Of a stretch of DNA of 64,000 nt, positions 1 through 64,000 are shown piece by piece (position 1 is the stretch's first letter; the number at the start of each line of letters is the position of its first letter). Under the pieces are notes generated by a model. It saw nothing but the letters and a program-made list of their open reading frames with translations, made no database searches and had not been told where the DNA came from. The translations under genes were made by a program, and so were the position numbers. Origin of the DNA: an uncultured Burkholderiales bacterium (GTDB lineage Bacteria > Actinomycetota > Acidimicrobiia > IMCC26256 > JAGPDB01). The stretch is from positions 3,588 to 67,587 of the forward strand of contig CAZFAO010000005.1 of the NCBI GenBank assembly GCA_964516875.1, written 5' to 3'.

Positions 1-874
1 AAAAATCTCGCCATGCTTGTGTATCTGTATTAATACCGGTAGCGTTTAATCCTCGCAATGCGGTTGCTGTTGAGTTGGGGTCAGGCGATCCGAAATTAGA
101 AAAACTGCCGTCTGAATTTATTGTTGTTGCTAAATATGTCAACGCATTGACAATAGCGATGTCGTTGCGGTCTTTTCCTGCTGCAACGAGTGCTTCAATC
201 GCAAGCGCAGTTGTGTCTGCACCGCCGTCGAGCAAGGTTGCTTCGCCTGCATAATTGAATGACCCGTCGCTAGCTTGCCCGGAACGAATGTACGTTATCG
301 TTTGATCGGAGATCGGATTTCCTGTCAGTTCAAGTGCGAGCACTGACGTCAACGTGGTATTGAACAGACCGGCGCCATAACTTCCATCGGGCAATTGTGC
401 CGATGTAATCGCGCCGACAAGATCACGCACAAAAATTGAATCATTTGATGGATCAAAATCATACGCATCAAGACCGAGAGGTGAAACGACACCGGTGATG
501 AGTTTGGAAGCTGTACTGGCAGTGAGTGTTTCATCCGCGAGATCATCAGCATAATCGAGTGGAGTTTTTCCATTGTTCACAACGCTCGTTACCCCTGTAT
601 ATGCTTCACTCGTGGAGTACGTTGAACCTGTCTGCGCAGCAGATGCAAGAGCAGTTATGGCATCGGGTGTTTCGAAACCTGGGTAGTGTGCAACTTCGAA
701 ACCACCATCGGGTTGTTGTTGTGTTTTCATCCAGTCCAGCGACTTTGTCACTTCGCTGGAACCGGTACCCGATTGAGCAAAGGACATCGAAGTTGCTGCG
801 GTCACTGCGAGAATCACACCACAAAAAATAAATCGTGAAATTCTCACAAGATGAGTACGAGAAGAGAGGTGCAT
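1..874 (-). CDS. Secreted prenyltransferase/squalene-oxidase-repeat (alpha/alpha-toroid) protein; C-terminus lies beyond window start
   Basis: Own minus-strand translation; it is absent from the ORF track because it runs off the window. ATG at 874 has AAAGGA 5 nt upstream. N-terminus MHLSSRTHLVRISRFIFCGVILAVTAATSMSFAQS is signal-like. Recurrent QQPDGGF, QLPDGSYG, QASDGSFNY and INSDGSFSN motifs are spaced ~45-50 aa, as in prenyltransferase/terpene-cyclase repeats. Confidence 0.7.
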   Translation of the reverse strand, partial: MHLSSRTHLVRISRFIFCGVILAVTAATSMSFAQSGTGSSEVTKSLDWMKTQQQPDGGFEVAHYPGFETPDAITALASAAQTGSTYSTSEAYTGVTSVVNNGKTPLDYADDLADETLTASTASKLITGVVSPLGLDAYDFDPSNDSIFVRDLVGAITSAQLPDGSYGAGLFNTTLTSVLALELTGNPISDQTITYIRSGQASDGSFNYAGEATLLDGGADTTALAIEALVAAGKDRNDIAIVNALTYLATTINSDGSFSNFGSPDPNSTATALRGLNATGINTDTQAWRDF

Positions 875-1000
875 TTTTTCCTTTACGCGGGACCATTCAC
901 TACCTGGGGCGATCTGGCTTGAACATTGTGTTCTTACAGTTGCGCGACAGCGTTGGATTTGCACCAACTTCTCCCCTACAGATCGTGTTCGATCTGCGTG
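875..1000 (-). promoter_or_regulatory. Cobalamin (B12) riboswitch, short/variant class, in the 5' leader of the 1..874 gene
   Basis: Minus strand reads CAGAUCG-AACA-CGAUCUG-U-AGGGGAGAAGUUGGUGCAAAUCCAACGCUGUCGCGCAACUGUAAGAACACAAUGUUCAAGC-CAGAUCG-CCCCAGG...AAAGGAAAAAAUG. This matches the conserved cobalamin aptamer blocks GGGAA / GGUGNAAAUCC / GCNGNCCCGCAACUGUAA. CGAUCUG (985-979) can pair with either CAGAUCG (996-990 or 916-910). The canonical GCCACUG box is not seen. Confidence 0.65.
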
Positions 1001-1046
1001 TGCGTCGTTTCGCACGGAAGTAGCGGACTATACGATACTAGATATT

Positions 1047-1817
1047 GTGAATTTCGCGCATACCCCACGTCTCTACCACCCTGTATCTGCGGGTTTATTT
1101 TCAAGTGCGATCATTGTTGGGGCATACGCATCACCCAACCTCGCATTAACTTTGAGTGTTACCTGTATCGCGGCAATCATTACTTCTTCACTCATCGACA
1201 CCCGACGGTCACGAATAACATTTATGTGGATTGTGAGCGTGTGTGTCATTTTTTCTGTTGTTCGTCTTGCCCTGATTGCAGTAACAACTCATTCGGAAAC
1301 ATCAACTTTTGCTCTTCCCCAGATCACATTTCCCTCCTGGCTGGGCTCGCTTGTGTTGGGAGGAAGTGTTGATACACACGTCATTGTTACGAGTGCACAA
1401 TCAATGGCTCTTTTGACAAGTGTCATTATCGGGTGCTGCGCATTCTCATTTCTTATCGGACCGCACCGAATTGTCCACCTCATTCCACGAAAACTTACAT
1501 CTCTGCGCGAATCAACACAGGTGGCATCCAACGTGATGTGGCGCACACCAAATGAAGTTCGACTTATCAACGAAGCACAATACAATCATCGGTCATCAAA
1601 ATTTTCTTCAGCACGTTATGTTTTCCCGGCATTCGTTTCCGAACTTGTTAACCAATCAACAACCCATGCTGGTGTTGCTGATCTTCGAAAAAGTGCAATT
1701 ACGCGTCAGGTTTCATGGTATCGATTCACATTTTCGCACTCCGACACACACTTAATTGGCCTCACGCTTTCACTGGGTGTTGCATTTCTTGGCGTCTGGA
1801 TGATGGTGCATCCATGA
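1047..1817 (+). CDS. ECF transporter transmembrane (T, CbiQ/EcfT-like) component
   Basis: 256 aa, polytopic and hydrophobic, with a GTG start. Its stop overlaps the ATG of the tandem-NBD ATPase gene (ATGA at 1814-1817). The call rests on topology and operon position. Confidence 0.6.
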   Translation: MNFAHTPRLYHPVSAGLFSSAIIVGAYASPNLALTLSVTCIAAIITSSLIDTRRSRITFMWIVSVCVIFSVVRLALIAVTTHSETSTFALPQITFPSWLGSLVLGGSVDTHVIVTSAQSMALLTSVIIGCCAFSFLIGPHRIVHLIPRKLTSLRESTQVASNVMWRTPNEVRLINEAQYNHRSSKFSSARYVFPAFVSELVNQSTTHAGVADLRKSAITRQVSWYRFTFSHSDTHLIGLTLSLGVAFLGVWMMVHP

Positions 1818-3040
1818 CGCAACTTCGTGCGCAGATCTTTTCTGTTTCCATCAAAAATATCGTCATCACATCATGCGATGACTTCGAGGCTCATTCAGGT
1901 GAGATCGTTCAGATCGTTGGAGAAAACGGATCAGGAAAAACAGCCTTTCTTCAATGTTGTGCGGGAATAATTCCGCACATTACGGGTGGAACAGTGCGGG
2001 GCGAACTTCAAATCGCAGGAAAAGATCTCCGTTGTTGTTTGCCAGCTAATTTGCAGGGCCATGTTGTGTACGTCCCCAGCGCTATTGACATGTTTTTTAT
2101 GTGTAATAGCGTTTTTGATGAAATCGTTTTCACACTTGCCGGCAGTTACCCCGATCTCGACCTCGCTCACATTTACGAGAAAACTAATTCCATTATTTTC
2201 GAACATAATCTCGATGAATTCAAAGATAAAGAGATTTCGACGTTGTCGTATGGTCAACGTGCAAAAATTGCAGCTCTCTGTGCCATTATTTCTCGCGCAC
2301 CTATCATTTTGCTCGATGAAGTAATGAGTTCACTTGATGACTCTGCGAGAAGCGACATTCACAACCTTGTTAATACGTTTGTTCAGAATGGAGGCCTCTG
2401 CGTCGTTGCCGATCATGACTATGTGTGGAACAACGCCCGCACGCATACCTTTACGCGTTCTCTTTCCGAGGACGTTGCTCCACACATGATTGATATCCGC
2501 GAACACCGCGGAAAACTCATTTCGCTCACAGGTGCCAATGGTTCGGGGAAAACAACTCTCCTCCGATTCATCCTTGGATTTGTTGATGAATCTGACATAT
2601 ACCCACACGCGCACAGCATCGCAACATCGATCAACATTGCGCACCCTCTTGCTTATATGCCCCAGGAATGTCGACAGATGTTTCGCCATCTCGTCCTTCG
2701 AGACGAATTTCCTTCACCGTTAAATGACCACTTGATTGACAGTCTTGGGCTAAACGAGTTATTAGATCACAACCCATCGACGCTTTCGTATGGTCAACAA
2801 AAACGTGCTGCTCTCGCAACAACGTTTTCAACCTACGCGCGCTCTGATCTTCTTGATGAACCCACAATCGGTCTCGATTCACGAACAACAGAGCTTGTAA
2901 TTTCTTTTCTGAAAAACTATTCGTCCTCCAATGACGTGACAATCATCTGTGCAACTCATGACGAGTCGCTCATCTCGGTCAGCGACCAATCATTCATGCT
3001 GAACAATCAAGCTCAATTACACAAAGTAGAAGCATCATGA
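1814..3040 (+). CDS. ECF/ABC transporter ATPase with two fused nucleotide-binding domains (A-A')
   Basis: Walker A GENGSGKT and GANGSGKTT; signatures LSYGQRAK and LSYGQQKR; Walker B ILLDEV and DLLDEPT; H-loops ADHD and ATHD. ATG 1814 is coupled to the upstream stop. The track's 1715 start overlaps the upstream gene and was not used. Confidence 0.85.
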   Translation: MTQLRAQIFSVSIKNIVITSCDDFEAHSGEIVQIVGENGSGKTAFLQCCAGIIPHITGGTVRGELQIAGKDLRCCLPANLQGHVVYVPSAIDMFFMCNSVFDEIVFTLAGSYPDLDLAHIYEKTNSIIFEHNLDEFKDKEISTLSYGQRAKIAALCAIISRAPIILLDEVMSSLDDSARSDIHNLVNTFVQNGGLCVVADHDYVWNNARTHTFTRSLSEDVAPHMIDIREHRGKLISLTGANGSGKTTLLRFILGFVDESDIYPHAHSIATSINIAHPLAYMPQECRQMFRHLVLRDEFPSPLNDHLIDSLGLNELLDHNPSTLSYGQQKRAALATTFSTYARSDLLDEPTIGLDSRTTELVISFLKNYSSSNDVTIICATHDESLISVSDQSFMLNNQAQLHKVEAS

Positions 3041-3864
3041 AGAATCGGCTATCTCTGTTTCTCTTTGCTCTCGTGAACATGTTTTCCATTGCCGCATTTT
3101 TTCTCCCCCTGTTTTTCTCCACGACACACACGCGCCTTCATTCCGTCATTATGCCTTTGTCTATTACGCTCGTGATACTTTCGGCTGTCGGTTGTGTTGC
3201 TCTGTCGCATTCACGCATGACATCGAGATCTCTCGTCACGCTTGCAGCAACAGCATGTGCGCTCGGAACGCTTGGACGTCTTCTTGATTTACCCGCAGGG
3301 GGAAGCGGAATGTTTTTCGTTATTGTTGTATCCGGTTTTGCTCTTGGCTCTCAGTTCGGCCAACTGGTGGGAATGTCTTCAATGTTTGTTTCGGCCTTCT
3401 TGACAGGGGGAATCGGTCCCTGGCTTGGATACCAAGTCATTGCAATGGGTTTAGTGGGTGCAGCCGCTGGAATTGCTACTCCATTTATTATTCGCACTGT
3501 TGATGCTCGAGGAAAAATTCCGCTTTCTCTCTTTGGAGTACTCACAATATTTGCCGGCGTTCTCGGACTCGCATACGGTTTCATTATCAACTGGTGGTCA
3601 TGGCCTTTTCTCGATTATGGAACGAAACTTTCCTTTGACCCGAGTGAAACAATTGTTTATAACCTCTCGCATTATGTGGATTTTTACATTCGCACATCAC
3701 TCTGGTGGGACGCTTGGGCTCTGCTGGGAAACGTCGTCCTCATGATTATGATAGGTCGCGCTGTGATTATGGCATTGCTTCCCGCACGAGACTTTCTCCA
3801 TCCCGACATCAGATTTGAAAGTGCAAATGACGTAGAAAATGTTTATCTAGGAACAACGTCGTAA
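3037..3864 (+). CDS. Polytopic membrane protein in the position of an ECF substrate-capture (S) component
   Basis: 275 aa with ~7-8 hydrophobic helices. It is ATGA-coupled to the ATPase gene (3037-3040). No diagnostic motif was recognised; the call is from context only. Confidence 0.45.
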   Translation: MKNRLSLFLFALVNMFSIAAFFLPLFFSTTHTRLHSVIMPLSITLVILSAVGCVALSHSRMTSRSLVTLAATACALGTLGRLLDLPAGGSGMFFVIVVSGFALGSQFGQLVGMSSMFVSAFLTGGIGPWLGYQVIAMGLVGAAAGIATPFIIRTVDARGKIPLSLFGVLTIFAGVLGLAYGFIINWWSWPFLDYGTKLSFDPSETIVYNLSHYVDFYIRTSLWWDAWALLGNVVLMIMIGRAVIMALLPARDFLHPDIRFESANDVENVYLGTTS

Positions 3865-4412
3865 AGAGAATGTGCAACTGGACGAATCTTGGCGTCGATA
3901 TCTTTTCGTAGCGGATTGGTTTTATCGCGTTCGGAAACAGTGAGGTCATCTTGCACCCATGGGATAGCCATCTCAGGATCTGAATAAAGCACTCCGAGTT
4001 CATCTGTTCCGTTGTAATAGTTATCTACTAAATATGTGATTGTCATATCCGTTAATGCTTGAAAACCATGTGCGATTCCACGCGGGATATACACACACTT
4101 ATGGTTTTCTTCGCCGATCTCAATAGTTTGAGTAACACCATTTGTTGGAGAGCCTTCACGGAGATCATGCAACGCAACAAGAGCTTTTCCGGCGGGCACA
4201 TACCAAAAATCTTCTTGATATAAATGGAAGTGCATTCCAACGACAGAACCCTTTTTGCGGGTGCCTCGATTTCCCTGCACCATAGTCGGTGCATCTTCGG
4301 GCAACCATTCCTGTCGAAAAGTCTCAACAAAATATCCGCGCTCGTCACCAAAAATGTGGGGTGTAACGATGAGAATGCCATCAATTAGATCTGATTTTTC
4401 AATAGTAGCCAT
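3843..4412 (-). CDS. rmlC: dTDP-4-dehydrorhamnose 3,5-epimerase (RmlC cupin)
   Basis: 189 aa. FGDERGYFVETF, GMHFH, DLREGSPTNG and YIPRGIAHGF blocks align with the RmlC family. The 3' end overlaps the convergent 3037..3864 gene by 22 nt. Confidence 0.85.
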   Translation of the reverse strand: MATIEKSDLIDGILIVTPHIFGDERGYFVETFRQEWLPEDAPTMVQGNRGTRKKGSVVGMHFHLYQEDFWYVPAGKALVALHDLREGSPTNGVTQTIEIGEENHKCVYIPRGIAHGFQALTDMTITYLVDNYYNGTDELGVLYSDPEMAIPWVQDDLTVSERDKTNPLRKDIDAKIRPVAHSLYDVVPR

Positions 4413-4423
4413 GAGAGATAAGG

Positions 4424-4951
4424 TTATCTGATTTCCTCAAACAAAATCGCTCCGAGAACAATGACTACCAATATCAACCCAAGAGCGCTGAGTGATGCCG
4501 GCTCAGCGAACAACCCCAGCACAGCGAGCAAACAAAGGACTGCGTTTCTCACGCAAGAAAAAGATCGCGCAGGCTTATTCGAAAGATTGCCAAAGCATCG
4601 ACAGGGCTGTTGAGATTTTCTGGTGAGATCGATAAAACACACGACTGCAAAACCAGCAAAAAGACCAACCATCGTCAACTGCGTGACTCCGCGCAGCGGA
4701 CCCCCATACGCACAAAAAAGAATGACACAAAACGCGATGATGAGCTCGATACGCCAGAGCCAACTTGACTCCTCAAAACTCTTGATGATCGGTTCAAAAG
4801 AATGTTTGATTGAAAACTTCATTTGTGGTTGGTGAATGCGTTCTGTGCGGATGTTCGTGAACGATTCCATCACACTTTTGAGCAATGCGCTACAAATCAG
4901 AATAGGCGCAAGAGCATAGGGTAGCTGCGACACGAGGTCTTGATAAGTCAC
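4424..4951 (-). CDS. Small polytopic membrane protein, MauE/DoxX-like
   Basis: 175 aa with 4-5 TM helices and a CRCFGNL motif resembling the C-x-C-F-G motif of MauE-type proteins. Confidence 0.45.
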   Translation of the reverse strand: MTYQDLVSQLPYALAPILICSALLKSVMESFTNIRTERIHQPQMKFSIKHSFEPIIKSFEESSWLWRIELIIAFCVILFCAYGGPLRGVTQLTMVGLFAGFAVVCFIDLTRKSQQPCRCFGNLSNKPARSFSCVRNAVLCLLAVLGLFAEPASLSALGLILVVIVLGAILFEEIR

Positions 4952-4994
4952 TCAAGTATTGTAGAAGCACAATAGAAATGGATATGAATCGCGT

Positions 4995-6878
4995 ATGAGT
5001 TGGCAGATGGTATCGAGCTTTCGGAATGATCCGAAATCGGTCAAAGGAAAAAAGATCGATAAGGTAAAGGTCAAACGCGTATGGCAGTTCGCGCGCGTGT
5101 ATAAAAAATCGCTCGTATTTTATCTTCTCACTCTGTTTTTTTCCGCCGTTGTCGCAGCAATTCCTCCTCTCCTTTTTCGAGAACTCATCGACGAAGGTCT
5201 TCCCAACGGAACGAAAGACGGAAGCCTGACCGTTATCACGTGGCTCGCTATCGCAGGTGTTTTTGTTGCGATTATTTCAGCAACGCTCGCAATCATTCAA
5301 CGGTATTATTCGGCAGCGATTGGTGAAGGCCTCATTTACGATCTCCGCGTTGCTTTGTATGACCACATTCAAAGGCAACCGCTTGCGTTCTTCACCCGCA
5401 CACAAACAGGTGCACTGATGAGTCGTCTCAACAACGATGTAATCGGAGCACAAACCGCAGTGACATCAACAATGGGAACCGTGGTCAGCAATGTCATCAC
5501 GCTTATCGTCACCTTGAGCGTCATGCTCAAACTCGAATGGAAACTCACGCTCGTCACACTGGCCGTTCTCCCTTTGTTTATTATTCCTGCACGCAAAGTG
5601 GGTGTGCGTCTTCAAAGTGCATCGAGAGAAGCAATGAATTTGAACTCTTCTATGAACGCAACCATCGTTGAAAAGTTCAATGTTTCTGGGGCACTGATTG
5701 TAAAACTCTTTGGTCGTCCCGACGAAGAAAAAGAATCCTTCGCGAAGAGAGCTCGACGTGTGGCCGACATCGGAATTCAAAGCGCACTCTATTCGCGCAC
5801 TTTGTTTGCTGCCCTTGGATTGATATCGGCCATTGGTGCGGCCATTGTGTATTACGTGGGTGGACGCCTCGCCATCGAAGGAGCTCTCACTGCCGGAACA
5901 GTTGGTGCTTTTATTTTCTACGTTGCGCAAGTATATGATCCACTCACTCAGTTGACGAATGCTCGAGTCGATGTGTTGACTGCGTTAGTAAGTTTCGATC
6001 GAGTCTTTGAAGTTCTTGATTTCGAATCAGCACTTGTCGAAAAAGAAGATCCTATAGAACTCACAACAAATATCGGTCGAGTTGAATATCGAGATGTTTC
6101 CTTTACTCATTTACCAAAAGAACTTGTCACAATTGAATCGCTCGAAGAGGAATCAACAGCACGATCAACTCAAGAAGACGAAATACTTTCGCACGTCAGT
6201 TTCACGATTGAACCGGGACAAAAAATTGCTCTCGTCGGTCCATCGGGTGCAGGCAAAACAACAACCGCGATGATGCTTGCGCGAATCTATGACCCAACCG
6301 AAGGTGAAGTTCTTCTCGACGGGGTCAACGTTAAAGATCTCTCGTTTCAGTCTCTCAAGGATCATGTTTCTGTGGTCACACAAGACCCTCACCTCTTCCA
6401 TGATTCGGTATTAGTGAATTTGCGTTACGCCGTGCCGGATGCGACCGATGATGAAATTATTGATGCCTGCAAACGCGCTCAGATTCACACAATGATAAAT
6501 AACCTTCCTGATAAATACAACACTCTCGTTGGCGAACGCGGTTATCGACTATCGGGAGGCGAAAAGCAACGAATCGCTATTGCACGAGTACTTCTCAAAA
6601 ATCCTGCTGTTGTCATTCTTGACGAAGCAACAAGTCATCTCGATTCCGAAACGGAATATTCAATTCAAAAAGCATTCGATGCTGCTCTGGAACAACGCAC
6701 CGCGTTAATCATTGCGCATCGATTATCTACAATTATCAATGCCGACAAAATTATTGTCATGGATGCTGGCCGCATTGTTGAAACGGGTACACATTCCGAA
6801 CTCATTGCAGCGGGAGGTCTGTACTCAGATCTGCACGCAACACAAGTCGCTCATTCCCCCAGCATGATTGAAGAATAA
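4995..6878 (+). CDS. ABC exporter, fused permease/ATPase (MsbA/MdlB-like)
   Basis: 627 aa. N-terminal 6-TM exporter domain, then an NBD with GPSGAGKTT, LSGGEKQRIAIAR and ILDEATSHLD. Confidence 0.9.
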   Translation: MSWQMVSSFRNDPKSVKGKKIDKVKVKRVWQFARVYKKSLVFYLLTLFFSAVVAAIPPLLFRELIDEGLPNGTKDGSLTVITWLAIAGVFVAIISATLAIIQRYYSAAIGEGLIYDLRVALYDHIQRQPLAFFTRTQTGALMSRLNNDVIGAQTAVTSTMGTVVSNVITLIVTLSVMLKLEWKLTLVTLAVLPLFIIPARKVGVRLQSASREAMNLNSSMNATIVEKFNVSGALIVKLFGRPDEEKESFAKRARRVADIGIQSALYSRTLFAALGLISAIGAAIVYYVGGRLAIEGALTAGTVGAFIFYVAQVYDPLTQLTNARVDVLTALVSFDRVFEVLDFESALVEKEDPIELTTNIGRVEYRDVSFTHLPKELVTIESLEEESTARSTQEDEILSHVSFTIEPGQKIALVGPSGAGKTTTAMMLARIYDPTEGEVLLDGVNVKDLSFQSLKDHVSVVTQDPHLFHDSVLVNLRYAVPDATDDEIIDACKRAQIHTMINNLPDKYNTLVGERGYRLSGGEKQRIAIARVLLKNPAVVILDEATSHLDSETEYSIQKAFDAALEQRTALIIAHRLSTIINADKIIVMDAGRIVETGTHSELIAAGGLYSDLHATQVAHSPSMIEE

Positions 6879-6927
6879 ATCTCGCTAGTGCAGAATTATC
6901 TCTTGTGGCGTAGAATATACGTCTCTT

Positions 6928-8154
6928 ATGCCCGATCAGCCACTACCGCCAAATCCTTTTCAGCGTGTTCCCGAACCGCAGGATCCTCGGTCGTCTAAAT
7001 TATTCGCACATCAGCAACCACAACAACCGTCGAGTCCATACGGAGAGAGAGTTCAGACCCCAACTCAATCTCAGATGCATCGACCGCCACAGAGAACAGC
7101 TCCTCCAAAGATCTCAGCACGACGGGAATTGCGTCTGCACAATATCAAGCTGCGTCGCAATATTTTGATTGGAATTTCGGTTTTTATCGGCCTGTTGTTG
7201 GCCCTCATTGCAACAGATACGCTCAAACTTGGGACCGGTCCACAACCATATTTTTCTGACGCATCTGCATCGCCCGCACAAACCAGTGCCACCACAAAAG
7301 TTGAAGGTGAACAGGTTGAATCGATCCGAACACCCACGGCGAAAGATCCACTTCGTGTGTACATTGGCGGAGATTCCCTTGTCGGATCAATAGGGAACCC
7401 TTTAGCAACACAATTAGGAAATTTGGGAGTGATTAAAGCCACGTATGATTCGCGTCCATCGAGTGGATTAGTGAACTCCGATTTTTTCAATTGGAATACT
7501 CACGCGAAAAGTATTCTTACCCAATACAAACCGGAAGTCGTCGTCTTCATGATCGGCACCAACGATGCAGCGATTGTTTCGTCCAACCCCAAAGGATACA
7601 AAGAAGCTTATAGTGAAAAACTTAATGATTTTCTCGACATCGTCTCTCCGTCTACTCGCAAAGTATTTTTTGTTCTCGCGCCTTCCATGAAAGAAACCGC
7701 GCTCAATAAAAATGTTGACAAGATAAACGATGTCATTTCCGATGTCGCAAAAGAGTGGAAAGTGCATGTGCTTGACAGTTCCAGCACGTTGTCCCCCAGC
7801 GGCACTTTTTCCATCAAAGTTTCGCAAGGAAATAAAAATGTTGTTGTCCGCGCTGATGACGGTGTACATATAACGGGCGAGGGCGGCAAATTACTTGCTA
7901 CTTCCATTTTTAAATCGCTTGATAAGCTCTATTCACTTTCGCAATTCAAAGTTACCCCAGCAATCAAACCTGTAAAAGTTCCTGGATGTTGCACATCGCC
8001 CACGAGTATTCCATCGGGGACATTCAGCACTGCTTCATCAAGCACCACGTCGTCAACATCGACATCATCTCCATCGACATCGTCCACATCAACAACTGCA
8101 CCAGAAGTATCTTCTCCGCCGGCTGCTTTAACCCCAGCAATACCAAATCCATAA
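6928..8154 (+). CDS. Membrane-anchored SGNH/GDSL-type hydrolase (DUF459-like) with Ser/Thr-rich tail
   Basis: Pro/Gln-rich N-terminus and a single TM (ILIGISVFIGLLLALIA). SGNH blocks IGGDSL, IGTNDA and DGVHIT are present. C-terminal tail is SSSTTSSTSTSSPSTSSTSTT. Confidence 0.65.
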   Translation: MPDQPLPPNPFQRVPEPQDPRSSKLFAHQQPQQPSSPYGERVQTPTQSQMHRPPQRTAPPKISARRELRLHNIKLRRNILIGISVFIGLLLALIATDTLKLGTGPQPYFSDASASPAQTSATTKVEGEQVESIRTPTAKDPLRVYIGGDSLVGSIGNPLATQLGNLGVIKATYDSRPSSGLVNSDFFNWNTHAKSILTQYKPEVVVFMIGTNDAAIVSSNPKGYKEAYSEKLNDFLDIVSPSTRKVFFVLAPSMKETALNKNVDKINDVISDVAKEWKVHVLDSSSTLSPSGTFSIKVSQGNKNVVVRADDGVHITGEGGKLLATSIFKSLDKLYSLSQFKVTPAIKPVKVPGCCTSPTSIPSGTFSTASSSTTSSTSTSSPSTSSTSTTAPEVSSPPAALTPAIPNP

Positions 8155-8283
8155 CACATCGTGTAGTGAACGCACCATAACGAATGTTGCGTAATCCGTG
8201 CAGAATTAGTTAAAAAAATGATGACGATTTAAGGCTTACGACCTATGGATATAACTCACAAATAAGGCGAGTATATGCCAAAC

Positions 8284-8364
8284 ACGGTTTCGGCGTCTTT
8301 CTCCCACCCCATCGCCGAAGACGTACACAAGAAGGTTGCTTTCTCCCGAGCAACCTTCTTTTTT
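8284..8364 (+). ncRNA. Candidate 6C-family small RNA (two hairpins with C-rich loops plus intrinsic terminator)
   Basis: Hairpin 1: stem 8289-8295/8313-8319, loop UCUUUCUCCCACCCCAU. Hairpin 2: 11-bp stem 8329-8339/8350-8360, loop UUUCUCCCGA, followed by a T6 run. A TATATG -10-like hexamer at 8272-8277 sets the 5' end approximately. No ORF is present. Confidence 0.5.
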
Positions 8365-8389
8365 ATTGCACAGTGAACTGCAAAATAAG

Positions 8390-9469
8390 TTATGGAAGTC
8401 GGAAACGAAGTTGTGAGAAACTCGATTCTGTCACTAAATCTGCAGCATATTTTGCAATCATCGGCGCAAAGGTAAAACCAGCTTGTTCACATGCCATTAG
8501 CACAACAACATTGCCCACACGGTCAACAATAAAATCGCCCGTGCGATTAAACGTTGCTTGGCAGGTATCGCTCGATAATGGATGGGCATCGAGACCCGGC
8601 ATAAATTGTGAAACATAATCACACACTTTTATTGCGACTAACGGATCGACAATAAAGTCTCGATCAGCAACTGTATTGACGTACGTACCCATTCTTATTC
8701 CTGAAACTAAAACACCCACTCCGGGAGCTTCTTGAGAAAAAAACGTCGTATCACGGTGATGGAAAATGTTGGGCCAGATAGCGCCTGGATCTCGACTAGC
8801 AAAATAAAGAGTCTGTTCCTGCGAGATTTTCGGTTGTGGAATATTTATCACTCCATTAAGAAGTTCTGGCGTCCATGCACCTGCCGCACACACAACAACA
8901 GAAGCAGAAATCGATTCGCTCTCGCTCTCTAAAACCTTGTTCCCCGAGGCATCATCGTACATTTTCTTTACAGGAAAGAACTCGCGCAGTTCCACGCCAT
9001 TGGTCGAACACAACTCGTGAATGGCGGTCAACGTTGCCCGCGCATAAATACGTCCGCCCCCAGGATGGAAAACAACCGTTTCGTCAAATTCAAGATTCGG
9101 CCATCGATATTGTGCCTCTTGTGTTGTAATCACTTCACTTGCAACACCGCATTGATCCATGGCGTTAACACGACTCGCAATGACGGGCGCTGAACCATGA
9201 TCGACACAGCCGTTGGGTTCAATCAGGGAAACCTGTGCTTCGTCTTCGACTTGGCGCCAGAGTGAAAGAGCATTCAGCGCGAGTTTCACATAATCAGGAT
9301 CGTCGTACGAGAGTCGATAGATACGGGTTGCTCCATGAGAGGAGCCCCGAAGGTGCCCAAATTCGTACTGCTCACAGACCACAACAGATTTGCCACGACG
9401 AGCCAAAGCATAGGCACTGAAAAGCCCGTGGACTCCACCGCCGATTACGGCTACATCATAGTTTTTCAT
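8390..9469 (-). CDS. FAD-dependent amine oxidase (monomeric sarcosine oxidase / N-methyltryptophan oxidase-like)
   Basis: 359 aa. N-terminal dinucleotide fold YDVAVIGGGVHG. SSHGATRIYRLSY and the overall layout resemble the SolA/MSOX family. Confidence 0.75.
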   Translation of the reverse strand: MKNYDVAVIGGGVHGLFSAYALARRGKSVVVCEQYEFGHLRGSSHGATRIYRLSYDDPDYVKLALNALSLWRQVEDEAQVSLIEPNGCVDHGSAPVIASRVNAMDQCGVASEVITTQEAQYRWPNLEFDETVVFHPGGGRIYARATLTAIHELCSTNGVELREFFPVKKMYDDASGNKVLESESESISASVVVCAAGAWTPELLNGVINIPQPKISQEQTLYFASRDPGAIWPNIFHHRDTTFFSQEAPGVGVLVSGIRMGTYVNTVADRDFIVDPLVAIKVCDYVSQFMPGLDAHPLSSDTCQATFNRTGDFIVDRVGNVVVLMACEQAGFTFAPMIAKYAADLVTESSFSQLRFRLP

Positions 9470-9522
9470 TGCTCATTCAATTCTTCGTTCGTTGCTGAGT
9501 CCTGGCACTAATCTGTATAACC

Positions 9523-10002
9523 ATGACAACTGCACCGAATCCTACTTTGTCGCTTTCTACCATCGACGGAACTACACGCACACTTGATGACTGGACCACA
9601 GTATTTAGAAACTTATGGGTCGTTCTTCCGTCAAAAGCTGAAGCGACAGAATTTATCCCCGTTGCTGAACAAATTTTTAAGACTTTTGGGGATTCAGCTG
9701 CGCGATGTGCGTACCTCATTCCTGGTAACGAAAATGTCGCAAAGAAAATTTTGGAAAATACGACGCAGAAAACCCAGTGCTTTGTTGATCCAGATTTCAC
9801 AGTGTGCGATGCGCTGGGCATAACGTATGCTCCAAGTTTGGTGTACATTCGACAAGACACCTCGGTAACTCATATTGCGCAAGGGTTTGATCTTGGACAG
9901 TGGAAGAAGACAGTCGAGGACATTGCACAATCTCTTCGATGGATAGCTCCACAACTCGACAACTTCAAAAATATTAAGAGTCAGTCCTACCCTATTAAAT
10001 AG
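9523..10002 (+). CDS. Hypothetical protein, possibly thioredoxin-fold without CxxC
   Basis: 159-aa ORF in a gene-sized gap. There is only a weak redoxin-like pattern (WVVLP ... DPDFTV ... PSLVYI), so function is not established. Confidence 0.35.
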   Translation: MTTAPNPTLSLSTIDGTTRTLDDWTTVFRNLWVVLPSKAEATEFIPVAEQIFKTFGDSAARCAYLIPGNENVAKKILENTTQKTQCFVDPDFTVCDALGITYAPSLVYIRQDTSVTHIAQGFDLGQWKKTVEDIAQSLRWIAPQLDNFKNIKSQSYPIK

Positions 10003-10003
10003 A

Positions 10004-10068
10004 AGGTCCGTCCTTCCTTTTCGGACAAAAGGTGCTGTACCTTTTGCGCAGAAAGGAAGGACGGACCT
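10004..10068. terminator. Nested stem-loop between convergent genes
   Basis: Perfect 17-bp outer stem AGGTCCGTCCTTCCTTT (10004-10020) / AAAGGAAGGACGGACCT (10052-10068). It encloses a 7-bp inner hairpin CAAAAGG...CCTTTTG (10026-10046) and starts 2 nt after the stop at 10002. Confidence 0.5.
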
Positions 10069-10174
10069 CCAGAAAATGCGCCGTGAGATGATCACACCCT
10101 CAAGAGAGGAACATCACACGACGCAACCTGGGCGACCACTCGATGCACGCGCATCAAGCAATCGCGATCTTAAA

Positions 10175-11485
10175 TTATCGATATGCTCCCGCATTGCGTG
10201 AACATACTGGCCATTGACCCCATCCACTTCGTGCTTGAAGTCGACGAGCGGCATCGTCTTGAACTTCCGGTGGAGCCAAGTCGGCACGTTCGTATCCGGT
10301 GTTCATGGAGTTCCATGTTCCCGCGCTGAACTGGTACGCACCGTAGTAACCGTTTCCTGTGTTGGTCGCATAGTTACCGTGAGATTCACAGTTACGCAAG
10401 CGCGCCCACACATCGGCATTATCTGCGTTATTCGATACTTCAACAGCAGGGACAACCGCACCGGATGCGGCAGGTTTTTTAGCAACCGGAGCAGGGGGTT
10501 TTGGTTGCGCTTTCCCGTTTGCGATCCAGTATCCATCGCCACTGACGTGGATGGCAAGGTCGACAGAAGGAGCACCGTCAATTGTTGGCTCTGCAGCAGT
10601 TCCGAATGAAACAGCATCACCATAAGGGAAGATAGAACCGCTATCGGTCAAGATCCAATATCCATCGGCTGTATCTGTCATTGCAATTGCAGTTGTTGAT
10701 ACTTGAGTTTGTCCAGCAGAAATTGCACCATGGAATGTTGCATCACCGAATGCAAAAACAGCACCCTTGGATGACAACATGACATAACCTTTTCCTGTTG
10801 GTGAAACTTGTGCGTCAATAATTTTGTCTCCGCCAAGTTGTCCTGTTGCAGTTCCATAAGAATCTGCATCACCAAAAGTTGTTACACCACCGTCGGCACC
10901 AACCATTGTGTAACCTTCTCCATCTTTTGAAGGAAGAAGTGCTGAGTACGTTGCACCAAAAATTCCTTGCATTTCTGCTGTACCCAAAAATTGTGCATCG
11001 CCATAGGTATAAATATTTCCTTGGCTTGTCATCAACCAGTAACCGTTACCTGTGTGTGTGCTGACAATGTCGACAACATTGTTGACGTGGTCAGCAGGAA
11101 TTTCACCGAAGTCCTGTGCTGTTCCATAGGGAAAAACTTGACCACGTTTTGTGGCGATCCAGTAACCAGCACTTTTCTTATTCGCTGAAATCGCAACTAC
11201 TTCGTCGTTGCGTGCGACCTCTGGGTTAGCAAACGCAGTTGCTTTACCAAAGCTGTTGACCGATGCCGGGGCGTGTGCTTCTGCCCGGGAGCGGACAGCA
11301 ACAGCGAGACCAGCTGAGGCGATCACAGCAACAATGAGCAGTCCGCCCAGAGCTGAATTGACTTGAGATGTAAGGGAAGAGAGGCGGGATGTACGTCGAG
11401 ACGCAGATCCCACAGGTTTAAGCCTGTGAGGTAAATACGGGTTCCGTTGAGGTTGTGTTATAACGCCTTCGGTTGTTACGTACAT
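10175..11485 (-). CDS. Membrane-anchored resuscitation-promoting-factor (Rpf) protein with N-terminal propeller-like repeat array
   Basis: C-terminal Rpf transglycosylase-like domain (WARLRNCESHGNYATNTGNGYYGAYQFSAGTWN...GWGQWPVC). One TM (LLIVAVIASAGLAVAV). There are 5.5 repeats of the type GYW..x..G.(F/Y).(F/Y)GDA.F.G. ATG 11485 is preferred (GAAAGG SD 7 nt upstream) over the track start at 11518. Confidence 0.8.
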   Translation of the reverse strand: MYVTTEGVITQPQRNPYLPHRLKPVGSASRRTSRLSSLTSQVNSALGGLLIVAVIASAGLAVAVRSRAEAHAPASVNSFGKATAFANPEVARNDEVVAISANKKSAGYWIATKRGQVFPYGTAQDFGEIPADHVNNVVDIVSTHTGNGYWLMTSQGNIYTYGDAQFLGTAEMQGIFGATYSALLPSKDGEGYTMVGADGGVTTFGDADSYGTATGQLGGDKIIDAQVSPTGKGYVMLSSKGAVFAFGDATFHGAISAGQTQVSTTAIAMTDTADGYWILTDSGSIFPYGDAVSFGTAAEPTIDGAPSVDLAIHVSGDGYWIANGKAQPKPPAPVAKKPAASGAVVPAVEVSNNADNADVWARLRNCESHGNYATNTGNGYYGAYQFSAGTWNSMNTGYERADLAPPEVQDDAARRLQARSGWGQWPVCSRNAGAYR

Positions 11486-11931
11486 GTGTGTGCCTTTCGT
11501 TGTTCCGAGCGCGCGCATGCAGACATAGGCATGCCCGAGTTCGGAGGAAGTGGTATGTCAGCTGCAGTAAGTGGCAGCGGGTCTTACTTGTCACCGTAAG
11601 CGGGCCCAGTTCCCCTCAACTGAAAGCTCACCGCACACGGGCTTGTGTACAAATAGGACAATGAAGAAGCTAACATCGACCTGGAAGATAAATCAAGCCT
11701 GGCAGTGTACCAAAATGTCCATATATCTGGCGGAATGTCTACCCTGTTTGCAATAAAATGCACGTCCTGCCAGGGAATATACAATTTCATGAATAATCTG
11801 CATTTCATGAAGTTTTAGCAAGTTATCACAGGATAGGGCGATATTACATACGTGTAATCTGGCTATAAATACGATTCTATGCAGTCTCATCCATCGAAAA
11901 AGTCCCTCTGAAAATCGAAATGTGGGCAACC

Positions 11932-11965
11932 AAAAGCCCGGAGTCAGGAGGAACTCCGGGCTTTT
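11932..11965 (-). terminator. Rho-independent terminator after the DUF3494 gene
   Basis: Stem AAAAGCCCGGAGT/ACTCCGGGCTTTT with an 8-nt loop, 18 nt downstream of the stop at 11984. The minus strand reads GCCCGGAG...CTCCGGGC followed by UUUU. Confidence 0.6.
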
Positions 11966-11983
11966 GTGATTTACCAATAACTT

Positions 11984-13057
11984 TTAGAGTTGTTGGTCAG
12001 TTACAGCATGACGTCTACGGTAAACGGTTGCCGCTGTTGCCCAGCCGATCCCGAGCAATGCAAGCGCGATAGGGATAATCGTTTCTGCATTCCGTCCGGT
12101 ATAGGCCAAGAGACCTGATGCACTTGTCTTTGATCGATCATCTGATGCAGAAGATCCCATTACAATTGCGTCGGCCGCTTGTTCATCGGTTATCGGTTGT
12201 GTTGTTGATGTTTCAGTAGCAAGCACGCCACCTGGATCTACAACATCTGACACCGCTTGCGGAGCGGCGGGAACATCAATAGCAGGTGTGGGGACAGTCG
12301 CACCGATGGATGCAGCGCTATTGATTGTGTTGCCATTGAGTTCAACGCCTGCTCCACACGAGAGCAATGATCCACGGATGGAAGCACCCGTGTTTGCCAC
12401 GATTGATGCATGAGCAAACAATCGTCCGGCAAATCGGGCAGCAACACCGATGTCGGCATTACCTCCCACCTGCCAGAAAACGTTGTTCGAGTTTGCACCA
12501 TTGATAAGTTTGATGACTGCGTTTGCACCAACATTGAGATTTGCATTTGCTTTCAATATAAAGATTGCGTTGGAATCACCTTGTGCATCAAGCGTCAACA
12601 CTCCGTTAACACGAAGTACGTCTGCGACATAAACACCAGCAAATAATGTTGTGCCGCCGAGTTCAGCGTTGAGTGTTGCATTGATTGGACGAGCAGATAG
12701 ATGTGCATAGATTGCATCGCAATCTGCTTTGACTTGTGTAGTCGTTGAGTTGCCTAAGTTCACAAGACCATTGAGAGATATTCCCACGGGAAGAACTAGG
12801 CCGAGAAGTGAAGTAGACGTATGAACGTCAACATCACCACTGATTGTTGAGGTGCCATTATTGATGAGACCTATGTTGGCGAATACAGATACATTTGCTA
12901 CGTGCCCAAGAGGAACGCTATTTTCTGCATAGGCAGGTTTTTCGCTCAGTCCAAATCCTAAAAAAGCAATCAGGACAATGAGGGTTGTTGCTAATAATTG
13001 AGAGGCCCAAGAAGTCGAGAATGGCTTGGCGGGTGTCGCTTGGATTAAAGAATTCAT
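11984..13057 (-). CDS. DUF3494 ice-binding-like (IBP) family surface protein with LAxTG sortase signal
   Basis: GGTTLFAGVY, LTLDAQGDSNAIFILKA and NNVFWQVGGNADIG blocks are typical of DUF3494 beta-solenoids. N-terminal signal/TM. C-terminal LAYTG plus a hydrophobic stretch plus RRRH. ATG 13057 has GAAGGTGA upstream; the track start at 13180 was not used. Confidence 0.8.
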   Translation of the reverse strand: MNSLIQATPAKPFSTSWASQLLATTLIVLIAFLGFGLSEKPAYAENSVPLGHVANVSVFANIGLINNGTSTISGDVDVHTSTSLLGLVLPVGISLNGLVNLGNSTTTQVKADCDAIYAHLSARPINATLNAELGGTTLFAGVYVADVLRVNGVLTLDAQGDSNAIFILKANANLNVGANAVIKLINGANSNNVFWQVGGNADIGVAARFAGRLFAHASIVANTGASIRGSLLSCGAGVELNGNTINSAASIGATVPTPAIDVPAAPQAVSDVVDPGGVLATETSTTQPITDEQAADAIVMGSSASDDRSKTSASGLLAYTGRNAETIIPIALALLGIGWATAATVYRRRHAVTDQQL

Positions 13058-13216
13058 TTCTCTTTCACCTTCGATTCTGGAAGTTATTCCACATAATGCA
13101 TCGCCATAAGGAAAAAATAACCGTGTACAAAATCTCACAGAAAACGAAGTACTTTTCGTAGTGTTGATGGAGTTCGTCACGAGACATGGACGAAGAAACT
13201 CTCAGGAAATTCAGCA

Positions 13217-13247
13217 GAGATCCTTCGGACTACGTCCTCTGGATGAC
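13217..13247 (-). repeat. Dispersed repeat, long unit (locus A)
   Basis: Minus strand reads GTCATCCAGAGGACGTAGTCCGAAGGATCTC. It belongs to the same family as the units at 24389-24481, 27463-27549 and 45232-45289. Confidence 0.7.
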
Positions 13248-13385
13248 AAGCGAGAAGCCTCCTTGGCGTTTGAACGCCCTCCGGAGGAGAATGTCTCACT
13301 CTTCGCGTGATGATTTATTATGCATTTGCAGCGAATGAGGAGACTACAGGCTCCGAGTGTTTTGGCATGGATGCCAAACGCGAAA

Positions 13386-13408
13386 CCGCATAATAAATCA
13401 TTATGCGG
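13386..13408 (-). terminator. Hairpin immediately downstream of tRNA-Leu
   Basis: CCGCATAAT / ATTATGCGG 9-bp stem with a 5-nt loop, 4 nt after the tRNA 3' end. On the minus strand it is followed by TTTCGCGTTT. Confidence 0.5.
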
Positions 13409-13412
13409 AGAG

Positions 13413-13496
13413 TGCCCAAGAGGGGACTTGAACCCCTACGCCCTTTCGGGCAAGCGGTTTTAAGCCGCTCGCGTCTGCCTATTCCGCCACTCGGGC
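13413..13496 (-). tRNA. tRNA-Leu (anticodon UAA)
   Basis: Manual fold: acceptor GCCCGAG/CTTGGGC plus discriminator A, anticodon stem AGCGG/CCGCT with loop CUUAAAA, long variable arm, and T-arm AGGGG-TTCAAGT-CCCCT. CCA is not encoded. Confidence 0.9.
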
Positions 13497-13560
13497 AACG
13501 GGTAGGTCACCATGTTATTACCTCGAGAACCACAAACATGAAACACTAAGATCTTTGACC

Positions 13561-15048
13561 ATGGCCAAGCAGACATTACCCACACAAGCTGACGACTTTC
13601 CCGCATGGTATCAAGCCGTCATTCGTGACGCTCAGATGGCAGAAAACGGTCTCGCCAAAGGCTCTATGGTCATCAAGCCGTGGGGTTATGCGATATGGGA
13701 ACACATCCAGCGCGCTGTTGACGATCGCATTAAAGCAACGGGTCACGAGAATGTCTACTTCCCCGCTCTTATTCCTGAATCTCTCCTCGAGCGCGAAAAA
13801 GAAACTGTTGAAGGTTTCGCGCCTGAAGTCATTGTTGCCACTCATTCGGGCGGAAAGAAAATGGAAGACGCACTCATTTTGCGCCCAACATCGGAAACTG
13901 TCATTTGGGATACGTACTCACGATGGATTCAAAGTTATCGCGACCTTCCTCTGCTCTATAACCAGTGGGCAAATGTTTTCCGTGCCGAGATGCGTTCACG
14001 GCTTTTCCTTCGTACGTCTGAATTTTTATGGCAAGAAGGACACACTGCTCACGAAACGGCTAAAGATGCAACACAAGAAACACTCACCATCATGCGCGAT
14101 GTGTACATCGATGTCATCAAAAACATTTTAAAGATTCCTGGCATCGTGGGTCGCAAGAGCGAGAGCGAACGTTTCCCTGGAGCTGTTGAAACAATCACGT
14201 ACGAAACCATGATGCGCGACAAAAAAGCATTGCAATCATGCACCTCTCACTATCTTGGACAACTTTTCGCACAAACATACGGAGTTCAATTCCAAACGCG
14301 CGACGGCGGCCTTGATTATGCGTATGCCACAAGTTGGGGAATTTCCACACGCATCGTCGGTGGACTCATCATGGCCCACGGTGACGATCAAGGACTTCGC
14401 CTTCCCAGCGGTGTTGCGCCCAAACAAGTTGTCATTGTCCCTATTTATCGCAACGATGATGAGATGGGCGCCGTCATCGAAAAAGCTCACGCAATCGCTG
14501 CTGATCTCACATCTTCGGGGGTACGCGTCAAGGTCGATGACCGAGACGAATATCGTCCAGGATATAAGTTCGCCGAGTGGGAGCTCAAAGGTGTTCCCCT
14601 TCGTATTGAACTTGGTCCTCGAGATTTAGAATCGCAATCGGTTCTCGTGTCATCGCGACTCGGCGGTGAAAAACAAACTGTTGCTTTCGACAAAATCACA
14701 AGTTTTGTCGCAACCGGACTTGCTGATTATGACGATGGACTTTTCGATCAAGCTCACGAGTTCCAACAAGCAAATATTTATCGTCCCACTAGCTATGACG
14801 ACATGAAAGAATTCCTCAGCGCTGCAAACGGTTTTGCCATTGCTCCCTGGAACGGAAAAGCTGATTCAGAAGCACAGGTCAAAGCGGATACCAAAGCAAC
14901 TATTCGTTGTCTCCCCATGACCGATGAAGAACTCACCGCTGGAATTGAATCTGGTGAATTTTCAGGCGCACATGATGTGTCATCCGAAAAATGTATCATC
15001 ACAGGAGAACCTGCAACCGAGATGGCAGTCTTTTCTCAAGCGTATTAA
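13561..15048 (+). CDS. proS: Prolyl-tRNA synthetase (short archaeal/eukaryote-like type)
   Basis: Blocks LRPTSETVIW and WANVFRAEMRSRLFLRTSEFLWQEGHTAH, a class II core, an anticodon-binding domain and a C-terminal Zn-like domain. The start is ATG 13561, or TTG 13555. Confidence 0.92.
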   Translation: MAKQTLPTQADDFPAWYQAVIRDAQMAENGLAKGSMVIKPWGYAIWEHIQRAVDDRIKATGHENVYFPALIPESLLEREKETVEGFAPEVIVATHSGGKKMEDALILRPTSETVIWDTYSRWIQSYRDLPLLYNQWANVFRAEMRSRLFLRTSEFLWQEGHTAHETAKDATQETLTIMRDVYIDVIKNILKIPGIVGRKSESERFPGAVETITYETMMRDKKALQSCTSHYLGQLFAQTYGVQFQTRDGGLDYAYATSWGISTRIVGGLIMAHGDDQGLRLPSGVAPKQVVIVPIYRNDDEMGAVIEKAHAIAADLTSSGVRVKVDDRDEYRPGYKFAEWELKGVPLRIELGPRDLESQSVLVSSRLGGEKQTVAFDKITSFVATGLADYDDGLFDQAHEFQQANIYRPTSYDDMKEFLSAANGFAIAPWNGKADSEAQVKADTKATIRCLPMTDEELTAGIESGEFSGAHDVSSEKCIITGEPATEMAVFSQAY

Positions 15049-15057
15049 CGCCTACGT

Positions 15058-16818
15058 CTACTTGTCGATGTGATACGCGGCTCGGCTGCCGTCCTCGCTG
15101 ACGATAGGATCACCAAACCAGAGGACGAGCTGCTTTTCAAAAGCTGCTCCGCGGTCTACATACGCGTTTCTGCTGACTTCAATGACAGAGAAATTTCTTC
15201 GTCTCAGTTCCTCGACTTCTTCTTTGGTCAAAATTCCGTCAGCGGCAATACTTTGTTGGAAGCCGTCGTCTCGACCGACCATTGCACCGAAACTAAATCT
15301 CAAATTCGTATCGCACAGCACCAACATGCCTTGTTCGTATGGCGCGAGATCATAGATCGGAGGAGATTCCGGGAAAGAAATGAAGGGGAATTGAAAGACG
15401 CCATCATGTTTAAGGTCTTGTGATTCAACCTTTTTGATGTATCGACAATCTTGCTCAAATCGCTCGGATATTCCCTTGTTGTTCACGCCATCATTAGGCG
15501 AGGTCTGATCCCAGAGGGCAAAGAGGAAAACAAAAATGAGAATTGCATAACTCAACCATTTCCCGTACGGCTTTGGCTCGAGCTTTTTTTGCAACTTTTC
15601 AAACACAAACCCGCATGCGAGGAGACCAATAAACGCAAAAATAATAACGACGCGGTTCCATGAACGTATTTCAGTGAGGCCCACTAACGAAACGAGTGTT
15701 GTAAAACCACTTGACACCGTAAAGATCATCAGGATCGCAGAAAGAATCACGAAGAATTTAAACTCGGGAATGATTGTTCGCGATGTGATTGCACAATACA
15801 GCGCATACAACAACACACCGAAAAATCCAATGGATATAAGAATTCCGAGCGACTGTCCATTTTCAGAAGTGATTCCCATCCCTTGAACAAAACTTCCGAC
15901 TTTTGCAAATAATTCAATGCGATGATCGCTACGTGGCATGACCATATTGACAATCTGCAAGCCAAACGTTTCCGAATCAGCTTTCGATCGCTGCATGATG
16001 TGATCGTTCCGACCTTTATCAAGTGCGAGAATAATTGTCGGTAGAAGGTTGAATATAAAAACAGCTCCAATACCAACAATGAGTGCAAATGTTTGTTTAA
16101 CAGCGGGCCATTTTTTATTGAGAGCACAGTACACACACGCGATAAGAAGCATGAGACACGAAAAAACTGCATGATAAGCAGACATCGAACCTGCAACAAT
16201 CGCGAGAATAATAAATCGTGGTTTTGTTAATTTGTATCCGCCGTTGGTTTGAAAATAACAGTAGACAAGAACGATAGGAATGACTGCATACATCGAAAGA
16301 AGCAAGTGATTAACATTCCTAAAGAAGTGATACGGCAAAAATGCGTACAGTGTTGCAACAACAAATGCAGTGGATCGCGCTAGTCCCCACCATTTAGCTG
16401 CCCCGTAGGCCGACATCGCAACAATAGAAAAGCCAAGCACGTACCAGACGTTGACGCTTTGCGTTGCCGACATGAAATAGCTGAGAATTTTCATGGCGAC
16501 CCATTGAAGATTGTCTCCACTTTCGGGTACGTCAAAATACGTCATCTTCTTGGGTGCACCGAGTTGGGAATACGAGTTAATCCATCCCGTCTTTTCTATT
16601 CCACGAACAATGATGGGATTCCAGTCGGCATCTCCACCACGACGAAAAGGAGCAGAAAACTCAGTAAGCCAGAGTTGTAATACGACATAGGCAACGAGAA
16701 AATTAAAAAAACCAACGCCGATATATTCAGCTATCGACTTCCATGGAAAAACAAAAGAAAATTTCTTTTTGGATTGTTCGGGCTTTTCGTCAGCGGATGT
16801 CACATCAGATTTTGCCAT
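15058..16818 (-). CDS. Large polytopic membrane protein, possible GT-C-type glycosyl/phosphoglycerol transferase
   Basis: 586 aa with ~12 TM helices followed by a ~130-aa soluble C-terminal domain. No catalytic motif was identified; the call comes from architecture only. Confidence 0.45.
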   Translation of the reverse strand: MAKSDVTSADEKPEQSKKKFSFVFPWKSIAEYIGVGFFNFLVAYVVLQLWLTEFSAPFRRGGDADWNPIIVRGIEKTGWINSYSQLGAPKKMTYFDVPESGDNLQWVAMKILSYFMSATQSVNVWYVLGFSIVAMSAYGAAKWWGLARSTAFVVATLYAFLPYHFFRNVNHLLLSMYAVIPIVLVYCYFQTNGGYKLTKPRFIILAIVAGSMSAYHAVFSCLMLLIACVYCALNKKWPAVKQTFALIVGIGAVFIFNLLPTIILALDKGRNDHIMQRSKADSETFGLQIVNMVMPRSDHRIELFAKVGSFVQGMGITSENGQSLGILISIGFFGVLLYALYCAITSRTIIPEFKFFVILSAILMIFTVSSGFTTLVSLVGLTEIRSWNRVVIIFAFIGLLACGFVFEKLQKKLEPKPYGKWLSYAILIFVFLFALWDQTSPNDGVNNKGISERFEQDCRYIKKVESQDLKHDGVFQFPFISFPESPPIYDLAPYEQGMLVLCDTNLRFSFGAMVGRDDGFQQSIAADGILTKEEVEELRRRNFSVIEVSRNAYVDRGAAFEKQLVLWFGDPIVSEDGSRAAYHIDK

Positions 16819-16912
16819 GGATTTTTCCTTATTTTCAGTTCGATAAGAACGATCAGTCTACTGAGATAGCTCTTGTGCGCGAAGGTTTTACAAGGACTCC
16901 CGTGACGCTTTA

Positions 16913-18724
16913 TTATGCATCTCGCATTTCAGCCATGGCGATTGCAGCATTGATATAAGCCAGATGTGAATACGCTTGTGGGATATTCCCCAATGCTTCA
17001 CCCGTTACAGGATCGACCTCTTCAGATAACAAACCAGTTGCCCCGATATTTTTTCTCACACCAGAAAACAGCTTCGATGCTTCATCGATCCGTCCGGAGC
17101 GCAGATAACATTCGACAAGCCAGAGTGTCATTATGTTAAATCCACCCTCTTCACCGGGTAGACCATCATCGATATGCCGATAGCGAAAAACCGTGCCGTT
17201 ATCGAGCAATGTTTCTTCGACGGCTTTCATTGTTCCCTGAAAACGGGGGTCGTCGAATTTTTCAAAACCATATAAACCAATCGCCAATACCGACGAGTCA
17301 ATATCATCTCCGTCGTAAGCCGACGTATAAGCATTGCGATGTGCTTTATAACATTGTGTATTGATTGCATCAGCAATTTCATCACGTAATTCTTCCCATT
17401 CTCGGGGAACTTCACCGGTGAAATATTCGGCAAGAAATATTGCTCGATCAACAGCAACCCAGCACATCAACTTCGAATACGTGTAGTGTCGCGGAGCGCT
17501 TCGAAACTCCCAAATACCAGCATCCTCTTCTTGCCATCGCAGTGCAACTGCCTTGACGAGATCGTTGACAAGATTCCAGTGTTTGGTCGCAAGAGGTTCT
17601 CCGCGTTTTGCGAGCTGACAGATCACGTCAACAACAGGACCAAAAACATCGAGCTGCACTTGTGAGTCAGCAGCATTGTTGATGCGCACAGGCTTAGAGC
17701 CTCGGTATCCTGAAAGTTCTTCAATCACACCATCAGGAGCTAAGTGACCACCCGTCACCTGCGCCAAAGGATTCAATCGTTCCGCACCGCCGCGAAGTTC
17801 TACCAGATTGAGAACCCAGTCGAGCAACGCCATCGATTCTGAATGGCTGCCTAAACGAATCAATGCCGATGCCGTGAGGGCGCTATCGCGCAACCAACAG
17901 TATCGATAATCCCAGTTGCGTACCCCGCCAATTGTTTCAGGAAGAGACATTGTTCCGGCAGCAAGAATTGCGCCGGTGGGTCGATAACACAAACCTTTCA
18001 GCAATACAGCACTTCGACGAACGTCTACTGTTGCAAACTTTGGGATCTTTAATTTGTCGACCCACTTTTGCCAGTGCGCTTGAGTTGCACTTCGTCGTTC
18101 GGGTTCAGGCATTGCGTCGGGAGCAACATTGGCTGTTCCACATCGGAGTTCGAGCTTGACGCTTCCGCCCATGGCATCAAGATCAACAGTTGCTGTTGCC
18201 GTGTGATGATTGCCATCTTCTGTAATAGTCCATGCAATTGATTTTGAACGCAGACAGACAAGGTCATTGCCTCCCTTGATGACAAGCCCTCCATCTTTTG
18301 GTTCGAGCTTGGTGATGGTACGCCCAAAGTTGAGACGCGGCGCAAAAGTAATATTGATCACGCCCGAGCCTTCGATGACGCGAACTAAATCACTGCGACC
18401 TGCTTGGTGTTTCGCGCGACCCCGCGATGCGTCAAGGTAATCGGTGATGTGAAAGCCAGGAAATTCAGATTGCAAAATGAGCGTGTCACCCAAATAACGT
18501 TGGCGAGGCAAATTGCCTTCAGCGTCTTCGATCGAAAAGATACCCGCTTTAGTTGGTTCGTTGTCGGTATCCATGAGGTGGGCGAAAATGGCAGCAGAAT
18601 CGACACGAGGAATACACATCCACGAAATGGAAGCATCAGGTTGAACAATAGCGATGGTGCGCTGATCGCTGAGCATAGAGCAATCATCAATGAGGGGATA
18701 ATTCGTATTAGCTGTGTTTGTCAT
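16913..18724 (-). CDS. Glycoside hydrolase family 15 (glucoamylase/trehalase-like)
   Basis: 603 aa. WDYRYCWLRDSALTA and the (alpha/alpha)6-type C-terminal catalytic domain pattern are typical of GH15. Confidence 0.85.
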   Translation of the reverse strand: MTNTANTNYPLIDDCSMLSDQRTIAIVQPDASISWMCIPRVDSAAIFAHLMDTDNEPTKAGIFSIEDAEGNLPRQRYLGDTLILQSEFPGFHITDYLDASRGRAKHQAGRSDLVRVIEGSGVINITFAPRLNFGRTITKLEPKDGGLVIKGGNDLVCLRSKSIAWTITEDGNHHTATATVDLDAMGGSVKLELRCGTANVAPDAMPEPERRSATQAHWQKWVDKLKIPKFATVDVRRSAVLLKGLCYRPTGAILAAGTMSLPETIGGVRNWDYRYCWLRDSALTASALIRLGSHSESMALLDWVLNLVELRGGAERLNPLAQVTGGHLAPDGVIEELSGYRGSKPVRINNAADSQVQLDVFGPVVDVICQLAKRGEPLATKHWNLVNDLVKAVALRWQEEDAGIWEFRSAPRHYTYSKLMCWVAVDRAIFLAEYFTGEVPREWEELRDEIADAINTQCYKAHRNAYTSAYDGDDIDSSVLAIGLYGFEKFDDPRFQGTMKAVEETLLDNGTVFRYRHIDDGLPGEEGGFNIMTLWLVECYLRSGRIDEASKLFSGVRKNIGATGLLSEEVDPVTGEALGNIPQAYSHLAYINAAIAMAEMRDA

Positions 18725-18739
18725 TAGCGGAAGAGTCTA

Positions 18740-19357
18740 TTACGAATCAGCTGTCCAGCCAGAATGCTCAACTCGCTCATTCCACAACGTCGGAGTCATC
18801 GAATAGCGCGCATGTGTTTCGCGCACACCGGCAACTTCAATATATTCAGGCGATTCTCCTTCATACACAAAACCCAGCTTTTCAACAACGCGAATACTTG
18901 CAACATTTCGTGGAACAATCGCTACTTCAATGCGACGGAAACCCAGTGCCGAAAATGCGTAGCTCACAACTAACGCAACTGCTTCAGGAACAAAACCTCG
19001 ACCAGCATATTGCTCATCTATCCAATATCCCAACAACACACTTTGGAAGGGTCCGCGCACAATTGTCCCCAGCGACACTTCCCCAATAAATGTTCCATCG
19101 TGAAGAAAAATTCCAAAACCATAGGACGTATCAAATTGACTTCCTCGCTCGAAAGCCAAGACGCGGTGGTGAAAATGTTCAAACGTACTTGTTGTATCCA
19201 TGGCAACACCATCGACAGTGGGTTCCCAAGGAGAGAGCCACTCGTGACAACGATCACGTACCTCTTTATATGATTGGTAATCGTCACGTTCAAGGGGTCG
19301 AAGAATGACGTGCGGACCTGTGAAATACACATCGGGAATGCTATTAGATAAAACCAC
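18740..19357 (-). CDS. GNAT N-acetyltransferase (RimJ/RimL-like)
   Basis: 205 aa. LGYWIDEQYAGRGFVPEA and the acetyl-CoA-binding RIEVAIVPRNVASIRVVEKLGF pattern are present. Confidence 0.8.
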   Translation of the reverse strand: MVLSNSIPDVYFTGPHVILRPLERDDYQSYKEVRDRCHEWLSPWEPTVDGVAMDTTSTFEHFHHRVLAFERGSQFDTSYGFGIFLHDGTFIGEVSLGTIVRGPFQSVLLGYWIDEQYAGRGFVPEAVALVVSYAFSALGFRRIEVAIVPRNVASIRVVEKLGFVYEGESPEYIEVAGVRETHARYSMTPTLWNERVEHSGWTADS

Positions 19358-19437
19358 GTTCTCAGTGTACGCAGTGTCTGGCGATCAGCGCCAATATCAT
19401 CGAGAAACACAATCACGCCATTGCGAACATCAGCTAG

Positions 19438-20109
19438 TTAACGCTGCAGTTCTCGATCCTGAATTTTGAGCCCGTCGAATGAACCACTAATAGAAACGAA
19501 TCCTACGCCTCCAACCGCACGTTCAAGACCGTTTCGAATTGAACCAGTAAAGATATCCAACACCTCAGCGTTACCATCGCGGCGTGATTCTAAGACAATC
19601 TCTTTCAACACATCTTCAAAAGCTTGAATAGATGAACCAATCTGTCCATAAGCTGCATCCTGAAGCTGATATGTCGCAAACACTTCTTCCTCGTCCGGGT
19701 CAAAAAGAGAAAAACCATTTTCAAATTTAGCCACTCCGGTTTTACAATCGCGTGCAAACTTCTCTGCTGCTTCTCGAGCATGCAATGTATCGGAATGCGA
19801 ATCAGCTAGATCTGACAAGAACGAATCAGCGATATTTTGATACGTTTTCGCTATCCAACATAAGTACTGTGCACAAAAATCTTCAGGATAATCTCCATCT
19901 ACGGATCGGTGCCCGTACGCCCTCAGCAGCAACGTTGGTGACTCTTGTTGAAACTGTTGACGAAGCACTTCTGTGAATGTAGCAACCCTGTCTGATGCAC
20001 CGCCTACTAAAAGTGCCGCAGCGATTTGTGATTCGCTGTCCTCCGATAGTGCATAGTGGGACAAGAAGTCCTTCTCTTGTTCAGTAAACGTTAATCCATT
20101 ATGTTTCAT
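19438..20109 (-). CDS. Hypothetical protein
   Basis: 223-aa ORF, 8 nt from the upstream gene in the same operon. No motif was recognised. Confidence 0.5.
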   Translation of the reverse strand: MKHNGLTFTEQEKDFLSHYALSEDSESQIAAALLVGGASDRVATFTEVLRQQFQQESPTLLLRAYGHRSVDGDYPEDFCAQYLCWIAKTYQNIADSFLSDLADSHSDTLHAREAAEKFARDCKTGVAKFENGFSLFDPDEEEVFATYQLQDAAYGQIGSSIQAFEDVLKEIVLESRRDGNAEVLDIFTGSIRNGLERAVGGVGFVSISGSFDGLKIQDRELQR

Positions 20110-20117
20110 TGCTCTTC

Positions 20118-21209
20118 CTAACGTGTGTGTTGTTGTGTGACTTCTTTTATATGTGACTGCATTGATTGCGTTGCAGGCATATCGAGAGAACCAAAAGAAT
20201 AACTGATTGTTCTCGATTCTCCGCCAGGAAGCACGATGACATTTCCTGCCGCTTTTTGTGCGAGGTAACCATCAACTCCTGCAGTTGAAGGAAGTGCAAT
20301 CCCGACGCATTGGTGGCGATCGGTCAACTGTATGCATCGAATTGTGTTTGGTGCTTCATCAGGTCTGTGCGACACATAATCAGATGTTCCATCTGGATGC
20401 ACTTGCAAAGTATGGGCGCGACCATTTTTATCAGCAAAATACTTCACGGTCATGACTGCTTCAGGATCATAGGCGCGATCAGGAACGACATCAGCAGTGC
20501 GCTCAGGATGCATAGCCAATTCCTTCATCGTTTGTTTCACTTCTTCAGATACAGAAACGTGTGATGGGAACGATGCACGAACGCGAATCGAGTCAGTATC
20601 CCAACCATGAGTACCAACAATCTTCGAACCAATCACCGGAGCAAAATTGATGTGAGCTAAGTACATAAAGTCCATGGGTGCTTTCGATTTGTTAGTCACA
20701 GTCATGGAAACATTGACGACAGTATCGTCTTGGGTCACGCGTATCGTTGGATGTGCAACATAATTAACCGTCATCGCAACTTGGTGCTTATATTCACCAT
20801 GAAGCTCCACAAAAGGTTTCCCATCATCATCTGTCCCCACCTCGAGCCACGCAAAATCATATGGCGCATTTGGTAGTTCACCATGCAAGGGATGAGTATC
20901 ATCAGGAGAGGGTCCCCCCATTGCTGTTGCGCCGCAATGCACAAGAAAGGCGCCGTAATTTCCTAGATAATCATTTGTTCGCCGTGGTTCTGTAACTTCC
21001 GATTTCATTGTGATATCGCGACCAGCAATGCGTGCATTCCAAATTTGTTGACCGTTAAAAGGGAGAAGCTCAAGCTGAACATCGGGACTTGCAATACGCA
21101 ACACGTCGTATCCTGTGTCTGTTTTTTGAACAGTAACTTTTATATCACCGTGACTAAGAAATTCTCGCTCCTTAGCGTCAAAAAAAGCGGGTCGGAGTTG
21201 AACGAGCAC
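20118..21209 (-). CDS. Aldose-1-epimerase-like (DUF4432-type) protein
   Basis: 363 aa. The HGELPNAPY and YLAHINFAP patterns resemble the galactose-mutarotase-like DUF4432 family. Confidence 0.6.
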   Translation of the reverse strand: MLVQLRPAFFDAKEREFLSHGDIKVTVQKTDTGYDVLRIASPDVQLELLPFNGQQIWNARIAGRDITMKSEVTEPRRTNDYLGNYGAFLVHCGATAMGGPSPDDTHPLHGELPNAPYDFAWLEVGTDDDGKPFVELHGEYKHQVAMTVNYVAHPTIRVTQDDTVVNVSMTVTNKSKAPMDFMYLAHINFAPVIGSKIVGTHGWDTDSIRVRASFPSHVSVSEEVKQTMKELAMHPERTADVVPDRAYDPEAVMTVKYFADKNGRAHTLQVHPDGTSDYVSHRPDEAPNTIRCIQLTDRHQCVGIALPSTAGVDGYLAQKAAGNVIVLPGGESRTISYSFGSLDMPATQSMQSHIKEVTQQHTR

Positions 21210-21222
21210 TGGTCAAACACTC

Positions 21223-22131
21223 TTAGAGTTGAGATGGAACATTGTGGCGCGTAGCTTCGATGCCGATAAATCCGATACGAGCACCACCGATAAGACCGCC
21301 CAAGTTTCCAAGTTCGACAGGGCGAACTTTGGTTCCTTTAGAAAAGGAAAGAACGGCTTGCTTATCTATTTCTCTTTGGGCCGCTTCAAAAAATGGCTTG
21401 CCCCAACCTAAAGCAACAGACCCACCTACAAGTGCGAGATTGAGGTCAAGAGTATTTGCTGCCGATGCAATTGCACGTCCCAAAAGGATTCCAGCATTCT
21501 CAATAGTTTCTGGCGTGGCTTGTTCTGGTGGAACACCCGTTTTTGCCAAAATGGAAGGTCCCGAAATTTCTGCTTCTAAACAACCGTATGCACCGCATGC
21601 ACACTGTCGACCATCGGGAACAACATTGGCATGACCAATATGGCCAGCATTATCACGTCGTCCGTTGAGGAGACGGCCATCAAGAACAATTCCGCCACCA
21701 ACGCCCGTCGAGACAACCATGGCAATGAAATTATTCTTACCTTTCGCTCCGCCGACCCAGGCTTCACCAAGAGCAAGGCCTTTACAATCGTTATCAACGA
21801 ATGCAGGAAGTTCAAACCCTTCTTCGAGTTGAGCACGCAAAGGAAAATCATTCCAGAGAATCTGCCCCTTGTCACCACGAATGTTAAGAGGCGAAACAAA
21901 TTCACCACGAGGTTCCATTGGGCCTGCAGTTGCACACCCCACAACAATCACTTTGTCGCGGACAGGAGCTGCAAGTTTTTCACCCAGTTCAATCACTGCA
22001 TGGATCAGGTCATAACCATCTGAAAAATGAGAATTGATAATTGCGTCCTCAGCAAGAACGGAACCATCATCACCAATTACGCCAACAGCAATTTTTGTGC
22101 CACCGACATCGACTCCAATTGAATACAACAT
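21223..22131 (-). CDS. ROK-family sugar kinase (glucokinase-like)
   Basis: IGVDVGGTKIAVG ATP-binding N-terminus, ROK signature region, and Zn motif CACGAYGCLE. Confidence 0.85.
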   Translation of the reverse strand: MLYSIGVDVGGTKIAVGVIGDDGSVLAEDAIINSHFSDGYDLIHAVIELGEKLAAPVRDKVIVVGCATAGPMEPRGEFVSPLNIRGDKGQILWNDFPLRAQLEEGFELPAFVDNDCKGLALGEAWVGGAKGKNNFIAMVVSTGVGGGIVLDGRLLNGRRDNAGHIGHANVVPDGRQCACGAYGCLEAEISGPSILAKTGVPPEQATPETIENAGILLGRAIASAANTLDLNLALVGGSVALGWGKPFFEAAQREIDKQAVLSFSKGTKVRPVELGNLGGLIGGARIGFIGIEATRHNVPSQL

Positions 22132-22241
22132 AATTGCCGATACCTTTCAGCAGAGACAGACCCTATTGTCCGTATTAAAAACGTCTGGAAAATCTAGCCG
22201 TTTCCCGTCATGATGCGCAATTTTGATTAGGCAAAAAGCAC

Positions 22242-23594
22242 TTATCGAATGATGGTTTCATGAGCCAGTTCATGCGCAGATGATACCTTCTGCGGTGGAA
22301 CATGTTTGGAAACCGGCACATTAAGTGCGCGCACTGCAGTCGTCAAAAACTGAGCAACTCCTGTTGGACCGGGAAGCAACATATGATCATGATCGTCAAT
22401 ATCGTCTGGAAGCGCTAATGCAGGATCAACGTCGTGCTCACCTGTCTCTAAGAAGACTCGCCGGGTTGAACAAGGACGAGCACCATTTCCGCGAGGAGCA
22501 TCATTTCCACGTCCATCCTCAATATCAATATCGTGTCCTTCTTCACGACTTTCGTCATGAGAACGATTTGGTTCAGCGAGAACAGGACCCCAGTGATACA
22601 CGACAGCATCACGCTTGTCATACACAGGTTGCGTCACGCCGAGATTAACGTATGCTGCGATTCGTCCCTCGTCATATAACTCACGCAACTTCGCAAAAGC
22701 ATCAGTATCTGGTTCTTCATCACCAACGAAAACGACAGTTTTTCGCGGAGATTGTTTTGAAACATCCGGGTCGTTTTCTTCACGTCCAAACAAGATAGCT
22801 TCAAGTGCGCCACTTTTCCCAGGGAAGAAAGGAACAACGTTGATATACCCGGTACCGACGTGAACTTCTAGTCCGTGCTCATGTGCAATTTCTGTTACGG
22901 AACGAATTGCTTGTTCAGTATCAAAAGAATCATCACACGCTTTCCACACAAGTGTTGTTACAAGCATTCGTTGACGAAGTTCTGAATCGTGCTCTGATCG
23001 TTGCATGAGAGAACCTTGATGTTCTAATTCAATGCCAGGAAAGCGATCATTGCCGAACTGGTTGAGAAGAATGTCATAAACATTTGCAACAGCATCAAGT
23101 TGTTGTTCTGTGACATCTGGATGGTAATGAACTCCGTGACCGTCGTTGAGATCATATTCAAGACCAAAAAGACCGGAATATTTGATGCCAGGATGGTCAA
23201 GAAGGGAACGAAGTCCGTTGACATCTTTTCCACTTACGAGGGAAACACCTGATCCGCTTTCAAGTGCTTTAGCAATTCCACGCATTATTCCTGGGTTAGG
23301 TGCAGTGGTCGAGTGAGGCATTCCTGCCGGTGCAAGAGTTCCATCGTAATCAAAACAATATTCAACAGCTTCTGCCAATAGTGCGTCTGAATCATGTTCG
23401 ATACCAGCTTGGTGCGCGGCTTCGCGCAACAAATCAATGACATTCTCCATTGCAGAGAAACCGTTGGTGGGATGATGAAAATGCTGACGGAGGGCGGATT
23501 CTGGCTCAGATGTTGTTACGTGCCCCAGTGAGGAGCCGGAAGAAAAATTTTCTCCCGTCGTCGCAACACCCTGCCGAAGCAGAGGTTGGTTCAC
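22242..23594 (-). CDS. HAD-IIB phosphatase, trehalose-phosphatase-like, with long acidic C-terminal extension
   Basis: HAD motif I is FDYDGTLAP and motif IV is FVGDEEPDTDAF, both OtsB-like. The N-terminal start is uncertain. Confidence 0.6.
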   Translation of the reverse strand: MNQPLLRQGVATTGENFSSGSSLGHVTTSEPESALRQHFHHPTNGFSAMENVIDLLREAAHQAGIEHDSDALLAEAVEYCFDYDGTLAPAGMPHSTTAPNPGIMRGIAKALESGSGVSLVSGKDVNGLRSLLDHPGIKYSGLFGLEYDLNDGHGVHYHPDVTEQQLDAVANVYDILLNQFGNDRFPGIELEHQGSLMQRSEHDSELRQRMLVTTLVWKACDDSFDTEQAIRSVTEIAHEHGLEVHVGTGYINVVPFFPGKSGALEAILFGREENDPDVSKQSPRKTVVFVGDEEPDTDAFAKLRELYDEGRIAAYVNLGVTQPVYDKRDAVVYHWGPVLAEPNRSHDESREEGHDIDIEDGRGNDAPRGNGARPCSTRRVFLETGEHDVDPALALPDDIDDHDHMLLPGPTGVAQFLTTAVRALNVPVSKHVPPQKVSSAHELAHETIIR

Positions 23595-23684
23595 TGTTTT
23601 TATCTCCTAGTTAAGTTGCCCCGTTTGAGACACTAAAATTTGATTCCGAAACTATACACAAAATTTATGCCTACTGCGCGCTTC

Positions 23685-23716
23685 AAATATGTATTTTCCT
23701 TCATAAATACATATTG
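23685..23716. promoter_or_regulatory. Candidate operator: 12-nt inverted repeat in divergent promoter region
   Basis: AAATATGTATTT (23685-23696), an 8-nt spacer, then AAATACATATTG (23705-23716); 11 of 12 positions are complementary. It lies between the phosphatase/ROK operon and orn. Confidence 0.35.
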
Positions 23717-23793
23717 ATTAAAAACCCTGGTCAGATTGATAAAAAAGCCGTCTCACTCGTTTACGAAATGGCCTAGCGAGTAAAGTTATCGCG

Positions 23794-24372
23794 ATGACAA
23801 CTGAATCTCCCTTCGTCTCGACGGCCCCTGTTCCCTCTCAGTATCTCGTATGGGCTGACTGCGAGATGACTGGCCTCGAAATCGCTACAGATACGCTTGT
23901 AGAAATCGCACTCGTTGTCACCGACTCTGATTTAAATGTTATCGATGAAGGAATCGATATCGTCATTCAAGAAAGCGCAGAGAAACTCGATTCGATGAAA
24001 GACATCGTTAAAAAGATGCATGAGAAATCTGGATTGACGAAAGAAATTCTTGCCAGCAATACATCTGTCAGCGAAGCCGAAGAACAATGTCTTGCCTACT
24101 TAAAAAAACTTGGAATCAAAGGCGGGTCTGCTCCACTCTGCGGTAATTCTATTGGGGTCGATCGACGCTTCCTCGATAAGTACATGCCGAAGTTGGATTT
24201 CTTTTTACACTATCGAAGTGTTGATGTTTCTTCTTTTAAAGAGCTCTGTCGTCGATGGTACCCTGACGTGTTTGACAAGCGCCCACAAAAACTTGGTGAG
24301 CATCGCGCACTCGGCGACATCATGGGATCAATCGAAGAGATGAAGTACTACCGCGACAACATGCTCAAGTAG
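23794..24372 (+). CDS. orn: Oligoribonuclease
   Basis: 192 aa. DEDDh exonuclease motifs WADCEMTGL, GNSIGVDRRFL and HRALGDI. Confidence 0.9.
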   Translation: MTTESPFVSTAPVPSQYLVWADCEMTGLEIATDTLVEIALVVTDSDLNVIDEGIDIVIQESAEKLDSMKDIVKKMHEKSGLTKEILASNTSVSEAEEQCLAYLKKLGIKGGSAPLCGNSIGVDRRFLDKYMPKLDFFLHYRSVDVSSFKELCRRWYPDVFDKRPQKLGEHRALGDIMGSIEEMKYYRDNMLK

Positions 24373-24388
24373 CTGAGTCGGCCCTCTT

Positions 24389-24481
24389 GAGATTCTTCGT
24401 CGCTGCGCTCCTCTGAATGACCGGTGTAGTTGTCATCCCGAGCGCGTTCCCTGTCATCCAGAGCGAAGCGAAGGATCTCCC
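24389..24481. repeat. Dispersed repeat array (locus B): inverted long unit, short unit, long unit
   Basis: 24389-24421 is the reverse complement of GTCATTCAGAGGAGCGCAGCGACGAAGAATCTC. 24432-24452 is GTCATCCCGAGCGCGTTCCCT. 24453-24481 is GTCATCCAGAGCGAAGCGAAGGATCTCCC. The array fills the convergent orn / 24484 intergenic space. Confidence 0.75.
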
Positions 24482-24483
24482 TC

Positions 24484-26424
24484 TTAAAACGAACGGCCTT
24501 GTTCTTGTTGCGTAGGTGGCTGACTAGCTGATGCTGGTGCATTCCTCGTTGGTTGAACTGGTGCAACATCAATCACGTCTGTCGAAGCAATCTCAGGTGA
24601 AGCATCACTTAACGCGCGTTCAATGAGATACGCAGTGTCGCTTTCCGGTTCAAGAACAACTCGCGTTTCAGTGAATCGAACACGTAGAAGCGTCTCGAGA
24701 ATTTCTTCTGCAGTCTCCTCGTGCTGATCCACAAGATCAAATGCAGCTTTCACAAAATATTTACGCAGCGATTGAAAAGTATTCGGTGGAACTAGTTTGT
24801 CGAGAGAGATAAACCATTCAATTTCATCTGGATTTTGTTCCGCAGATCGATGAGCAAGATTGGAGAGAAATCGAACTCCATCAAGTTCTGGAATGTCGTT
24901 CAGAAATCCTATCTTTGCACCAGATAAAGTCATCCCTTGTTGGACGAGAACAAAAGTTACTCCATCTGCAAATTGATGCGTTTCAAAATTTCTTGCCGCA
25001 ATATCTAGAGCAATCTGAGAAAGCTGTTGTTTGTTTCTTTCCACAATCGAAACGAGATCTTTTTTTGCCTGAGATCTCACACGTTTTCCTGCAAATGATT
25101 TATCATCACTATGCCGATTGAGACGCTCAAGCACATCAGCAATCTCACGAATAATCTCAGTATCGGCAATGCGCTGCTCATTAATTTTCTTCTCCGCAAG
25201 TGCTTCGCGAGAAGCAACAGCTGCTTCATGCGCAGTTACCGTTGCTCTATCATTAGCGATGATTGATTTTTGTTGAGCAATCTCGTCTCGAATCGCATCT
25301 GCTGCGCCAGTTAATTCGTCAAGTTCTGCTTGTGCCTCTTCAATAAGTTGAGAACGTTGCGCCAATGCAACATCTGCGTCATCAAGTTGGACTCTTGCAG
25401 CTAACACTTCTTTTTGTAATTCCGCAGACAACTTATCCAGTGGAATTGTGTCAAAATCAATGCGACCAAGTGCTTTTGATTTTCGAGCGAGAAACATGTC
25501 ATCAATAACAACAAAAATGCCGTGAACATCATCGGTTCTATTTACTGTTAAATCACTCATCTCATCCATCTCAAAATCCATTTGAGCGGCATTTGCTAAA
25601 AACGATGCCAGATAGTCCCGCGTTTGAGCATCAAATTGTGCATATTTTGGATATGCTCCTCTAGGCAATCGAAGGTCATGAAAGATTTGAGCCAGTTGCA
25701 GCTCTGAGATCTTTGCCATGCCAGGTTCCACTTGGAAGGAAAAATATCTATCACCAGTACGCGTATTCTGTCTTTTATGAACTGAACCACGATCCACATA
25801 ATCTGTAGAAAATGAAAGGAGATCTTCAGAAAATACGAGTTGATCAGGCGTAAAACGATAATGGGTGTGGAGAGGACTCCAATAAAAGTTGGCATCAACT
25901 TTATCGCAGATGTCTCTAAATTTGGGGTTAACCTCCATTGATTGTCCTACGGGTAGATAAAACCCATTAGGTTCCGCAATGAGAACATGTACTTTATAGG
26001 GATCTTCTTTAGCGCTAAAATGTAATTTGCGTCTCTGAGTTTCAATATAAGCATTATCTGAGTACGGCAACGTAACGGAAATAATGTCAACTACACCACG
26101 CGATTTCAATAATCGTAACTGTTCAATTTTTGCATCTCGTGTAGCTTGAGAAGTCACCTCAGCAGAATCAGCATCATGAAAACCTTGCGTATTTTGAAAT
26201 TCAAATCCCATTGCGGGAAAAAGTCTTTCTTCAAACGGTAAGTCTTTATTGGTCGCTGTAGTAGCAAAAAGTGGCTGATTTACTGGACCTCCATCAGTCC
26301 ATACAACTGATATTTCACCACGCTTAACGCGCCGTTCGAGCTCACGTTTAAAACCACGAAAGGGCTCGATGTCTGGCGCTTGGCCTTGGAGCAGGACAAC
26401 AACGCCTGAAAGTGGAGTACTCAT
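24484..26424 (-). CDS. Large hypothetical protein with central coiled coil
   Basis: Long ORF (662 aa from GTG 26472, or 646 aa from ATG 26424, which is preferred). It has a ~330-aa N-terminal globular region, a ~110-aa heptad-rich Ala/Glu/Gln segment, and a C-terminal domain with a Pro/Gln tail. No known motif was found. Confidence 0.6.
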   Translation of the reverse strand: MSTPLSGVVVLLQGQAPDIEPFRGFKRELERRVKRGEISVVWTDGGPVNQPLFATTATNKDLPFEERLFPAMGFEFQNTQGFHDADSAEVTSQATRDAKIEQLRLLKSRGVVDIISVTLPYSDNAYIETQRRKLHFSAKEDPYKVHVLIAEPNGFYLPVGQSMEVNPKFRDICDKVDANFYWSPLHTHYRFTPDQLVFSEDLLSFSTDYVDRGSVHKRQNTRTGDRYFSFQVEPGMAKISELQLAQIFHDLRLPRGAYPKYAQFDAQTRDYLASFLANAAQMDFEMDEMSDLTVNRTDDVHGIFVVIDDMFLARKSKALGRIDFDTIPLDKLSAELQKEVLAARVQLDDADVALAQRSQLIEEAQAELDELTGAADAIRDEIAQQKSIIANDRATVTAHEAAVASREALAEKKINEQRIADTEIIREIADVLERLNRHSDDKSFAGKRVRSQAKKDLVSIVERNKQQLSQIALDIAARNFETHQFADGVTFVLVQQGMTLSGAKIGFLNDIPELDGVRFLSNLAHRSAEQNPDEIEWFISLDKLVPPNTFQSLRKYFVKAAFDLVDQHEETAEEILETLLRVRFTETRVVLEPESDTAYLIERALSDASPEIASTDVIDVAPVQPTRNAPASASQPPTQQEQGRSF

Positions 26425-26529
26425 ATATCTTCTCTGAAAAAAGCCGGAGGGTCCATAAAGGACATAAGGCACATTGTACTAGGCGGAAATGATCTGCGCA
26501 AAAACGGTTAGTACCTGTTCAGCAGCACT

Positions 26530-27462
26530 TTATGAAGTAGCTGCGCTCAACCATAAACCGTCCAACAGATCAGTACAACTCACCACAATCGACGGTAATT
26601 CAAAGTGGCGCATGATGGCCACGACGATTGCGGCGCCTGCAACAATCACATCTGCACGTTCAGGTTCAAGACCAGGATTATGTTTGCGATCTTCCAAGGT
26701 TTCTGTAGCGAGGGTGCGGAACACATCTTCGGCTGCTTCGCGCGTAAGAACGAACTGGTGAATTGCGTCAGCATCGAATTGCACCAAGCCAAGTTCGACA
26801 GCTGCGATTGTTGTCACTGTCGCTGCAACACCAACCCACGTTCGATTGTTCACAATTTCTGGAATCTCTAGTTGCACTTCTTTTAAATACTCACGAACTT
26901 CACTAATCACATTGGTGAGTTCTTCGGGTGCGGGAGGATCAGAGCGAATGTGACGGTTCGTCATCACGACACTTCCCAGCGGAATTGATTTCACTGTGGC
27001 ACATGTTTCAAAGTTCTTTGTATCGGACAAAGCAAATTCCGTCGATGCTCCACCAATATCAAAAACAACACTCGGCGTTTCGAGAGTCAATCCACTCATC
27101 GCACCCGCAAACGCAGTTTCGCCTTCTTGTTCACCTGAAATTACTTGAGCGCTTACGCCAAAATCAGTGCTCACATGTGCAATAAAATCAACACCATTTT
27201 TTGCTCGTCGGGCAGCTGCTGTTGCAAAAAGTGAAATGTTATCTTTTGTTGCACCACTGTCGATTGCGAGAGAAATAAAATCTGAAACCGCGTTGCGTGT
27301 TGCATCCATTGATTCATCGGACAACACGCCGGTTGCATCGAGACCTTTTCCTAAGCGGGTGATGCGAACATCACGGACAATATCGATGGTGGGATTATGA
27401 GTATCGCGAACAAGAACGCGCGTGGTGTTGCTTCCGATGTCGATAACGGCGATGATGGTCAT
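26530..27462 (-). CDS. ppx: Exopolyphosphatase / guanosine pentaphosphate phosphohydrolase family (Ppx/GppA)
   Basis: 310 aa. ASKHA-fold motifs VIDIGSNTTRVLV and VFDIGGASTEF. The ATG overlaps the upstream stop (ATGA). Confidence 0.85.
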   Translation of the reverse strand: MTIIAVIDIGSNTTRVLVRDTHNPTIDIVRDVRITRLGKGLDATGVLSDESMDATRNAVSDFISLAIDSGATKDNISLFATAAARRAKNGVDFIAHVSTDFGVSAQVISGEQEGETAFAGAMSGLTLETPSVVFDIGGASTEFALSDTKNFETCATVKSIPLGSVVMTNRHIRSDPPAPEELTNVISEVREYLKEVQLEIPEIVNNRTWVGVAATVTTIAAVELGLVQFDADAIHQFVLTREAAEDVFRTLATETLEDRKHNPGLEPERADVIVAGAAIVVAIMRHFELPSIVVSCTDLLDGLWLSAATS

Positions 27463-28040
27463 GGGAGATCCTTCGCTTCGCTCTGGATGACAGGGGAAGT
27501 GCTCCCGGTGACGGGGAAAGTGCTCCCGGTGTCAGGGGAAATGTGCGACTTTAGTTCGTCAATTTTATTCAATGTCCATTGCCCCACGGCATCATCACCC
27601 GAACCAAGAAGGTTGGCAACGTGGGTGTGAAGACATTTGAGACCTCGTCGCGTTCCTCCCACACCACCCGTGGGGCGAGGACCGTCATACGTGGGTGAAA
27701 TAAGAAAATCGCGCTGTTGCTCATAGTGATCGTGAATTTTCGCAATTGTGTCAAAATCAATTTCTTCTTGTGCAAGTTTGACCCCTCCCATACTTTCAAC
27801 TCGCGAAACATCAGCAACAAGTTGCTTATCAATCAACCAATAGCGCGTGGGCATGGGTGTCCCATCATTAAAAAACGGGGCGTTTTCAATCACCGTTGGT
27901 TGTGCATGTGCATCGCGCGCTGCGATACAAAATTCTCCTTGGGGAACTTTGCCTAAAAGATCAATAACCAATTCCCGCTCGGCAGAAGTTGGTTCAACCC
28001 ACGTATCGGGTTTTATCCACTGCGGCGATTCGAAAGACAT
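27459..28040 (-). CDS. DUF501 protein, C-terminus extended through a repeat array
   Basis: 193 aa in the conserved position between ftsB/divIC and ppx. GGVGGTRRGLKCLH is typical of DUF501. The last ~29 residues (SHISPDTGSTFPVTGSTSPVIQSEAKDLP) are encoded by repeat units 27463-27549. Confidence 0.75.
   Translation of the reverse strand: MSFESPQWIKPDTWVEPTSAERELVIDLLGKVPQGEFCIAARDAHAQPTVIENAPFFNDGTPMPTRYWLIDKQLVADVSRVESMGGVKLAQEEIDFDTIAKIHDHYEQQRDFLISPTYDGPRPTGGVGGTRRGLKCLHTHVANLLGSGDDAVGQWTLNKIDELKSHISPDTGSTFPVTGSTSPVIQSEAKDLP
27463..27549 (-). repeat. Dispersed repeat array (locus C): partial unit, two 21-nt short units, then a long unit
   Basis: The minus strand reads as follows. GTCGCACATTTCCCCT (27549-27534); GACACCGGGAGCACTTTCCCC (27533-27513); GTCACCGGGAGCACTTCCCCT (27512-27492); GTCATCCAGAGCGAAGCGAAGGATCTCCC (27491-27463). 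The last unit is 29/29 identical to 24453-24481. Confidence 0.8.
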
Positions 28041-28086
28041 AACGACTAGTTTTCCACAGACAGGGTCTTACCCTGGACGTGAACGA

Positions 28087-28413
28087 TTACGGTGCAGGTG
28101 CAACAGTTGAAGGAACAGTGGTGGCCTGGCCAGACACAATGTATGCTTCTTCACCGGGCTTGACGAGATGATACTGCTCGCGTGCGATTCGCTCAATTTC
28201 AGAATCGGTCGAAAGACCTTTGCGCTCTTGTCTCATTTTCTCATTTGCTTCTTGCAAAACGGTGAGTCGATGACGCTCGAGTTTTTCTTCTTGACTCTGC
28301 GCATAATATCCCTGGATTGGATATACATAAATAAACATCACAGCAACGACAGTGACGACAACAAGTACACAACCAATGACGGTACGTTTGCGAAGATCAG
28401 CTGCGGTATTCAT
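28087..28413 (-). CDS. Septum formation initiator (FtsB/DivIC-like)
   Basis: 108 aa with a single TM and a coiled coil. IAREQYHLVKPGEEAY is typical of the family, and the position next to eno is conserved. Confidence 0.75.
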   Translation of the reverse strand: MNTAADLRKRTVIGCVLVVVTVVAVMFIYVYPIQGYYAQSQEEKLERHRLTVLQEANEKMRQERKGLSTDSEIERIAREQYHLVKPGEEAYIVSGQATTVPSTVAPAP

Positions 28414-28442
28414 GAGGTGTATATCTTATTGACTCGCCACAC

Positions 28443-30133
<1,691 letters not shown>

Positions 30134-30142
30134 GGTTATCCA

Positions 30143-30165
30143 TTTCCAGGGCCTGGCCCTGGAAA
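30143..30165. repeat. Palindromic hairpin element at the PPIase/mazG junction
   Basis: TTTCCAGGGCC-T-GGCCCTGGAAA is a perfect palindrome with 11-nt arms. It lies 1 nt after the PPIase stop and 9 nt before the mazG ATG. It has the same architecture and flank (..AAATGGA) as the elements at 61635 and 61709. Confidence 0.7.
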
Positions 30166-30166
30166 G

Positions 30167-31264
30167 TTACGTTGCGGGTACAGTCGCTGAGGTTGTGAGT
30201 TCATCGATTTCTGGAATAGTGGTTGACGTCGTTGTTGTATCTGTGGACAACGGAACAATCTTGGGAAGTTCGTCCTCGTCTACGGTGACTTTACCGTATT
30301 TTTTCAATACGGTAACTTTCGCCTTTTTCAAACTCGTCTGCACTTGATCGAACAATTTTGTTTGCTTTTCTGGTTCCAGTGCTTCTCTAATTGAATCTTT
30401 GGATTCTTTCAATGTGGGAGGAACATACTTCGTTGCTTTGAGAATGTGGAAACCATATTCTGTTTCCACGATTTCAGAAACAGCACCAATCTGCAATGCT
30501 GCTGCAGCGCGTTCAAATTCTGCAACAAAGTTCCCCGGCGTATAGCACCCAAGGCTTCCGCCTGAATCTTTTGAACCAGGATCGATGGAGTTTTTCTCTG
30601 CCAATTTTGCAAAGTCTTCCCCGTCATCGATCTGCTTTTTTAGTTTTTTTGCCTTTGCTTCATCTTCGGAGCTGACAAGAATATGCGAGATCGTTTTGCC
30701 TGAGTCACACGCCGGCGCAATTGTATCTTGGTTTTCTTCAAAGTATTTTTTTATTTCAGCATCTGTAACTTCTGGAGCAGCTCGCAAGAGTGCATATTGT
30801 TCAGCAAAACTTTCAATCAAACTATTTTGAAATGACTTGGGGAAAGCATCCCAGATTTCATCAGTTTGAGTTTGTTCTTGGCCTGCGAACAAATTCTTTG
30901 CATCTTCCTTTGCAGATTTTTTATCTGCAGAAGTGATTTTCATTTTGTTCTTAATTCGAACTTCTTTAATAGCGAGAGAACGCATCCGAATATTTGCCCA
31001 ACTTGCGCGGTACGTATCGCTAAGTTTGTCGTCTTTCACAAGTGGCTCATCTTCACTATCGAGCATATCTACCAACGGCTCGTTCTTGGCAAGCGCTTTC
31101 ATATCTGAATCGAGATCAGCTTCACTGATAGAAAGTTTGTTGTACGTCAACCCTGCCTTGTCCGAAAGACCTAATTCGTTTCTTATTGTTCCACAGGAGG
31201 AAAAGACGAGAACCATTGAACAGGCAATAGCTGAGATGAGAATAATTTTATGTAGTGATTTCAC
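30167..31264 (-). CDS. Parvulin-type peptidyl-prolyl isomerase lipoprotein (PrsA/SurA-like)
   Basis: Signal plus lipobox-like VFSSC. PPIC rotamase domain (ISHILVSSEDEAK...GGSLGCYTPGNFVAEFE...EYGFHILKAT). Thr-rich C-terminal tail. Confidence 0.8.
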   Translation of the reverse strand: MKSLHKIILISAIACSMVLVFSSCGTIRNELGLSDKAGLTYNKLSISEADLDSDMKALAKNEPLVDMLDSEDEPLVKDDKLSDTYRASWANIRMRSLAIKEVRIKNKMKITSADKKSAKEDAKNLFAGQEQTQTDEIWDAFPKSFQNSLIESFAEQYALLRAAPEVTDAEIKKYFEENQDTIAPACDSGKTISHILVSSEDEAKAKKLKKQIDDGEDFAKLAEKNSIDPGSKDSGGSLGCYTPGNFVAEFERAAAALQIGAVSEIVETEYGFHILKATKYVPPTLKESKDSIREALEPEKQTKLFDQVQTSLKKAKVTVLKKYGKVTVDEDELPKIVPLSTDTTTTSTTIPEIDELTTSATVPAT

Positions 31265-31268
31265 TTTC

Positions 31269-34200
31269 CTAGGCTACTTCACTGCTCTCGAACAAGTCGG
31301 CAATGAGCGTTGTTAAATGAGGAGCGTCGTTGCGGCCCTCACCAAGAGTCACAACTATTTCAGCGGGGCCAAGTGCATGGGCAGGTTTATAAAGAGCCCC
31401 TGGGTACAAACGCTTCAACCGAACCTGGAGAGATTGAGGTAACTCGACGCCTATCAGACGGAACGCGCCCCGATTCGTGACGATAGAAGAAATGCCCACC
31501 TCCTGGCATGCAATCCGCAGATGGGTGATATCAATAAGCGTAGATGCAACATCGGGTAATGGGCCAAAACGATCGACGAGTTCCTCTTTAATTGCTTGGA
31601 CATCGTGATGTGTTTTAGTCGTCGAGAGTCGTCGATAAATATCGAAACGGTGATCTTGCTTAGTCACATAGTCGTTCGGGATAAGTGCGTCGCCCGGAAC
31701 ATCGATGGTGATCTCTTTGATTTCCTCGCGCTCTTTTCCGTTGAGTTGGTCGATAGCTTCGGTCACCATTTCGCAATACAAATCGAATCCAACAGCAGCA
31801 ATGTGCCCGGACTGCACATCACCAAGCAATGAACCTGCGCCACGAATTTCAAGATCACGCATCGCAATTTTAAAACCAGAACCCAGTTCGGTAAATTCTC
31901 CGATTGTTTTCAAACGTTCGTAAGCCTCATGTGAAAGCGCTTGGTTCTTGGGAGAAAACAAATATGCGTATGCGCGCTGGCCTCGCCGCCCGACACGACC
32001 ACGCAGTTGATAGAGTTGCGCCAAACCTAAAGCGTCGGCGCGATCAACAATCAGAGTATTAACTGCCGGTAGATCGAGACCACTTTCAACAATCGTTGTT
32101 GCAATCAGCACATCATATTTACGTTCATAAAAATCATCAACAATTTTTTCTAACCGATTTTCTGCCATCTGACCATGCGCTGTGACGACGCGCGCTTCGG
32201 GAACGAGATCGCGGATGGAATCAGCAACGTGTTCTAAGTCGCGCACCCGATTGTGGATGAAAAACACTTGCCCCTCACGCAAGAGTTCGCGCCGAATTGC
32301 TTCAGCCACTGCCCGCTCATCGTATTCATGAACATAGGTTAATATCGGCTGGCGATCCGCTGGTGGCGTAGTAATCATCGACATATCGCGAATTCCAGTA
32401 AGCGACATTTCGAGCGTGCGAGGAATTGGCGTTGCGGTGAGCGTCAGAACATCGACATTGGTCGCAAACTTTTTAATCGATTCCTTATGCGTCACGCCAA
32501 AGCGCTGTTCTTCATCGACAACTAATAAACCAAGATTTTTGAACGTGATGTCTTGCGACAAAAGTCGATGCGTCCCCACGACAACATCAACCGTTCCATC
32601 TTTCAGTCCATCTAAAACTTCTCGTTGTTCTTTTGCTGTTTTAAATCGCGATAAAACTTCAACGCGCAATCCAAACGATGAAAAACGTTGTTCAAATGTG
32701 TGACCATGTTGAGTTGCAAGAAGTGTCGTAGGTACGAGAATGGCCACCTGTTTGGAATCTTGCGTGGCTTTAAATGCAGCGCGTAATGCAACTTCGGTTT
32801 TTCCGAATCCCACATCGCCGCACACCAATCGATCCATAGGATGATCAAGTTCCATGTCTCGCTTAACATCTTCAATAGTATTTTTTTGATCGAGTGTTAA
32901 TTCATAGGGAAAAAGATCTTCCATTTCTTTTTGCCATGCAGTGTCAGACGAAAACGCAAAGCCTGTTGCATGGAGTCGCTTGCGATATAACACGACGAGT
33001 TCTTGCGCAATGAGATTGACTTGGCGCCGAACAGAACTTCGCGTCTTTTCAAAGTCAGCTCCCCCCAAGCGGTTCAGCGTGGGCTTGTCACCGCCAATAT
33101 ATTTTCGGACAAGTCCTACCTGGTCAGAGGGCACAAACAGTTTGTCGCTGCCCTTAAACGAGAGGATGAGATATTCGCGCGTGACTCCCACCATTGTTTT
33201 TGTTTCGAGTCCGTCGAAAATGCCCACGCCATGATGATGGTGCACCACAAAATCCCCTGGAGCTAAATCGTCGTAAGTCTGAATCGAGCGACGCGACCCA
33301 CGTTGCGTTCGACGGACATGTCGATGACCGGCGAGTTCGTGATCGGTAATGATGGAAATGCCCAGCGTTGAACAGATGACGCCGTGTTCAATATCGGCAA
33401 CAACGCCATAGAGTGCATCGCTTGGTTTATTCGGAACATTTTCGACAGGTGTGAGCGTGACTCCATATTCACCAAGTTGATTCGCCATGCGAGAAATTCC
33501 CGCTACCGAATCAGAAACAAGAACAGTTGTCGTGTTGCCACTGGCATGAGTTTTTAATCGGCGCGCAAGTTCTTCGTTATCTCCTCGCGGTGTATCGAAT
33601 CCGACTCCCGTGATGACAGGCACATCAGGTGACGGTGCCACCGACGGCCAGAGCGTGATTGCGTGTTTGCGTAAAACATCTTCGAGATCAACGAACAAAC
33701 TTGGTGCATCCGTGACAGGTGCATCCCACGTGATCGATAGTGTTTCAGCCAACGATGTTTCTTCCTCACGAAGTTCGTTCATTCGATGCGACGCCGCGGT
33801 CGGATCACAAAGAATTACTTTGTCATCAGCTCCGATTAGGCCAAGAAATCCGCTGGTATCACTGGTTAAAAAGGGAAGAAACGATTCCATTCCGTCAAAC
33901 ACACGACCTTCAGAAATGGAAATAAAAGATTCGCTCGCCCACGGATACGTTTCTGCAAGAGTCGCTGCACGTTTTTTAAATTCGTCATTGAGAATAAGTT
34001 CTCGCGCGGGGTAAATAGAAATCGATTCACATGGGCCACTCGAGCGTTGGTCCGCAATAGAAAAGTGCGACAGTCGCTCAATCGTGTCTCCCCACAGCTC
34101 GATGCGAATCGGATGTGCAGATGTTGAGGGGAAAATATCGATGATAGAACCACGGACTGCGCATTCTCCACGCGCTTCGACTTGGAATTCGCGTGAATAA

Positions 34201-34697
34201 CCACTTCCTACAAATCGAGCAACAAGTTCATCACGATCGAACTCGGCACCTTGATGCAAATGCGTTGCATGGAAATCTTGCGAGTCGAGAATCTTTTGAA
34301 TTGCAGCGCGCACAGACGCAACGACAATTTTTGGGCGATCACTACTGCCCATTCGAGATTGCACACGAGCTCGATGTCCCATAGTTTCGATTCCCGGGCT
34401 CACCCGTTCAAACGGCAGCGTTTCCCACGCAGGTAAAAGTTCGACATTACGTGCATCAACAAAAGCAGCGAGGTCTCCCGCGAGCGATTCAGCTTCGGAA
34501 TGAGTGGGTGTGATGATAACTGTTGTTGCATCATGTGTGAACTGCGCAACAACGGCAGAGCACAACGCGCGCGAGCGTGTGGGGACAACGAGTGTGTCGC
34601 CGCTACTTAAACGAATCGGATCCGATAGTGAAGATGAGCATAGCTCCGCCACAACATTGGCAAAGGGCGCCACGTTTGTTTCGCTCACTGGCATCAA
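31269..34697 (-). CDS. mfd: Transcription-repair coupling factor
   Basis: 1142 aa. UvrB-homology N-terminus, RNAP-interacting domain (HHHHGVGIF), and SF2 translocase motifs GDVGFGKTEVALRAA, DEEQRFG and LRGRVGR. Confidence 0.95.
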   Translation of the reverse strand: MMPVSETNVAPFANVVAELCSSSLSDPIRLSSGDTLVVPTRSRALCSAVVAQFTHDATTVIITPTHSEAESLAGDLAAFVDARNVELLPAWETLPFERVSPGIETMGHRARVQSRMGSSDRPKIVVASVRAAIQKILDSQDFHATHLHQGAEFDRDELVARFVGSGYSREFQVEARGECAVRGSIIDIFPSTSAHPIRIELWGDTIERLSHFSIADQRSSGPCESISIYPARELILNDEFKKRAATLAETYPWASESFISISEGRVFDGMESFLPFLTSDTSGFLGLIGADDKVILCDPTAASHRMNELREEETSLAETLSITWDAPVTDAPSLFVDLEDVLRKHAITLWPSVAPSPDVPVITGVGFDTPRGDNEELARRLKTHASGNTTTVLVSDSVAGISRMANQLGEYGVTLTPVENVPNKPSDALYGVVADIEHGVICSTLGISIITDHELAGHRHVRRTQRGSRRSIQTYDDLAPGDFVVHHHHGVGIFDGLETKTMVGVTREYLILSFKGSDKLFVPSDQVGLVRKYIGGDKPTLNRLGGADFEKTRSSVRRQVNLIAQELVVLYRKRLHATGFAFSSDTAWQKEMEDLFPYELTLDQKNTIEDVKRDMELDHPMDRLVCGDVGFGKTEVALRAAFKATQDSKQVAILVPTTLLATQHGHTFEQRFSSFGLRVEVLSRFKTAKEQREVLDGLKDGTVDVVVGTHRLLSQDITFKNLGLLVVDEEQRFGVTHKESIKKFATNVDVLTLTATPIPRTLEMSLTGIRDMSMITTPPADRQPILTYVHEYDERAVAEAIRRELLREGQVFFIHNRVRDLEHVADSIRDLVPEARVVTAHGQMAENRLEKIVDDFYERKYDVLIATTIVESGLDLPAVNTLIVDRADALGLAQLYQLRGRVGRRGQRAYAYLFSPKNQALSHEAYERLKTIGEFTELGSGFKIAMRDLEIRGAGSLLGDVQSGHIAAVGFDLYCEMVTEAIDQLNGKEREEIKEITIDVPGDALIPNDYVTKQDHRFDIYRRLSTTKTHHDVQAIKEELVDRFGPLPDVASTLIDITHLRIACQEVGISSIVTNRGAFRLIGVELPQSLQVRLKRLYPGALYKPAHALGPAEIVVTLGEGRNDAPHLTTLIADLFESSEVA

Positions 34698-34758
34698 GAA
34701 TAGTGGCTGCGTATTGTGAGCGCGCCTTGTGTCAGACAGAAATGCAGCGGCGGAAAAT

Positions 34759-34815
34759 CTCCGTGAGCGTACGTTTTAGCCGCGGATTCCGCTGCCTCTG
34801 GCAGCCATCACGGAG
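34759..34815 (-). terminator. Structured element/terminator-like hairpin between pth and mfd
   Basis: CTCCGTGA (34759-34766) pairs with TCACGGAG (34808-34815) and encloses an inner GCTGCC/GGCAGC stem. On the minus strand it begins 2 nt after the pth stop and is followed by AUUUUCC. Confidence 0.4.
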
Positions 34816-34817
34816 AA

Positions 34818-35384
34818 TTAGGCGCTGTGGAAGACGCGCATCGCGGCGTCGAGAGAATCTGAAACAATCATCTCGATTGCATCGGCAGCTTTTTCACACG
34901 CGATGTCAACAACTTCAAGTTCTTTTTTCGACATCGGTTTGAGAACATGGTTAGCGCCGTGAGTTTTATGCGTGGGCTTATCGATACCGATACGCACGCG
35001 AATGAAATCTTGATTTTTGAGATGTTGCTTAATCGAACGCAAACCATTATGGCCCGCCAAGCCTCCACCGACCTTGAGCCGAACGTCGCCCAATTCAAGA
35101 TCGAGTTCATCGTGCACAACAATGATCTGGCTGGAATCGAGTTTGTACCGTCGAGCAATCTCACCCACTGCAACACCTGAATCGTTCATGTAAGTTGTCG
35201 ATTCTGCAAGAAGAACTTTGTGTCCTGCAATTGTGACTGTTGCACCAAGCGATGATGATGTCTCTTTTGAAAGTTGTGTACCTGATCGCGCGCACAAAAT
35301 ATCGATCACTTCAAAGCCAACGTTATGTCGCGTATGAACATATTCTTTCCCGGGATTACCGAGACCGACAACGAGAAATTCCAC
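34818..35384 (-). CDS. pth: Peptidyl-tRNA hydrolase
   Basis: 188 aa. VVGLGNPGKEY, TRHNVGF and GHNGLRSI motifs. Confidence 0.93.
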   Translation of the reverse strand: MEFLVVGLGNPGKEYVHTRHNVGFEVIDILCARSGTQLSKETSSSLGATVTIAGHKVLLAESTTYMNDSGVAVGEIARRYKLDSSQIIVVHDELDLELGDVRLKVGGGLAGHNGLRSIKQHLKNQDFIRVRIGIDKPTHKTHGANHVLKPMSKKELEVVDIACEKAADAIEMIVSDSLDAAMRVFHSA

Positions 35385-35448
35385 AGTTACTTAGACTACT
35401 TCGAGAGTGCAGCTGGGTTGAGTTAGCGCTGCACCCAAAGACGAGAAA

Positions 35449-36111
35449 CTACTCTTTTGTTTCAGCAGCAGGAGCGGCACCTTCAGCGGGCGCTCCAGCT
35501 TCGGCTTCAGCGGCCAATGCTTCAGCTGCTTCGGCTGCTTCTTCCTCTTCAGTCTTACCGCGAGGAACAGAAACAACAGCAAGAACAGTTTCAGGTTCAA
35601 TTTCAGATGTCACGCCAGAAGGAAGTGTGATGTCACTCATGTGAAGCGATGAACCCAGCGCCAAGTCGGAAATGTCATACGAGATAGAAACAGGAATGTC
35701 AGCAGGCTTTGCTTTGACCGTAAGGTTGAAGTTGATCTGCTCAAGACGTCCACCGTCTTTCACACCCACTGCTTCACCTTCAAGGTGGAGAGGAACTTCA
35801 GCAACAACTTCTTCGTTCACATTCACGCGAATGAAATCCACATGAGTAATCACGGGACGAGTTGGGTGACGACGAATCTGACGAGCTAATGCTGTATCTT
35901 TCTTGCCGTCGATGTCGAGAGTAATCAACGTGTTAGCACCTGTTTCGCTTGCAAGAATACGACTGAAATCGTGTGCGTTAACCGTTACGGAGAGAGTATC
36001 GTCACCGTGCCCGTACACAACTGCAGGAACAAGACCTGCTTTGCGGTCGCGGCGTGCATTGGCAGAACCGAGCTTGGTTCGTAAATTTGCTTTGAGATTG
36101 GTCGTTGCCAT
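35449..36111 (-). CDS. rplY: 50S ribosomal protein L25 (Ctc form) with Ala/Glu-rich tail
   Basis: 220 aa. RKAGLVPAVVYG and HPTRPVITHVDF motifs, with the two-domain Ctc layout. Confidence 0.93.
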   Translation of the reverse strand: MATTNLKANLRTKLGSANARRDRKAGLVPAVVYGHGDDTLSVTVNAHDFSRILASETGANTLITLDIDGKKDTALARQIRRHPTRPVITHVDFIRVNVNEEVVAEVPLHLEGEAVGVKDGGRLEQINFNLTVKAKPADIPVSISYDISDLALGSSLHMSDITLPSGVTSEIEPETVLAVVSVPRGKTEEEEAAEAAEALAAEAEAGAPAEGAAPAAETKE

Positions 36112-36240
36112 TTTGTACCTTTGTTTGGTGGTCTGCCTACGACATATAACAAGGCAGTATCCGTTTTTGTGAACTCTCTATTCTGCTCGAAATTGCTGTC
36201 TCGACGCCAGTTGATCGCAAATATCCCTTTAGCCGCATCT

Positions 36241-36260
36241 GTGCGCGGATCAGACCCGCT
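36241..36260. repeat. Direct repeat, left copy, flanking the 36250..37083 ORF
   Basis: GTGCGCGGATCAGACCCGCT matches 19/20 with 37118-37137, and 23/26 if extended 6 nt to the left. It contains the ORF's stop codon (TGA, complement of 36250-36252). Confidence 0.8.
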
Positions 36261-37083
36261 CGTGGTTGCGATATTCAAACCGCGTGAAGGGTCTATACCC
36301 TTCTACTGCCGGATTACTGTGCGTTGTATCTTTTGAATCCCATAGGGCCACTTGTCCATCTGCTGGAGAATGAACTTCCCCGAAGGGTATGTTGCGCCCA
36401 TCTTCGGATTCGCCAATGTCGAGTCTGCGTATAGGTGCTTCATTTCCTCGTAATACAGGAACAGCCCTCTCTGCGAACATCGTGGGTTGTGGGGAATCAG
36501 AAACATAGATATCACCAATGCCATCATTCATCACACCTATGCCATCGTTGTGAAAACTTTGATCTAACGCGTGAGTTTTGAATGTCATGAGTACCTTCAC
36601 AAGATTCTTTGGCGATTCAATAACGGGCGCGCCTGGACGATTGGGATCGTGAGAAGGACTTTTTCTTTGTTGAGTAACTACTGCGGTATTGAAATCTGTA
36701 ACGGCTGTGACGAAATCATTGATCGGACCGCGCATACCCTCGGGAATTGGTGCAACATCACGACGTTTAAAGACTCGTGGAGAACGATAACGACTAAATA
36801 CGTCACCTTGCTGAACTAATACACGAATGGCGTCTTGCCTCACAGTTATGCGAGTCGCCATAGTTTCAGCAGTATTCGAACGACCGTCAATGCGTCCTTG
36901 GATCAAAGGAAAATTAGATGTCCCTCCCCGATCAGCGTACTGACCCGATTTGAGAATGAGCTTGTGTGCTGATCGCTGCAAGTTTTCGCGGAGTACAGGA
37001 TCAAGGGGAAGAAAAGAAAAATTGTTGAAGTGGCGCGCAGGAATGTTGGGAACGACGGGAGAAAAACGCGCGCTAGCCATCAC
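36250..37083 (-). CDS. Hypothetical protein of unknown function inserted between prs and rplY
   Basis: 277-codon ORF (GTG 37083 or ATG 37080) with no SD, no TM or signal, and no Cys. It contains a repeated NDGIG motif. No family was recognised. Confidence 0.55.
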   Translation of the reverse strand: MMASARFSPVVPNIPARHFNNFSFLPLDPVLRENLQRSAHKLILKSGQYADRGGTSNFPLIQGRIDGRSNTAETMATRITVRQDAIRVLVQQGDVFSRYRSPRVFKRRDVAPIPEGMRGPINDFVTAVTDFNTAVVTQQRKSPSHDPNRPGAPVIESPKNLVKVLMTFKTHALDQSFHNDGIGVMNDGIGDIYVSDSPQPTMFAERAVPVLRGNEAPIRRLDIGESEDGRNIPFGEVHSPADGQVALWDSKDTTHSNPAVEGYRPFTRFEYRNHERV

Positions 37084-37117
37084 ACTAGTCTAGCGTTTTG
37101 TCCGTTTTACGGCAAAT

Positions 37118-37137
37118 GTGGGCGGATCAGACCCGCT
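37118..37137. repeat. Direct repeat, right copy
   Basis: GTGGGCGGATCAGACCCGCT, followed by an extra GACCCGCTA iteration (37130-37150). It lies between the prs stop (37155) and the ORF start. Confidence 0.8.
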
Positions 37138-37154
37138 AACCGACCCGCTATCCG

Positions 37155-38150
37155 TTACTGGTAGTTGTCGCCGTGGAACATTTCCGAAACCGACGCGTCT
37201 TCGAACACATGGTCGAGAGCTTTTGCAATAATCGGCGCAATCGACAGGACAGTAATTTTGTCCGATGCTTGAGTGTCGCGGAGAGGAATTGTGTTGGTGA
37301 TGACACACTCTTTTATTTGTGCACCAGCTATTCGATCGAGCGCTGGACCAGAAAGCACTCCGTGTGTTGCAGCCAAGTACACATCGGTTGCTCCGCGTTC
37401 TTTCAAAAGTTGAGCAGCACTACACATTGTTCCAGCCGTGTCGATCATGTCGTCCACCAAAATACACGTGCGACCTTCAACTTCACCCACGACTTCTTCG
37501 GCAACACTTTCATTAAATGTTCCCTTGGGTCGACGCTTGTCGATGAATGCGAGTTCTGTATCGGTTCCCATTGCTTCCAAAATATTTGCAAATTTACGGG
37601 CGCGCTTTCCACCACCAGCATCGGGAGATACAACAGTGATGTCACCTTTGATTTTGTCTCCGAGATATTCCGCCAAGAGAGGAACTGCTGTTAAGTGATC
37701 GACGGGGCAATCGAAGAATCCCTGAATTTGGCCCGTGTGTAAATCGACAGTGACAACACGATCCACACCAGCAACCGTGAGCATGTCGGCAATAAGTTTT
37801 GCGGTAATCGCTTCGCGGCCTTGCGCTTTGCGATCTTGTCGTGCGTAACCATAAAAAGGAACAACAGCAGTGATGCGTTTTGCCGACGCGCGTTTGGCTG
37901 CATCGATCATAATCATCTGTTGCATGATGCGATCGTTAATCGGTTCACAGTGCGATTGAATAACAAAAACATCAGCGCCGCGAATGGAATCGCCATAACG
38001 AACGTACAGCTCGCCGTTAGAGAATGTGGAAAGAGACATATCGCCGAGCGAGACCTTCATCTCTTCGGCAATTTGCTGTGCGAGTTGTTCATTCCCGTCA
38101 CCGCTCACCAACATGAACCGTTTCTTGCTGACCAGTTCCATCGACGCCAT
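37155..38150 (-). CDS. prs: Ribose-phosphate pyrophosphokinase
   Basis: 331 aa. YARQDRK, the PRPP-binding loop ILVDDMIDTAGT, and a typical class I Prs layout. Confidence 0.95.
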   Translation of the reverse strand: MASMELVSKKRFMLVSGDGNEQLAQQIAEEMKVSLGDMSLSTFSNGELYVRYGDSIRGADVFVIQSHCEPINDRIMQQMIMIDAAKRASAKRITAVVPFYGYARQDRKAQGREAITAKLIADMLTVAGVDRVVTVDLHTGQIQGFFDCPVDHLTAVPLLAEYLGDKIKGDITVVSPDAGGGKRARKFANILEAMGTDTELAFIDKRRPKGTFNESVAEEVVGEVEGRTCILVDDMIDTAGTMCSAAQLLKERGATDVYLAATHGVLSGPALDRIAGAQIKECVITNTIPLRDTQASDKITVLSIAPIIAKALDHVFEDASVSEMFHGDNYQ

Positions 38151-38244
38151 GTATCCCCTTATATCAGTGTCAAATATGACTCTGCTTGTATCCCGTGAAT
38201 CTTAATGTAAGCAGCTTGGGAGCAAAGAGTCCAGTTGATATGGC

Positions 38245-39633
38245 TTAGCGATCAGTCGGAGGTGTCCACTCTTCATCGATCTTGGCGGGGACTCCCTTGG
38301 CCAACGATCGCGATGGAACATCTCTTGTAACAACTGCGCCGGCACCCGTGTAACTTTCATCGCCCAAAGTCACAGGCGCAACAAGAACAGTATTAACACC
38401 CGTCTTCACATTATCGCCGATCACACTGGGGTGCTTATTTGCCCCGTCATAGTTCGCCGTTATCGTTCCCGCACCAAGGTTTGTGTTCTCGCCCACTTTT
38501 GCATCGCCCAAGTATGACAGGTGAGGAACTTTTGTTCCCTTACCAATTTCGGTATTCTTCGTTTCAACAAATGTCCCAATGTGTGCACCTTCGCGAAGAA
38601 GCGTTCCTGGTCGAAGAGAAGCGTACGGACCGACGGTGACATTGTCTTCAATTGTTGAACCTTTTATTGTGGATGATTCGAGCACGCAATTACGGCCAAC
38701 AACCGAATCAATGATGCGCGTGTTCGGACCGATCACACTTCCCGAAGCAATCGAGGTTGCACCTTGTAAAACCGTACCGGGGAGCAATGTCACATCTGAT
38801 TCAATGACCACACCAGCATCAATATATGTATTTGCAGGATCCATCATGGTCACACCATTGCGCATATGTTGAGTATTAATAGTGTCTCGCATAATGAACT
38901 CCAGTTCAGAAAGTTGTGCGCGATCATTTGCGCCGTGTGCAATAGAAGGGTTTGTGTAAGTGTACGACGTCACCGGAACGGATGATTCGCGCGCGATAAC
39001 AACAACGTCCGTGAGGTACTGTTCGCCTTGTGAATTATTCGTGTCGAGTTTATCTAATGCCATGTCAAGAAAAGTTCGAGAAAAAACAAACGGAAACATG
39101 TTGCACTCTTTAACAGCGCGTTGTGCCTCATCACAATCTTTTTCTTCGACGATTGCTTTGACGATTTTATTCTCGTCACGAACAACTCGACCATAGCCAT
39201 AGGGATCATCAAGTATGGCTGTCGAAACGAGAACGTCAGCATCGGATGCAAGGAATGCGTCACGCATTTCACTCAACACATCCGTCGTTAACAGCGGAGT
39301 ATCTCCCAGGACGACAATGATATTTTCAACATCTGCACTCAAACCTGTCATTCCTACTTTTACTGCATGACCCGAACCTTGAGGTTCGCTCTGTTCTACA
39401 AATGTGATTTTTTCAAGAAAAGAAGCGCACGTCATCTCAATATCTTTTTCGACTGCTTCTTTGCCATGCCCGACGACGACAACAATCTCATCGACAACAT
39501 CTTCAAGCGAAAGAACGATATGAGAAATGACGCTTCGTCCACACAACGGCATCAAGAACTTGGGAAGAACCGATTTCATTCGTGTCCCTAATCCAGCCGC
39601 AGGAACAATGGCAGCAAGCGAGCGTTTCGTCAT
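38245..39633 (-). CDS. glmU: Bifunctional GlcNAc-1-phosphate uridyltransferase / GlcN-1-phosphate acetyltransferase
   Basis: 462 aa. N-terminal PAAGLGTRMKS nucleotidyltransferase motif and C-terminal left-handed beta-helix hexapeptide repeats. Confidence 0.95.
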   Translation of the reverse strand: MTKRSLAAIVPAAGLGTRMKSVLPKFLMPLCGRSVISHIVLSLEDVVDEIVVVVGHGKEAVEKDIEMTCASFLEKITFVEQSEPQGSGHAVKVGMTGLSADVENIIVVLGDTPLLTTDVLSEMRDAFLASDADVLVSTAILDDPYGYGRVVRDENKIVKAIVEEKDCDEAQRAVKECNMFPFVFSRTFLDMALDKLDTNNSQGEQYLTDVVVIARESSVPVTSYTYTNPSIAHGANDRAQLSELEFIMRDTINTQHMRNGVTMMDPANTYIDAGVVIESDVTLLPGTVLQGATSIASGSVIGPNTRIIDSVVGRNCVLESSTIKGSTIEDNVTVGPYASLRPGTLLREGAHIGTFVETKNTEIGKGTKVPHLSYLGDAKVGENTNLGAGTITANYDGANKHPSVIGDNVKTGVNTVLVAPVTLGDESYTGAGAVVTRDVPSRSLAKGVPAKIDEEWTPPTDR

Positions 39634-39863
39634 AGGTACGAGATGCTAACAAACGGGACAAAAATCTGTGAAAAATCGTCGATCGACTACCGCCTATTCG
39701 GAAATATCGTACCCGATTCATGCCCTGATATCAACAAATTCGCTAGAGAAATAGGGAAATTAGGCCGTCCGAACTATTTTCTGCGAATAAGAGGTATCCC
39801 CTCCATAATAAGACACCGGCTGCCGACAATAGAAGTATCCAAATCCTAAGGGAGTTACTTCAT

Positions 39864-42800
39864 ATGCCAATGCAACCAGTCTTTGACGGCACTTGGGTGA
39901 TCTATACACGCGAACCAACAAAACGCGCAATAGCTCTCACTCTTCTCGCAATTTTTGCTGCGGCGTCCTTCCTGATGCCTGCATTAAGTAAGGCATACGC
40001 TGCTGGCCCACCAACAGTTGCACTCGATTCAGTTCTCACACGAGTTTCCGACGGTAATGCTCCTTTTGCAGCGGTAGATCCGAATGCCAATAACGGATTG
40101 CTCGCAACACTTGATTCTGCTGCGTACACATTTGATATCAATGTCAACACGCTCGACGCACAACCTCATACGATTTCTAATGTAACGATTGTTGCAACAC
40201 TGAACTCAACATCACCACATGTTGCATGGATGAAAAACAGTATGCCCACTGCATGTACAACAGTTACATTGAGTTCCGACAGCAAAACTATAACGTGTGT
40301 TCTCGGTGGAACCGTGAGAACCGGTACTGCTTTGAAAATTGATGGGGCCTGGTTTGCTCGTTCAAATGTTCCGAACAACACAGACGTCACAACACAATTC
40401 ACAGTGAGTGGAACAATGGTTGCTGATTCGAGCACAACCACAAACCCTGCACCGCACACATCAAATGCAGATACAATCAAAGTTGTTTCGACAGGATCAA
40501 ACTACGAAGTCAGAAAATCACTTTCCGACCCACTCAACCCTTATACAATCGCTCGAGACAGCTCCGGAAACCCTATTGGTGTTGACGTGAAGTGGGGTGT
40601 CCAAGTTGAAGTGAAGAGTCCAACTCCCAACCAAACCAAGGGAGTCAACACTTCGAACTTAAGCACCTTAACGCTTGAGGATCTCATGAGTTCTGGACCA
40701 GCAGATCATCTTCCCATCAATAAAAATGCAACACTCGTGAATTGTTCACCGGTGAACGCAATCACGGATGGAATTGCTGACTCAAGTTCGAATGTTGTCG
40801 GAACGTACAGTGCTGTTCAAAATTCTGGAACATGGACGTGTAACCAATCCGCAGCCGGTGAACCTGTTGCAATTCAAGCTACAGGTATTCAATGGGCGCC
40901 CGAATGGTTCCCGAGCGGAAAATACTCGCACCGCGATGGGTATTGGTCTTTTAATACATCAAATAATGCGAACGAAATTTACAACAACCCAACAGGAAAA
41001 AATAATCAAGCTGTTGTCGCTACGCAAAACCTCACCATTCGCTACCCATGGGCTGATGTCCTTGCTTTTGATAACACTCCTGGCGATCGCAGTAAAGTTA
41101 GTGCCGGATACATTTCATGGTGTAACAACATTGGCAACATCGCTGTACCTGGTGGCCCTGTTGATGTCGATGATCCAACCAATAACGAAGCTTGTGTTGA
41201 GATATATAAAAATCCAGGTGTCGGAAACACAAGCAAACGCTTCGTGAAATACGGCGGCGACTGGACGTCATTCCCTGAACATGATCTTGGCCTCACCGAA
41301 GGAGCTCTCGGGACAGGTGACAGCGACAACTATGTCGTTCCTAACCAGAAGTTTGCTATTGCTATTTCGGCAGAAACAAGTAAGTTATCACCCGTTGGTT
41401 TGGCAGATTATGTATCGTGTGATTCAATCGATCAAACAAAATACAACCTTGTTGAACACAATGCTGCACCTGTTATGTCAGGCGCAACCGGTTCTGCTCA
41501 CCAATATTACAGTTGGCAAAAAAGCGGAACCTACGATTCTTCCTTCCCTGAAGTAACCGATGCCGATATTGTTGTGGAGTTTGCAAGCACAGGAACAACG
41601 TTTGCAACATCAACACAACAGCGCACCGTCAATTGCGACAGCACTTCGTTGGTATGGAAATCTGATCCAACACAACTTTCTGGCGGAATTGATTCTGCGA
41701 ACTTGATCCGCGTTCGCGTTCTCAAGCAGATCCCACCACGTATGCGAATCGATGCATACGTTTCCGTTCAAGCGCATGAAGGATTAGCTCACAACACTCG
41801 TATGTTTAACTTCATGCAGTACAAATCATCGAATTTCAGAAATGGTGCCTGGAACCAAGCATCTAACAGATGCCTTCCTGAAAACGATCCATGGAATACA
41901 TCATCGGGTCTTTTCAGTTGTGTTGTTCTGGCTGACCGCGCTTTTGTTATTCTTCCCCCTCCACTTCAGCAACTCTCCGACACACCCGAAAGACCGCTTC
42001 AAGACAAGACAGCAACATTGACTACTGGACAAGAGTGGACATACACGATGAAGTCAGGATTGACCTTTAATGCCGATGTTGCAATTAAAGGTGTTCATGT
42101 TTACAACGTGCTTCCTCCAGGACTCGACTTTGTTTCTTCGACCACCACGCCAACAGACATCATTTCCGATTGTGATGCAGCCGTCAATGTTGATTGTTTA
42201 ACAAACGATGCTGCGCGAACAAATATTGGATATCGAACAATCATTTGGGATCGCGGAGACTCCGACTTCGATTACACCGGAACACCACCGGCTCCTCAAT
42301 TGCAATCAACGATATTTGGTTCGTGGCAAGTCACCACACGCGTTGCAAAGTTCATCGCGAATGGTTCCAAACTTCAAACACGATCATGGACGCGTGCTGA
42401 TTCCGGAATTGAAAATATCGACCATCCGATCGTCTTCAGAGATAATGATGCTGCATGGCATAACGATCTCCTTTCTGGACCGATCGATGATGACTGGGTC
42501 CAAATAGCAACTGCTCAGGCTTTTGGTATTGAAAAGTACATCACCGAGGATCACATTCCGCTCAATGGAGTGGTTGAATACAACCTCGCTTTTGGAAACT
42601 TAACGGGTAACGCTAAGACCATGGACGCGATCGACATTTTGCCTTTCAACTCTGATAGTCGAAGCCCTGCAAGTGTTATCGATGGTGGATTTTCACTTAC
42701 GGGAATTATCGATCCACATGCTCTCATCAGCAAGGTGTACGTCACGTCTGCGGATCCGACGACACTCAACAGCGATCCTAATAATCCAAGCAACCCTGTA

Positions 42801-43280
42801 GTTGGCACTGGTATTTGGAAGTGTACATTTGAACAACTCGACACCTCCGGTTGTCCAGAAAGTTCTGACGTGACAGGTGTCCGATTGATTTCGAAACCAA
42901 TTAACGTTGGACAATTCGACATCGTTCAAATTCAGCTCACAACATTTGGTAACGACGGACACGAAGTATATACAAATAGATTCCAAGCACGCGCGAGCGG
43001 TTTGGCTCTGCCTGTTATTTCTTCCGACGTCAACGCGGTCACACCGACAACGACGACCACGACAACCACAACAACAACGACAACTCCGACGACGTCAACT
43101 CCGACGACGACTGTACCTGTTGAAGTTAAAGGTGAGACCTTAACAAACATCATCAGACCACTACCGTTTACGGGTGCGGCAAGTGTCGTGTTCTTAGTTC
43201 TGGTAGGACTCGGATTAATTGTTGGTGGATTCTTTGGAACAAAGGTAGTGAAAAAACGACGAAACTCTAAGTTCTTTTAA
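39864..43280 (+). CDS. Large LPxTG-anchored cell-wall surface protein with DUF11-like repeat and poly-Thr stalk
   Basis: 1138 aa. AAGGGAG SD, signal peptide ...ALSKAYAAG, and a DUF11-type block YNVLPPGLDFVSS. The TPTTTTTTTTTTTTTPTTSTPTTT stalk is followed by LPFTG, a hydrophobic helix, and KKRRNSKFF. Confidence 0.8.
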   Translation: MPMQPVFDGTWVIYTREPTKRAIALTLLAIFAAASFLMPALSKAYAAGPPTVALDSVLTRVSDGNAPFAAVDPNANNGLLATLDSAAYTFDINVNTLDAQPHTISNVTIVATLNSTSPHVAWMKNSMPTACTTVTLSSDSKTITCVLGGTVRTGTALKIDGAWFARSNVPNNTDVTTQFTVSGTMVADSSTTTNPAPHTSNADTIKVVSTGSNYEVRKSLSDPLNPYTIARDSSGNPIGVDVKWGVQVEVKSPTPNQTKGVNTSNLSTLTLEDLMSSGPADHLPINKNATLVNCSPVNAITDGIADSSSNVVGTYSAVQNSGTWTCNQSAAGEPVAIQATGIQWAPEWFPSGKYSHRDGYWSFNTSNNANEIYNNPTGKNNQAVVATQNLTIRYPWADVLAFDNTPGDRSKVSAGYISWCNNIGNIAVPGGPVDVDDPTNNEACVEIYKNPGVGNTSKRFVKYGGDWTSFPEHDLGLTEGALGTGDSDNYVVPNQKFAIAISAETSKLSPVGLADYVSCDSIDQTKYNLVEHNAAPVMSGATGSAHQYYSWQKSGTYDSSFPEVTDADIVVEFASTGTTFATSTQQRTVNCDSTSLVWKSDPTQLSGGIDSANLIRVRVLKQIPPRMRIDAYVSVQAHEGLAHNTRMFNFMQYKSSNFRNGAWNQASNRCLPENDPWNTSSGLFSCVVLADRAFVILPPPLQQLSDTPERPLQDKTATLTTGQEWTYTMKSGLTFNADVAIKGVHVYNVLPPGLDFVSSTTTPTDIISDCDAAVNVDCLTNDAARTNIGYRTIIWDRGDSDFDYTGTPPAPQLQSTIFGSWQVTTRVAKFIANGSKLQTRSWTRADSGIENIDHPIVFRDNDAAWHNDLLSGPIDDDWVQIATAQAFGIEKYITEDHIPLNGVVEYNLAFGNLTGNAKTMDAIDILPFNSDSRSPASVIDGGFSLTGIIDPHALISKVYVTSADPTTLNSDPNNPSNPVVGTGIWKCTFEQLDTSGCPESSDVTGVRLISKPINVGQFDIVQIQLTTFGNDGHEVYTNRFQARASGLALPVISSDVNAVTPTTTTTTTTTTTTTPTTSTPTTTVPVEVKGETLTNIIRPLPFTGAASVVFLVLVGLGLIVGGFFGTKVVKKRRNSKFF

Positions 43281-43942
43281 TCAAGTTCAAAATAGTGACG
43301 TACAGCTGAAATGCTAGCTATATCAACTCGTACGTCACCCGAGTCTCGGTCAATGCCAATCACTGCTGCACCTTGTGGAGCACGAACATCGCCGCTGTAT
43401 TTCTCCAAGTATTCTTCGGGATCAACTTGCTTAGTTGCGCGATCTTCGACGGCTAGCTCTGCTGCGATAAGAGAACCTTCATAGCGAGGCACCCCATGCG
43501 TGGCAATATCGATGAAACCCTTTATTCGATAAAAATAAAGCGGTACATTCACAGCGCTCATATCACCACGTGAATTCACATGCTTCCAGTGACCTGTTCC
43601 CTTGTCAAACACAACGTTTGCAGCTTCTAATAAAGCAACTGCTTGCGGCTGAGTTATTTTGAATTCTTGGTGGGGATTATTGTGCATCTCATCTCGGCGT
43701 TCCATATCGCTCAGCGGTGCTGGTGTAGCAGGAACGGGAATAAATACTTTGTGCACATCGGGAATATTGGCCCACCGTTTTACTGATGGAATGACTAAAC
43801 GTGGAGAAAGAGGAACCGTTAGATCGCTGCGCCTTTGCCGGACTTCTTGTTCTTGACGCGCTCTTCGCAACTCTTGCGGTGTCATGGTTTCGAGTTGCGG
43901 CGCATCAGTAATACTTGTGTGCCCTCCGTTGCCCAGTGCCAT
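43277..43942 (-). CDS. Hypothetical protein (start uncertain; track ORF extends to 44098)
   Basis: ORF convergent with and overlapping the LPxTG gene by 4 nt. ATG 43942 lies 6 nt downstream of a perfect TATAAT (complement of 43949-43954), suggesting a leaderless transcript. No motif was recognised. Confidence 0.5.
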   Translation of the reverse strand: MALGNGGHTSITDAPQLETMTPQELRRARQEQEVRQRRSDLTVPLSPRLVIPSVKRWANIPDVHKVFIPVPATPAPLSDMERRDEMHNNPHQEFKITQPQAVALLEAANVVFDKGTGHWKHVNSRGDMSAVNVPLYFYRIKGFIDIATHGVPRYEGSLIAAELAVEDRATKQVDPEEYLEKYSGDVRAPQGAAVIGIDRDSGDVRVDIASISAVRHYFELD

Positions 43943-44137
43943 CGAAAAATTATACGAGATCGATTCTGCTAGATCGTTACTCAAACACGAAATTTTTACT
44001 ACTCGCGATTGAGCGTATGCCCTGATCAGCGCCCACTTGTGAAGCTCAAAATAATTAGCACTTCGACCCTGGACTCGGGCGCTGAGAGGCACTATCATAA
44101 ATGGACATATCGCCCTACCTAACGGAAGGTCAGCACT

Positions 44138-45223
44138 ATGACGATAGTTACACCACCCAATGAATTCGCAGGTGTCGGCACAAAAAAAGTCGGAACACTC
44201 AAACCCGCTCTTGATGCAATCCCGCGTGAGTGCCTTGAGCGTCCCACACGTAAAGCAGTCTTTGTTGTCGCTCGTGCAGTTGCATTGTGGATTGCGTCCT
44301 TGGTTCTTTTGTTTGCATCAGACAATCCATTCATTGTTGCCGCCGCTTGGATTTTTGGTTCGCTCGCTCTAGCGGGAATGTTTGTTGTCGGTCACGATGC
44401 CGCACACGGTTCTTTATTCAATTCGAAAAAAGTCAACAAGTGGGTGGGACGATTATTATTCCTCCCCGAACTTCATTCCTATGAAGGATGGCTACTCGGA
44501 CACAACCGACTTCATCATGGACACACTGTGCGCGAGCAAATGGACTTCGTGTGGATGCCCACAACGCCAGCAGAATATGCGCGCATGTCAACGTTTCGAA
44601 AATTTCAACACCGCGTGGAATGGAGTTTTTTAGGATCGGGTCTGTATTACATACGCAATGTGTGGTGGGACAAGATGATTTCGTTTACGCCTCCTGAGCG
44701 TTATCGCGAACGCATTAAAAAAGACGTACGTTTTGTTGCGCTTTTTGGTGCCGTCTCTATTACTGCTCTGTTTGCGTATGGATTGCATTATTACGGCGAT
44801 ATCCTTGGTGCAGCATGGTTAGTTGTCAAAGTGATTGCTGTTCCGTGGTTTGGATTCATGACCATCATTGGGTGGACTGTGTATGTACAACACATTGCTC
44901 CCGACATTAAGTGGTGGCCACGCAACCAATGGGATAGTTACAAAGGTCAGATTGAAGGAACAACTGTTTTGTATTGCCCACGCATAATCAACGAGCTTTT
45001 CTTTTATAACATCTTCATCCATGTCCCCCATCATGTCGATATGCGTATTCCGTGTTACAACTTAGAAAAAGCAGCCGATGCATTAATTGAAGCGTTTCCT
45101 GACATCAAACATAAAAAATTGCGCTATCGCGATTATCTTCGCACGGCTCGAATATGCAAACTCTATGATTACGAAGAGCACACATGGCATGCCTACGACG
45201 GAAGTGTGACTGCGCTTCCGTAA
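44138..45223 (+). CDS. Membrane fatty-acid desaturase
   Basis: 361 aa. Three histidine boxes HDAAHGS, HNRLHH and HVPHH, plus TM helices. Confidence 0.85.
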   Translation: MTIVTPPNEFAGVGTKKVGTLKPALDAIPRECLERPTRKAVFVVARAVALWIASLVLLFASDNPFIVAAAWIFGSLALAGMFVVGHDAAHGSLFNSKKVNKWVGRLLFLPELHSYEGWLLGHNRLHHGHTVREQMDFVWMPTTPAEYARMSTFRKFQHRVEWSFLGSGLYYIRNVWWDKMISFTPPERYRERIKKDVRFVALFGAVSITALFAYGLHYYGDILGAAWLVVKVIAVPWFGFMTIIGWTVYVQHIAPDIKWWPRNQWDSYKGQIEGTTVLYCPRIINELFFYNIFIHVPHHVDMRIPCYNLEKAADALIEAFPDIKHKKLRYRDYLRTARICKLYDYEEHTWHAYDGSVTALP

Positions 45224-45231
45224 TCACACCC

Positions 45232-45289
45232 GTCATTCAGAGGATAAGTCCGCCCGTCATTCAGAGGAACGAAGTGACGAAGAATCTCC
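45232..45289 (+). repeat. Dispersed repeat array (locus D): short unit plus long unit
   Basis: GTCATTCAGAGGATAAGTCCGCCC (45232-45255) followed by GTCATTCAGAGGAACGAAGTGACGAAGAATCTCC (45256-45289). It lies in the intergenic space between the desaturase and the RibD_C-like gene. Confidence 0.75.
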
Positions 45290-45315
45290 GATGGCAATAG
45301 AAGTAAAGTGGTGGC

Positions 45316-46041
45316 GTGGAACAACTCTTCCCCACCCATTGTGTCCTTGAAACAACAGAAGCGTATGCGCTCAGTGACCCCGATGCACCACATCTAAGAA
45401 TCAATATGGTGTCCAGCATCGACGGAACAGTTGTTGTCGATGGAAAATCTAAACCATTAAGTTCCAATGAAGATCGAAAAGTTTTTCACGCTCTCCGTTC
45501 AATGGCTGACGTGATACTTGTTGGAGCGGGAACTGCGCGCAAAGAAAACTATGGGCCTGTCGTTTTCAGTGACGAGATTCAGCAACTCCGGGTATCGAAC
45601 GGGCTTTCACGAAACGCACCCGTCGCGGTTGTTTCTCACTCTGGACACTTCGATTGGGAAAGTCCTTTTTTTCAAGAAGCTCATTCAAAGCCCATCATCA
45701 TTACTGATGCGCATGGTGCACACAACGCGGTGCACGGTTCACACTATGCAGACATTATTTCGTATGGTGAAGATCATGTCGATCTGCAATCGGCAATCAA
45801 TGAAATCTATTCGCGTGGTTTGAAACACATTCTGTGCGAGGGTGGACCATCACTCAACACTGATCTACTAAACGCTGGTGTTGTTGACGAACTGTGTCTC
45901 ACTCTTTCACCCGTCCTTACGAACAGTTCAACGAAAACAATTTTTGATGGACTCAACTGCGATGAACCTGCACGAATGGAGTTTTCTCACATCTTGCGTG
46001 AAGGTGATGACATTTTTTTGCGATTACAGAATAAACGGTAG
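45316..46041 (+). CDS. RibD C-terminal domain / dihydrofolate-reductase-like pyrimidine reductase family protein
   Basis: 241 aa. INMVSSIDGTVVVDGKS...LRSMADVILVGAGTAR and ILCEGGPSLN patterns. GTG start. Confidence 0.7.
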   Translation: MEQLFPTHCVLETTEAYALSDPDAPHLRINMVSSIDGTVVVDGKSKPLSSNEDRKVFHALRSMADVILVGAGTARKENYGPVVFSDEIQQLRVSNGLSRNAPVAVVSHSGHFDWESPFFQEAHSKPIIITDAHGAHNAVHGSHYADIISYGEDHVDLQSAINEIYSRGLKHILCEGGPSLNTDLLNAGVVDELCLTLSPVLTNSSTKTIFDGLNCDEPARMEFSHILREGDDIFLRLQNKR

Positions 46042-46827
46042 TTACGAAATCCATCCGTCGCTGGGGTTGTCAACATAATCTGATCCATTCATCGCATCAG
46101 GAGCAGTAGGACACGTTGCTTCGTACTCAGTCCATGCTGTTCCATACATTGTTGAACCGTCAACATGTAATTGGGCAAAGTAACAAGCAGCATCGCCTTC
46201 CGATCGAGTCTGCATCACAATAGAATCATCGGTCCTCTCGATAACAGCAACGGTTTGTTCATCCGAATCAGCGCCAAGGGGCAGATAGACAAATGTAATA
46301 TCGGGCTCATTTTCGTTCAAAGTTTCGACCGAAATTCCAGAAAAGTTCACATCACCGTTTCCTGTTTGAATTGACTTAACTGCCTTTATCGAATCCGTTA
46401 ACGTTGTTTTTGCTTCCGATTGTGCCGATAGACCTTCTTCAGTTTCTATATCATCCAAGTATGGAAATTTATCCTCACATTTAGTAGTAGCTTTGTCCAT
46501 TAATTCATAATCAGCATCACTTAACGCTCCCCATGCACCTTCGGTATTGGCTTCAGTAACTTTCATCAGTTCATCGATTGCTTTGTAGGAAAGTTTGGAA
46601 TGTATGTGATCGACGATACATGAATAATATTCTTCAAATTCCTTTGCTTCATCACCCGTCAACCCTGACTGCAACATTAACTTTTTAACCATTTCTTGCT
46701 TGGAAGGCCGGCCACTCTTTAATGTTGTGTTGGCCAAAACGAAACCCGAAAAGCCAATGAAAAATATCGCGACAAGAGCAATGACTATTTTTGCAATTTT
46801 ATTGGAACCATCACTTGAAAAAGACAC
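46042..46827 (-). CDS. Membrane-anchored exported hypothetical protein
   Basis: 261 aa with an N-terminal TM (IVIALVAIFFIGFSGFVLA), an acidic ectodomain and 5 Cys. It is probably co-transcribed with 46875..48908. Confidence 0.55.
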   Translation of the reverse strand: MSFSSDGSNKIAKIVIALVAIFFIGFSGFVLANTTLKSGRPSKQEMVKKLMLQSGLTGDEAKEFEEYYSCIVDHIHSKLSYKAIDELMKVTEANTEGAWGALSDADYELMDKATTKCEDKFPYLDDIETEEGLSAQSEAKTTLTDSIKAVKSIQTGNGDVNFSGISVETLNENEPDITFVYLPLGADSDEQTVAVIERTDDSIVMQTRSEGDAACYFAQLHVDGSTMYGTAWTEYEATCPTAPDAMNGSDYVDNPSDGWIS

Positions 46828-46874
46828 AACCTACACCCTATCGATAATGAATGAATGAAAGGTTATCTTACAGG

Positions 46875-48908
46875 CTAAAGAGATCGCACCAATGGAGGCC
46901 TTGTATTTTCCATCGACACTTGTTGTTCTTGCACTTGCGGAGCGCATGGCTTATTAGCACCACACATGGCCCTGAACGGACAATCCCTATTACAAATGTT
47001 GACTATCTCAGTTGGCTCTTTGTCGTAGTCAGGACGCTCCCCATCTGTTGGCTCGTTGGGAAGATCATGATCGTCGCGTATGTCAAACAAGTCTGATTTT
47101 GTTTCCACCACTTCACGCGCATCGACTGCTCTGTCTTGAATAGTCTGAGGCTCGTGATGCATTTTTTGCGTGCCGGGTTGTTGATTGAATAGAGCAGCGT
47201 CTGTTTGTTTCTGCGGAAATGATTCCGTTTTAAAATTAGGAGGACCTTTCATGAATGCATCGGGTGCAAATTCCGTTGTTTGGTCCTGCCTTGTTGGAGC
47301 TGCCGGGGTAACGCCGGGAGCTTCACGTGTTCCAATTGCGACGAATACTTCATTATCTGCACGTGCAGGACTAGCAACAACAGATGGGGCAAGAGTTGGT
47401 GATGCTGGTGTTGCAGCAGGTGTGGCAGCTACTGCTGCCGCTGTTACCGTTGCTACTGTTGCAGCTGTTGCTGCGGCAAGAGAAGTTGCACTTGATGAAA
47501 CAGTGCGCGATGCATCTTGTTGAAGAACTTGCTGTTGCTGTGCATTGTGACGTGCCTGTTGAGCAAGTTGCGCTTGTTGCGCGACAACCTGTTGTTGCAG
47601 TTGCCTTTGGCGTTCTTGGTGTTGAGCGTGAATTTGCTGTTCTTGTTGCGCAATCTGTGCTCGACGTGCTTGCTCGCGAGCTTGGAGCTGTTGTGCTTGC
47701 TGTGCTTGTTGATCGTTCAGCGAGGAAGGTTGTTGAACCGGTGATGTCGCATTGTGTATAGGCTGATCCACATCCGTCACATCGATAAAACCGCGCTTTT
47801 TATCGGAGCCATCCGAAAGACCGCCAACTTCGACAAACCCTGCTTCGTCAAACAAACGCTCATCGGCAGTCACAACAAGTTCGCGCTCGTTGACTTCAAT
47901 AATCATGTCACGGACTTGGTCAACATCGAGTTCCGCAATCGAGGCGATAAGTTCCTTTTTTTCAAGATGAGACATGTCGGCAAAACGTTCGAGATCGATA
48001 TCGTTCACCATATCGATAATCACTTGCGCTTTTTCTTGCGTGATTTCACCCGCTTCAACAAGAAGAGCCATTCGCTCTTCGACGGATTTAATCAGAACAG
48101 CCATTTCATCGAAAGATACGAACCCTGCTTCATCGAACAATCTCTCATCGGCAGTCACAACAAGTTCACGTTCATTGATCTCAATAATAAGGTCACGCAC
48201 TTGGTCAACATCGAGGGTCGCTATTTGTGTAATTAATTCTTTCTGCTCTTGAAGAGTCATATCTGTAAATCGTCGAACATCAAGCGCGTTTGCCATTTCA
48301 ATAATAAGATCGGCTTTTTCTTGCGTGATTTCTCCCGCATCGACAAGAAGAGTCAATCGCTCTTCTACGGACTTAATCAGTGCTGCAATTTCATCGAACG
48401 ATACAAAGCCTTCTTCTCCAAGATTTCTCTTTGCAGCAGCATTGACAATGGATTCAATATCAAGTTCGGAAAAATACTGTTCGTACTCGGCGATGATTGC
48501 TTGAACTTGTTCTGTATCGAGTTCCTCTAGGTCGGCAGACATTCCAGGAAGCGGCGCTAAAACATTTTTGTCATCTTCGGCAGAAAAGTCGACGACTTCA
48601 CCTGTGTAGCGCGCATGCTGTTGTCGCATTTGAGCAAGTTTGTTAATGATCGCAAGAAGTTCTTTGTTTTTCTTTTGCTTAATTGCTTCACGACATTCTT
48701 CAATCATTAACTCGAGAGCAATAAGGCCATAAACATTTTTATACCAACGCAAGTATGACTCAAGGTTGATGAAAGAACGAACACCATTTTCTTGCAACTC
48801 GGAAAGTTCTTTAACGATCTCGTCGATTTTGTCATCGGCGACTTCTCGCGGTTGCGCAGCGTGATCCATCGTGAGATAGTTACGGCGTATGTTGCTTCCG
48901 TTGAACAT
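46875..48908 (-). CDS. Hypothetical protein with 2 x 95-aa tandem repeat, Gln-rich and Ala/Thr-rich regions, and C-terminal Cys cluster
   Basis: 677 aa with GAAAGGG upstream of the ATG. Repeats span aa 167-261 and 262-356. QAQQAQQLQAREQARRAQIAQQEQQ low-complexity region. C-terminal CNRDCPFRAMCGANKPC. Confidence 0.6.
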   Translation of the reverse strand: MFNGSNIRRNYLTMDHAAQPREVADDKIDEIVKELSELQENGVRSFINLESYLRWYKNVYGLIALELMIEECREAIKQKKNKELLAIINKLAQMRQQHARYTGEVVDFSAEDDKNVLAPLPGMSADLEELDTEQVQAIIAEYEQYFSELDIESIVNAAAKRNLGEEGFVSFDEIAALIKSVEERLTLLVDAGEITQEKADLIIEMANALDVRRFTDMTLQEQKELITQIATLDVDQVRDLIIEINERELVVTADERLFDEAGFVSFDEMAVLIKSVEERMALLVEAGEITQEKAQVIIDMVNDIDLERFADMSHLEKKELIASIAELDVDQVRDMIIEVNERELVVTADERLFDEAGFVEVGGLSDGSDKKRGFIDVTDVDQPIHNATSPVQQPSSLNDQQAQQAQQLQAREQARRAQIAQQEQQIHAQHQERQRQLQQQVVAQQAQLAQQARHNAQQQQVLQQDASRTVSSSATSLAAATAATVATVTAAAVAATPAATPASPTLAPSVVASPARADNEVFVAIGTREAPGVTPAAPTRQDQTTEFAPDAFMKGPPNFKTESFPQKQTDAALFNQQPGTQKMHHEPQTIQDRAVDAREVVETKSDLFDIRDDHDLPNEPTDGERPDYDKEPTEIVNICNRDCPFRAMCGANKPCAPQVQEQQVSMENTRPPLVRSL
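47841..48410 (-). repeat. Intragenic tandem duplication (2 x 285 nt)
   Basis: Units 48410-48126 and 48125-47841 encode GFVSFDE(I/M)A.LIKSVEER..LLV.AGEITQEKA..II.M.N..D..RF.DM....E.KELI..IA.LDVDQVRD.IIE.NERELVVTADERLFDEA. They are roughly three-quarters identical at the nucleotide level by eye. Confidence 0.8.
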
Positions 48909-49027
48909 CGACTGATGCCCTTTCGCTGTGTGAGGTACCTCATTAGGATAGCCTAATTAGGAGCGCCTAACAAACTTTTCGTTTGCCCAGGTCACTGGGT
49001 TGATACACTCATTCAATCGCAACTTTC

Positions 49028-49600
49028 TTGGACTACTACCAGCTCTCCATCGACCACCGAAACACACATAAGTGTGGTGGCTATCCTTTTGCAAAAGGTG
49101 AATTCCTCACGGCAGTTGTACCACTGCTCCACGCACACAGTGTGCTCGAAATTGGAACAGCTATTGGTTATTCAGCATTTTGTTTCGCGCAAGGAAACGA
49201 CGTTCACGTGACCACCATCGATATGGACACAACGCACGCTGATATTGCTAAAGAAATGTGGACGCAACGAAAAGTCGAAAGCCTAATCTCCTGTCTCGTC
49301 GGTCAATCGGGCGACGTATTACCCACGCTCACAGACACATACGACATTGTATTTTTCGATGGCTTTGCACCTAACCCAGATGAAATCAAAGAGTACATTC
49401 GGCTTCTCTCTGAAAACGGTGTCCTCATCACCACGAATCTCTCTTGGAATAAAACAGCACCCGAATATCTAGCGACACTGGAAAAATTTCACCTTCACAC
49501 CATTCATCATGATGACACGGCGTTTTCTTCGCTCAATCAAGACCGTATCACCCTATGTTCGGAACTTTGGGAAACAATCGCCCCTACTCCCAGGGGCTAA
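49028..49600 (+). CDS. Class I SAM-dependent O-methyltransferase (family 3-like)
   Basis: 190 aa. SAM motif I VLEIGTAIGYS and an acidic post-I residue (TIDMD). FFDGF is similar to the caffeoyl-CoA OMT/YrrM family. TTG start. Confidence 0.7.
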   Translation: MDYYQLSIDHRNTHKCGGYPFAKGEFLTAVVPLLHAHSVLEIGTAIGYSAFCFAQGNDVHVTTIDMDTTHADIAKEMWTQRKVESLISCLVGQSGDVLPTLTDTYDIVFFDGFAPNPDEIKEYIRLLSENGVLITTNLSWNKTAPEYLATLEKFHLHTIHHDDTAFSSLNQDRITLCSELWETIAPTPRG

Positions 49601-49695
49601 AAGCGTTTCGCCTCATTCGCGAAACTACCCTTTTCCTACAGTAGTTAAATAGCGGCATCTCATTGTCGCGTGATCACCACGGAAGATAAAGGGTA

Positions 49696-52600
49696 ATGAG
49701 TACATCAAGCAAACCTGCACCAATAAATATTTCTGCGTTTCGCGGCTATGTAACAGCAGTAAAAATAATCTGTTGTCTCTTTCTCATTGCCTCTGGCGCT
49801 ATCGTCAGCGTGAAGCCAGCACAAGCTGCGGATCCCGCCACTGTTGTTATCAACGAATTGATGTATCACCCTGGTTCTGATGACGAAAACGATGAGTTCC
49901 TTGAGCTCCATAACTATGGGGAAGCTTCTGTGGATATGTCGGGCTGGTGTTTCACTAATGGAATCACTTTATGTTTTCTATCAGGCACGTCACTCGATCC
50001 AGACGAATACGCCCTTATTTCTCCCAACTACACCCAAACGATTAGCACATACTCTCACACCCCCATCGGTACGTACACGGGAAACCTTTCCAATAGTGGC
50101 GAACGAATCCGACTTGTCGACGAAGAATTAGTTACGGTTGATACAGTTTCATATAAAGATGCCAGCCCCTGGCCTTTGAGCGCCGACGGAGATGGTCCTT
50201 CTTTAGAATTACGAGATCCCCTCCTCGATCATGAGCTGGCATCCTCATGGGGGTCGAGTTTGTCAGATGGCGGGACACCTGAGGCAATAAACTCCATAAC
50301 AAATGCGAACATCCCCGTGGTAAGTAATGTATCGCAACCACAAGATGTGGAGAGCACTGATGATGTAACAATCACTGCGACAATTGAAAACTCTGTGACA
50401 ACAAATCTTGTGTACAAAATTGGATTTGATTCCGACATTACTGTTTCCATGTTCGACGATGGAACACACGACGATGGCGATGCCGATGACGGCGTTTTTG
50501 GGGCCATGATTCCTCAACAGGATTCCAATGCACTCGTTCGTTTTCGCGTTGAAGCAACTAACGGAAATGGAACTACATCGGGACCAAGTAGCGACGACAC
50601 GATTGATTACTACGGATATGTCGTCGATTCACAAACATTAAATGAAACCGTTCCTATCTTGCAGTGGTTCATCCCTGATAATACCTATGACGAATTGAAC
50701 GGCTTCGACGTAGAAGACGATACCTACGTCCCGTGTGTAATTGCTTATGGAAATATCGTTTTTGATAATTCTGAAATTCGACTTAAAGGTAACTACTCGC
50801 GAAGTTTTGACAAGAAACCTTATAAAGTGAAACTTCCTCAAGGTCACACAATCGACATTGATGGAATATCGAAATATCCCGTGAACGAATTCCACTTGAA
50901 TCCTGACTATGCAAACGGAAACTCGTACGTCTTGTCAACCTTGTCCTGGAAGATTTATGAATACGCAGGATTTCCGGTCCCCAACTTTGGAAAATTGCAG
51001 GTCAATAGAAACGGAGATTTTGAAGGAACATATCTTTTCTCTGACAAGTACGATAGCGAGTGGAAAGACGAAAATCCTACCTACAAGAATCAAGAACATT
51101 ACGACAACTGGTGGGAAAAGCAATCTCCAAAGGATGGAGATTTCTCTGCACGCAACAATTGGGAAACCAATGAATTAACTCTCACGGGCGATGAACTTCG
51201 TGATTATGTCCTCGATAACAATGACATCCCTAACTTGATCAATTACATGGCAGCAACGGCCGTTGCACGCCACCACGACTGGTCATCAAAACAAAACTTA
51301 CAAGAATTCCGAGACACCAATGGGACTGGCCGTTGGTCCATACAGCCATGGGATTTGGACCTCACGTTCACCAATATTGGTTTCGATGGGACGACAGAAG
51401 CTGAACCAGGAAGCGGGTACATGATTGATCCTCATGACTCTCCTGATTATCTTCCCGTCAATGACCGTTTCATGGTCAATGTCATTTATGACGATCCTGA
51501 ATTACGATCAATGTATCAACGCCGTGTTCGTACTCTTGTTGATGAACTCTACGTTACGGGACTTATTACACAGTGGGCTGATGACACTATTGAGCATTTG
51601 GAACCAGCCATGTTGTTAGATGAAGCCAAATGGGGTTCCGACCCTAACATGCAAGCGTATTTCGATGCTGTAATCGATTATATGTCCAATGATCTCGGGC
51701 TCGATATTAACGACCCAGAAGTAATCGCAATGTTTTATATGCAGGGGCTCGGTATTACCGATCTGAGTATCTTTCCTGACCCCATCACAGCGATTGAACC
51801 CTTGTCATTAAAAAATAGATTATTCCTTACATTCAATCTTCAAGTACCCAAGATGGCACAAGCCTTTACGAACCAATATGTCACCGAAGGATATCTTCCA
51901 ACAACTGAACCAGCAAACCCCGTCGTGAACATCAATGAAGTGATGTACAACCCCGTCGATGGTAATTCGCAAGAATATATTGAACTGTACAATCCAAATA
52001 ATTATGCCGTCGATTTGTCGCAATGGACTATCGAAGGTATTGATTTTGAATTACCCGGAGGAAGCACACTCCCAGCGCACGGGTACGGAATTATTGTGAA
52101 AAATGATGCAGCATCTCGTGCACACTACGGTGGTGGTGTTTTAGTGTTGGGTCAATACTCTGGAACATTGGCCGATGGTGGAGAGACAATTTCACTTGTT
52201 CGCGATAACGACACAGTATCGAGCACCATTGAATACTCGACCGATCAACCATGGCCGTCAGGCGCAAATGGGAATGGCAAAAGTCTCGCGCGTGACATAG
52301 ATTCTGGATGCTGGGGCGTCAGTTCGAACAACGATGGAACCCCTGGAGAAGAAAATTCTCTCGATGAAGAATGGACGTCAAGCAATGCTGGTGTTCTCTG
52401 TCCTTTTGTTGAAGAACCACCAACGACAACAACGGTTCCGCCACCAACGACAACTGCATCTCCCACAACTACGGTTCCAGATTCATCTGCTACGCCTACA
52501 ACTCAACCTGTGAAAGCAACGACGAAAAAAAGTTCTTCCGCTTCAACAAGTGAGTCGACAACTACTCCCACGACCACTCTCCCCACAACGAGCATTCCGA

Positions 52601-52812
52601 ACACATTGCCGACCATCGGAAAAGCAAGTTCTAACACTGACTCTGAGCAACCAGAAGTCGCTACCGAACAAGCAATCAAATCGGTAGACAGAGATTCGAG
52701 CTTACCGTTGGCCCTGCCGATTGCTGGAGTAGTTCTGCTGGGTAGCGCTGCGGGACTTTTCTTCTTCAGGCCACGTTGGTTAATGTCGCTCTTTGGAAAA
52801 AATGACGTATAA
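49696..52812 (+). CDS. CotH kinase-family protein flanked by two lamin-tail domains (LTD), with Thr-rich stalk and C-terminal TM anchor
   Basis: 1038 aa. LTD motifs VVINELMYHPG...EFLELHN and VNINEVMYNPV...EYIELYN. CotH block IRLKGNYSRSFDKKPYKVKL. PPTTTTVPPPTTTASPTTT stalk. C-terminal helix LALPIAGVVLLGSAAGLFFF. Confidence 0.8.
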   Translation: MSTSSKPAPINISAFRGYVTAVKIICCLFLIASGAIVSVKPAQAADPATVVINELMYHPGSDDENDEFLELHNYGEASVDMSGWCFTNGITLCFLSGTSLDPDEYALISPNYTQTISTYSHTPIGTYTGNLSNSGERIRLVDEELVTVDTVSYKDASPWPLSADGDGPSLELRDPLLDHELASSWGSSLSDGGTPEAINSITNANIPVVSNVSQPQDVESTDDVTITATIENSVTTNLVYKIGFDSDITVSMFDDGTHDDGDADDGVFGAMIPQQDSNALVRFRVEATNGNGTTSGPSSDDTIDYYGYVVDSQTLNETVPILQWFIPDNTYDELNGFDVEDDTYVPCVIAYGNIVFDNSEIRLKGNYSRSFDKKPYKVKLPQGHTIDIDGISKYPVNEFHLNPDYANGNSYVLSTLSWKIYEYAGFPVPNFGKLQVNRNGDFEGTYLFSDKYDSEWKDENPTYKNQEHYDNWWEKQSPKDGDFSARNNWETNELTLTGDELRDYVLDNNDIPNLINYMAATAVARHHDWSSKQNLQEFRDTNGTGRWSIQPWDLDLTFTNIGFDGTTEAEPGSGYMIDPHDSPDYLPVNDRFMVNVIYDDPELRSMYQRRVRTLVDELYVTGLITQWADDTIEHLEPAMLLDEAKWGSDPNMQAYFDAVIDYMSNDLGLDINDPEVIAMFYMQGLGITDLSIFPDPITAIEPLSLKNRLFLTFNLQVPKMAQAFTNQYVTEGYLPTTEPANPVVNINEVMYNPVDGNSQEYIELYNPNNYAVDLSQWTIEGIDFELPGGSTLPAHGYGIIVKNDAASRAHYGGGVLVLGQYSGTLADGGETISLVRDNDTVSSTIEYSTDQPWPSGANGNGKSLARDIDSGCWGVSSNNDGTPGEENSLDEEWTSSNAGVLCPFVEEPPTTTTVPPPTTTASPTTTVPDSSATPTTQPVKATTKKSSSASTSESTTTPTTTLPTTSIPNTLPTIGKASSNTDSEQPEVATEQAIKSVDRDSSLPLALPIAGVVLLGSAAGLFFFRPRWLMSLFGKNDV

Positions 52813-52886
52813 ATAAAAGACATCTTCACGCCAGACTTTCACTCTGCTGTCAGCATATCTCGCCCTGAGCGGAGAGTGTTTTCTCT

Positions 52887-52931
52887 TTGATTTTGTCGTA
52901 CCCCCTCGTTATAATACAAACATATGTTCGC
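52887..52931 (+). promoter_or_regulatory. Strong sigma-70-type promoter overlapped by a LexA (Cheo/SOS) box
   Basis: TTGATT (52887-52892), a 17-nt spacer, then TATAAT (52910-52915). CAAACATATGTTCG (52917-52930) is one mismatch from the palindrome CGAAC-N4-GTTCG. The ATG at 52924 sits inside the box, implying a leaderless or near-leaderless mRNA. Confidence 0.6.
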
Positions 52932-53256
52932 TCATGCAAATAACCGTGAAGTCAGGAGAAAATCTTTCACCAGAAAACTCTCGAGTGAACAAGATGTCGA
53001 ATATATCAATGAACGCGTGGAAGTGCTGTGCCTGTTTTCCGAGGGCGCCGGCGACCAGAGTAAATGTGTCCCGAGAAAAATGAAGTACAAAAATCGCATC
53101 ATTAGTTTTACGGAATTGGGTTTTCGTCATCCCACAAGTCAAGGGAATCGAATGATTCACGTCTTCGATACGACCGACGGTTCCGCAGAATACCGCATTG
53201 AACTCGACGCCGAACGTCTGACATGGATGCTGATCTGCATCATGCCGGTGGATTAG
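52924..53256 (+). CDS. Small SOS-regulated protein upstream of the Y-family polymerase (possible YolD-like accessory factor)
   Basis: 110-aa ORF. Its stop at 53254-53256 is 2 nt before the polymerase ATG at 53259, which has GGTGGA upstream, indicating tight coupling. No S24 peptidase motif is present. There is a weak YolD-like beta-rich pattern (IISFTELGF...MIHVFD...YRIELD). Confidence 0.45.
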   Translation: MFAHANNREVRRKSFTRKLSSEQDVEYINERVEVLCLFSEGAGDQSKCVPRKMKYKNRIISFTELGFRHPTSQGNRMIHVFDTTDGSAEYRIELDAERLTWMLICIMPVD

Positions 53257-53258
53257 TC

Positions 53259-54587
53259 ATGAGTACCACCATGGACCTCAACACTGCCGAGCCACATATT
53301 ATGCACATCGATCTCAACAGCTGCTTCGCTACTGTCGAGCAACAATCTCGCCCGAGTCTTCGCGGCAGGCCCATTGGCGTAACCAATCGCATCTCTCCGC
53401 ATTGTTGCATGATTGCACTGTCGTATGAAGCAAAGGCTGTCGGCGCAAAGGTAGGGATGCGTTACGACGAGGTCAAGGCCATGATTCCTCACCTCATCGT
53501 GTTAGAAACCGACCCTCCTAAATATCATCATGCCTACGAAAAGCTTGTCGACATTATGAAGAGTTACTCTCCTATCGTTGAAATGAAAAGTATCGACGAA
53601 GGTATCGTCGACTTTCATGGCACTGATCGAGCATTAAACGGCACGACTCTTTCAAAAATCGGTCACGAAATTAAACAGCGGCTGCGCGATGAACTGGGTT
53701 GTTGGATGAAATGCAACGTGGGCATTGCGCCTAACCGTTTTCTTGCCAAAGTTGCTGCTGGTTTTAATAAACCTGACGGACTCACTGTTATTAACCACAA
53801 AAACCTTCTCGATTATTACGCTCAACTCAAGCTGCAAGATCTGCCTGGTATCGCTCATCGTTTCGGTAAACGACTCAACGACCGGGGGATCATGACTCCG
53901 CTGGACTTTCTTCATGCATCGTATCCAACTCTACGAAAAAATGTTTTCGCCAGCATCGTCGGAGAGCATTGGTACAAACGCCTTCGTGGATACGAAGTAG
54001 ATGGCGTCGCCACCAATTTGGGAATTGTCGGAAAACAGTTTGCACTAGATGTCAAAACACAAGACGAAAATGAACTCAAAAAACGATTTGCATATCTCTG
54101 TTACTCAACAGGACGCAAACTCCGTTATAACAATGTGCGTGCACGAGGAATTTATGTATACCTCAACTTTCACCAACCCTACGAACAATCTGCTCGCAAT
54201 AAGTTTGCCGGAGGAGGATGGGGATCCACGGACGGTTCCCATAGTTGGTTCAAACGTCATCTGTTTAAAGAGCCCTTCTTCAGCGACCGTGCCATTTTGG
54301 AAAATGCCATGTTGCTTTTTGATCAACGTCCCAAAGACTCCACAATTTCTCTGATGAGTATTACGTGTTACCATCTCTCTGATAGTGAAGGTGAACCTAC
54401 ACAACTGGAACTGTTTCGCGATCTCGACAAAGAAGAGCACCTGACGGAAACGGTCGATGATATTAACGACACTTTTGGGATTCCCAGTGTCATGATGGCC
54501 AGTGCACTCGGGGCACATGGCATCGTCAAACAAAAAATCCCTTTTGGATCGACAAAGTATTTCCAATTGTTATGCAAGCGCGCGTAG
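53259..54587 (+). CDS. Y-family translesion DNA polymerase (UmuC/UvrX-like)
   Basis: HIDLNSCFATVEQ and SIDEGIVDF catalytic motifs, plus little-finger domain length. ATG 53259 is preferred over the track start at 53223. Confidence 0.88.
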   Translation: MSTTMDLNTAEPHIMHIDLNSCFATVEQQSRPSLRGRPIGVTNRISPHCCMIALSYEAKAVGAKVGMRYDEVKAMIPHLIVLETDPPKYHHAYEKLVDIMKSYSPIVEMKSIDEGIVDFHGTDRALNGTTLSKIGHEIKQRLRDELGCWMKCNVGIAPNRFLAKVAAGFNKPDGLTVINHKNLLDYYAQLKLQDLPGIAHRFGKRLNDRGIMTPLDFLHASYPTLRKNVFASIVGEHWYKRLRGYEVDGVATNLGIVGKQFALDVKTQDENELKKRFAYLCYSTGRKLRYNNVRARGIYVYLNFHQPYEQSARNKFAGGGWGSTDGSHSWFKRHLFKEPFFSDRAILENAMLLFDQRPKDSTISLMSITCYHLSDSEGEPTQLELFRDLDKEEHLTETVDDINDTFGIPSVMMASALGAHGIVKQKIPFGSTKYFQLLCKRA

Positions 54588-54596
54588 GCTTAATCG

Positions 54597-55232
54597 ATGC
54601 AAGTAGATATTTGGTCCGACATCGTATGCCCTTTTTGTTATTTGGGAAAACATCAATTCGAACAAGCGCTCGAACGCTTTGAACATAAAGATGAAGTAGA
54701 AGTGATCTATCACAGCTTCGAGCTCGACGCATCCGCAGCACTCGAAAATCCACTCGATGTCTACGACATGCTTTCACAAAAATATGGAATGACTCGCGAA
54801 CAAGCTATTGAATCGAACCAACGACTCGCAGAACAAGCACAAGAATTGGGTCTCGATTTCCATCAAGACAAAATAAAACTCACAAATTCTTTTGACGGAC
54901 ATCGTCTGATCCACTTTGCGGCGACAAAAGGAAAGCAAGCAGAGATGGTTGAAATACTTTACAGGGCATATTTCACCGATGGACTTCACATTGGACACCA
55001 TGACGTATTAACAAAGCTCGCAACCGAGGCTGGCCTGGACGAAAAAGAAGTTTCTGCCATGCTTGACAGCAACGACTTTGACGAAGCCGTGCGCACCGAT
55101 GAAGAAGGTGCCCAACAAATGGGGATCACGGGCGTTCCCTTTTTTGTGATTGATGTGCAATATGCAATTTCAGGTGCGCAAGGAACCGAGAGTTTCCTCT
55201 CCGCTCTTCACCAAGTGTGGGAAAATTCCTAA
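54597..55232 (+). CDS. DsbA-family thiol oxidoreductase (FrnE-like)
   Basis: 211 aa. SDIVCPFCYLGK active site and GVPFFVID C-terminal motif. Confidence 0.85.
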   Translation: MQVDIWSDIVCPFCYLGKHQFEQALERFEHKDEVEVIYHSFELDASAALENPLDVYDMLSQKYGMTREQAIESNQRLAEQAQELGLDFHQDKIKLTNSFDGHRLIHFAATKGKQAEMVEILYRAYFTDGLHIGHHDVLTKLATEAGLDEKEVSAMLDSNDFDEAVRTDEEGAQQMGITGVPFFVIDVQYAISGAQGTESFLSALHQVWENS

Positions 55233-55336
55233 TTCACTATTCGTCGATGGGCTTGAACGATGCGAAAAAGTTGTTAATGATGCGATGTGCACCGTTTGAC
55301 CTGAGCAATTGCAATTGTGCCTACTAGATTGGCTAA

Positions 55337-55957
55337 ATGGATTCGCCAGATAATGAGGACGAAGAAGAAGATTTCAGCGTTCAACTCACCGATTGGCTTA
55401 AAAGCCCAGGGGATAAAACTATTGGAGGCCTCGAAGATCTATTCGGCGATAAGAGCTTTGCTCTCATCTTTTTAGTGCTCATGGCCATTCCTGCACTCCC
55501 TCTTCCCACCGGAGGAGTATCTCACGTCTTTGAAGTCATCACGATGTTGCTCTCGCTTGAACTCATCGCTCAACGCCAAACAATCTGGCTTCCTCAAAAA
55601 TGGCGCGACAAAGAACTAGGAAAAATAACGCTGACAAAAACTCTTCCCTATCTGATTAAATGGATTCGAAGAGTGGAGCGATTTTCCGAACCACGAATGT
55701 CTAAATTCCTCGACTCAAGAATCGCTAGTACGCTTTTCGGCGTTTGCGTTTTTGTCTTTGCGCTCACAGCTCTTCTCGCTGTTCCGTTTTCTGGCCTGGA
55801 TACACTTCCCTCCATGGGAGTTCTCGGATTATCTCTTGGGTTTATTTTGGGAGATATTATCGTCGTTATCGCCGGTATTGTTGTTGGATCAGTGGGCATG
55901 GTTTTATCGATTGGTTTTGGCGCTGCGATCTATGAATTAGTGAAGAATATTTTTTAG
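55337..55957 (+). CDS. ExoD-family membrane protein
   Basis: 206 aa. FALIFLVLMAIPALPLPTGGVSHVFE...IAQRQTIWLPQKW matches the ExoD layout. Confidence 0.7.
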   Translation: MDSPDNEDEEEDFSVQLTDWLKSPGDKTIGGLEDLFGDKSFALIFLVLMAIPALPLPTGGVSHVFEVITMLLSLELIAQRQTIWLPQKWRDKELGKITLTKTLPYLIKWIRRVERFSEPRMSKFLDSRIASTLFGVCVFVFALTALLAVPFSGLDTLPSMGVLGLSLGFILGDIIVVIAGIVVGSVGMVLSIGFGAAIYELVKNIF

Positions 55958-55977
55958 TGAGATTCTGAACTTTATTG

Positions 55978-56049
55978 CTCGGGGACAAGGACTCGAACCT
56001 TGAATGCCAGTACCAAAAACTGGTGTGTTGCCAATTACACCATCCCCGA
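55978..56049 (-). tRNA. tRNA-Gln (anticodon UUG)
   Basis: Manual fold: acceptor TCGGGGA/TCCCCGA plus discriminator G, anticodon stem CCAGT/ACTGG with loop TTTTGGT, and T-arm CAAGG-TTCGAGT-CCTTG. CCA is not encoded. Confidence 0.9.
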
Positions 56050-56180
56050 AGGACTGAGAGATTTTAGCGGATGATCCTCATGCTCCCTGTACAGACATAA
56101 TATTGCGATGATAGTTCTACGCTTTATTGCTCCTCAGTTGGCGTACATGGCCTTGCGACCACTAGCTTTAGACCCTTCAT

Positions 56181-56282
56181 ATGGGTTCACTAATCAAAAA
56201 GCGCCGCAAGCGCATGCGTAAGAAGAAGCACAAGAAGCTTCTGAAAAAGACTCGTTGGCAGCGACGCCAGCAGGGTAAATAA
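56181..56282 (+). CDS. Actinobacterial small ribosomal protein bS22 (33 aa)
   Basis: Own translation; the ORF is below the track cutoff. MGSLIKKRRKRMRKKKHKKLLKKTRWQRRQQGK closely resembles the mycobacterial bS22 sequence as I recall it (MGSVIKKRRKRM.KKKHRKLL..TR.QRR..GK). Confidence 0.8.
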   Translation: MGSLIKKRRKRMRKKKHKKLLKKTRWQRRQQGK

Positions 56283-56307
56283 CTACTGCTTGCAGCATAT
56301 TTCATCA

Positions 56308-57195
56308 TTAAATAATTGTGCTTACAGCGCTTAAACGAACATCATCAAAATGTTCGTCAGCTTTGATTTTGTTGTAGAGATGATCTATTCGATCTGTTAC
56401 ATCAACGATAAAAAAGGTCGATCCCGATCCTGCTAAAACACATTGCTGTCCAAGCTGAGTTTCCAGTGCAGCTTTGAACTCTCCTAAGTGCGGGAAAAGA
56501 TCATACGCTCCTATAGCGAGATCGTTGTGTAAAGTCCCAGTGAGCTCAGCAATAGCTTCTGGAGATGCAATTCCTGGGTCAACAGGGCGTCCCAATTCTT
56601 CATATCTGCGAAAAACATCAGGCGTGGAGCACTCGATGTCGGGCGTGATCACAAGCACCGAGAGATCAGTAAAATATTCACGTGAACTTTTCTCGAGAAG
56701 CTCCACATGTTCACCGCGTCCACGCATCCATAATGCTTGCGAATATACACATGCAGCAATGTCGCTTCCAATGCTCGACCCCAAGGCTGCGAGCTCACTC
56801 ACCGACAACACATTGCCACATATATCATTGAGTGTTCGCAACGTTGCAGCTGCATCGGCAGAACCACCACCGAGTCCAGCAGACGTTGGGATGGACTTAA
56901 GAAGATAAAAAGTCGTTTCATTGAGAATTGGGTATTTATTGTGAATTTTTTCATGGTGCATAAATATTTTCCACGCTTGCACAACAAGATTTGTATCATC
57001 AGCCTCTAATACGGACTGCGTTCCATCAACATTTCCCACAGTCAGGAGCGGAGTGCCCGAAGAACTCGTTTCGAGGGAATCTGCAACTTCGGGAAGAAAG
57101 ACAGTAAGTGCTTCGAGATTATTAAACCCATCATCGCGCTTGTCGCGCATGCGCAACGTTAACGTGAGTTTGGCAGAGGCATTTTCAATCTGCAT
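56308..57195 (-). CDS. ispE: 4-diphosphocytidyl-2-C-methyl-D-erythritol kinase
   Basis: GHMP kinase motif IPTSAGLGGGSADAAATL. ATG 57195 has AAAAGG 7 nt upstream and overlaps the rsmA 3' end; the track start is 57231. Confidence 0.85.
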   Translation of the reverse strand: MQIENASAKLTLTLRMRDKRDDGFNNLEALTVFLPEVADSLETSSSGTPLLTVGNVDGTQSVLEADDTNLVVQAWKIFMHHEKIHNKYPILNETTFYLLKSIPTSAGLGGGSADAAATLRTLNDICGNVLSVSELAALGSSIGSDIAACVYSQALWMRGRGEHVELLEKSSREYFTDLSVLVITPDIECSTPDVFRRYEELGRPVDPGIASPEAIAELTGTLHNDLAIGAYDLFPHLGEFKAALETQLGQQCVLAGSGSTFFIVDVTDRIDHLYNKIKADEHFDDVRLSAVSTII

Positions 57196-58063
57196 TGTGT
57201 GCCTTTTCGGATGCATGAAAAAGATTGGCAAAATCTTCCAACGTACATTGTTCCGGACGTAACGTTGGTTCTAGATGTGCTGATTGGAAAATTGCTGTGA
57301 TCTCATCCCCAAGGTAGCTCGAGAGAGATTTCCTCAACATTTTTCGACGTTGCCCAAACGCCAAATCAATCATTGAAAAAAATTGATCGACGCGTGATGG
57401 ATGCACATTCACCAACGGAGTATCTCTGCGGGTAAGTTGGATCACAACAGAATCAACACGGGGTTGGGGGATAAAAGATTGACGCTGCACATTAAACACC
57501 GTCGAAACATCCATATAAAACTGTACTTTATAGGTGATGGCCGATACTTCACGTGTGCCCAAAGGAGCACCTAATCGTTCCCCCACTTCTTTTTGCACCA
57601 TGGCAACAATGTTTTTTGCACTAGGTGTTGTGCTCGCAATATTTGCTAACAACGGTGCAGAAATATTGTAAGGGAGATTCCCAATAATTGTTTCGACGTT
57701 ATTTTCAGAACACATTTTTTCTAGATCGACATTCATGACATCTTCATTCAGCACACTCACTTTATTCTCAACACCAAACCGCGTAAGGATCTGGTGGAGA
57801 GGATCAAGAATGTATTGATCATATTCAATTGCGTAAACATGTTGTGAATGACGAGCGAGTGGAACTGTAAGCGAACCAATTCCTGGACCAATTTCAATGA
57901 CATTTTGTTGCGGCTGGATTGATTCTGCAATTTTTTGAGAAACATTAGGATCAACTAAAAAGTTCTGACCAAGAGCACGTGAAGCAGAAACTGTGTACAT
58001 GTGCTGGAGCTCTTTAAGAACACTGAGCGTTACACCTGAGTTATCTGAATTCATGGGTGACAT
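57185..58063 (-). CDS. rsmA: 16S rRNA (adenine1518/1519-N6)-dimethyltransferase
   Basis: 292 aa. LGQNFLVD, VIEIGPGIGSLT and GNLPYNIS motifs. Confidence 0.93.
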   Translation of the reverse strand: MSPMNSDNSGVTLSVLKELQHMYTVSASRALGQNFLVDPNVSQKIAESIQPQQNVIEIGPGIGSLTVPLARHSQHVYAIEYDQYILDPLHQILTRFGVENKVSVLNEDVMNVDLEKMCSENNVETIIGNLPYNISAPLLANIASTTPSAKNIVAMVQKEVGERLGAPLGTREVSAITYKVQFYMDVSTVFNVQRQSFIPQPRVDSVVIQLTRRDTPLVNVHPSRVDQFFSMIDLAFGQRRKMLRKSLSSYLGDEITAIFQSAHLEPTLRPEQCTLEDFANLFHASEKAHNAD

Positions 58064-58067
58064 TATC

Positions 58068-59312
58068 TCACCATGAGAGCGAAACCGAGACTACCCCTTG
58101 AGATGTCGAAGCAATTTTTGAGAAGCCTTCTTTCGATAAATCGATAATGCGACCAGCACCAAAGGGCCCTCGATCGGCAACTCGACACGTCGTGCTCGCT
58201 CCCGAAGAAGCGTTGGTTACCGTTACGGTGGTTCCCATCGGCAATGTTTTATGCGCACACGTTCCTGATGGCGCTGCATAAAATGTTGCTGAGCCGCTCT
58301 GAGTTTGCGGGTTCTTCGTGCCGACTAAAAGGATTTGAGAAACGGGGGCTTTCGTCACAACATGACCTGATTCTGTTTCTGAAACAACTGCTCCATCTTT
58401 CATTGTTTGCGTAAACGTCACCGTTTCAGATCCGACAACACCTGCACGCTTGATGGATGTTTTACCTTTCAACAACGTTGAATCATTTTGTTTCTCGACC
58501 GGAAAAGGAATACTTCTCTCTTGTGTTCGGGTTGATGATGAGACGCGCGTAACAGACACATTTATTACGCCCAGTGCCGGTGTTTCACGTGGTGGTGTCA
58601 CAATGTCGTCACCATCAATAATGATTCCGTTATTCGCTACAACTTCTCCTACGGTGAGATCCGTGGTTGAGATAGGTGTTGTTGTTGCATCAATACTGAG
58701 TGACATTTCTTTTTCATGACGAAATTCAAGAGCCGGTGCAGATCGTCGCGAGGTATAGACAGACCTATCAAAATCGGTTTGCAAAGGAACAAGATCTTTC
58801 AAGTCGTGCTTACTTTGAAAGTCATCCATCGACGTTGCAACAGACAGCACCGAAGACTGAACACCTTCGATGACAACGGGGATCCGCGTCGGAACCAGCA
58901 CGCTCTGACTGGCTTTCATCGACACTGTTTGATCTGGCTGCATGGCTGCGTATAGCGACATGGATCCAGCAATGAGAACGGCAATAATGGCAGAGGCAAT
59001 CGCATATTTTTGGAACTTAGCTCGGCGCTTTAATACAAGTGTCCGCCGATGGCTTCTCCACCGACGGTGGCTGAGATCCCGATTGGCCTTCTTCTCGTGC
59101 TCAATCGCGCCCTTCATCTCCGGATCGACAAAAACATATCCTTTGCCAGCCTCATCGACACGGACAGCTCGAGTTTGACCTGAATCGACAAGGAGTCGAG
59201 GGTCAAGAAGATCTTCCAGTTCAGGAAGAGAGGCCAAAGATTCAATGGGAATCCAAGACTCAGGTTCTGGGGCCGCTTTTCGGGCCGGGGATGGACGCAT
59301 GAAGCTCTCCAC
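58068..59312 (-). CDS. RpfB-architecture cell-wall protein: TM, DUF348-like region, G5 domain, and RlpA-like DPBB domain
   Basis: One TM (AIASAIIAVLIAGSMSLYAA). G5 block (RSIPFPVEKQNDSTLLKGKTSIKRAGVVGSETVTF). The C-terminus ATFYAAPSGTCAHKTLPMGTTVTVTN...RVADRGPFGAGRIIDLS matches the RlpA double-psi beta-barrel, not an Rpf domain. The start is GTG 59312 or ATG 59300. Confidence 0.75.
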   Translation of the reverse strand: MESFMRPSPARKAAPEPESWIPIESLASLPELEDLLDPRLLVDSGQTRAVRVDEAGKGYVFVDPEMKGAIEHEKKANRDLSHRRWRSHRRTLVLKRRAKFQKYAIASAIIAVLIAGSMSLYAAMQPDQTVSMKASQSVLVPTRIPVVIEGVQSSVLSVATSMDDFQSKHDLKDLVPLQTDFDRSVYTSRRSAPALEFRHEKEMSLSIDATTTPISTTDLTVGEVVANNGIIIDGDDIVTPPRETPALGVINVSVTRVSSSTRTQERSIPFPVEKQNDSTLLKGKTSIKRAGVVGSETVTFTQTMKDGAVVSETESGHVVTKAPVSQILLVGTKNPQTQSGSATFYAAPSGTCAHKTLPMGTTVTVTNASSGASTTCRVADRGPFGAGRIIDLSKEGFSKIASTSQGVVSVSLSW

Positions 59313-59353
59313 GCTAGCCAGAGCTGCCCCCTGAATCCAGTTTCTAGGGAGAT

Positions 59354-60835
59354 ATGTCCCATTTATCAGGAAATAAGTGGAATAAATCCCTTAGGAAACA
59401 CCCCAAAATGCACGAAGTTATAGGTATGTCCACCCGAGAGTCAAAAACTCATAATTTCTGGCCGGCGCGAATTGTCGCGACTCTCTTTCTCCTCGTCGTG
59501 CTCGGATCGATGGCCGGTGGAGAATATCAAACCCAAAAGAACTCTCGTCAGGACTTAGAAGATCGTTTTGCTGTCCGCGCCACGACTGCTTCTTCTTTCC
59601 TTGATTCTTATGTCTCGTACACACTCGACCGTGAACAAGAGCTCGCAAAAATGCGATTGGGTGATCCTGTCGTTACTCATGATCAGTTTCTCGACTATCT
59701 CGATGATTTTGGATTTGGCCCGTCTGTTCTCCTGGACTCAACAGGACACGCACTCGACACAGCCCCCTATAAAGAAGCACTCATCGGAACTCAACTTTCC
59801 GCTGAGTATGAATATCTCAACCATGCTGTCAACGGGAAACAAGGAGTCTCCAACGTTGTTCCTTCCGCAGCACAAGGTTTTCCCATGGTGGCATTCGCAA
59901 CACCTTTTGAATCGCAAGTGGGAACACGAGTCATCAGTGGCGCATACGATCTGACTACCAAACCGCTGGGCAACTACTTAAAGAATGCAATTCCCTACCC
60001 CAAAGGCAAGGTCTATCTTGTCGATGCAAACAATCAAATCATTGCATCAAACTCAGATAGAAGTGGAACACTTGAATCCGCTGACGAAGATTTGGCACAA
60101 GCAAACGCCAAATCATCACGCGGGAGTTTTACATCCAAATCAGGAGACGATTCCTTCTTCGTTTCAGAAAAAATTGACGGCACGCCATGGACAATCATTC
60201 TCGCTGTTGATACAGAAACTCTGTTTGAACCAGTTAGTGGATTTAATAGAATCCTTCCATGGATTTTCTTGTCCTGTTTCGCAGTCGTTGCCAGCGTCCT
60301 TGTATGGATGTTGATCGCAGGACGTGAACGCCGAATGCGACTCCAAGATGTTGCACTGATTGACCTTTTGACAGGTATTTATAATCCTCGAGGTATAAAA
60401 GGCCACCTTAATCGCCTTCTCAGTGGATCACGTCGCCACGATAACGACCTCAGTGTCTTCATGATTGATATTGATGATTTCAAACAATTCAACGAGACCT
60501 ACGGAAACAATGTTGGCGATGAAATCTTGACACTGGTATCAGAAGAAATTCAAAAACGTCTTCGCACTGAAGATATTGTCGGACGTTGGGGCGGCGAAGA
60601 ATTTGTTGTTGTTCTTCCCGATACCAATACAGGTGGGGCCAACATCGTTGCTGAGAGAATCTGTCGCGGCGTCAAAGAAGATGTGAGATCAGTTACTGAA
60701 GAAGATGCTCATGTGACAATTTCTATCGGAATCGCTTCAATAGAACCAGACGATACTGTCGATAAAATTATTGCGCGTGCCGACGAAGCATTGCGCGAAG
60801 CAAAAGCTTCGGGGAAGAACCAAGTCCGTTCCTAA
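59354..60835 (+). CDS. Diguanylate cyclase with periplasmic Cache-like sensor
   Basis: Two TM helices flank a ~260-aa extracytoplasmic domain. The C-terminal GGDEF domain has RWGGEEF. The start is uncertain (59354, 59408 or 59426). Confidence 0.8.
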   Translation: MSHLSGNKWNKSLRKHPKMHEVIGMSTRESKTHNFWPARIVATLFLLVVLGSMAGGEYQTQKNSRQDLEDRFAVRATTASSFLDSYVSYTLDREQELAKMRLGDPVVTHDQFLDYLDDFGFGPSVLLDSTGHALDTAPYKEALIGTQLSAEYEYLNHAVNGKQGVSNVVPSAAQGFPMVAFATPFESQVGTRVISGAYDLTTKPLGNYLKNAIPYPKGKVYLVDANNQIIASNSDRSGTLESADEDLAQANAKSSRGSFTSKSGDDSFFVSEKIDGTPWTIILAVDTETLFEPVSGFNRILPWIFLSCFAVVASVLVWMLIAGRERRMRLQDVALIDLLTGIYNPRGIKGHLNRLLSGSRRHDNDLSVFMIDIDDFKQFNETYGNNVGDEILTLVSEEIQKRLRTEDIVGRWGGEEFVVVLPDTNTGGANIVAERICRGVKEDVRSVTEEDAHVTISIGIASIEPDDTVDKIIARADEALREAKASGKNQVRS

Positions 60836-61684
60836 TCATTGGCGAAAAAGAGTCTGGGCATTCGCAAACAATGCCGACACAATATCTTCTCGCGTATCTC
60901 CACATTCTTGCGTGCGTATCTCGACGATCTGATCGACAACATAGGCAACGTAACTCGGTTCATTCAACTTCCCTCGGTGAGGAACAGGAGCTAACCATGG
61001 AGCATCCGTTTCGCACAACAAACGCTCCAGTGGTGTGACAACAATCGCGTCGCGAATTTCTTGTGCATTTTTGAATGTAGCAATTCCCGATATAGAAATA
61101 TATGCACCGTTGTCGACGCAACGAATAGCTTCTTTCGGACCGCCCGTAAAACAATGGAGCACAACTTTGCTGGGCCATTTTTCCTTCTCAAGTAAACCAA
61201 AAGTGTCGTCCCACGCGTCACGAGTGTGGATGACCATTGTGCGGTCAAATTCTTTTGCAAGACCAATCTGCCACACAAACGATTCCGTCTGATCGTTCTG
61301 AGTGGAATGGTTATAAAAAAAGTCGTATCCCGTTTCACCTATGCCAGCAATAAGATCAATGTTGTCTGATAAAAGTTTTTCTAGTTGAGATTTCTGTTCG
61401 CCCAGGTGCTGCGCTTCGTGTGGATGTAAACCCATCGTCGCTTTCACATCAAGATCATCAAGCCCAAGTGCCTGTCGTTCGTCTTGGACCATGCGAACAA
61501 CATCGATGGAGCGTTGAGTCGTCTCCACATCGCAACCAATGACGTTGATTGCACGAACGCCTGCTTCATACGCACGCGGCAGTTGATCACGAGCATCATT
61601 GAGAGAATCAAAATGGCAGTGTGTGTCGAACAGCTTGCAGGGTCCGACCCTGCAAAAATCATCTGACCCAATACCAGTCACCAC
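60836..61684 (-). CDS. tatD: TatD-family metal-dependent hydrolase/DNase
   Basis: FDTHCHFD plus conserved His/Asp/Glu positions (HPHEA, GETGYDF, IHTRDA, LHCF, ETDAPWL). GTG start with GAAGGG SD. The N-terminal ~17 aa include a translated palindromic element. Confidence 0.88.
   Translation of the reverse strand: MVTGIGSDDFCRVGPCKLFDTHCHFDSLNDARDQLPRAYEAGVRAINVIGCDVETTQRSIDVVRMVQDERQALGLDDLDVKATMGLHPHEAQHLGEQKSQLEKLLSDNIDLIAGIGETGYDFFYNHSTQNDQTESFVWQIGLAKEFDRTMVIHTRDAWDDTFGLLEKEKWPSKVVLHCFTGGPKEAIRCVDNGAYISISGIATFKNAQEIRDAIVVTPLERLLCETDAPWLAPVPHRGKLNEPSYVAYVVDQIVEIRTQECGDTREDIVSALFANAQTLFRQ
61635..61659. repeat. 25-nt palindromic hairpin element, copy 1 (inside tatD codons 9-17)
   Basis: TTGCAGGGTCCGACCCTGCAAAAAT, with stem GCAGGGTC/GACCCTGC. 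Confidence 0.8.
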
Positions 61685-61708
61685 TTATACCCTTCTATAT
61701 CTTCTCCA

Positions 61709-61733
61709 TTTTTGCAGGGTCGGACCCTGCAAA
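61709..61733. repeat. 25-nt palindromic hairpin element, copy 2 (between metG stop and tatD SD)
   Basis: Its reverse complement is 25/25 identical to copy 1, so the two copies are inverted relative to each other, 49 nt apart. Confidence 0.8.
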
Positions 61734-61738
61734 CAGAA

Positions 61739-63265
61739 CTACTCTTCGATCCTCGGAAATAACGATTCACCTTTTTCAAGAGTGAGCCCTGCAGGGTAAG
61801 AGCCCCAAGCAATATCGTCGGGCAATCGTATTTTTTCGATGGGTTGAACTTCAGATAACCCAAGACGGCGCCACAGTTCTTCAGCAGTTTCGGGCATCGC
61901 TGGGTACGCCATCAAACACACAGCACGCAAAGCTTCAAGACAATCACCGAGTACTGCTTGCGCAGCAACCATATCAGTTTTCGCGAGCTTAAACGGTTCG
62001 CGCGTTTCGATATACGCGTTTGCTGAACCAATAAGATTCCAAATTGTTTCGTGTGCTTCTGAAAAGTTGAAATCTTCAAATTGCGCGTTCGCTTTGGTAA
62101 ACGTTTCTGCAATCTGGTCTTTCAGTACTCCATTTTCACGAGCTTCAGGTGATATGCCGTCGCAGTATTTAATCGCCATATTCAACACACGACTTGCCAA
62201 GTTTCCAAAGTTGTTTGCCAAGTCAGAATTGTATCGAGCCAACATCTGTTCGTAACTGAAATCGCCGTCGCCACCAAAACGCTGATCGGCAACAAAATGA
62301 TAGCGATAACCATCAACACCAAAGGTGGGAATGAGATCACCCGGAACGATTTGGTTCGCTTTTGATTTACTCATCTTCTCGCCACCGACGGTTAAGAAAC
62401 CGTGTGCAAATACAGTCTTGGGAGGCTCTAAGCCAGCAGCCATAAGCATGGCCGGCCAGTACACGGCATGGAAACGCACAATGTCTTTCCCGACAAAGTG
62501 AACTCCCGGCCAGTATTGATCGAATTTTTTCTTATCGTCAGGATAACCAATAGCTGTGATGTAGTTGGTGAGTGCATCAAACCACACGTACGTCACATGT
62601 TGTTCTTCCCAGGGAAGAGAAATTCCCCAGTTAATCGATGTTCGAGAAATGGAAAAATCGCGCAATCCTGATTCAATGAAACTTAATACTTCATTGCGTC
62701 GCGATTGAGGTTGGATTGCTTCAGGATGGGCGGCGTAATGCTCTTTGAGTTTGTCTTCGAATGCACTGAGTTTAAAAAAGTAATTTTTTTCGCGAACATG
62801 TTCAACAGGTTTACCATGGAACGGACAATTGCCGTCAACAAGATCATCTTCTGTGTAATACGCTTCACATGCCACACAGTAGAGACCTTCGTATGTTCCT
62901 AACTCGACATAACCAGCGTCGTATACCTTCTGCAAAATCTCACGAACAGCTTTACGGTGACGAGGTTCGGTGGTTCGAATAAAATCATCATTACTGATAT
63001 TGAGTTCTTTCCACAGTTCCTTAAATCGCTCAGAATAAAAATCAGCAAGTTCTTGTGGAGTCATTCCCTTTTCTTCAGCAGCACGCTGCAACTTCAAACC
63101 GTGCTCATCTGTTCCTGTTAAAAACATCACGTCATCACCAATTAACCGGTGCCATCGGGCAGCGACATCAGCAGAAATGGTTGTATATGCGCTTCCCATG
63201 TGGGGGGCATCATTCACATAGTAAATGGGTGTAGTGACGTAAAAGGACTTTGCCATGGAATACAA
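61739..63265 (-). CDS. metG: Methionyl-tRNA synthetase
   Basis: 508 aa. HMGSAY (HIGH-type) and KMSKSK motifs, with a Zn knuckle CVACEAYY...CPFHG. Confidence 0.95.
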   Translation of the reverse strand: MYSMAKSFYVTTPIYYVNDAPHMGSAYTTISADVAARWHRLIGDDVMFLTGTDEHGLKLQRAAEEKGMTPQELADFYSERFKELWKELNISNDDFIRTTEPRHRKAVREILQKVYDAGYVELGTYEGLYCVACEAYYTEDDLVDGNCPFHGKPVEHVREKNYFFKLSAFEDKLKEHYAAHPEAIQPQSRRNEVLSFIESGLRDFSISRTSINWGISLPWEEQHVTYVWFDALTNYITAIGYPDDKKKFDQYWPGVHFVGKDIVRFHAVYWPAMLMAAGLEPPKTVFAHGFLTVGGEKMSKSKANQIVPGDLIPTFGVDGYRYHFVADQRFGGDGDFSYEQMLARYNSDLANNFGNLASRVLNMAIKYCDGISPEARENGVLKDQIAETFTKANAQFEDFNFSEAHETIWNLIGSANAYIETREPFKLAKTDMVAAQAVLGDCLEALRAVCLMAYPAMPETAEELWRRLGLSEVQPIEKIRLPDDIAWGSYPAGLTLEKGESLFPRIEE

Positions 63266-63295
63266 GGATAGCGTCGCGATGCGAGTCGCGTCGCC

Positions 63296-64000
63296 CTAAG
63301 TCTCTCGAATCTCAGCGTACATTTTCTTCAGGCGGTTTTTTGGCAGTTGTGTGAGTCCGGAGAGGGCATCGATGGCATCACGCGTTGTTACCCCTGCGGC
63401 ATGGAGGACCTTCATTGCGTGAGCAATATCGGCTTCATTTTCTTCGACGTCACTCTCCCGATCTGTCCCTTCGACGACGACAACGCATTCTCCTTTAACT
63501 TCTCCAGCGAAATGTTCAGCGAGTTCGGCCAACGTTGCGCGTTTTATTTCTTCAAACTTCTTGGTCAGTTCACGGCACACAACAGCTCTGCGATCGGGAT
63601 CAAGGTGTTCTGCCAAATTGCTAAGTGTTGCGTGGAGCCGTTTGGGCGATTCGTAAAAAATGGTAGTTGCCGGTGACGTTACAATATGTTTCGTTATTTC
63701 TGATCTCTTTTTTGATTCACGAGGAAAAAATCCTACGAAACTAAAATTCGTGTGAGGAAAACCAGATAGCGCAAGTGCCGTGGTAACCGCAGTCGCACCC
63801 GGAATTGCAGTGACCATCACTTGAGCTTCATGGGCACGATCAACCAAGTACGCTCCTGGATCACTAATGGCGGGCATTCCCGCATCACTTGCATAAGCAA
63901 CGGATGAACCTTCGTTAATACGTGTGATGATGTTGTCTGCTTGTTCAAACTCATTGTGATCGTGAATCGCAATAATGTCGCGTGTCCCTCGATCAATCCC
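63296..64000 (-). CDS. rsmI: 16S rRNA (cytidine1402-2'-O)-methyltransferase, N-terminus beyond window end
   Basis: SDAGMPAISDPG and FYESPKRL motifs. My translation continues in frame upstream of the track's Met at 63877 to the window edge (...IAIHDHNEFEQADNIITRINEGSSVAYASDAGMPA). Confidence 0.88.
   Translation of the reverse strand, partial: GIDRGTRDIIAIHDHNEFEQADNIITRINEGSSVAYASDAGMPAISDPGAYLVDRAHEAQVMVTAIPGATAVTTALALSGFPHTNFSFVGFFPRESKKRSEITKHIVTSPATTIFYESPKRLHATLSNLAEHLDPDRRAVVCRELTKKFEEIKRATLAELAEHFAGEVKGECVVVVEGTDRESDVEENEADIAHAMKVLHAAGVTTRDAIDALSGLTQLPKNRLKKMYAEIRET

Follow-up and report, generated by a model that had tools for sequence, protein, structure and literature searches.

Hairpin repeats in an Acidimicrobiia genome window are probably gene-less relatives of the repeats that flank ssn nuclease genes

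The closest described system pairs Ssn proteins with short NTS/SRM hairpins (Chenal et al., Nat Commun 2025; PMC11893778). SsnA, a 94-aa single-domain GIY-YIG protein (cd10448), binds the Neisseria NTS (CGTCATTCCCGCGMAVGCGGGAATCYRG) as ssDNA only, not as RNA and on one strand only, and cuts a few nucleotides upstream, with mutagenesis assigning cleavage to the 3 nt before the palindrome and binding to the C after it (PMC11893778). Ssn homologs, most of those published being from Pseudomonadati, occur across phyla flanked by SRM hairpins, with an IS-like NTS-ssnA-NTS layout, and in N. meningitidis the system reduces transformation by NTS-bearing DNA (PMC11893778). The published assays used NTS-type hairpins of Neisseria and Wolbachia, and the SRM search string is a heuristic derived from 29 genomes of 4 phyla; 81% of genomes with >200 SRMs encode an Ssn homolog, and 29% of ssn regions are without an SRM (PMC11893778).

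A second described group comprises the CGTC-tagged REPs (Di Nocera, De Gregorio and Rocco, BMC Genomics 2013; PMC3733652), which carry a CGTC, TGTC or CCTC tag, a stem of 8-9 bp that begins with AT, a loop of 4-5 nt and a short unpaired tail of CCA type, and occur mostly as head-to-head dimers. The survey counts dRS3 of Neisseria and RPE-4 and RPE-6 of Rickettsia among them and names five phyla, Actinobacteria not being one of these; it found no associated enzyme gene and no link to tyrosine transposase genes (PMC3733652). That a hairpin repeat can be partnered by a small GIY-YIG ssDNA nuclease is thus already published, and the DNA described here adds a host lineage and a structural sub-type.

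The window, by which we mean the whole 64-kb stretch of DNA analysed, comes from a metagenome-assembled genome of Acidimicrobiia (Actinomycetota) with the local gene order eno-divIC-DUF501-ppx; the placement rests on this gene order and on the names of the closest Ppx relatives, 'Acidimicrobiia bacterium' and 'Acidimicrobiales bacterium'. It contains five long and four short repeat units, for which the initial annotation had given coordinates, strands and sequences that all proved exact on re-reading. The units, together with two genes bordered or altered by them, are as follows.

13217..13247, minus strand: long unit A, GTC-ATCC-A-GA-G[GAC GTA GTC]C-GA-A-GGAT-CTC
24389..24421, minus strand: long unit B1, the inverted partner in the head-to-head dimer of locus B
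24432..24452, plus strand: short unit directly 5' of B2, consisting of tag, 5' arm and pyrimidine-rich tail
24453..24481, plus strand: long unit B2, reduced to the minimal core GA-GCGAAGC-GA and adjoining the 662-aa ORF at its stop (24484)
24484..26472, minus strand: 662-aa ORF, no Pfam family, between ppx and orn with the locus B repeats
27459..28040, minus strand: DUF501 gene, whose last ~24 codons (…SPDTGSTFPVTGSTSPVIQSEAKDLP*) come from three repeat units
27463..27491, minus strand: long unit C, identical to B2
27492..27512, minus strand: short unit GTCACC-GGGAG-CAC-TTCCC-CT, with a small hairpin right after the tag
27513..27533, minus strand: short unit whose tag is degenerate (GACACC...) and which repeats the 27492-27512 unit in tandem
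45232..45255, plus strand: short unit beginning 9 nt past the stop of a fatty-acid desaturase gene (44138-45223)
45256..45289, plus strand: long unit D, in whose upper stem AC..GT replaces the GC..GC of B1 by compensatory change

These units occupy four loci. Locus A lies between a tRNA-Leu gene (13412-13496, minus strand) and the start of a gene for an ice-binding-like protein (11984-13180, minus strand), with unit A in the sense orientation to both; locus B fills the convergent gap between orn and the 662-aa ORF, where unit B1 lies 17 nt past the orn stop codon; locus C sits at the DUF501/ppx junction, and locus D between the desaturase gene and a gene with a RibD_C domain. The ice-binding-like protein on the minus strand (398 aa; Pfam PF11999, E 1e-35) is encoded directly downstream of unit A and the tRNA-Leu gene. 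The perfect identity first noted between the B and C copies is real, but its length was understated, as the exact match between B(+) and C(-) spans 33 nt (CCCT plus the 29-mer) and not 29. By direct comparison, the short units 24432-24452 and 27492-27512 are identical at 15/21 positions.

For the head motif GTCAYYSNGAG the window has 10 matches, where 1.0 +/- 1.06 would be expected; 0/100 shuffles reached this count, and two of the ten matches (at 801 and 9174) are unrelated and lie inside genes. A permissive regular expression for the long unit returned exactly five copies in the 64 kb. The proposed arrangement of one or more short units preceding a long unit, [short]n-[long], is real and recurs in other phyla. 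Within the window no transposase or integrase lies beside the units, in agreement with the first reading, and a phmmer search with GIY-YIG sequences found no GIY-YIG/ssn gene anywhere in the 64 kb.

Judged by comparative sequence evidence, the long unit is a structured hairpin formed by the purine-rich strand as ssDNA. From the 5' end, its predicted order begins with the tag (Y)GTC, which is followed by the lower-stem arm AT-NNN and by tandem G·A pairs that may be joined by an extra A. Next come an upper hairpin with a hypervariable stem, a G-C closing pair and a G-N-A triloop, and then the return arm NNN-AT and an unpaired C(TC). All five long units share the frame GTC-AT...AT-C. When the arm positions were left unconstrained in the search pattern, the 144 cross-phylum matches listed had complementary 3-nt arms of at least 10 different kinds (TCT/AGA 40, CCT/AGG 25, TGC/GCA 22, TCC/GGA 12, GTT/AAC 11 and others), so that AT-NNN pairs with NNN-AT. 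For units flanking GIY-YIG genes, described below, the covariation score was 0.177 compared with 0.081 after shuffling, with 0/500 shuffles reaching it; 78% of cells were paired, compared with at most 54% when the partner was slid, and all six upper-stem pairs had changed on both sides.

The conserved interior of the cross-phylum units, GA-GCGAAGC-GA(A), may be interpreted as tandem sheared G·A pairs stacked under a GCGAAGC mini-hairpin with a G-N-A triloop, a reading that combines the sequence with what is known of nucleic-acid motifs. Longer cores keep the plan: B1 reads G-GA-GC[GCA]GC-GA-C, and unit A, which folds into the same two-tier hairpin, reads GGAC[GTA]GTCC, while the core of unit D, G-GA-AC[GAA]GT-GA-C, has an A-T pair in place of G-C. 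The CAG/TCAG arm of the window, with its A·A mismatch, was present in none of the inspected GIY-YIG-flanking units. For single units, nearest-neighbour folding energies were as low as -1 to -3.4 kcal/mol in size and did not exceed those of shuffles; the energy model gives no credit to non-canonical G·A pairs. The hairpin rests on covariation and these non-canonical pairs and not on folding energy, by which alone it would have been wrongly dismissed. At locus B, where the inverted and direct long units had been suspected of forming a long imperfect hairpin, the ssDNA is indeed predicted to fold in this way at -19.1 kcal/mol (z = -2.5; 4/200 shuffles as good).

To place these units among other bacteria, one genome per species (596 Gb) was scanned with the pattern GTCATNNNGAGCGAAGCGAN{3,4}ATCTC, which has 21 fixed bases and for which we put the chance expectation, by our own estimate and not by a tool's computation, at ~0.5 matches. 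This 27-28-nt pattern was found at no fewer than 120 loci in >15 phyla. The matches listed include Acidobacteriota, Chloroflexota, Nitrospirales, Bacteroidia, Clostridia, Cyanobacteria, Planctomycetota, Verrucomicrobiota, Omnitrophota, Saccharimonadales, Gemmatimonadota, Alpha-, Gamma- and Deltaproteobacteria and others, and the isolates Calothrix PCC 7716 and Sphingopyxis are among them. The scan thus bears out the likeness to intergenic repeats of other phyla that was suggested in the first reading. In many phyla, short 'head' units of 18-24 nt (tag, 5' arm and pyrimidine-rich tail) are stacked 5' of a long unit, and inverted pairs, both tail-to-tail and head-to-head, likewise recur across phyla.

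Several repeat-bearing loci showed further organisation. A Bacteroidaceae MAG (L010, 3563-4219) has seven tandem copies with a period of 105 nt, each of them a larger conserved repeat (…taggcgcagccaat…GTCATGTTGAGCGAAGCGAAACATCTC…) that encloses a unit of the GTT/AAC stem type. In eight stretches, from Acidobacteriota and in one case from a Saccharimonadales bin (L009, L012, L031, L032, L045, L053, L084 and L114), the unit is part of a larger palindromic composite. Its conserved outer motif, ACAGGCTGCGGAAAAA, lies ~30 nt 5' of the unit and on both sides of tail-to-tail pairs, which suggests a longer MITE-like derivative. Six IMG/VR contigs classed as viral (L001-L006) carry units with the TCA/AGA arm of the window (GTCATTCAGAGCGAAGCGAAGAATCTC), and no GIY-YIG gene was found on these stretches.

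A phmmer search with GIY-YIG sequences identified two ~96-aa genes beside the repeats, one in Planctomycetota (L017) and one in Omnitrophota (L035), each bracketed by inverted units with their heads outward; both proteins, the two that were scanned, match Pfam GIY-YIG. A strict GIY-YIG regular expression applied to the repeat-bearing loci gave a single match, which was false and was discarded. We then sampled by protein alone, which yielded 600 metagenome stretches, 592 of them encoding relatives, and analysed the best 80 of the 592, namely those closest to one Omnitrophota-type query and hence biased toward the TGC-stem variant. With a strict expression, an upstream (+) unit was found at 51/80 of these loci, a downstream (-) unit at 49/80 and both at 35/80, compared with 7/679, 13/679 and 0 at control positions in the same loci (1%, 1.9% and 0%). 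The start of the downstream unit usually falls at the end of the stop codon, from 2 nt before it to 10 nt past it (TGAGATTGC...).

Conversely, a covariance model, R1, was built only from GIY-YIG-flanking units and used to search 128 kb, in which the five long units of the window were its top five matches and a short unit its sixth. Unit B1 ranked first (35.1 bits, E 8e-6) and unit D second (31.1 bits, E 6.5e-5); unit B2 scored 23.0 bits (E 0.004), unit A was fifth (14.9 bits, E 0.27), and the short unit 24432-24452 followed (11.5 bits, E 1.5). Unit B1 differs at 2/32 compared positions from the unit upstream of one of the sampled GIY-YIG genes (L164). More distant homologs on contigs from a viral collection are flanked by related GTCAT/GTCAC hairpins, and the short unit 27492-27512 resembles the GTCAC-hairpin units beside such homologs (L227-L233).

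The protein of the Omnitrophota locus (L035, 4104-4394) shares 52% identity across 90 residues (E 2e-32) with a 94-aa protein of N. gonorrhoeae, in which Y6, Y17 and E64 are present and whose gene lies between CGTCATTCCCGC.CAGGCGGGAATC (NTS) repeats. Given this identity to the gonococcal SsnA ortholog, the sampled proteins are members of the Ssn family, and the repeats of the window are, in kind, hairpin partners of Ssn. Comparison of one cassette (L136) with three others (L145, L158 and L192) showed similarity starting at (T)GTCAT and ending at ATGAC, with unrelated sequence outside. Because the copies cease to be homologous at the outer GTCAT heads, the gene with its two hairpins behaves as a discrete IS-like module, of which solo and paired hairpins are gene-less derivatives.

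Two cassettes had features of their own. In N. gonorrhoeae (L236, 250-790), the NTS right after the stop of the ssnA ortholog has the same orientation as the gene, which differs from the inverted layout of most metagenome cassettes. In the Planctomycetota MAG, a ~95-nt direct repeat (4900-4992 and 5451-5545 of L017) flanks a complete hairpin-ssn-hairpin cassette, and may have arisen as a long target duplication, by tandem duplication of host DNA or through insertion into a repeated gene end.

The same format, that is, a short tagged hairpin present as solo copies and inverted dimers at gene junctions and gained or lost between relatives, is also that of classical REP/REPIN elements mobilised by RAYT (TnpA-REP, an HUH Y1 transposase of the IS200/IS605 superfamily), and HUH enzymes likewise act on ssDNA hairpins (PMC6006769). 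We nevertheless consider a RAYT origin very unlikely. The tag is (Y)GTC and not GTAG, and CGTC-tagged repeats are reported not to be tied to tyrosine transposase genes in the survey by Di Nocera et al. (PMC3733652). Clustering of 7,414 ORFs from 126 repeat-bearing loci and the window returned two-component regulators as the sole recurrent family, so that these generic regulators, and no recurrent Y1 transposase, lie near the repeats, whereas sampling by GIY-YIG protein recovers flanking units at ~60% of loci against 1-2% of controls.

REPs of E. coli have secondary roles as terminators and in mRNA protection. The window units could accordingly be RNA-level hairpins of 3' UTRs or intercistronic regions, selected for termination or mRNA protection and with no tie to a nuclease. 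At 3/4 loci the flanking genes run in one direction and the units have the sense orientation relative to them, and at locus B they fill the convergent gap and fold as a long hairpin; the CGTC survey also describes such secondary roles for the E. coli elements (PMC3733652). Inverted units around ssn, however, place one purine-rich and one pyrimidine-rich copy in each transcript, a symmetry of DNA and not of RNA. No T-run follows the hairpins, and no Rfam family matches them: at the gathering threshold the whole window yielded two tRNAs only, and a permissive scan of locus B yielded chance-level matches. SsnA moreover binds ssDNA and not RNA (PMC11893778), and convergent selection for terminators would not be expected to produce one 27-nt sequence in >15 phyla. 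An RNA-level origin is thus improbable, while a secondary RNA effect of the units is possible.

Two relatives, L128 and L129, are syntenic with the window, with Ppx identities of 73% and 71%, which allowed the presence or absence of units to be compared at orthologous junctions, as the initial annotation had advised; units are present in the window and number 0 in the 42 kb of L128 and L129. In these relatives the DUF501 orthologs are 168 and 163 aa long and overlap the ppx start directly. In the window, 71 nt of repeat are translated at the DUF501 C-terminus as ...SPDTGSTFPVTGSTSPVIQSEAKDLP*, beyond the Pfam domain, which ends at residue 157/193. The DUF501 stop still overlaps the ppx start (ATGA), an overlap restored by the tail of unit C, and this tail, GAAGGATCTCCC, precedes the ppx ATG, so arranged that unit C would supply both the DUF501 stop and an SD-like AGGA for ppx. 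Because the relatives have no units and a shorter DUF501 that overlaps ppx directly, the window units are, on this comparison, a recent gain in the host's Acidimicrobiia lineage. The protein C-terminus has been rewritten by an in-frame insertion inside a tightly packed, conserved gene row, eno-divIC-DUF501-ppx. Palindromic elements of Rickettsia also insert in frame into protein genes, and the window case is much like theirs.

An exact-protein look-up with the Ppx of the window yielded a public Logan short-read contig of the same organism (L127; run SRR8893623), 1.9 kb long, whereas Orn yielded none. This contig stops precisely where long unit C has its head, at position 2, as expected of a multi-copy repeat; assemblies break at these repeats. 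Such breaks may also explain why many contigs with ssn homologs are <3 kb long. At locus B, orn converges directly on ppx in L128 and L129, where both the 662-aa ORF and the locus B repeats are absent. The product of this ORF has a long coiled-coil-like middle, and the repeats border it on one side; a PADLOC scan of it returned insignificant matches only (LmuB ATPase region, E 0.004). This ORF could have been inserted as cargo, possibly in connection with the repeats.

The DUF501 tail also bears on whether the units are a conserved coding peptide repeat or alike by chance, both of which together have a negligible likelihood. Translation does run through one unit array, at the DUF501 C-terminus, and the peptide ..SEAKDL.. 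named in the first reading turned out to be literally right, as unit C reads ...VIQSEAKDLP* at the end of that ORF. Yet 4/5 long units are intergenic, units lie on both strands, and unit A has an in-frame stop in the SEAKDL frame. The suspicion that the units might be conserved coding sequence in relatives did not hold either: the only coding overlap, the DUF501 tail, was made by insertion, lies outside the Pfam domain and is absent from the orthologs. Peptides such as ..SEAKDL.. and ..SEAKNL.., which recur in predicted proteins, are instead explained as spurious products of the repeats, the DUF501 end being one case. Chance is excluded by the head-motif shuffles, the cross-phylum scan and the matches of R1.

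Taking these observations together, we propose, with a probability of roughly 0.8, that the window units are orphan, non-autonomous copies of ssn-flanking hairpin repeats belonging to the superfamily of CGTC/TGTC-tagged REPs (NTS/SRM type). By analogy with the published system, an Ssn homolog, encoded elsewhere in the genome or formerly present, would recognise them. The short units may be remnants of tag plus 5' arm, or small hairpin variants, and would pile up 5' of the long unit, where cleavage would occur. The original label of a REP/MITE-like element with conserved head and tail and a variable core was sound as to anatomy, but the elements are neither classical REPs nor IS-derived MITEs bounded by terminal repeats of the DDE type, and in this respect the filing was too generic.

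A wider reading is more tentative, and we hold it at somewhat less than even odds. The two-tier hairpin (Y)GTC-AT-NNN-GA-[G...variable hairpin...C]-GA(A)-NNN-AT-C might be a distinct and very widespread Ssn specificity class that the SRM string misses; the [hairpin-ssn-hairpin] cassettes might be true mobile modules with exact GTCAT termini; and gene-less derivatives might have invaded Gram-positive Acidimicrobiia and remodelled gene ends there, giving DUF501 a new C-terminus and stop and ppx a new ribosome-binding region. If so, the class would represent a new family of programmable-looking ssDNA cutters, with a fixed tag and G·A platform and a free upper stem, and a tractable case for how such repeats multiply, a question on which the exact cassette termini and the gain of solo hairpins at gene junctions both bear. 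Because the SRM motif misses this large cross-phylum class, current counts of repeats and of 'orphan' Ssn genes are underestimates. With the principle already in print, the finding opens no new field, and its interest is modest.

Hammerhead-type ribozyme cores, K-turns, integron attC sites, CRISPR repeats and IS200/IS605 ends were set aside as candidates, since their conserved positions do not fit the units, and a literature search on the DNA strings of the repeats and the peptides they encode returned primers only or nothing. The likeness to the Ssn NTS/SRM system is closer. Both have a (C/T)GTC tag directly before a palindrome that starts with AT and an unpaired C after it; both occur as solo copies and as inverted copies that bracket a single-domain GIY-YIG gene of ~95 aa; both are widely spread across phyla; and the GIY-YIG protein of L035 is 52% identical to gonococcal SsnA. 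The broad features of an Ssn-associated repeat, inverted flanking units with GTC before and C after the palindrome, are thus found here.

The window units are nevertheless not NTS (CGTCATTCCCGCGMAVGCGGGAATCYRG), and their resemblance to it is limited to the tag, the initial AT and the C that follows the palindrome. The NTS is one continuous 8-bp stem, whereas the hairpin described here has two tiers, namely a lower stem of 4-5 bp, a purine loop GA/GA(A), a hypervariable upper stem and a 3-nt loop. The SRM string HGTCWYN(0-2)YYVSBRHN(0-5)WNVSBRGN(0-2)RNCYNB matches 0/9 window units and has 0 matches in the whole window; it matches 1/100 GIY-YIG-flanking units of the two-tier class and does match NTS-like hairpins at three loci (L212, L220 and L222). 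The window further differs from the published Ssn systems in its host, an Acidimicrobiia, and in carrying the repeats without an ssn gene, and its units are not known to be tied to natural transformation.

With the CGTC-tagged REPs the units share the tag, 7/9 reading TGTC or CGTC when the preceding base is included (the exceptions being GGTC at 24389-24421 and TGAC at 27513-27533), and the first stem pairs, A-T then T-A, given by AT...AT in all five long units. They also share the short unpaired 3' tail and the head-to-head dimer, common in that group and represented here by locus B; families with different stems coexist within one genome in that survey (PMC3733652), as they do here. By contrast, the stem of the window units is broken by G·A/A·G mismatches, spans 9-11 positions with these included and carries a loop of 3 nt, or of 5 nt with the closing pair opened, and the tail is CTC(C) and not CCA. 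The GAGCGAAGCGA core may nevertheless be that of one of the families CGTC-1 to CGTC-4.

REP/REPIN-RAYT and IS200/IS605 elements resemble the units in being ssDNA hairpins with an unpaired guide or tag and in having many gene-less copies, and REP-RAYT systems also in the REPtron architecture, in which repeats bracket a single-copy enzyme gene. The enzyme fold, however, is HUH/Y1 there and GIY-YIG here, and the tag is GTAG there and GTC(A) here. REP sequences, finally, are lineage-specific, whereas the 27-nt sequence of the window type recurs across phyla.

Follow-up and report, generated by a model that had tools for sequence, protein, structure and literature searches.

The repeat type found at the DUF501-ppx junction has been published as CGTC-tagged REPs (Di Nocera et al. 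2013, PMC3733652) and also as Ssn-related motifs (Chenal et al. 2025, PMC11893778), hairpins that border the genes of small single-strand DNA nucleases of the GIY-YIG type. The CGTC-tagged REPs are palindromic units of 20 to 40 nt with a CGTC, TGTC or CCTC tag; AT opens their stem, and their 3' tail is short and unpaired. Their in-frame intragenic copies encode 20 to 30 residues, about 10% of these copies being located at the ends of ORFs, and among the described repeats none came from Actinobacteria and no dedicated enzyme was found (PMC3733652). In Neisseria, the HGTC tag and the C after the stem govern Ssn cleavage and binding (PMC11893778). MIRUs, mycobacterial interspersed repetitive units (Supply et al. 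1997, summarized in PMC12548453 and PMC3184786), are located at actinobacterial operon junctions and affect expression little because they have an open frame and preserve the -4 stop/start overlap. Neisseria REP2, reviewed in PMC3184786, is a dispersed repeat that contains a ribosome-binding site and a start codon, and also a promoter.

The units in the window, which here means the whole 64-kb stretch of DNA analyzed, fall within the definition of the CGTC-tagged REP superfamily, including Rickettsia RPE-4 and RPE-6. They share the CGTC/TGTC tag, the AT-starting stem and the short unpaired 3' tail, and dimers are frequent and copies adjoin gene ends. The families CGTC-1 to CGTC-4 have stems of 8 to 9 bp and loops of 4 to 5 nt (PMC3733652), whereas the window units have stems of 4 to 5 bp plus a 2-bp GC..GC core and an interior of 13 to 19 nt; they therefore belong to none of the four described CGTC families. 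With the Ssn-related motifs (SRM/NTS) they have in common the oriented (C/T)GTC tag upstream of the hairpin, the stem starting with AT and the C directly after it; copies are interspersed, inverted dimers occur, and the family flanks small single-domain GIY-YIG (cd10448) genes. They differ in the shorter stem, the larger loop, a 27-mer that is near-invariant over a GC content of 34 to 69%, the tandem head-only units and the lack of an ssn gene in the window. The published SRM pattern, HGTCWYN(0-2)YYVSBRHN(0-5)WNVSBRGN(0-2)RNCYNB, gave 0 matches in the window and in the nuclease loci L061, L067, L068 and L074, and the Neisseria NTS control was matched. The window motif is in a coding frame, whereas in N. 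meningitidis only some 2% of NTS are intragenic (PMC11893778).

The window block resembles MIRUs in the operon-junction site, the open frame, the preserved -4 overlap and the tandem units. MIRUs are units of 40 to 100 bp that usually have a small ORF of their own, whereas the window block is fused to the upstream gene. Strain-variable unit number is a MIRU trait, whereas the window array is known from one contig. To our knowledge, the MIRU sequence is unrelated to the window repeat, and the likeness is in behavior only. REP2 is also a dispersed repeat with translation-initiation signals for a downstream gene (an SD-like motif in the window case). In contrast to REP2, which brings a promoter and an ATG, the window ATG is ancestral and SD supply is not family-wide.

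The repeat block at the DUF501-ppx junction

The DUF501 ORF (27459..28040, minus strand) encodes 193 aa and ends with IDELKSHISPDTGSTFPVTGSTSPVIQSEAKDLP and the stop codon. The ppx (Ppx/GppA) ORF (26530..27462, minus strand) gave a Ppx-GppA match, and its N-terminus, MTIIAVIDIGSNTTR, is as in relatives. The two ORFs meet in an ATGA (27459..27462, minus strand), a -4 overlap of the ppx ATG (27460-27462) and the DUF501 TGA (27459-27461). The gene order mazG-eno-divIC-DUF501-ppx-orn was the same as in relatives. The ATGA overlap was present in 6 of the 8 distinct DUF501-ppx junctions read, the window counted; by locus, it was seen in the window, L001, L002, L008, L011, L014 and L031, while L015 and L016 differed. 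DUF501 and ppx thus appear to be a gene pair with a conserved -4 overlap that is putatively translationally coupled.

The in-frame block (27463..27537, minus strand) encodes PDTGSTFPVTGSTSPVIQSEAKDLP and consists of two 21-nt head units and a long unit of 33 nt, CCCT lead-in included. Head unit 1 (GACACCGGGAGCACTTTCCCC; 27513..27533, minus strand) and head unit 2 (GTCACCGGGAGCACTTCCCCT; 27492..27512, minus strand), the latter delimited by Tandem Repeats Finder and unit comparison, are mutually closest. They match at 18/21 positions, compared with 14-15/21 to the paralogous head at 24432-24452 (14/21 for head unit 1). This comparison shows that they arose by an in-place duplication. Tandem Repeats Finder reported a period of 21 nt at 27488-27540, with 2.5 copies, 84% matches and a score of 85. 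The long hairpin unit (GTCATCCAGAGCGAAGCGAAGGATCTCCC; 27463..27491, minus strand) has a GTC tag, an ATCC/GGAT stem, a GCGAAGC core and a C right after the stem. An SD-like GAAGGA (27469..27474, minus strand) is located in its 3' arm and is separated from the ppx ATG by the spacer TCTCCC (27463-27468, minus strand). The block length is a multiple of three with no stop in frame, and DUF501 is therefore read through to the old TGA with 25 additional residues. The sequence-only reading had proposed a minus-strand DUF501 frame that crosses the whole array and ends in a TGA overlapping the ppx ATG, with 21-nt short units in that frame and GAAGGA 6 nt upstream of the ATG. The ORF, the junction reading, the Tandem Repeats Finder period and the placement of the motif agree with it on each point.

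The Pfam match to DUF501 (PF04417; 76.4 bits against a gathering cut-off of 23.8) covers residues 40-157, and the repeat tail is located beyond it. The orthologue alignment placed the natural protein end at about residue 168 (..ELKSHIS), with residues 169-193 encoded by the repeat. SHIS, which aligned to AHVR in the closest relative, is still natural tail; the repeat contributes 75 nt (25 residues) and not the roughly 29 residues first estimated. In the AlphaFold model of DUF501, pLDDT was above 90 up to a helix at residues 151-166 and 58-67 in the coil that followed, so that the 25 repeat-derived residues are predicted to form a disordered coil outside the DUF501 fold. The genome is a single metagenome assembly, and for this organism the tail is a predicted product of translation.

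The closest relative found (P0002/L001) is 69% identical and is sister to the window DUF501 with 73% bootstrap. Its junction has the same natural tail and the ATGA overlap without the repeat. The window reads ..cgcacatttcc, the 75 nt and cATGA, compared with ..cgcacgtccgATGA in L001, and the DUF501 proteins of 193 and 168 aa differ by these 25 codons with no further indel. As aligned, the window junction is a 75-nt (25-codon) in-frame insertion relative to L001, and the ATGA overlap is, by the same comparison, ancestral and not supplied by the repeat. The description of an interspersed repeat placed in frame at a conserved ATGA junction is thereby upheld, and the attribution of the stop-codon context to the repeat is not.

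An exact second copy of the 29-nt long unit was located at 24453-24481 (plus strand), compared with 0 matches in 100 shuffles. With its flanks, the unit is 33/33 identical to 24449-24481, about 3 kb away, and because of this identity the insertion looks recent. The remaining window copies, unlike 24449-24481, have diverged from the junction unit, and the sister lineage lacks the block. The protein cluster of the window DUF501 had 1 member, and an exact look-up of the protein gave no other contig. A scan of genome contigs for closer relatives, which was swamped by the VIQSEAKD pattern, returned only ≤51% identity, and a metagenome scan with the truncated DUF501 protein returned ≤49% at best.

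Insertion of a hairpin repeat at the junction, duplication of its head and a read-through tail together form the best explanation, which we regard as probable. The block would be one arm of an interspersed hairpin repeat, with two 21-nt heads and one full unit. The sequence comparisons show a 54-nt head-plus-hairpin copy, nearest to 24430-24481, that entered between the last DUF501 sense codon and the ancestral ATGA. An in-place duplication of the 21-nt head then brought the block to 75 nt. Translation of ppx would still proceed through termination-reinitiation at the ATGA, with the AAGGA in the 3' arm of the unit replacing the Shine-Dalgarno position displaced by the insertion. The insertion was probably tolerated in this genome and not adaptive. 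Survivorship may account for its orientation and position, since ppx would stay expressed only with a copy that is in frame and brings an SD. The kind of event is already known, and the window junction is a clear filled/empty-site example. A selfish hairpin repeat appears to have entered a junction without spare bases and to have broken neither gene, because the block is a multiple of three, is stop-free in frame and has an AAGGA correctly spaced from the next start.

Repeat copies and nuclease genes

The closest paralogous copy (24430..24481, plus strand) consists of a 21-nt head (24432-24452) and a long unit and is inverted relative to the junction copy. It forms an inverted dimer with a long-loop unit (24387..24424, minus strand) between the convergent orn and a 662-aa ORF. 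The RNA fold of this 101-nt inverted-dimer region was -35.1 kcal/mol (z = -2.7). Another copy, with a 24-nt head and a long-loop unit, is located at 45228..45292 (plus strand), and a solo long-loop unit is located downstream of a tRNA gene at 13214..13252 (minus strand). The copies at 13214-13252, 24387-24481 and 45228-45292 are all intergenic, and the repeat is otherwise intergenic in the window, as had been noted from the sequence. The 662-aa ORF beside ppx had no Pfam or NCBIfam match and no convincing PADLOC match.

The family motif, (C/T)GTCATYCWGAG...CGAAGRATCTC, occurs across phyla, and the unit form is also written GTCATCCAGAG..GGATCTC. Unit alignment gave the covarying stems ATCC/GGAT and ATTC/GAAT. 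The combination of TGTC/CGTC, ATCC..GGAT and C was present in all window copies and in 38 viral-contig copies. The near-invariant 27-mer was exact in 35 viral-contig loci, over the GC range given above, and also in Planktothrix, Gloeothece and Phocaeicola plasmids. Head-only tandem units were located on the outer side of the hairpin. Rfam searches of the whole window at the gathering threshold, and of 24300-27650 and L028-L030 at a permissive setting, returned nothing relevant. A literature search with repeat and peptide strings, including GAGCGAAGCGAAG, gave no match.

Units of the family were located on both sides of small GIY-YIG genes in L061, L067, L068 and L074, and the repeat-flanked genes found were GIY-YIG and not RAYT. 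The flanked nuclease was 49% identical to a Neisseria locus bordered by NTS repeats. Among its 108 homologues, 52 end in ..RDSSLRSE*, encoded by the reverse unit, and about 45 others end in ..NRVSF*, encoded by the forward unit (together about 97). The link between GIY-YIG genes and the repeat was considered as a new finding and dropped, since it has already been published (PMC11893778). The published search pattern misses a form of the Ssn-associated hairpins that is very widespread and has the head-array architecture. Neither the 64-kb window nor the loci of the relatives contained a GIY-YIG gene, and a cognate nuclease in this organism is therefore assumed; spread of the repeat would rely on such an Ssn-type nuclease encoded elsewhere in the genome.

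The junction copy and 24430-24481 form an inverted pair of 50 nt, 88% complementary and 2981 nt apart, that encloses ppx and the 662-aa ORF. This layout resembles the NTS-gene-NTS layout of Neisseria, whose effect on transformation has been published (PMC11893778), and units at the 3' end of ppx were also present in L002 and L016. The units could thus mark ppx for an Ssn-type system, with the hairpins kept to modulate recombination or uptake and the tail and the SD as side effects. This is unlikely, however: the window has no ssn gene, units are absent around ppx in the closest relative, the bracketed segment takes in the non-syntenic 662-aa ORF, and motif function has been described for Neisseria only (PMC11893778).

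Unit number and RNA-level signals

A contingency locus, in which 21-nt slippage would either lengthen or shorten the tail or alter spacing and structure before ppx, and so tune ppx expression in the population, appears quite improbable. The head unit has been duplicated once in place, and in the same repeat family two Planktothrix strains have orthologous genes that differ in the number of in-frame 21-nt units. The window array, however, has just two copies, which differ at 3 of 21 positions and make a poor substrate for slippage. Moreover, the heads are located upstream of the long unit, and a change in their number would leave the SD-ATG distance unaltered. No same-species sequence was found in the collections searched.

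REP-type hairpins have been reported as RNA elements near gene ends (PMC3733652), and the array between DUF501 and ppx could accordingly be read as a cis-regulatory RNA, either an attenuator, a terminator or a processing site. The results make this very improbable. The 121-nt junction region did not fold better than its shuffles (z = -0.58), and a single unit folded weakly, at -3.9 kcal/mol, again not better than shuffles. No terminator or promoter was found within the array, and Rfam gave no match. Sequestration of the SD by the hairpin as the basis of strict coupling was ruled out, the fold being too weak.

AAGGA was located 5-7 nt before the ATG in 6/6 repeat-bearing junctions (the window, L002, L008, L011, L014 and L031). 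Among the window's crude ORF starts, SD-like 4-mers were present at only 13 of 56, compared with a background of 10%; such motifs are uncommon in this genome. The GAAGGA/AAGGA of the unit may serve as the SD of ppx. A portable SD as a property of the family was ruled out, as the 37 viral-contig copies (7 sense, 12 antisense) had no orientation bias toward downstream starts. In the other DUF501 clade that retains a repeat tail, the conservation of AAGGA cannot be separated from that of the Lys-Asp codons.

Junctions in other lineages

In L002, L008, L011, L014 and L031, a unit or its decayed remains were located 2-3 nt before the ATGA in the same orientation. In P0016, P0022 and P0028, the motif IQxSEAxKDL[LI] was conserved and its codon changes were biased toward synonymous ones. 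Such conservation is what would be expected if DUF501 had ancestrally ended in this tail as a functional segment and its likeness to the repeat were secondary, but this account is already contradicted and hardly credible. The sister P0002 lacks the tail, as do most of the 31 close relatives, an intergenic copy matches the window unit at 33/33 positions, L002 has a canonical unit read in a different frame, and the pLDDT of the tail is low. Conservation of the tail independently of the repeat had been named in advance as evidence against a repeat origin. Conservation of IQxSEAxKDLL as an amino-acid sequence was indeed found in one other clade; the tail there is itself repeat-derived.

An assembly or sequencing artefact (repeat collapse or mis-join in a metagenome contig) might be suspected since the organism is present as a single contig in the collections, but it is just as hard to credit, as the synteny from mazG to orn agrees with that of relatives, the frame leads exactly to the ancestral ATGA, and the exact repeat of 33 nt only is too short to mislead an assembler.

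The preferred reading, a hairpin-repeat insertion with a read-through tail, can be extended into a joint scheme, which we propose tentatively and consider rather doubtful as a whole. "Coding-compatible" Ssn-type hairpins, with stop-free frames and heads of 21-nt period, would repeatedly colonize the DUF501-ppx junction; among about 31 relatives this would have happened at least twice and probably three times. Domestication could follow, the IQxSEAxKDLL tail under purifying selection being an example. The head-only units, always on the reported SsnA cut side, would record repeated rounds of cleavage and repair. The Ssn/motif system would thereby be extended to Actinobacteria through the near-invariant cross-phylum 27-mer missed by the published pattern.

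For annotators, the DUF501 tails of this lineage are best regarded as repeat-derived. From the junctions compared, a repeat has entered between DUF501 and ppx on more than one occasion, and the peptide derived from it is, by its codon changes, a conserved part of the protein in one clade. Between L008 and L011, 4 tail codons were identical, 6 differed synonymously and 1 nonsynonymously; with mostly synonymous change, the derived tail in this clade therefore appears to be translated and retained.

Repeat block at the DUF501-ppx junction

The DUF501 ORF (193 aa, 27459..28040, minus strand; Pfam DUF501 match at residues 40-157) is followed on the same strand by the ppx ORF (26530..27462, Ppx/GppA). 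The DUF501 TGA (27459-27461) and the ppx ATG (27460-27462) overlap, and GAAGGA (27469-27474) is located 6 nt upstream of this ATG. The DUF501 frame continues through the repeat array and ends in ...IDELKSHISPDTGSTFPVTGSTSPVIQSEAKDLP*. These features, noted in the sequence-only reading, were borne out by the sequence. Tandem Repeats Finder detected a 21-nt period in 2.5 copies at 27488-27540. An exact second copy of the 29-nt hairpin unit, GTCATCCAGAGCGAAGCGAAGGATCTCCC, is present on the opposite strand at 24453-24481, with 0 matches in shuffled sequences. The array contained neither promoter-like nor terminator-like sites, and Rfam gave no match for the repeat in the window or in permissive scans.

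The nearest homologue beyond the window's own protein shared 69% identity in the protein search, and no same-species sequence was present in any collection searched. In the alignment of 32 relatives, close homologues all stop 9 to 14 residues past a conserved Trp. The closest relative, P0002, grouped with the window (73% bootstrap); its C-terminus, ..ISELKAHVR*, aligned to ..IDELKSHIS of the window, and its DNA (..aaggcgcacgtccgATGA) has the same stop/start overlap without the repeat. The window's DUF501 is longer than P0002 by exactly 25 codons, indicating that the repeat encodes 25 residues, not the approximately 29 first proposed, and that the ATGA context is ancestral and not supplied by the repeat. 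The inserted block (27463-27537, minus strand) consists of 75 nt (21 + 21 + 33, the last being the hairpin unit with its CCCT lead-in) and encodes PDTGSTFPVTGSTSPVIQSEAKDLP. With these two amendments, the proposal of an interspersed repeat in frame at the -4 DUF501-ppx junction is supported. In the AlphaFold model (with alignment), the DUF501 domain had a pLDDT above 90, with the last helix at residues 151-166, and residues 167-193 formed coil with a pLDDT of 58 to 67; the model shows the repeat-encoded tail as disordered.

The long unit and its flanks are identical to 24449-24481 (33/33). The junction's 21-nt head before the long unit matches the head of that copy at 15/21 positions, and the two junction heads match each other at 18/21. 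The simplest reading of these identities is that a 54-nt head-plus-hairpin composite was copied in and that 21 nt were then duplicated in place; each step added a multiple of three nucleotides. Of the two other sense frames, one meets a TGA stop where the block begins, and a TAA in the natural tail closes the other shortly before the block. The comparisons showed an in-frame insertion, apparently recent, at an ancestral -4 junction.

Initiation of ppx would now proceed via the unit's AAGGA. An SD-like motif preceded 13 of the 56 crude ORF starts in the window against a 10% background, which calls for caution about the SD role. The position and orientation of the unit would reflect survivorship, and the repeat would have been spread by a cognate Ssn-type enzyme. 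The junction block resembles MIRU in its behavior (PMC12548453; PMC3184786). The block adds one more case to a known type, the fusion of a REP/Ssn-motif hairpin to the 3' end of a gene at a coupled junction.

The same junction in relatives

Loci of another DUF501 clade (82% bootstrap) carry a unit of this family 2-3 nt before the ATGA, oriented as in the window. The copy at the L002 locus is canonical but read in a different frame (..SLCHPEERSDEGSK*), L008 ends in ..IQESEATKDLL*, L014 and L011 have decayed copies, and that of L031 is strongly decayed. AAGGA was retained 5-7 nt before the ATG at every one of these unit-bearing junctions. Between L008 and L011, 4 of the 11 tail codons were identical, 6 differed synonymously and 1 nonsynonymously; the gene body had 47 synonymous and 15 nonsynonymous differences. 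The mostly synonymous change in the tail argues that the repeat-derived tail is translated and constrained in these two loci.

The fresh unit of L002 beside the decayed one of its sister L031 suggests re-insertion or gene conversion, and thus at least two independent occupations of the junction, probably three. No unit was found at the junctions of L015 and L016, which belong to the same clade as L002 and L008; L016 has an array just past ppx instead. Repeat arrays or fragments occur at the ppx 3' end, in the convergent ppx/orn spacer, in L016 (2645-2773) and L002 (4501-4523), indicating that both ends of ppx collect units in this lineage.

Repeat family and GIY-YIG nucleases

The aligned units have the consensus (CCC)(C/T)GTCATYCWGAG, a variable core, often GCGAAGC, and CGAAGRATCTC; the stems covary (ATCC/GGAT or ATTC/GAAT). 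Matches of ~90% were found in Gloeothece, Planktothrix and Phocaeicola plasmids, and a degenerate 27-mer was exact in 35 viral-contig loci with GC of 34% to 69%, so by sequence the family crosses phyla. This 27-mer, GTCATTCTGAGCGAAGCGAAGAATCTC, is nearly invariant across these contigs (L032-L066), a degree of conservation that is not usual among REP-type repeats, and the published Ssn-related-motif pattern does not capture it. The layout of several heads followed by one full unit also occurs in L016, L047, L064, L066 and Planktothrix.

Genes often run into the unit. In L042, an ORF ends in VILSEAKDL*, followed by the tgaATG of a 727-codon ORF, and in L064 the ORF stop is the unit's TGA, with the next ATG 1 nt past the unit. 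L049 and L059 have in-frame internal copies. No family-wide orientation bias of the unit towards downstream starts was detected (7 sense versus 12 antisense). On the Planktothrix agardhii plasmids NZ_LR882964.1 (L029) and NZ_LR882951.1 (L030), orthologous methyltransferase genes annotated as MmeI-like/PglX carry the block in frame (..TVIPQAPTIIPQTPTVILSETKDLS..), and the in-frame 21-nt heads and dimers differ in number between the two strains. Together with the in-place duplication at the window's junction, this difference lends indirect support to possible copy-number variation of the junction array.

The link between repeat and nuclease is already published. CGTC-tagged REPs, defined by Di Nocera et al. 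2013, lack a dedicated transposase, and in-frame intragenic copies were noted (PMC3733652). According to Chenal et al. 2025 (PMC11893778), GIY-YIG nucleases of the SsnA family are flanked by such hairpins, there named NTS or 'Ssn-related motifs'. The enzymes bind the hairpin in single-stranded DNA form and cleave a few nucleotides upstream of it; both the GTC that precedes the palindrome and the C that follows it are critical. The window units keep both but fall outside the published degenerate pattern, which matched none of them. The 64-kb window contained no GIY-YIG gene.

In L061, units lie on both sides of a 114-aa GIY-YIG ORF, and in L067, L068 and the Planktothrix plasmid L074 the gene is bracketed by units or unit arrays. 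A C-terminus could be recognised in 108 GIY-YIG homologues. In 52 of them it is ..RDSSLRSE*, encoded by the reverse unit, whose in-frame TGA serves as the stop codon; about 45 more end in ..NRVSF* (forward unit). CGTC-, TGTC- or CCTC-tagged hairpins also flank the GIY-YIG homologues of Neisseria, Novosphingobium, Sinorhizobium and Spirosoma.

In L074 (2040-2900), the GIY-YIG gene has a restriction-modification gene on one side and DISARM drmA on the other. The arrays on each side are symmetrical (heads, forward unit, spacer, reverse unit, reverse heads), with head-only units always outside each hairpin, on its 5' side, where SsnA is reported to cut. The head period is 23 nt in these intergenic arrays versus 21 nt inside ORFs of the same plasmid.

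Other copies and neighboring sequences

As the sequence-only reading had it, all four other copies in the window are between genes: 13214-13252 (minus), 24387-24424 (minus, long-loop unit), 24430-24481 (plus, head and short-loop unit) and 45228-45292 (plus). As RNA, one unit alone forms a weak fold (-3.9 kcal/mol), not more stable than those of shuffled sequences. For the inverted dimer at 24385-24485 the value was -35.1 kcal/mol (z = -2.7), making it a candidate for a bidirectional terminator or for a REPIN-like dimer. It comprises the long-loop unit, a 10-nt spacer, and the head and short-loop unit, and lies between the orn stop codon and that of a 662-aa ORF.

This 662-aa ORF (24484-26472, minus strand), between ppx and the convergent orn, encodes a long coiled-coil region; no Pfam or NCBIfam family matched it, and its sole similarity is a weak coiled-coil match to LmuB. 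The segment is bracketed by inverted repeat copies. In L001 (the P0002 locus), L002, L008, L011 and L016, orn directly follows ppx, and L014 has a different, 219-aa ORF between them.

At 45228-45350 (plus), the unit 3' end GAATCTCCG is directly followed by an ATG opening a 19-codon ORF. This ORF extends over position 45316, where the next gene (RibD_C-like N-terminus, by eye) probably starts with GTG. The unit-to-ATG spacing equals that at the ppx junction, which may be a coincidence.

ORF 46875-48908 (minus strand), encoding a 677-aa protein, contains a 285-nt tandem duplication (47833-48416, 77% identity) that repeats a 95-residue module, and also a long Gln/Ala-rich region. The palindrome TTGCAGGGTC(C/G)GACCCTGCAAA, flanked by AAAAT/ATTTT, occurs in two copies 77 nt apart at 61635-61733. 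With a related palindrome at 30144-30165, it makes up a small hairpin family distinct from the junction repeat; its members may be terminators. At 43045-43111 there is a 67-nt degenerate tandem repeat of the CGA/ACGACA triplet type.
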